Below are positions 1 to 13,401 of a stretch of 13,401 bases of DNA, one piece after another; the first letter of the stretch is position 1, and each line of letters starts with the position of its first letter. The notes under the pieces are model-generated. The model worked only from the letters and a program-made list of their open reading frames with translations, was not told the origin of the DNA and did not search any database. Made by a program: the position numbers and the translations under genes. This stretch comes from an uncultured archaeon. Lineage in GTDB: Archaea; Asgardarchaeota; Lokiarchaeia; Sigyniarchaeales; SOKP01. The stretch lies in NCBI GenBank assembly GCA_964388035.1, contig CAYLZE010000130.1, positions 1 to 13,401 of the forward strand. The letters run 5' to 3'.

Positions 1-1152
1 AGGAAAAAAATAGAAGAAACTATTCCTATTATCATAAAAGACTCCAGTGATATGCTGAAAAATGATAAAAATCTTTTAAGAGGATATTTAAGAGCTAATA
101 CGGAGGATCTATTTCAAAGAATCTATTTCAATGAATATAATAATTTATTTGAAATCATAAAAGATTACAAAACTTTTAATCCATTTTCCCTTGTGGTTAA
201 ATTTGATGATAAAGAGTACTCACCCGAACCATATTTAATCACATAGTTCTTTCGTAATACTACCATATCTTTAGATTTTTCTAAAATTTCCCTTAAAGAT
301 AAATTTGAATTATTAATCCAAACCAAGCGAACTATCAGAATAATTAAGAAAAGGGAGCGAATTTCCCGAGAACATGTGGTCATAAAAAGATCAGGGTGGT
401 TAATAGTGGTTCTTTTATTAATTCTGCCCTGGATTTCTTATATTTTTTTTTCTATCACGTTCTTAAAAATCATTAGTTTTTTAATTAGCTTGGTATTAAT
501 CTTATATTTAATATTTAATCATGTTATTTTCAAGTATAAATATCTTACAACCATGCAAGAGCTTCCCCAGCAATCCTATCAAGAGCTTCCCTTACTTAAT
601 TATTATTCCAATAAATTCCGGAACATTTATTCGATTCCCTCAGATTTAAGAAAGAAATGTTCCTATGATTGGTTAATTAATGCCCCTTCATTTCACAATG
701 TAAGAATGTGTAATGAATTAAAAGTAATTTTTAAAAATTTAGAACGTCCTATTGTGTTGAGACTTCCTCATAAATTGTCGAAAAATATCCTTTCATTTTA
801 TGTTCCCAAAAATAAACACATTAAAGAAGTTGATTTTCAACTTGATTTAGAATTACCATACATGACTAGAATCGTCGGTTGGTTATTGGGAATGAATATC
901 ATGCTCATGAACATGATGATATTATCGATTATATATTTAATATTTAGTTTCAGTTCAGCAATCCCGCTTGATTTCGATAACATTCGTGTTATCATTCCAT
1001 TTCTTACCCTATTAATTGGATTTTTTGGTAAAAATATTTTAGAAAATCCCACTCGAGATTTGCATAAGTGGGCGGGAGTATTAATATCCTTAACAGTTAT
1101 CACCGGATTACTATTACTTTTTTCTTCCATAATCGATCTACTTATTCCTTGA
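1..1152 (+). CDS. 5'-truncated multi-pass membrane protein of unknown function; one reading frame with an internal TAG at 244-246 (pseudogene, sequence error or amber readthrough)
   Basis: Frame +1 is open from base 1 (RKKIEETIPII...) to TAG 244-246, then open again from 247 (FFRNTTISLDFSK...) through the GTG at 376 to TGA 1150-1152. The two listed ORFs 52..246 and 376..1152 share this frame. The distal part has about 2 + 3 hydrophobic segments around a soluble loop. Confidence 0.65.
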
Positions 1153-1226
1153 ACTTTAAGTGTTTCGGGGCTAATTAACTTTCAATTTTAATAATTAGAC
1201 TAAAATGAAGAGATATACTCGAGGCA

Positions 1227-1273
1227 AACTTATAAAATGGAGGAGAATGAAATATTTTAGATAACTTATAAAA
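1227..1273 (+). promoter_or_regulatory. Two copies of AACTTATAAAA (TATA-box-like) upstream of the gelsolin-like gene
   Basis: Identical 11-mers at 1227-1237 and 1263-1273, each followed by a purine-rich stretch. They match the archaeal TATA consensus, but the background is AT-rich. Confidence 0.3.
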
Positions 1274-1351
1274 GGAAAGACAATTTAAAGTGAAATTTAT
1301 ATTACCAAAAATAAATTACTTAATTTATAGAAAAAAAATCGGATTTTAGAA

Positions 1352-2212
1352 ATGCAAATATTTGAAGTCCTTGAAGTTCAAGATAAATACCCATACATGG
1401 AAGCTCGAGAAATTTTCGAAGGTTTTATTGTCAAGGACATTATTAACTCGGATTCAAGTAAAAAAAAAGTCTTCCTTATAGTAGATCATGTTGAAAAAAA
1501 GATTTGGGCATATTTTGGTGAAGAAAGTTCCATCAAACTGCAAGTATTTGGTGTTCTTTTGTCTAATCGAATAAGAGAACAATTAAAATTATTCTATAGA
1601 GTAGACTTTTTAAATAATTTTTCTCCCAATGATCCCGCTCTACATGAAATATTAAAAAATAAAATTGGTCAGGGAAAAGCAAATGAGATAACAATCGAGA
1701 ACATGGGAAACCTTGAACAATTAAAGATTAGCCCTCCCTATATTACACTTCTTAAGAACTCAAATCCAACCAAAGTAATTGAAAACGTGTATGAATTTCC
1801 TCAACCGGATAAATTTATAAGAAAGTTTTTAATTATTGGTGGTGCCATTTATTCTGAAGAGGAAATTATTAATAAATTTGTAGAAGAGGAAGAAATTATT
1901 AAAAAGCCCGTGAAATTAGGAAGATTAAATAATGGTTTTACCTTTTTTGACGATCAAGACTACTCCACTAGAATTTTAATCAAAGATAGAAAAATTGAAG
2001 CTGTGGAGTTATTAATACCCGAAAAAGAAAGGTCTCAACCCTTAGAATTAAATATCCCCATAACTAAAAATCCAAAATTTACTAATGAAGGAAATCTGGA
2101 ATCTTTAATTGATGCTTTTCAAGTGCCACCCGCAGAATTTACAGTAGAAGAAATAAAACAAGTCGAGCTATTTGAAAAGATAAAATCTATAGAAAAAGAA
2201 AAAAAAGAATGA
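1352..2212 (+). CDS. Asgard-type gelsolin-like domain protein with a C-terminal 'X'-like domain (1DGelX-like), putative actin regulator
   Basis: The N-terminal KKVFLIVDHVEKKIWAYFGEESS...LSNRIREQ resembles the gelsolin core (vfilD...iyvWxGxxSs plus a long helix). The C-terminal FIRKFLIIGGAIY...GFTFFDDQDYSTRILIKDRKIEAVELL resembles, from memory, the domain that follows gelsolin in Asgard proteins. Confidence 0.6.
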   Translation: MQIFEVLEVQDKYPYMEAREIFEGFIVKDIINSDSSKKKVFLIVDHVEKKIWAYFGEESSIKLQVFGVLLSNRIREQLKLFYRVDFLNNFSPNDPALHEILKNKIGQGKANEITIENMGNLEQLKISPPYITLLKNSNPTKVIENVYEFPQPDKFIRKFLIIGGAIYSEEEIINKFVEEEEIIKKPVKLGRLNNGFTFFDDQDYSTRILIKDRKIEAVELLIPEKERSQPLELNIPITKNPKFTNEGNLESLIDAFQVPPAEFTVEEIKQVELFEKIKSIEKEKKE

Positions 2213-3558
2213 TTTTATTAATCAATCCAAAAACTTGTAAGGACTCGAAAAGAAAGGAACCGTGTATTCGAGAACCAAATTTAGGACTTTTATATTTAAC
2301 TGCTATTCTAGATGCAAATGAGATTTCTGTCGATATTTTGGATTTGGAGCAATATCATGATATTTCTCCTTTTGAATTAGAAGATCTCATTAGAAGTAAA
2401 ATACCTCATTACCAAATATTCGGTATAACATGCTTGACAAACACGTTCCATATCGCTATAAAAATCGCTAACATTATCAAGGAAGCAGATCCACATAAGA
2501 TAATGGTTCTTGGAGGTCCTCATGTCTCTTTTCAATTTAAAGTAGTGCTAAAAGAATATGGAATCAAAAAAAGAATTATAGATTATATATGTGTAGGTGA
2601 GTCTGAGAGAAGCTTTTTAAGATTGGTTCAGTTATTTTTTTCCATGCAAAATCATGAAATAAATCTTAAAGAATTCGAGGAAAAACTCACTCTCATCAAG
2701 GGAATTGCATTCGTTAATGCAAATGAAGAAATCAGATTCACGGGATTTGACGAAGAATTGATAAATCTAGAAGCTTTGCCCTTACCTGCGAGATATAAAT
2801 TAACGCATGAAAGTTATTATTATTCTGTAGCTAATATTATTGTAAATCGAGGATGTCCCAATCAATGTTCTTTTTGCGTCAGGCAGCAACTATTCAAAAA
2901 TACTGTGAGGTTAAGAAGTATTGAATCCATAGAGACAGAGATACGAGATATATTATCCATGCAGACCTATTCTTATATTAATTTTTATGATAATCTGAAT
3001 ATCAGTGAAAAGTATCTCATAAATTTCTGTAACATGGTTATTAAAAATCAATTTGAAATACCATGGGGATGCGAATTAAGAGTTGATAAATTAACGAGAG
3101 AACAAGGGGTGCTTTTAAAGACAGCCGGATGCAAATTAGTTGCCACGGGAATAGAGTCAGCGAGCGATAAGGTGCTTAAAATGAATTTTAAATATCAAGA
3201 TCCCCTGCAGGTCAAAAAAGGGATAACAATATTAAAAGAAAATACAATTCCCGTTCAAGCATATTTTGTATTTGGATTACCCGGAGAAACAATCAATACG
3301 GTGTGTAAAACAATTCGATTTATAAAGTCATTACCTTTCCAGAAAGAAGATAAAATTAATTATTTTGTGGCAACTCCATTTCCGGGATCGAAATTATGGG
3401 ATCAAGCTAAACAATTCGGAATCAACATTTTTGAAAGCGATTTTAAAAAATATGATTGTGAACATCTGATTTTTGAAACCAAGGATTTAAAAAAGGATCA
3501 ACTCTTAAAACTGACGAAGTGGTTAAAAAAAGTAGAAAGGATTTATTCAGAAGAATAA
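2209..3558 (+). CDS. Cobalamin (B12)-binding domain radical SAM protein
   Basis: N-terminal B12-binding signatures (PNLGLLYLTAIL, IFGITCLT, VLGGPHVS, DYICVGESE), the CxxxCxxC motif NRGCPNQCSFC, then GIESAS, FVFGLPGET and TPFPGSKLW. Its ATG overlaps the upstream stop (ATGA, 2209-2212). Confidence 0.93.
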   Translation: MILLINPKTCKDSKRKEPCIREPNLGLLYLTAILDANEISVDILDLEQYHDISPFELEDLIRSKIPHYQIFGITCLTNTFHIAIKIANIIKEADPHKIMVLGGPHVSFQFKVVLKEYGIKKRIIDYICVGESERSFLRLVQLFFSMQNHEINLKEFEEKLTLIKGIAFVNANEEIRFTGFDEELINLEALPLPARYKLTHESYYYSVANIIVNRGCPNQCSFCVRQQLFKNTVRLRSIESIETEIRDILSMQTYSYINFYDNLNISEKYLINFCNMVIKNQFEIPWGCELRVDKLTREQGVLLKTAGCKLVATGIESASDKVLKMNFKYQDPLQVKKGITILKENTIPVQAYFVFGLPGETINTVCKTIRFIKSLPFQKEDKINYFVATPFPGSKLWDQAKQFGINIFESDFKKYDCEHLIFETKDLKKDQLLKLTKWLKKVERIYSEE

Positions 3559-3762
3559 TTTTGGAGGCAATATTCTTCCTATTTTCCTTTACACCTATAT
3601 ATAATTTCTTTTCAATTGGTCGAGTAATCCTTACCATAATATTAAAAAATCGAGTAAAATTATTAACCAATATCGTTATAATTAACATGTAGTAACGATT
3701 TTAAATTATAAAAAATCGAAACAAATTAAAAATTTAAATAAACATTTAATAAAGTGTTGTAG

Positions 3763-5037
3763 ATGGATAATGAATATTATGTGGGTGAAGCCTTAATCGG
3801 AGAAGGTCAAAATTTAGCTCACATTGATTTAATAATAGGTTCAAAACAAGGTCCCATTGGTATTTCCTTTGCTAATAGCATCTCCACTCCCAGCATGGGA
3901 CATGGGGGATTGTTATCTTGCATTAGACCCAATCTTTTATCAAAACCCTATACCCTCATCGTACCCAAAGTGACCATAGAAAAGATGGAAGATGCTAATA
4001 AAATCTTTGGGCCCGCACAAGCAGCCGTGTCGAAAGGAGTTGCAGATGCTGTCGAAGAGGGAATAATTCCCATGGAAAAACTCGATGAATGGGTCATCAT
4101 TGCCAGTGTTTTCATCCATCCTGAAGCTTCTGATTATAGACGAATTTATCAATATAATTATGGTGCCACTAAATTAGCCATTAAAAGAGCCTTGATGGGA
4201 TATCCTCCTATTGAGAAAATATTTTATGATAAGGACCGGGCAAGACATCCCGTGGCAGGTATGAGAGTTCCTAGACTCTGGAGACCCCCGTATATTCAAG
4301 TTGCGCTAGATGATCCTTCCATCGAACATCAGAAAAAAGTGGTTAAAGGCTTACCGAAAAGTGATCGGATCATCTTGGAAATTGGTACTCCTTTTCTTAA
4401 AAAATACGGAATGGAAGCAATTAGTGAAATACGAGAATTAGCGGAAGATAAATTTATTGTTGCTGATTTAAAGACCTTAGATGTGGGGAAACTTGAAGTA
4501 GATTTCGCTTTCGATGCAACTAGCGACGCAGTGGTTGCTAGTGGATTAGCGTCGCCTAGTTCTCTTGACAAATTCATTCTCGAAGCTCAAAGATTAGGGA
4601 TTTATGCTTTTGTGGATACCATGGAATTAACTAATCCCATTGAAAAATTGAAACAATTAAAACAAACTCCCGATGTCGTTATTCTTCATAGAGCCATAGA
4701 TGCGGAAAACGCAGCGACAGGAACTGATGATGCTCAGAAATTGCATTGGAAAAATATCGCCAAGATAAAGGAAATCTATAAAGACCAAAAACTTGTTTCG
4801 GGACGAGATCGCGTGTTAGTAGCAGTGGCAGGAGGCATAGATCACCGATCTGCTCGCTATGCTTTGGAAATGAATGCCGATATTCTTATTGTAGGAAGAT
4901 TTATAACCTCCTCTAAAGACATAAAAAATGCAATGCGTCTTCTTTTAAATAGCTTACCAGGCTATAGCGATATCGATCTCAAACGGGTCCATAGTGAAGA
5001 TGACGATAGCTCTGTAAAAAAACCCGATTGGGATTAA
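3763..5037 (+). CDS. fae-hps: Bifunctional formaldehyde-activating enzyme / 3-hexulose-6-phosphate synthase
   Basis: Fae domain: VGEALIGEG..AHIDLIIGSK, KPYTLIVPKVT, FGPAQAAVSKGVADAV, VFIHP, YNYGATKLAI. HPS domain: YIQVALD, LEIGTPFLK, VADLKTLDVG, LHRAID, VAVAGGI, ADILIVGRFIT. Confidence 0.95.
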   Translation: MDNEYYVGEALIGEGQNLAHIDLIIGSKQGPIGISFANSISTPSMGHGGLLSCIRPNLLSKPYTLIVPKVTIEKMEDANKIFGPAQAAVSKGVADAVEEGIIPMEKLDEWVIIASVFIHPEASDYRRIYQYNYGATKLAIKRALMGYPPIEKIFYDKDRARHPVAGMRVPRLWRPPYIQVALDDPSIEHQKKVVKGLPKSDRIILEIGTPFLKKYGMEAISEIRELAEDKFIVADLKTLDVGKLEVDFAFDATSDAVVASGLASPSSLDKFILEAQRLGIYAFVDTMELTNPIEKLKQLKQTPDVVILHRAIDAENAATGTDDAQKLHWKNIAKIKEIYKDQKLVSGRDRVLVAVAGGIDHRSARYALEMNADILIVGRFITSSKDIKNAMRLLLNSLPGYSDIDLKRVHSEDDDSSVKKPDWD

Positions 5038-5284
5038 TTCCTATGACGGATTAATTTTAACTTTATTATTTTTCAAAAACTTAAACTATTTAGGGTTTTT
5101 AAAATATTTCCTTCTAAGCTTAAATCAAAATAAGAAGAATGATCTTCAAGTTATTTGATTAAATCAGAATTATTTTGAACCTTCTTCATTTAAATAATAA
5201 AATAAAAGAAAATTTAGAATTTAAATCAAAATATTTAGCAGGATTTTACCTATTTTTGCTTACCTCTTATTTAATTGCGACTCT

Positions 5285-7786
5285 TTAGCGGATGGGTCGA
5301 GAATTTGCGGTGAAAATTGGACCAATAAATTGAGAATACAATTTTGCATAAGAATCTTGTGTAGATACCATGCTAATAAGTTGCGATTCATCCGCCGTAG
5401 CCGGTGCAATGATAACTTCTTCCGCATCTCTTGTTACTGCATAATATTCTCCAGGGGTGGATAATTGTCTGAATTGAATGTTTCCTAATAATTTCATTTT
5501 ATTGAGGATGGGACTATATACTTCTAAGTCGAAGTTGCTGGTGATCATGAATCTTGCCGCTTTCTTCTGATAAGCCATTTCAGAAACAAATTTCAAAACT
5601 TCGGGTAAAACTTCGGGGATAACAATGATTATGGAGGATTTCACGCGATAAATCATGTCCCTAATGCAAGAAATCAAAGCTGCTCTTCCGACAGTATGCC
5701 AAGTTGTTATTTTTGCTGTTTCTTTGATATTCGAAGAGGCGACATGAATTTCTTTTAATTGATCTTCATTCGTTTCAGCAATATCGGTGGCATCCTTGAT
5801 AGCTTTTATAATATTCGTATTAAAATCTGAAATTATATCTTTTTCTGATTGAATGTTGTTCATAATAGTCGTTGTTAAACTATTCTCGAGCGTGGTTGCA
5901 TTTTCTTGATAAGATTTTTTATGGCGAGTCAAGACTTGCTCAATGCTAGAATCCATTTTAGAGGAAGTTTCATTCCAACCCGTAATTTGTTTAGAAGTGG
6001 TATCAGAAACAAAAGTTTTAGAATTATCAAAATCCATGCGAACTTTATTTAATCGATCTTCGCCCACTTTTTTTCTCTTGGAGACAAAATTATCGATCTC
6101 TCTGATGATGTCTTCAACGATCGTGGATGCATCCTTTTTTCCAGATGTAAATTTAACATCAACATCTTTTATCCAGTCTTCATTTTTAGTCTTAATATCT
6201 TTATCAAAATTACTATAGTGTCTTAACGTTGTCTCTTCATGTCTTTTTATTTCGTCTCCATATTGCATATTATGCTGGGAAACACTACTTTCTAAGGAAT
6301 CTTTTAATTTAATTGTCGTTTCGGAGCAGTCTTTCACGCCCTTTTGTAACGTTGTATCAATTTCTGAGGTCATATCAGTAGCTAAAATCTCTAATTGGGC
6401 TTCAAGTGACTTTTGTGCTTCATTATTTAAACTTTCTGTTTCACTCGAGATGGTTTCAAACTCGTTCGATATCACGGAAGTAATTTCATTTTTCAACTCA
6501 CTAGAAGTGGCTCTAGTATTATCTATATATCCATTACATTCACTTGAAAACGATTCTCTCATTGGCTCCGTGTAAGTAAGGACATCACGAATAACAGCCT
6601 CGTTTCTTGCCTTGTATTTTGCTTTTTTCCCTGCCCAGAAAAATCCCTTTTTTGCTATGTCTTCAGAAAAATCAGTAAAACGATTAGCATGTTCTAACAA
6701 ATTATCAATTAATCTCACGGTAGTGTTCTTGAAATTGGTAGTTTGTTCCGCTAAAGTTTCATGTCGTTTTTCAATTTTAGATTTCAAGTCCGATTGTAGA
6801 TTGTCTGTGGATTTTTGCATTTGACTCTCATGCGTTTTTAATAACTTGGAGATTTGATTTTTTAAATCGTTTACTATTTTTTCCATGCGTTCCAAGTATT
6901 TATCAAGAATTTGCTCCATTTGTGGTTTTAATTCATTAGCAATGCTAGCATGGCGATCCACGTGCTCATCGAGATTTTTCTTTAATTCCATTTTTAATGT
7001 TTCTGCACGCTCATCAAAATCTTTCAACATATCAGCAACAATGGAACTAATTCCTTGTTTAGCAGTCTCGATTTCATTTTGATTCATCTCAACAAAAGCT
7101 TTAGAAATTGCTTTTAAATCGGCATTTAGAGTATCCTTAATATTATGGACTTTCTTTTCAAAAGTTTTGATAGAATTTTTATGAGAATCGGAAATTGAGA
7201 GCAATTCTGAATCCAAACTCTGAAAATCTCCTTTTAATTCAGAATAATCTTTTTCTATATTTTCATGTAATTGACTTTCTAAAGTTTTATTCGCAGAAGT
7301 AAAAGAATTTTTTTTCTCTTCAATGGTAGTTTTTACTTCTTTATACTGATTGTCAGTACTTTGAGAAAACTCTTTAACTTGGGAAGCTACAGCTTTATTA
7401 ATCTCGCCTATTTTTCCTGCTTGTACATCATCTAACTTTTTAAATTGATTCGATTGTTCGACTAATATGTTATTTTTAATTGAAGAGATTTCTTTTTTAA
7501 ATACTTCCGATTCCTTAATGAATAAACTTAAATAGGGTTCTAGAGGGATATATCTATCTAATCCTGCAATAGCACCCTCAATTTTCTTTACAAAACCCTT
7601 CTCTTCTAAAGATGCAGTTATTTTGGTTACCTCATCATATTCGATGCCATCTTCTTCGGAAAACATTAAATAAACTTGGCTTGGCGTTGCTCTGGGAGCT
7701 CGCAAATATCCTAAGTATACTTTTATCTGATTTTCATTCAAGCCATATCGGCTAAATAATTCCTTTGGAAATTCCTTGAGACTCAT
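5285..7786 (-). CDS. TrmB-family winged-HTH protein with a ~600-aa coiled-coil insertion and a TrmB-like C-terminal domain
   Basis: aa ~10-84 match the TrmB HTH (YGLNENQIKVYLGYL...ATPSQV...SLEEKGFVKKIEG...RYIPLEP). aa ~85-690 are K/E/Q/S/D-rich and helical with only two prolines (P288, P408). aa ~695-833 match the TrmB C-terminal/PLD-like fold (TWHTVGRAALISCIRDMIYRVKSSIIIVIPE...VTRDAEEVIIAP). Confidence 0.8.
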   Translation of the reverse strand: MSLKEFPKELFSRYGLNENQIKVYLGYLRAPRATPSQVYLMFSEEDGIEYDEVTKITASLEEKGFVKKIEGAIAGLDRYIPLEPYLSLFIKESEVFKKEISSIKNNILVEQSNQFKKLDDVQAGKIGEINKAVASQVKEFSQSTDNQYKEVKTTIEEKKNSFTSANKTLESQLHENIEKDYSELKGDFQSLDSELLSISDSHKNSIKTFEKKVHNIKDTLNADLKAISKAFVEMNQNEIETAKQGISSIVADMLKDFDERAETLKMELKKNLDEHVDRHASIANELKPQMEQILDKYLERMEKIVNDLKNQISKLLKTHESQMQKSTDNLQSDLKSKIEKRHETLAEQTTNFKNTTVRLIDNLLEHANRFTDFSEDIAKKGFFWAGKKAKYKARNEAVIRDVLTYTEPMRESFSSECNGYIDNTRATSSELKNEITSVISNEFETISSETESLNNEAQKSLEAQLEILATDMTSEIDTTLQKGVKDCSETTIKLKDSLESSVSQHNMQYGDEIKRHEETTLRHYSNFDKDIKTKNEDWIKDVDVKFTSGKKDASTIVEDIIREIDNFVSKRKKVGEDRLNKVRMDFDNSKTFVSDTTSKQITGWNETSSKMDSSIEQVLTRHKKSYQENATTLENSLTTTIMNNIQSEKDIISDFNTNIIKAIKDATDIAETNEDQLKEIHVASSNIKETAKITTWHTVGRAALISCIRDMIYRVKSSIIIVIPEVLPEVLKFVSEMAYQKKAARFMITSNFDLEVYSPILNKMKLLGNIQFRQLSTPGEYYAVTRDAEEVIIAPATADESQLISMVSTQDSYAKLYSQFIGPIFTANSRPIR

Positions 7787-7899
7787 GGTTTATTCAGATT
7801 TCATTTTTGATATTTTTGTAATACACAATTTTAAATAAACAGCATGTTAAATTGTGAGAATTTGTTATAATAATAATAAAGATTATGAATAAAAATTTA

Positions 7900-7976
7900 A
7901 CTTTCATAAAATTTCATGAAATTTAAATAATTTTTTAATAAAACCTAGGGTAGTTAAAATCAAATTTTATGAAAGT
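7900..7976. repeat. 15-bp perfect inverted repeat with an overlapping 16-bp palindrome; candidate operator
   Basis: ACTTTCATAAAATTT (7900-7914) is the reverse complement of AAATTTTATGAAAGT (7962-7976). AAATTTCATGAAATTT (7909-7924) is a perfect palindrome. The region is 114-190 bp upstream of the TrmB-like start. Confidence 0.6.
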
Positions 7977-8175
7977 AATTACTCAATTTTTCACAAAAAA
8001 AACTCTCGTCATATATTTTTTGGTTCAAATTAATTTTTGAATGATAAAATATTTTTTTCTCGGGTTGATGTTAGAACCAAAATGTAAATACCATGTTTTC
8101 TCTCATTACTTTTCTAAACCATTAATCTTGAGGCCTAACTTTCATGTATAAGTTAGCAATTCTACTGAATTATAG

Positions 8176-8197
8176 ATGTTTGTTAAATGTTTGTTAA
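8176..8197. repeat. Tandem 11-bp duplication ATGTTTGTTAA x2
   Basis: Exact copies at 8176-8186 and 8187-8197. Confidence 0.6.
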
Positions 8198-8259
8198 CGA
8201 ATTATAAAAATGAAGGAATTAAAGATGGCTTGATGAAAATTTAAGAAAGAAATAAATTC

Positions 8260-9666
8260 TTAGATGCCTGCTAATAGAGAGTTTATTTGATTCGCATACA
8301 AAATTAATAGAATTAGAATTATAATGAATGCAATGCAATATAATTGGTGTACATTAAAAACATTTCCAACATCCACATTTTCCATTCTTTCCTTATACTC
8401 TTTAATTTTTAAATTAAAGAACATTTTTTGGCCTTTTTTTGTAAGTATCAAACTATCCTCGATTTTTTCTATCATGTCTTGTTTGATTAACTTATTAAGA
8501 TGTTTTTCCACGATATCAGCTCCTAAATTATTATAAAAAAAATCCGCAAACCCTCGATAATATAATCTTCCGTGCTTAAGTCCCGTTTCAAATTTTTTAA
8601 TTAAATCTGCTTGGGATATTTTTTCACGACGAATGCTTCCCAACAAATATCCCGTCAATCGATTTTCATAGATCTGGTCGGCGGCTACCTTTATCTCAGT
8701 TATATCAAAATCCTCTTCTTTAGCTAATATTTCCCGCAACACTTCAATACCCTCTTTGAAAATTAGAATGGAAATGATAATTCCGACAATTGCATCAACA
8801 AAATAGAAATGAAAGATTGCAAACGTCAATCCAATTAGCACCCCTAAGGAAATCTTTACGTTTAATTCTGAGTCCTTGGAATCACTTAATAATGACAAAT
8901 TACCCGAGGTCCTACCAATAAGACTCTTTCCATACATTAGACCATAATTTAAAGCAATAGAACATCCCCCTATGAGATAAGCTTGAATTGTAGGTATAAT
9001 GGGAAGGGGATTGAATAACTTCTCAATGCTGTCCCATAATAAAGTAAATCCGGTAATTAACATTAATCCTATAATAATTACACTTGCTAATTTATCTTTT
9101 TTAAAGTAAAAAGCCACCAGATAAATAATACCAATTTTTATGAGATCCGTTAAGTTTTCAAAACCTTCCGAAATCATTCCTTGAGAATCAATTTGAAATC
9201 CAATCAGTATTTTAAAGAACGAGAGAAAGATTAAACAGATTGCTGTTAAAATCATTATGGTGTGCTTATTCATGAGAATTTGCATGTAATGACTGGTAAA
9301 AAGGGTATTACAGAAGGATGCTTCTACGAGTTTTCTACCTTCTGAAGTTAAATTAAGCTGATTCCCATTTTTTATTTCAATCAATTTTTGTTTTTTGGCA
9401 TGTTCTATAAATTCCTTAATATCTTCATCTTCAACTACTAATTGTTTAGTAGAAGAAATAAAAAATGAGCTCATGACTTTTTTAATTTCGTTCAAATCTT
9501 CAATTCCATCATAAATACAACATAAAAAACCATAAAAATAGGAATCGTGACCGCCGTGGCGTTTGGTAGGATAATGCGTTTTTAATAACTCTTGAGCTTC
9601 CCGATGTAAAGCAGTATTCAAGGATTTATTGGCAAATTTTCTTCCAGTTTTTCTGAACGCATACAT
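8260..9666 (-). CDS. Cation diffusion facilitator (CDF)-like transmembrane domain flanked by two winged-helix-like domains
   Basis: aa ~137-310 give six hydrophobic helices with CDF-like motifs (KILIGFQIDSQGMISEGFENLTD; GNLSLLSDSKDSELN; VDAIVGIIISILIFKEG). Both flanks carry wHTH wing-type motifs (KKQKLIEIKNGNQLNLTSEGRKL; LNKLIKQDMIEKIEDSLILTKKGQK). One more hydrophobic helix sits at the C-terminus. Confidence 0.75.
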   Translation of the reverse strand: MYAFRKTGRKFANKSLNTALHREAQELLKTHYPTKRHGGHDSYFYGFLCCIYDGIEDLNEIKKVMSSFFISSTKQLVVEDEDIKEFIEHAKKQKLIEIKNGNQLNLTSEGRKLVEASFCNTLFTSHYMQILMNKHTIMILTAICLIFLSFFKILIGFQIDSQGMISEGFENLTDLIKIGIIYLVAFYFKKDKLASVIIIGLMLITGFTLLWDSIEKLFNPLPIIPTIQAYLIGGCSIALNYGLMYGKSLIGRTSGNLSLLSDSKDSELNVKISLGVLIGLTFAIFHFYFVDAIVGIIISILIFKEGIEVLREILAKEEDFDITEIKVAADQIYENRLTGYLLGSIRREKISQADLIKKFETGLKHGRLYYRGFADFFYNNLGADIVEKHLNKLIKQDMIEKIEDSLILTKKGQKMFFNLKIKEYKERMENVDVGNVFNVHQLYCIAFIIILILLILYANQINSLLAGI

Positions 9667-9687
9667 GTTAAAAACATTGTACTCTAA

Positions 9688-9699
9688 TTTATATATTTT
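9688..9699. promoter_or_regulatory. TATA-like element in the 72-bp divergent spacer between the CDF-like and nitroreductase genes
   Basis: On the minus strand TATATAAA (9695-9688), preceded by purine-rich GAGAAAA, lies 22-29 bp upstream of the ATG at 9666, which fits a leaderless archaeal transcript. It reads TTTATATA on the plus strand. Confidence 0.4.
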
Positions 9700-9738
9700 C
9701 TCATCTTACTCCTCGTAACATATAAATTTGAACAAAAT

Positions 9739-10248
9739 ATGATAATAGAACCGCAAAAATTATTAGACTTTTTAAAAAGTCGAAGAAGCATCCGAAATTT
9801 TAAAGATAAATCTATCTCAGAAAAAGATATTACCATGATTTTAGAAGCGGCTCAATGGACACCCAGTGCTTCGAATAAGCAGCCATGGAGATTTATAGTA
9901 ATTAAGGATAAGGATCTTCTTAAAAAAATATCCGGAACTGCAGTTTATGGTAAATTCCTTAAAAATGCACCGCTCGCTATTGCCATAATTGGAAAAAAAA
10001 CTGAAAATCCAAATTGGTATATTCAGGATGCCACTTTAGCTTCAATGAGCATGATGTTAATGGCTTGGTCCCTCGACATCGGAACTTGTTGGATCGGAAC
10101 TATGGATCGAGAAAAAGTGAAAAACTTCTTGAGCCTAAGCGAAGAAGATTATCTTCTCACGGTATTACCAATGGGATATATTAAAGGGGAAGTCCCAAAA
10201 CCAACGCTCAGAAAAAATCTGGATGAGATTACTGGCGAAATAAGTTAA
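9739..10248 (+). CDS. Nitroreductase family FMN-dependent oxidoreductase
   Basis: SRRSIRNF, ILEAAQWTPSASNKQPWRFIVI, MMLMAWSLDIGTCWIG and LPMGY are nitroreductase hallmarks. Confidence 0.95.
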   Translation: MIIEPQKLLDFLKSRRSIRNFKDKSISEKDITMILEAAQWTPSASNKQPWRFIVIKDKDLLKKISGTAVYGKFLKNAPLAIAIIGKKTENPNWYIQDATLASMSMMLMAWSLDIGTCWIGTMDREKVKNFLSLSEEDYLLTVLPMGYIKGEVPKPTLRKNLDEITGEIS

Positions 10249-10318
10249 TGTGAGTTAACAAGTATTATTAGATTCTTTAAGAATAAAAGTAAGAAAAGAA
10301 AATTGGACTTAAAAGAAA

Positions 10319-11485
10319 TTAAATTTTGAGAACTACCTCATCCATGGTTTCTGGAGCGCTAGTTAGTTTTTCGTATCCATCCTCCGTAATTAAAACCGTA
10401 TCTGAGTGTCTAAATCCGCCTACTCCGGGTATATAAATTCCGGGTTCAACACTAACTAGCATTCCTGCTTGCAAGGGATGATCATATCCTTCTGCAAGAT
10501 AAGGTGCTTCATGTCCTGTTATTCCTAAGCCATGTCCAGTGCGGTGCAAGATGTTGTTTCCGTATCCTTGCTCCTTGAGAAACTTTTTGACTTTTAAATC
10601 GATTTCACTCATTATTCTACCTGGAGTAAGCATGCTATAGGCCATCTCTCTTGCTTTCAGAACTGTTGCAAATGGTTTTTTAGCTTTTTCAGGCATCTCT
10701 CCCAAGAAAAAGGATCTTTCGATCTCCACCCCATATCCATCCACTTGTGCTTGAACTATCGAAACGTGAGGGCCTCCTTCTTCTATCTTATCAAAGATAT
10801 TGGGAACTAAGTGCGGGTCATGAGAAATGGATGGCGGCCAGACAATTCCCATGGTTTGAGTTACCTTAAAATTTGCATCAGGGATATCTTTTATAATTGC
10901 ATTTGTCATTGCATTATTTGCTTCCTTATATATTGCAAACAAGAGGGTACCAGGTTTACATGCTTTTAAAACGGCTTTATGGCCTTTATTTACTACCTTG
11001 CAAGCATGAACTGACCGTCCGATTTCATATTCCGACTTTATTAACCGAACATCTTCGACTATATCAATAATTTTAACGGTTCCCGGTGTTTTTTGGAGAA
11101 TCCCGGCAGGCATTATGGATTCAACACCCACTTTTGCATCCTTTGGAATGATTTTTCTGTAATAATCATACCAATTTTCCCCGCTCCTCATCGGAAATTC
11201 AAAATAAATGACAAATTCCAATTCGCACCTTGCTCTTAGACGAACGTGTCCCTCTTCTAATTGAGGGATTAACATTTTTGGAAGCCCCTCTTTGGGGATA
11301 ACCAAGATAAATGGACGCTCATGGACATAGAAAGCAAAATTTGTTAGATAATAAATGTTGACGGGATCGAAACATACATAATAATCTAATTTATTTTCTT
11401 CCATCAATTTCCGTACTTTTCTGTACCGTGTTTCTAATTCTTCCTTACTTGGAGGACTTGTTATTCCTTTTAATTTTTTACTCAT
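10319..11485 (-). CDS. M24 family (Xaa-Pro peptidase / creatinase-like) hydrolase
   Basis: N-terminal creatinase/prolidase domain (DPVNIYYLTNF) and C-terminal pita-bread motifs (RLIKSEYEI, HRTGHGLGITGHEAP, SVEPGIYIPGVGGFRHSDTVLITEDG). Confidence 0.92.
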   Translation of the reverse strand: MSKKLKGITSPPSKEELETRYRKVRKLMEENKLDYYVCFDPVNIYYLTNFAFYVHERPFILVIPKEGLPKMLIPQLEEGHVRLRARCELEFVIYFEFPMRSGENWYDYYRKIIPKDAKVGVESIMPAGILQKTPGTVKIIDIVEDVRLIKSEYEIGRSVHACKVVNKGHKAVLKACKPGTLLFAIYKEANNAMTNAIIKDIPDANFKVTQTMGIVWPPSISHDPHLVPNIFDKIEEGGPHVSIVQAQVDGYGVEIERSFFLGEMPEKAKKPFATVLKAREMAYSMLTPGRIMSEIDLKVKKFLKEQGYGNNILHRTGHGLGITGHEAPYLAEGYDHPLQAGMLVSVEPGIYIPGVGGFRHSDTVLITEDGYEKLTSAPETMDEVVLKI

Positions 11486-11806
11486 AAAAGAACCTCTAAA
11501 TTTTATTTAATAATTAGCATTAACGATTTAAGAAGTTTTTTTTTATTTCTTTATTTATAAAGTAAATTAAACATTAAGGATAATAATTCTAAAATTTCTA
11601 TTAATATACTTAGTAGATAGATTTATATATTTCAAATTCTAACAGTTCTCTCTGAGATGAATCTGCTAAATATTTATTAATTCTATGACGAGTCATTATT
11701 GAATACAGAAATAATTCCTTTTGTAACAACATTTGCTTTCCTAAAATTTTCCAATTTTAAAATAAATATTTGATTTTATCAAAAACAAATAATATTTTCT
11801 ATTCGT

Positions 11807-13018
11807 CTATGAAATAGAATTATTTGATACAGAATTTTCTATAAATTTCTTCTTTATTGAAACAATATCCTTTGAAAGTATTGTGATAATTTTTAAATGC
11901 ATATTTAATTTAAAATAGAGGAAATATATTACTAATAAGGGTAAGGACAGAAGTGCATATACAATAATTTGCAAACTTGAATTATAAAAAAAATCATAAA
12001 GTATTTTGCTAGCGATTGGGTATATAATTAACCAACCACCTGATGTAAATATTAGCACAGATAAGATTAATTTATTGTTAAAAGCCTTAAAATAGAGTAC
12101 CTCTTCAAAAGGTTTTGCCCATATAATAATAATTAATGGAAATATTAAAAAAAACATTCTTGACCAATCAACAGCTCCAAATAGAGAAAACAGCATTACT
12201 AAAAAAATAAAAATGAGGTTTATCTTTTCCCTAAATTCCGATTTTAAAAATCCTATAAATACAAAAAAAATAACGATGCTCATTAAGTATAAACAATATC
12301 CGTAAATTAAGATTATAAATTGAACCAATGCATTTATAATCCCATGGTTAAGAGAAATATTATGATAAGCAAGGTTTGTTAAGAAAAAGTTAAAATCAAA
12401 AGGTCTTCCATAATTATTTATAAGGTATACTGCGCCTAAAACAATGGATACGATTATTATTGAAAGAATTAATCTAAGATTTTTATCATAGATCGCATTT
12501 ATTAATATTATGGGGACATAAAAAAGTGCTGCTTCTTTGGTGAAATATGCCAATATCAAGACTAGGCTTGTTATAATATATTTTCCTTTCTTCACATATA
12601 ATAATAAGACCATGATAATAAGGTAAAAAGGGGCATCTATTAATCCGTAATCGAAAGATAAAGAGAGAAAAAACGAAGATCCAATATATATTATCAAAGC
12701 GAATAATCTTGTTTCAAGACGATAATTATATGCCTCTAAAAGTAAATATATGATAATTGGAATGGAAGACATGGATACAATAATTATTATTTTAAATATA
12801 GTCTCATGAATCTCAATAGGAAAACAACTAACAATAAATGGAATGAAAATACGATTATTAAAGGGAGGATACACCTCTTTCCCTTCTGCTAAATTATAGT
12901 AATTTATTGCATCAGCACCCTTATAAAATCCAAAAATGGAGCCATAAATCAATATATAAATTAAATGAAAGAGAAAGATTAGAATTAAAAGTAAAGGTTT
13001 CTTATTTTTAACTTTCAT
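11807..13018 (-). CDS. Polytopic membrane protein, probable GT-C fold glycosyltransferase
   Basis: About 10-11 hydrophobic segments, an Asp after TM1 (GADAINYYNLA), PPFNNRIFIP, LIDAP and a TKE motif, the layout expected for PMT/ArnT-like GT-C enzymes. Confidence 0.55.
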   Translation of the reverse strand: MKVKNKKPLLLILIFLFHLIYILIYGSIFGFYKGADAINYYNLAEGKEVYPPFNNRIFIPFIVSCFPIEIHETIFKIIIIVSMSSIPIIIYLLLEAYNYRLETRLFALIIYIGSSFFLSLSFDYGLIDAPFYLIIMVLLLYVKKGKYIITSLVLILAYFTKEAALFYVPIILINAIYDKNLRLILSIIIVSIVLGAVYLINNYGRPFDFNFFLTNLAYHNISLNHGIINALVQFIILIYGYCLYLMSIVIFFVFIGFLKSEFREKINLIFIFLVMLFSLFGAVDWSRMFFLIFPLIIIIWAKPFEEVLYFKAFNNKLILSVLIFTSGGWLIIYPIASKILYDFFYNSSLQIIVYALLSLPLLVIYFLYFKLNMHLKIITILSKDIVSIKKKFIENSVSNNSIS

Positions 13019-13312
13019 AATTGTCTATTATAAGTTTAGAGTGATATAAGTCGATAATTTCTATAAGCTTAAGATATTTATGTGAAAGAATAATTATATT
13101 AAAAATTTCTCTTGATTCAAAAATATACTAAATTAAAGCTTGTTCTACAGTTTGAAAGATCTTTTTATTGCTAATAATTTCGACTTGCCTCAATGAAATC
13201 CTATTCTCTACTATCATTGAAAATTACTTAAATTTTATAAGAAGGTATGAATCTGAATTTCGTAATAGTTATTCATTTATTATTTATAACATCTTCAGGT
13301 TATAAAAATTAG

Positions 13313-13401
13313 TTATAACCCTAATAATAAAAATATAAATTCAAAAATAAAAAATAAACCGAGCAGAATCTCAATTATTAGTAAAACCCTTTCATTTGTA
13401 T
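13313..13401 (-). CDS. Probable 3' end of a membrane-protein gene entering from the right edge
   Basis: The minus frame from 13399 reads TNERVLLIIEILLGLFFIFEFIFLLLGL then TAA (13315-13313), which looks like a terminal transmembrane helix. Only 28 sense codons are visible. Confidence 0.45.
   Translation of the reverse strand, partial: TNERVLLIIEILLGLFFIFEFIFLLLGL

Follow-up and report, generated by a model that had tools for sequence, protein, structure and literature searches.

The TrmB proteins of textbooks are small regulators of archaea, and one relative, TrmBL2, is known as a chromatin protein. The 833-residue protein described here, encoded in a window of 13,401 nucleotides (the whole stretch of DNA analysed), has the same order of parts as TrmBL2 of the Thermococcales (5bpd, 5bpi, 5box, 5bqt): a winged helix-turn-helix (wHTH), a helical connection, and a PLD-like C-terminal domain without the sugar-binding C-subdomain. 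However, TrmBL2 has ~264 residues and one short inter-domain helix, whereas the present protein carries a hairpin of ~600 residues instead; the two proteins share 10–11% identity; and the wHTH is acidic here and devoid of the canonical recognition residues. The sugar sensor TrmB (2f5t, 3qph) has a wHTH of the same family (PF01978) and provides the best structural match of the C-domain, but the present protein has no sugar-binding C-subdomain, no PF11495 match, and a giant helical insert. It is well supported that the gene encodes an Asgard (Lokiarchaeia-type) regulator of the TrmB/TrmBL2 type whose linker helix has been expanded into a helical hairpin of ~44 nm; the end domains of a small TrmB/TrmBL2 regulator are here parted by a 44-nm fold-back rod. 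Literature searches covering TrmB, Asgard archaea and coiled coils found no paper describing this rod family.

The ORF and the two end domains are as follows.

5285..7786, minus strand: complete ORF of 833 aa, closed by a TAA stop (translation; full-length homologues)
7535..7786, minus strand: TrmB-type winged helix-turn-helix, aa 1–84 (PF01978, paralogue comparison, column counts, charges)
5288..5707, minus strand: C-terminal alpha/beta domain, aa 694–833, with the fold of the TrmB effector N-subdomain and the TrmBL2 C-domain (VIA, Foldseek, invariant columns)

The ORF starts with ATG, and this start is right because the N-terminus MSLKEF is common to the homologues. The gene is real: a search at E ≤ 1e-3 retrieved 337 homologues, full-length and with identities of 45–72%. 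A survey of homologues and insert lengths, proposed in the initial annotation, found an orthologue, each time as a single ORF, in 38 of the 40 genomes of the family. The wider family appears to be confined to Asgard archaea in these data, its members reach 1794 aa, and Asgard genomes hold several paralogues that differ in length. The ORF seems to stand alone, with a 473-bp AT-rich spacer upstream and a T-rich tract past the stop. Comparison of neighbourhoods revealed no constant operon partner for the orthologous group; the neighbours that are shared (nitroreductase, Fae-Hps, ribosomal genes) seem to reflect a gene order passed on by descent.

The N-terminal domain bears out the TrmB HTH that had been assigned to it: PF01978 matches aa 13–76 with 33.0 bits, above the cut-off of 25.6 (28.6 bits in the full-length scan). 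Its recognition helix, EYDEVTKITASL, reads E-Y-D-E-V-T-K-I-T where the canonical recognition motif [RK]-x-x-[IVL]-Y-x-[IV]-[LM] is expected, and does not match that motif; of the 14 TrmB-HTH matches of ordinary length that this genome contains, 12 have [RK]-x-x-[IVL]-Y. The exposed positions of the recognition helix differ across the family, columns 52 and 54 being variable and never Arg/Tyr jointly, and the domain has a net charge of −3 (family median, −5). R29, R32, K67, K68 and R78 are retained, and a wHTH with these residues could still contact the DNA backbone in the manner of TrmBL2. The wing contains an AGL insertion, which recurs in just two of the 127 aligned homologues, P0002 and P0003.

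The C-terminal TrmB domain claimed in the initial annotation is strong in fold and weak in sequence. In the AF2 model, aa 694–833 superimpose on residues 110–242 of TrmB 2f5t_X (VIA Z 18.2, rmsd 1.9 Å, 131 aa), and aa 692–832 on TrmBL2 5bpi_C (Z 15.3, rmsd 2.8 Å, 136 aa); the domain also matches TrmB 3qph_A (Z 17.7), and TrmBL2 and TrmB are the best Foldseek matches of the model. The phmmer match to TrmB 3qph_A is weak (E = 1.5e-3); aa 680–833 have no Pfam match at E ≤ 10, PF11495 (Regulator_TrmB) included; and because a family profile of the domain retrieves zero PDB sequences at E ≤ 0.01, its kinship to TrmB is based on fold. The signature of the C-domain superfamily consists of R786-D787-x-x-E790 together with P724 and N769, all invariant columns. 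The fold is PLD-like, with matches to PLD-superfamily enzymes (Nuc, Zucchini) at Z 12–15; inspection by eye found no HKD catalytic motif HxK(x)4D in aa 694–833. The protein ends at the equivalent of TrmB residue 242, and the sugar-binding C-subdomain (TrmB residues ~245–338) is absent.

Between the end domains lie two arms, each with a region in which homologues differ in length.

6653..7534, minus strand: N-arm, aa 85–378, one unbroken helix whose hydrophobic residues recur as a hendecad (11/3) (DSSP, periodicity, rows of 11)
5717..6604, minus strand: C-arm, aa 395–690, the returning helix, hendecad repeat, net charge −18 (DSSP, periodicity, charge)
7094..7291, minus strand: N-arm indel hot spot, aa 166–231, where homologues are longer or shorter by 11, 22, 40, 44 or 88 residues (indel mapping)
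6002..6217, minus strand: C-arm indel hot spot, aa 524–595, site of the matching partner indels (indel mapping)

The insert comprises, as had been noted, ~600 nearly proline-free helical residues without a Walker motif: aa 85–723 contain two prolines only (288 and 408), and a pattern scan found no Walker A. DSSP assigns helices to 85–378, 382–507 and 510–685 of the AF2 model (mean pLDDT 76, pTM 0.31), whose confidence falls to pLDDT 53–55 at the tip and at 490–520. The coiled-coil periodicity is an unbroken hendecad, with a hydrophobic period of 3.66 in the N-arm (power 341 versus a mean of 12) and 3.67 in the C-arm. Both arms are acidic (net −6 for the N-arm); 26–33% of their residues are hydrophobic, in keeping with a two-helix hairpin; the hydrophobic stripe is wider on the N-arm than on the C-arm and takes up to 5 of 11 positions; and the arm surfaces are highly conserved in two places, a neck and a mid-arm module.

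Length changes in the two arms are paired. Across 62 homologues, with P84, G381 and W696 as anchors, the N-arm measures 256–406 and the C-arm 274–428 residues; the two lengths co-vary with r = 0.999, and C minus N is always 12–22. At least 6 indel events, counted relative to the 833-residue protein, change both arms by the same amount, in most cases by a multiple of 11 residues, and do so at sites mirrored about G381 (i + j = 758–764): 22/22 at 190 and 567, and a further 22/22 pair; 40/40 at 171–210 and 553–592; 11/11 at 221–231 with 533–543 and at 227–237 with 524–534; and 44/44 and 88/88 at 166 and 594. The AF2 monomer likewise consists of long helices with a break at 379–381, and its blocks of pLDDT are mirrored about residue 383–385 (r = 0.92). 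In structural alignments, the Smc arm 5xg2 covers 261–504 of the model, the chemoreceptor hairpin 2ch7 covers 227–537, and cohesin 7ogt covers 86–687. The fold-back antiparallel arm that the initial annotation had offered as one of two possibilities, uniting the TrmB domains, is upheld by the mirrored indels, the helix break and these alignments, and the insert is very probably an intramolecular antiparallel hairpin rod of ~44 nm, with about 296 residues on one side and 314 on the other. Unbroken helices that pair antiparallel in a homodimer would be expected to leave the same pattern of paired, mirrored indels, but are less likely: the Gly-rich break conserved at the mirror centre favours a turn. 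A predicted complex of two copies of aa 200–570, a homodimer of the distal hairpin, scored 0.26 against a mark of 0.42, which speaks neither for nor against such a dimer. The mirror correlation of column conservation is similar under an antiparallel (0.67) and a parallel (0.70) offset and does not tell the two apart. APC-corrected mutual information (127 sequences, Neff 34) likewise yielded no anti-diagonal signal that could be used, since its peaks arose from gap columns common to the paired indels.

Two further elements, the turn itself and a pair of conserved core sites, are found along the hairpin.

6605..6652, minus strand: hairpin tip, aa 379–394, KKGFFWAGKKAKYKAR, a basic-aromatic apex (helix break, conservation, mirror sums)
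6950..6964, minus strand: H275-x3-H279, N-arm half of a candidate metal site, in the mid-arm module aa 246–320 (conservation, core positions, module density)
6326..6331, minus strand: D486-C487, the counterpart of this candidate site on the C-arm (conservation, register)

G381 is the mirror centre of every paired indel (mirror sums 758–764). It is conserved in 123 of 127 sequences, F382 in 120, W384 in 106 and K387 in 125, and the conserved motif KKGFFWxGKKxKYKAR is the sole strongly basic patch of the protein (+4 over the window aa 373–396, +8 over aa 379–394). The MARCKS effector domain is a basic-aromatic membrane-binding motif; like the tip, it is a Lys/Arg cluster interspersed with Phe, Trp and Tyr, a likeness to KKGFFWxGKKxKYKAR in composition alone and without homology. 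The tip could also bind nucleic acid rather than lipid.

H275 (126/127), H279 (127/127) and C487 (126/127) all occupy hendecad core positions and lie level with one another along the hairpin, and position 486 is D in 122 sequences and H in 4. The best overlay of the two cores (i + j = 766, r = 0.60) places C487 opposite H279. In P0123 both H275 and C487 are lost, and P0145 has neither HxxxH nor Cys; the joint loss of these residues in two lineages suggests an inter-arm metal site. P0138, at 23% identity, has HxxxH at 237–241 and Cys 447, mirrored about its own tip, and this is its sole Cys between wHTH and C-domain. On these sequence patterns, we consider the chances evenly balanced that H275, H279 and C487 (and D486) form an inter-arm metal site, which is new here. 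We infer the geometry of the His/Cys site, like the packing of the head, from register arguments only. D486 and C487 are direct neighbours, an odd arrangement for two ligands of one metal, which counts against a metal site.

We propose that the single linker helix of a TrmBL2-like protein was expanded, between winged helix and C-domain, into a hairpin. Two straight hendecad-repeat helices of 296 and 314 residues very probably pair antiparallel within one chain over ~44 nm, with the wHTH and the TrmB-type C-domain together forming the head; a conserved neck (aa 86–165 against 601–685) is followed by a spacer of variable length, in which equal pieces have been gained or lost in both arms over evolution, and by a conserved mid-arm module (aa 246–320 against 446–520), in whose core H275/H279 would face C487 (and D486), probably as a metal-bridged clamp. 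The end domains, the hairpin, the stepwise paired changes of length, the conservation and the Asgard distribution rest on the data, and the roles of tip, head and rod are a proposal. The apex KKGFFWxGKKxKYKAR would bind the membrane surface; the head, without canonical DNA-reading residues, would hold a partner, either DNA backbone or a protein; and the rod would keep a fixed distance beneath the membrane, as a spacer or a tether, in place of acting as a sugar-sensing regulator. We put the whole of this explanation, a TrmBL2-like hairpin rod with metal clamp and membrane-tip tether, at slightly short of an even chance, and assign the function of a membrane-anchored spacer or tether only tentatively. 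A more specific version, distinctly unlikely as it stands, is an Asgard-specific quantised ruler, whose tip would sit on the membrane's inner face, whose head would hold the nucleoid or a nucleoid-bound partner ~44 nm off, and whose His2-Cys metal clamp would set the stiffness; if true, such a ruler would match, in a prokaryote, the eukaryotic systems that space nucleoid and membrane, with genus-specific lengths in 11-residue steps.

The interior of Asgard cells comprises a dense nucleoid and ribosome-rich protrusions, and there is no S-layer. A conserved cytoplasmic rod of defined length, with a tip that may be of membrane type, is a concrete candidate for an organiser of this interior in those prokaryotes that are most closely related to eukaryotes. 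The paired 11-residue indels constitute a natural experiment on the control of coiled-coil length, and the candidate His2-Cys site is a testable switch.

Alexander and Zhulin are said to have described, in 2007, symmetric indels of whole repeat units as a hallmark of chemoreceptor signalling hairpins. The cytoplasmic hairpin of chemoreceptors (2ch7) is likewise long and antiparallel, and falls into length classes by symmetric whole-repeat indels; but it has a heptad repeat whereas the present one has a hendecad, and here the hairpin is inserted in a TrmB protein, without transmembrane or HAMP parts. The MCPsignal Pfam domain has no match at E ≤ 1, and the likeness is a structural analogy only. 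The protein might, by that analogy, be a transcription regulator of the one-component kind that has gained a signalling stalk, in which a dimeric TrmB head sits on DNA and receives signals from the tip (membrane state) or from the His2-Cys site (metal or redox). The wHTH scores above the Pfam TrmB threshold, the indels are symmetric and repeat-quantised as in chemoreceptor hairpins, 2ch7 aligns to 227–537 of the model, the conserved Cys/His site could be a sensor, and the gene seems to stand alone like many regulator genes. Even so, we regard such a regulator as unlikely: the recognition helix is acidic, with variable exposed positions and the canonical Arg/Tyr missing; the net charge of the wHTH has a family median of −5; no conserved target gene adjoins the gene; and an orthologue in nearly all genomes of the family is more housekeeping-like than expected of a niche regulator.

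The decay of the HTH would also suit a structural lattice or cytoskeletal element, in which the rods pack laterally or join by their heads, beneath the membrane or in the cytoplasm, and the TrmB-derived head is an oligomerisation module only. The conserved surfaces of neck and mid-arm suggest contacts with a partner or with other copies; the hydrophobic stripe of the N-arm, at up to 5 of 11 positions, is wider than that of the C-arm; and Asgard genomes contain several paralogues of unequal length. A hydrophobic content of 26–33%, however, fits a two-helix hairpin, and we find a lattice improbable.

SMC, Rad50 and MukB likewise bring their N- and C-terminal globular parts together by an intramolecular antiparallel coiled-coil arm that measures tens of nm; but the present protein has no ABC ATPase head, hinge or zinc hook, no kleisin or Mre11 gene lies nearby, and the likeness is one of shape only. 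The initial annotation had suggested an ATPase-less, SMC/Rad50-shaped chromatin protein with a role in DNA bridging or chromosome organisation. In such a protein the heads would bind DNA and the rods would pair by their tips or lengthwise, so that the DNA is bridged or compacted. The nearest solved relative of the head, TrmBL2, is a chromatin protein, and the antiparallel hairpin arm resembles those of SMC and Rad50. In P. syntrophicum, the ‘TrmB family transcriptional regulator’ DSAG12_03376, a putative orthologue, ranked tenth by identification score (|log prob|) among the proteins of that organism (PMC11284389). The hairpin shape of that suggestion has stood, whereas its chromatin reading is weak and the DNA-bridging role is unsupported: Walker A is absent and no SMC or Rad50 Pfam match was found; the apex has neither a hinge domain nor a CxxC hook, being a short, Cys-free loop in which the helix is interrupted for 3 residues within KKGFFW; wHTH and arms alike are acidic, and the residues that canonically read DNA have been lost; and the window contains no ATPase gene. 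We consider a chromatin role highly improbable.

A periodicity of 11/3 is typical of lipid-binding amphipathic helices, and PhaR acts on PHA granules. The least probable reading, an apolipoprotein-, phasin- or perilipin-like binder of lipid surfaces whose 11-residue amphipathic helices would open on lipid and, as in PhaR, release or sequester the TrmB head, draws on the 11/3 periodicity of the arms and on Pfam scores for Apolipoprotein (PF01442; 41.2 bits versus 90) and Phasin (18.6 versus 28.8) that lie under the curated cut-offs, and is scarcely compatible with the mirrored paired indels, which require helix–helix pairing, or with the narrow hydrophobic stripe and strongly acidic character of the arms.

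One of the paralogues, P0290, has two homologues only; P0302 carries one unpaired insertion of 105 residues, which is uninformative. The AF2 model of P0290, of low confidence (pLDDT 58.8) and therefore given little weight here, has breaks at 245–247, 417–423 (FGKNFF) and 587–592, with its mirror at about residue 420.

Our analysis shows that the longest ORF of the window (5285-7786, minus strand; ATG start, TAA stop; 833 aa) encodes a TrmBL2-type head split by a ~44 nm hendecad hairpin (at ~0.148 nm per residue) that changes length in matched steps only. The initial annotation had described a TrmB helix-turn-helix (HTH), a TrmB C-terminal domain and a long, nearly proline-free middle without Walker motifs, and it is correct on every point that was tested. 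The N-terminal winged HTH (wHTH) matches Pfam TrmB at aa 13-76 (33.0 bits vs a cut-off of 25.6); aa 85-723 hold two prolines (288 and 408), and a pattern search found no Walker A motif there. Pfam recognises no family in the last 140 residues, phmmer links them weakly to TrmB 3qph (E = 1.5e-3), and the family profile has no match in the PDB; their assignment comes from fold. AF2, given 62 homologues, returned a model of mean pLDDT 76 (C-domain blocks 82-88) in which aa 694-833 superpose on the TrmB effector domain 2f5t at its residues 110-242 (Z 18.2, rmsd 1.9 Å over 131 aa) and on TrmBL2 (Z 15.3), and TrmBL2 and TrmB head the model's Foldseek list. A three-residue AGL insertion in the wHTH wing (aa 74-76; nt 7559-7567) recurs, among 127 aligned sequences, only in the two closest homologues, P0002 and P0003.

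The middle of the protein is a fold-back hairpin, one of the two forms proposed initially, and four independent lines agree on this: co-varying arm lengths, mirrored indels, a break in the AF2 model and an unbroken repeat. When arms are measured between the end of the wHTH (P84), the central motif (G381) and the start of the C-domain (W696), the N-arm spans 256-406 residues and the C-arm 274-428 in 62 homologues, with r = 0.999 and a C-minus-N difference always of 12-22. Each indel in one arm is matched by an equal-sized partner in the other, the paired residue numbers summing to 758-764 relative to the 833-aa protein.

Paired indels (N-arm; C-arm; size in each arm)
190; 567; +22 and +22, with another such pair in the 918-aa form
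171-210; 553-592; -40 and -40, giving the common 751-aa form
221-231; 533-543; -11 and -11
227-237; 524-534; -11 and -11
166; 594; +44 and +44, and also +88 and +88

Sums of 762-764 put the mirror centre at residue 381-382, the glycine of KKG-FFW, and the AF2 helices (85-378, 382-507 and 510-685) break at 379-381, about which the confidence profile is mirrored (r = 0.92; block sum equivalent to i + j ~765). VIA matches to the model, namely the Smc arm 5xg2 (residues 261-504), the chemoreceptor hairpin 2ch7 (227-537) and cohesin 7ogt (86-687), are each centred about residue 383-386. The hydrophobic period is 3.66-3.67 along both arms (power 341 and 186 vs means of 12 and 9), and, when the sequence is set out eleven residues to a row, the pattern holds its register through ~27 repeats per arm; this unbroken hendecad makes the arms an 11/3 coiled coil, whose helices run straight. 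Indel sizes are mostly multiples of 11. Two unbroken helices paired antiparallel in a homodimer would yield an identical paired-indel pattern; this is less likely, because the conserved Gly-rich break falls at the mirror centre, and we infer that an intramolecular turn at that point is the more likely arrangement.

Positions kept in at least 95% of the 127 family members divide the hairpin into four zones.

Neck: aa 86-165 with 601-685, conserved
Spacer between neck and mid-arm module: aa 166-245 with 520-600, poorly conserved, containing all paired indels
Mid-arm module: aa 246-320 with 446-520, conserved
Tip: aa 360-395, conserved

Two conserved features stand out: a His/Cys feature in the mid-arm module and a basic-aromatic apex. 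H275 (126/127), H279 (127/127) and C487 (126/127) all occupy hendecad core positions; superposing the core pattern of one arm on that of the other works best at i + j = 766 (r = 0.60), a register in which C487 faces H279 and lies one turn away from H275. The preceding residue, 486, is Asp in 122 sequences and His in four. Losses are correlated: P0123 is the sole sequence without H275 (Tyr) and also the sole one without C487 (Ala), and the relative P0145 lacks both the HxxxH and the Cys. Even at no more than 23% identity, P0138 retains the HxxxH (237-241) together with Cys 447, the one cysteine between its wHTH and C-domain, at mirrored positions about its own tip. We read these residues as a candidate metal site bridging the arms (His2-Cys plus Asp/His), at about even odds, or failing that as a point where the arms touch directly. 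The nearly invariant P288 and G483 lie nearby and may form a joint.

Both arms are acidic (N-arm -6, C-arm -18), and the only strongly basic patch of the protein is the apex, KKGFFWAGKKAKYKAR, in which G381, F382, F383 (or Leu), W384, G386, K387, K388, K390, Y391 and R394 are each found in 106-127 of 127 sequences. Such groupings of Lys with aromatic residues (Phe, Trp, Tyr) are a typical mark of proteins that bind membranes peripherally, and the apex would bind membrane in the arrangement that we propose; alternatively, it may bind nucleic acid.

Judged by its residues, the head seems unfit to read DNA sequence. In the same genome, 17 TrmB-type HTHs exceed the Pfam cut-off; 14 of them lie in ordinary-length frames (162-494 aa), and 12 of these 14 begin the recognition helix with [RK]-x-x-[IVL]-Y; the giant has E-Y-D-E-V-T at this point, and its contig 8 paralogue Y-N-K-I-K. 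The buried helix positions V53, I56, T57 and L60 are conserved in the orthologous family, and the exposed ones are variable or acidic (E55 in 114/127). Net wHTH charge is -3 (family median -5), against a median of about +4 for the ordinary paralogues in roughly comparable segments. With R29, R32, K67, K68 and R78 conserved, the head may still touch the DNA backbone as TrmBL2 does.

The rod gene appears to be transcribed alone.

3763-5037, plus strand: Fae-Hps fusion gene, convergent with the rod gene
8260-9666, minus strand: CDF-type transporter gene, 473 bp upstream of the rod gene
9739-10248, plus strand: nitroreductase, flanking the rod-gene region

The neighbourhoods of five relatives contain no partner gene, and share only inherited neighbours (nitroreductase, Fae-Hps, ribosomal-protein cluster). 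The Fae-Hps fusion and nitroreductase also flank three distant orthologue loci (L004, L009 and L010), a linkage that looks like inherited gene order, not a functional operon. The 8260-9666 product joins a Cation_efflux core (PF01545, 59.7 bits) to a winged helix near its C-terminus (HTH_45, 25.8 bits); its gene is not conserved beside rod-gene orthologues in other genomes.

Among species-representative genomes, 38 of the 40 in the window's own family carry an orthologue, one ORF each, with length classes that track genera, and some relative (E <= 1e-10) is present in 99 of 201 sampled Asgard genomes; the gene is vertically inherited in Lokiarchaeia-type genomes. A 90%-clustered collection holds 337 homologues at E <= 1e-3 (751 aa in most; also 809, 830-833, 875 and 918 aa), all named ones coming from Asgard MAGs. 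An exhaustive search of 1.84 billion representatives returned 184 matches only. Among them are proteins 578-1794 aa long that open with a TrmB wHTH, continue as apolipoprotein-like helix and finish with the same C-domain; named members are Prometh-, Hod-, Hel-, Baldr-, Frey- and Sigyn-archaeal.

We propose that the protein would act as a fixed-length spacer or tether, its head holding a partner, and not as a sugar-sensing regulator or an SMC-like motor. Rival readings make it a regulator with a signalling stalk, a DNA bridge without an ATPase, an element of a lattice or a binder of lipid surfaces. The SMC/Rad50 resemblance suggested initially holds for shape and for nothing beyond it, because the ATPase, hinge and hook of those proteins were looked for and are absent. 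No description of the family turned up in full-text searches of PMC and bioRxiv; new here are a mirrored, 11-residue-quantised indel series inside one orthologous group, the zonal anatomy of the rod, and the candidate His2-Cys site between the arms, whose residues are lost together. In PMC11284389, DSAG12_03376, a 'TrmB family transcriptional regulator', stands tenth when P. syntrophicum proteins are ranked by identification score; its length-normalised abundance is low, which would fit a long protein, and it is at most a candidate orthologue.

The second family member of the genome, P0290 (905 aa; contig 8, 88-2805, minus strand), has PF01978 at aa 10-68 and a middle that scores 85 bits as apolipoprotein-like; its C-domain shares 23% identity with that of the rod protein, and a search of 5.8 billion proteins gave two homologues only. 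Its low-confidence AF2 model breaks centrally at 417-423 (FGKNFF), with mirrored breaks at 245-247 and 587-592. In Baldrarchaeia and Helarchaeota, the genes of distant giant TrmB rods (1238 and 1316 aa, respectively) each follow, at 5-15 bp, a gene for a Cys-rich protein of 286-287 aa and no Pfam family; the two Cys-rich proteins are homologous (L005:5132-5995 and L006:5125-5985, both plus strand; 26% identity, E = 4e-13). Their homologue in the window's genome lies on contig 8, not beside a rod gene (L008:8155-9015, minus strand), followed by a 402-aa protein with weak HEAT/Cnd1-like matches. A genome search found one in-frame TAG inside a 359-aa open frame around this homologue (contig 8, 90592-91104, minus strand; L007), and a second, from the earlier sequence-only reading, joins two frames at window 1-1152; TAG may be read through or recoded in this genome.

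What the first reader, a model, noticed from the sequence alone, without database searches (positions are those of the whole stretch)
6610..6655. Basic-aromatic motif KKGFFWAGKKAKYK at the midpoint of the coiled coil: candidate hairpin tip and membrane anchor
Seen: W384 lies within a few residues of the midpoint (~387) of the helical region aa ~85-690. The motif has two glycines and an FFW cluster flanked by lysines, unlike the rest of the rod. Inference: this symmetry is what a fold-back hairpin predicts, as with the Rad50 hook or the SMC hinge. Lys-flanked aromatics are typical of membrane-inserting or dimerising tips, so the protein could tether DNA to the membrane or join two DNA-bound heads tip to tip.
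Basis: partly seen in the sequence, partly recalled or inferred. Interest (0 to 1): 0.7.

Follow-up and report, generated by a model that had tools for sequence, protein, structure and literature searches.

The report
Greasy, basic tip of Asgard rod protein
The short lysine- and aromatic-rich motif is the turning point of a roughly 44-nm folded-back helical rod inserted into a TrmB-type regulator of Asgard archaea; the fold-back is close to certain, but whether the tip grips the membrane, a partner protein or a second tip is still untested.

Summary
Observation confirmed. KKGFFWAGKKAKYK is aa 379-392 of an 833-aa protein (window 5285-7786, minus strand; motif 6611-6652). The protein has a TrmB-type winged helix (aa 1-84), a helical region of about 600 aa with 11/3 (hendecad) periodicity, and a TrmB/TrmBL2-type PLD-like C-domain (aa 694-833).

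The fold-back is supported by four lines of evidence:
- In 129 of 130 full-length relatives, N-arm length ranges from 257 to 407 aa and the C arm is exactly 13 aa longer.
- Covarying pairs lie on the antidiagonal i+j of about 763-765, which centres on G381/F382.
- AlphaFold2 places the only turn at 378-387.
- Hendecad amplitude is lowest in the window covering the motif.

The tip carries +6 charge (family median +7). It holds the only aromatic run in an otherwise acidic rod, and it is conserved, with a variant form in a sister clade.

What the tip binds is not shown. I favour peripheral binding to membrane or another polyanion (about 0.4) over a protein contact, a purely structural cap or nucleic-acid binding. 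The DNA-tether half of the idea is weakened because the winged helix is acidic and has lost basic residues of the TrmBL2 recognition helix.

The family is near-universal in this Asgard order, and my four searches of the held paper library found no description of it. This scan had already flagged it on other genomes. A pair of "joint" segments with conserved His/His and Asp-or-His/Cys is more conserved than the tip.

The parts
5285..7786 (-). Whole gene, 833 aa plus stop: TrmB-headed fold-back rod protein
   Evidence: ORF. The N-terminus (M1, L3, K4, K8) is conserved in 121 homologues. Single full-length copy in the genome, plus one remote paralogue.
7535..7786 (-). aa 1-84: TrmB-type winged helix-turn-helix, net acidic
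   Evidence: Pfam PF01978, E 4.6e-8, 33.3 bits against a cut-off of 25.6. The family N-terminal profile hits TrmB 3qph (E 9e-9) and TrmBL2 5bpd (E 3e-7) first in the PDB. Structural matches to Fur, BlaI and MecI winged helices, Z 11-12. Net charge -3, family median -5.
6653..7534 (-). aa 85-378: outgoing (N) arm of the hairpin, hendecad periodicity
   Evidence: Hydrophobic periodicity peaks at 3.66 residues, with almost no power at 3.5. Hydrophobic positions recur at registers 0, 4, 7 and 8 of 11. Modelled as helix 85-268 and 304-378.
6611..6652 (-). aa 379-392, KKGFFWAGKKAKYK: reversal point and basic-aromatic cap of the hairpin (the finding)
   Evidence: Position, conservation. The centre defined by arm lengths and paired indels falls at 381.5. 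Median covariation sum is 765. AlphaFold2 loop at 379-387 in the full model and 378-381 in the fragment model. Hendecad amplitude is lowest in the window 360-392.
6605..6679 (-). aa 370-394: extended tip, including the aromatic residues that precede the turn (F370 invariant, F373, I/M377) and Y391 and R394 after it
   Evidence: Column counts. In the i+j of about 763-765 register, F373 faces Y391 and F370 faces A393/R394 (inference). Mean weighted conservation is 0.75, against 0.62 and 0.58 for the flanking arm segments.
5717..6610 (-). aa 393-690: returning (C) arm of the hairpin
   Evidence: Periodicity 3.66-3.68. Helices 388-465 and 491-685. Exactly 13 aa longer than the N arm in 120 of 121 close homologues and in all nine full-length proteins, six of them sister-clade.
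6878..6982 (-). aa 269-303: N-arm half of the 'joint', with invariant H275, H279 and P288
   Evidence: Window 282-301 is the most conserved 20-aa window of the whole protein, 0.93. AlphaFold2 gives low confidence and no helix here in the full model, although hendecad amplitude is highest here.
6293..6391 (-). aa 466-498: C-arm half of the 'joint', with invariant D486 and C487
   Evidence: Second most conserved window, 479-498, 0.89. It faces 269-303 in the antiparallel register (275+487 = 762). Position 486 is His in most of the sister clade. P0123 has lost both H275 and C487.
5288..5707 (-). aa 694-833: TrmB/TrmBL2-type PLD-like C-terminal domain without an HKD motif
   Evidence: VIA-align gives TrmB 2f5t Z 18.0, rmsd 1.9 A over 131 aa (chain residues 110-242); TrmBL2 Z 15-16; Nuc, Zucchini and FAM83 Z 12-15. 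Foldseek agrees. No HxK(x)4D motif. Pfam finds nothing by sequence.

Best explanation
The motif is the turning point and exposed cap of an intramolecular, antiparallel, hendecad-based helical hairpin. Each arm is about 297-310 residues, or about 44 nm at 0.15 nm per residue. The hairpin replaces the short linker helix of a TrmB/TrmBL2-type protein. It therefore brings the N-terminal winged helix and the C-terminal PLD-like domain back together as one head and pushes the motif about 44 nm away from it.

The chain reverses at A378-G381. FFW forms the first turn of the returning helix, where it has nothing to pack against but the turn itself. Y391 and the upstream F370/F373/M377 close the end of the bundle, and about seven lysines or arginines surround it.

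The tip is the only cationic, aromatic patch on a strongly acidic rod, and its exposed lysines are nearly invariant. I therefore propose that it is a peripheral binding site for an anionic surface. The cytoplasmic face of the membrane is the most likely target: aromatic side chains would enter the interface, lysines would bind head groups, and the acidic rod would be held away from the surface. On this view the protein is a fixed-length spacer or tether between the membrane and whatever the TrmB-like head binds. Its length changes in evolution in matched steps on both arms, mostly multiples of 11 residues.

Shown here: the hairpin, the position of the tip, its conservation and its charge pattern. 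Inferred: exposure of FFW, membrane binding and the spacer role.

My odds: fold-back with the motif at the apex, about 0.95; the tip is a ligand-binding site rather than only a turn, about 0.8; the ligand is membrane, about 0.4.
For: Arm coupling. Distances were measured between conserved anchors (P84, G381, G386, W696), so they do not depend on gap placement. N and C arm lengths were 257/270, 286/299, 297/310, 319/332 and 341/354 in 120 of 121 close homologues, and 301/314, 308/321, 319/332, 363/376 and 407/420 in the sister clade at 38-45% identity. Length classes differ by equal indels in both arms whose coordinates sum to 757-763.

Covariation. After removing gapped columns, 16 of the 25 strongest long-range MI-APC pairs have i+j between 753 and 775, against a 4.4% background; for the top 100 pairs (33 in the band) the hypergeometric p is 2e-20; the median sum is 765.

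Structure models. The full-length AlphaFold2 model has a loop at 379-387 between helices 304-378 and 388-465. The 175-aa fragment model (pLDDT 88, pTM 0.66) has a turn at 378-381. Its best PDB matches are long antiparallel hairpins: chemoreceptors 3g67, 3g6b and 2ch7 with TMq 0.46-0.55, the Smc5/6 arm, and EmrA. The full rod, 90-674, aligns to 306 of the 309 residues of chemoreceptor 2ch7.

Periodicity. The period is 3.66 in both arms. Amplitude is lowest and the phase jumps at 360-392.

Tip chemistry. Charge is +6 (family median +7), against -7 and -19 for the arms. It is the top basic-hydrophobic window and holds the only aromatic run in the rod.

Conservation of exposed lysines is given. 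The sister clade keeps a basic-Gly-aromatic-Gly-basic tip with a 4-aa insertion, and the geometric centre falls on it in proteins of 755-1050 aa.

A 19%-identical paralogue in the same genome has an aromatic cluster (W413, F416, F419, G420, F423, F424) at its predicted centre, residue 419.
Against: No tool here tests lipid binding. The tip is short: three or four aromatic residues give only about -4 kcal/mol of interfacial partitioning by the Wimley-White scale (my arithmetic, scale values recalled from memory).

If the C-arm hendecad register is extended into the tip, F383, W384 and Y391 fall on core positions, so some of them may be buried rather than exposed.

AlphaFold2 confidence at the tip is low: pLDDT below 50 in the full model and 59-69 in the fragment.

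The paralogue's tip is aromatic but not basic, and most relatives at 25% identity or less show no basic-aromatic peak at the predicted centre.

The tip (0.75) is less conserved than the joint (0.88 and 0.85), so it may not be the main functional site.

No relative has a transmembrane segment at the apex.

The winged helix looks poor for DNA binding, so what would be tethered is unknown.
Confidence: 0.42

Rival explanations
1. The tip is a protein-protein contact. It either joins two rods tip to tip or side by side (a metal-free functional analogue of the Rad50 hook), or it docks a conserved partner, as the conserved hairpin tip of chemoreceptors docks CheA and CheW.
For: An aromatic cluster is conserved even in the paralogue whose tip is not basic, which fits a hydrophobic protein interface better than electrostatics. 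The symmetric, quantised arm lengths resemble chemoreceptor length classes, in which the tip is the partner-binding site (PMC5907407). TrmB and TrmBL2 heads oligomerise (established knowledge of the family; TrmBL2 structures 5bpd and 5box). In a dimer that would place two tips side by side.
Against: No conserved neighbouring gene that could encode a partner was found. The gene stands alone, and its only recurrent neighbour is a convergent fae-hps gene. Seven near-invariant lysines would repel each other in a homotypic tip-to-tip contact unless an anionic ligand bridged them.
Confidence: 0.25
2. The motif is only a structural turn. The two glycines allow the chain reversal, the aromatic residues cap the hydrophobic core at the end of the two-helix bundle, and the lysines offset the acidic helices. 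It binds no ligand.
For: Gly381 and Gly386 are nearly invariant. F370, F373 and M377 lie upstream at i, i+3, i+7 spacing, and Y391 faces F373 in the i+j = 764 register, which looks like a closed aromatic mini-core. The joint is more conserved than the tip.
Against: A turn does not need K387, K388, K390, K392 and R394 at 92-100% conservation with almost no Lys-to-Arg exchange. The sister clade remodelled the turn with a 4-aa insertion yet kept the basic and aromatic character. Three consecutive aromatic residues in the first turn after a reversal cannot all be buried (geometric inference).
Confidence: 0.13
3. The tip, not the head, is the nucleic-acid-binding element. A Lys-rich patch with stacking or wedging aromatic residues binds DNA or RNA, while the decayed winged helix and the PLD-like domain serve for oligomerisation or ligand sensing.
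For: The tip is the only strongly cationic region (+6 to +7), while the winged helix is acidic and has lost basic residues of the TrmBL2 recognition helix. Lys plus Phe/Trp/Tyr is common chemistry for nucleic-acid binding (general knowledge).
Against: The paralogue's tip has about zero net charge yet keeps the aromatic residues. Arg is almost absent among the conserved basic positions, which is unusual for DNA-binding surfaces. A single loop of about 15 aa is a weak DNA binder unless it is multimerised.
Confidence: 0.1
4. The whole rod behaves like an exchangeable apolipoprotein. The hairpin opens at the tip, which acts as a hinge, and the 11-mer amphipathic helices lie flat on a lipid surface.
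For: Pfam Apolipoprotein A1/A4/E matches aa 210-366 at E 1.9e-10, and the same family is precomputed for nearly all homologues. Repeats of 11 and 22 residues are typical of lipid-surface helices (general knowledge).
Against: The score of 41 bits is far below the family cut-off of 90, so the match probably reflects shared periodicity and composition. The exact coupling of arm lengths over evolution argues that the arms pair with each other in the functional state. Only 23-30% of rod positions are hydrophobic, and the arms are strongly acidic.
Confidence: 0.05

Closest known systems
TrmBL2 of Thermococcales (PDB 5bpd, 5box, 5bpi, 5bqt) and TrmB of Pyrococcus furiosus (3qph, 2f5t)
   Same: Same two globular domains in the same order. 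The TrmB-type winged helix matches at profile E 9e-9 and 3e-7 and Pfam PF01978 above its cut-off. The PLD-like C-domain matches at Z 18.0, rmsd 1.9 A to TrmB residues 110-242, and Z 15-16 to TrmBL2. Like TrmBL2, it lacks the sugar-binding beta-barrel subdomain of TrmB.
   Different: TrmB and TrmBL2 are 260-340 aa, with one short coiled-coil helix between the domains. Here that linker is a hairpin of about 600 aa. The region corresponding to the recognition helix and wing carries about -2 charge against about +5 in TrmBL2 (hand count from the alignment). TrmBL2 coats DNA as a chromatin protein (PMC4877046); nothing here shows DNA binding.
Cytoplasmic signalling hairpin of methyl-accepting chemotaxis proteins (e.g. 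Thermotoga 2ch7, 3g67)
   Same: A long antiparallel helical hairpin whose length evolves by symmetric, quantised indels in both arms and whose tip is conserved (PMC5907407). These are the best structural matches for the rod and for the tip fragment.
   Different: The repeat unit is 11 residues (period 3.66), not 7. There was no match to the chemoreceptor signalling domain (PF00015) among Pfam hits at E up to 1, and no transmembrane or HAMP parts. Here the conserved tip is basic and aromatic, and the most conserved part is a joint about 95 residues from the tip.
SMC, Rad50 and MukB-type fold-back coiled coils (Rad50 zinc hook, SMC hinge, cohesin elbow)
   Same: N- and C-terminal parts form one head at the end of a long antiparallel coiled coil with a specialised apex and a discontinuity along the arm. 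There are weak structural matches to the cohesin elbow 7ogt (Z 12.9), JetC and Rad50.
   Different: There is no ABC ATPase head and no Walker A motif. The apex has no CxxC hook and no hinge domain. The arms are hendecad-based. The match scores lie in the range that long helices reach by shape alone (note).
Basic-hydrophobic peripheral membrane-binding segments (e.g. the MARCKS effector domain, the MinD C-terminal targeting helix); recalled from memory, not tested here
   Same: A short segment that combines clustered Lys with Phe, Trp or Tyr and has no acidic residues. It is the top-scoring basic-hydrophobic window of the protein.
   Different: Those segments are terminal or unstructured. This one is a constrained loop and first helical turn at the end of a rod. 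Membrane binding is not shown.

Membership tests
TrmB family (Pfam PF01978 winged helix plus TrmB-type C-terminal domain) | N-terminal TrmB-type winged helix-turn-helix | tested here: met
   PF01978 at E 4.6e-8, 33.3 bits against a cut-off of 25.6. The family profile finds TrmB (E 9e-9) and TrmBL2 (E 3e-7) as the top PDB hits.
TrmB family (Pfam PF01978 winged helix plus TrmB-type C-terminal domain) | C-terminal PLD-like domain of the TrmB effector-domain type | tested here: met
   VIA-align gives Z 18.0, rmsd 1.9 A over 131 aa to TrmB 2f5t residues 110-242, and Z 15-16 to TrmBL2. Sequence alone is weak (E 0.44; no Pfam hit).
TrmB family (Pfam PF01978 winged helix plus TrmB-type C-terminal domain) | Short single coiled-coil linker helix between the two domains | tested here: not met
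   The linker is replaced by a hairpin of about 606 aa, aa 85-690.
TrmB family (Pfam PF01978 winged helix plus TrmB-type C-terminal domain) | Basic recognition helix and wing able to bind DNA | tested here: inconclusive
   The recognition-helix region carries -3 and the whole winged helix -3 (family median -5). R48, Y50, R54 and K58 of TrmBL2 align to E, T, A and E. However, K4, K8, R13, R29, R32, K67 and R78 are conserved. Binding itself cannot be tested here.
SMC / Rad50 / MukB superfamily | ABC-type ATPase head with a Walker A motif | tested here: not met
   No [AG]xxxxGK[ST] motif anywhere in the protein. The head domains are a winged helix and a PLD-like domain.
SMC / Rad50 / MukB superfamily | Apex is a zinc hook (CxxC) or a hinge domain | tested here: not met
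   No CxxC. The only cysteines are at 417, 487 and 707. The apex is a loop of 4-9 residues.
SMC / Rad50 / MukB superfamily | Intramolecular antiparallel coiled-coil arm joining the N- and C-terminal head parts | tested here: met
   Coupled arm lengths, antidiagonal covariation and the hairpin models. This shows a shared design, not homology.
Methyl-accepting chemotaxis protein signalling domain (PF00015) | Sequence match to the chemoreceptor signalling domain, with its conserved tip | tested here: not met
   PF00015 is not among the Pfam matches at E up to 1. The periodicity is 11/3, not 7/2.
Methyl-accepting chemotaxis protein signalling domain (PF00015) | Symmetric quantised indels in the two arms of the hairpin | tested here: met
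   Equal indels of 11, 22, 40 and 44 aa in both arms. The C arm equals the N arm plus 13 in 129 of 130 full-length proteins. This is an analogy only.
Apolipoprotein A1/A4/E (PF01442) | Score above the family's curated cut-off | tested here: not met
   41.2 bits against a cut-off of 90.
Phospholipase D superfamily (catalytic members) | HxK(x)4D catalytic motif | tested here: not met
   No HKD motif is present, although the fold matches Nuc, Zucchini and FAM83 at Z 12-15.

The most novel reading that the evidence does not exclude
This would be a new class of ATPase-free, fixed-length molecular spacer in Asgard archaea. A TrmB-derived head that no longer reads DNA would be held 38-60 nm from the membrane (or from a second head or tip) by a hendecad hairpin. 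The length of that hairpin is set in matched steps on both arms, mostly multiples of 11 residues. It would be stiffened or switched at a conserved His/His and Asp-or-His/Cys joint that binds a metal or senses redox state, and it would end in a basic-aromatic tip that inserts into the membrane. Such a ruler could set distances inside the unusually structured Asgard cell, for example between nucleoid and membrane or across protrusions.
Probability: 0.3. Interest if true: 0.8.

Novelty: new variant of a known kind. Interest (0 to 1): 0.62.

Why it matters
Asgard archaea are the closest known prokaryotic relatives of eukaryotes, and almost nothing is known about how they organise the inside of the cell. 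This protein gave a strong match in 122 of 134 sampled genomes of the window's own family and in 19 of 21 from the other families of its order. It is usually a single copy, and its rod length is tightly controlled.

Coupled changes in the two arms over evolution are a hallmark of machines in which length and register matter, such as chemoreceptors and SMC proteins. If the tip binds membrane, this would be a simple nucleotide-independent tether or ruler derived from a transcription-factor scaffold, and a clear example of a regulator turned into a structural element.

The predictions are directly testable with recombinant protein: rod length by EM, liposome flotation with tip mutants, and metal content of the joint.

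Tried and rejected
1. Complex prediction with two copies of aa 304-465, to test tip-to-tip or side-by-side association. Scores were 0.32, 0.33 and 0.22 against a mark of 0.42, with controls at 0.00. The verdict was 'no answer', so it counts neither for nor against.

2. Literature searches. I searched Asgard + TrmB + coiled-coil; TrmBL2 + Asgard; hendecad + antiparallel + archaea; and the locus tag Lokiarch_28300. No paper in the held library describes this family. One Asgard chromatin preprint lists TrmBL only as a proteome category.

3. Search for the motif elsewhere in the genome by six-frame regular expressions, to see whether it is a reusable targeting module. It occurs only in this gene.

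4. Search for relatives in which a transmembrane segment replaces the apex. None was found. The Kyte-Doolittle hits in full-length relatives lie in the hydrophobic core of the C-domain or near the protein ends, never at the centre of the rod.

5. A basic-hydrophobic peak at the geometric centre as a general rule. It holds for the orthologues and most of the sister clade, but not for most relatives at 25% identity or less, where my anchors may also be imprecise.

6. Operon context. There is no conserved co-directional neighbour.

7. Sequence-only identification of the C-domain failed: Pfam found nothing and PDB phmmer gave E 0.44. Structure comparison was needed.

Burial or exposure of F382, F383 and W384 therefore could not be measured.
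Full report
**1. The observation**

The window is about 30% G+C. It carries an 833-codon ORF on the minus strand at 5285-7786.

- FFW is the only run of two or more aromatic residues in the 606-aa helical region, which has 12 Gly and a net charge of -20.
- I computed a basic-hydrophobic score of my own: Wimley-White interfacial values with the sign reversed, Lys and Arg set to +2, 15-aa window, parameters recalled from memory. The window centred on residue 385 is the maximum for the whole protein (1.10, z = 3.9; next best 0.73).

**2. What the protein is**

- Pfam finds a TrmB winged helix at the N-terminus (PF01978, 33.3 bits, cut-off 25.6). A profile of the family's N-termini hits TrmB (3qph, E 9e-9) and TrmBL2 (5bpd, E 3e-7) before anything else in the PDB.
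- The last 140 residues have no Pfam match. In the AlphaFold2 model they superpose on the first subdomain of the TrmB effector domain (2f5t residues 110-242; Z 18.0, rmsd 1.9 A, 131 aa) and on TrmBL2 (Z 15-16). Catalytic PLD-fold proteins follow at Z 12-15.
- There is no HKD motif, no Walker A motif and no CxxC.
- Between the two domains lie about 606 residues modelled as helix, with only three interruptions.
- The Pfam Apolipoprotein match (41 bits against a cut-off of 90) most likely reflects shared 11-residue periodicity, not homology.

**3. The hairpin**

Five independent lines of evidence support a fold-back with the motif at the apex.

(a) Periodicity. Hydrophobic residues recur with a period of 3.66 in both arms, with essentially no power at 3.5. 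They occupy registers 0, 4, 7 and 8 of 11 in the N arm. The arms are therefore hendecad-based, not heptad-based. The amplitude is lowest of any window within the rod, and the phase jumps by about 100 degrees, in the window 360-392.

(b) Coupled arm lengths. More than 300 homologues were found, and every organism name the sources give is an Asgard lineage. They fall into length classes of 751 (most), 809, 830-833, 874-877 and 917-918 aa.
- The classes differ by equal insertions or deletions in the two arms: 40+40, 11+11, 22+22 and 44+44 residues. The coordinates of each pair sum to 757-763.
- I then measured between conserved anchor residues (P84, G381, G386, W696), which is independent of gap placement. 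The C arm is exactly 13 residues longer than the N arm in 120 of 121 close homologues.
- The same holds in all nine full-length proteins. Six of these are sister-clade proteins at 38-45% identity.
- N-arm lengths are 257, 286, 297, 301, 308, 319, 341, 363 and 407.
- Relative to 297, most steps are multiples of 11.

(c) Covariation. MI-APC was run on the 121-sequence alignment (effective number 27). It puts 100 of the top 150 long-range pairs at i+j = 750-779. After removing all gapped columns, 16 of the top 25 pairs lie at 753-775, against a background of 4.4%, with a median sum of 765.

(d) Structure models. The full-length AlphaFold2 model (pLDDT 75, pTM 0.38) has a loop at 379-387 between helices 304-378 and 388-465. 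A model of aa 296-470 alone (pLDDT 88, pTM 0.66) has two helices joined by a turn at 378-381.

(e) Fold comparison.
- The fragment's best PDB matches are long antiparallel hairpins: soluble and membrane chemoreceptors 3g67, 3g6b and 2ch7 (TMq 0.46-0.55), the Smc5/6 arm, and EmrA.
- The whole rod (90-674) aligns to 306 of the 309 residues of the chemoreceptor hairpin 2ch7, and to the cohesin elbow 7ogt (Z 11-13).
- These scores are in the range long helices reach by shape alone. I take them only as confirmation that the models are folded back.

Lines (b) and (c) place the centre at residue 381.5-383, that is at G381/F382/F383. At 0.15 nm per residue the rod is about 44 nm long, and about 38-60 nm across the family.

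**4. Conservation and centrality of the motif**

Among the 121 homologues at about 50% identity:
- K387 is invariant.
- K388 and K390 are each 120/121.
- G381 is 118, Y391 116, G386 115 and R394 115.
- K392 is 111 and K379 is 110.
- F382 is 108.
- W384 is 106, with the rest Phe.
- F383 is 97, with the rest Leu.

Minor variants read GLFFFGGKKKKYKARW. The sister clade (38-45% identity, 755-1050 aa) has a 4-residue insertion, giving roughly KRGSAWKALFxGKHKxY. The geometric centre calculated from the head anchors falls on the Lys after the aromatic residue in every one of these proteins.

The same genome holds a remote paralogue (L002:88-2805, minus strand; 905 aa; 19% identity). It has the same domain order and 3.68 periodicity, and an aromatic cluster (QWSKFIEFGKNFF, aa 412-424) at its predicted centre, residue 419. 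That tip is not basic.

Two families of about 763 aa have G-F-R-K-P-F-P or V-F-K-K-P-D-P at the centre. Most other relatives at 25% identity or less show nothing obvious there, although my anchors may be imprecise for them.

**5. What the tip does**

This part is inference.
- The tip (aa 376-394) carries +6 (family median +7). The arms carry -7 and -19 (medians -11 and -24), and the winged helix carries -3 (median -5).
- Near-invariance of exposed lysines argues for an anionic ligand rather than a mere turn.
- In the i+j of about 764 register, F373 faces Y391, F370 faces A393/R394, and M377 faces G386/K387. K379 to W384 then form the reversal itself, so at most one of F382, F383 and W384 can be buried.
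- A cationic, aromatic knob on the end of an anionic rod is what one expects of a peripheral membrane-binding tip. The acidic rod would be repelled and would stand off the surface. I rate this the most likely reading, at about 0.4.
- Against it: extending the C-arm register into the tip puts F383, W384 and Y391 on core positions; the paralogue's tip is uncharged; the tip is short; no relative has a transmembrane segment there; and no tool here tests lipid binding.
- The rivals are a protein contact (about 0.25), a purely structural cap (about 0.13), nucleic-acid binding by the tip (about 0.1), and apolipoprotein-like opening of the rod (about 0.05).
- A two-copy complex prediction of aa 304-465 gave no verdict. 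I do not count it either way.

**6. The DNA end of the proposed tether**

Earlier follow-up notes from this scan on other genomes said the DNA-reading helix looks decayed. I checked this here.
- In the alignment to TrmBL2, R48, Y50, R54 and K58 of TrmBL2 correspond to E, T, A and E in this protein.
- By hand count from that alignment, the recognition helix plus wing carries about -2 here and about +5 in TrmBL2. One search gives the family-wide charges.
- Some basic residues are conserved: K4, K8, R13, R29, R32, K67 and R78. DNA binding is therefore doubtful but not excluded.
- 'DNA-to-membrane tether' is thus weaker than 'fixed-length spacer between the membrane and whatever the TrmB-like head binds or assembles into'.

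**7. A joint that is more conserved than the tip**

- With sequence weighting, the most conserved 20-aa windows of the entire protein are 282-301 (0.93) and 479-498 (0.89). The tip scores 0.75 and the globular domains 0.73-0.79.
- The two segments face each other in the antiparallel register.
- AlphaFold2 breaks both helices there with low confidence (269-303 and 466-490), although hendecad amplitude is highest there.
- Invariant H275 and H279 on one arm lie opposite invariant D486 and C487 on the other (275+487 = 762).
- In most of the sister clade, position 486 is His. The one protein that lacks H275 (Tyr in P0123) also lacks C487 (Ala).
- This looks like an inter-arm metal or redox site, a clamp or switch about 95 residues (14 nm) from the tip. 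It was not tested further.

**8. Distribution and context**

- Strong matches occur in 122 of 134 sampled genomes of the window's own family and in 19 of 21 from the other three families of the order, usually as one full-length gene. Other classes of the phylum give only weak matches.
- The gene stands alone. The only recurrent neighbour is a convergent fae-hps gene.
- The motif occurs nowhere else in the genome.

**9. Comparison with what is known, and novelty**

- The protein meets the TrmB-family tests for both globular domains but not for the linker. It fails the defining tests for SMC/Rad50 (no ATPase, hook or hinge), for the chemoreceptor signalling domain, for apolipoproteins and for catalytic PLD enzymes.
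- In design it works most like a chemoreceptor hairpin, which has symmetric quantised indels and a conserved tip (PMC5907407). Here the repeat is 11 residues rather than 7, and the hairpin sits on a TrmBL2-like head.
- I found no description in the held literature. That library lacks most subscription journals, so this is weak evidence of absence.
- The scan had already flagged the family on several other genomes, with follow-up reports reaching the same architecture.
- I class it as a new variant of a known kind: a TrmB-family protein turned into a fold-back rod.

**10. Verdict**

- The hairpin-tip reading is supported at about 0.95.
- The membrane-anchor and dimerising-tip readings are plausible but untested.
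- The DNA-tether reading is weakened.
- Interest 0.62.

Noticed in passing
window 6950-6964 (H275, H279) and 6326-6331 (D486, C487), minus strand: Invariant His275 and His279 on the outgoing arm lie opposite invariant Asp486 and Cys487 on the returning arm (275+487 = 762). Position 486 is His in most of the sister clade. The one homologue lacking H275 (P0123) also lacks C487. This is a candidate inter-arm metal-binding or redox site.
   Followed up: partly
window 6878-6982 and 6293-6391, minus strand (aa 269-303 and 466-498): These two facing 'joint' segments are the most conserved stretches of the whole protein (0.93 and 0.89), above the tip and both globular domains. AlphaFold2 breaks both helices here, although hendecad amplitude is highest here. 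They may form an elbow or a partner-binding site.
   Followed up: partly
L002:88-2805 (minus strand) = G000 contig C8: A remote paralogue of 905 aa (19% identity) has the same winged helix, hendecad hairpin and PLD-like domain order. Its aromatic but uncharged cluster QWSKFIEFGKNFF sits at the predicted centre.
   Followed up: partly
window 3763-5037 (+), and loci L014, L015, L016: A fused fae-hps gene (formaldehyde-activating enzyme plus an OMP-decarboxylase/HUMPS-type domain) lies convergent to the rod gene in this window and in L015 and L016, and one gene further away in L014. This is conserved synteny without operon logic.
   Followed up: no
window 8260-9666 (-): This 468-aa protein combines a cation-efflux (CDF) membrane core with a winged-helix match (HTH_45) near its C-terminal part. 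That is an unusual transporter fusion.
   Followed up: no
window 1352-2212 (+): This 286-aa ORF has only a weak, sub-threshold gelsolin-repeat match (E 0.044). It may be a divergent Asgard gelsolin-like protein.
   Followed up: no
proteins P0205 (322 aa) and P0217 (284 aa): Short stand-alone homologues of the C-terminal PLD-like domain are followed by one to three strongly hydrophobic, transmembrane-like segments. Some members of this domain family may therefore be membrane-anchored.
   Followed up: no
window 2209-3558 (+): A B12-binding radical SAM enzyme gene overlaps the stop of the upstream gelsolin-like ORF by 4 bases (2209-2212), which suggests translational coupling.
   Followed up: no
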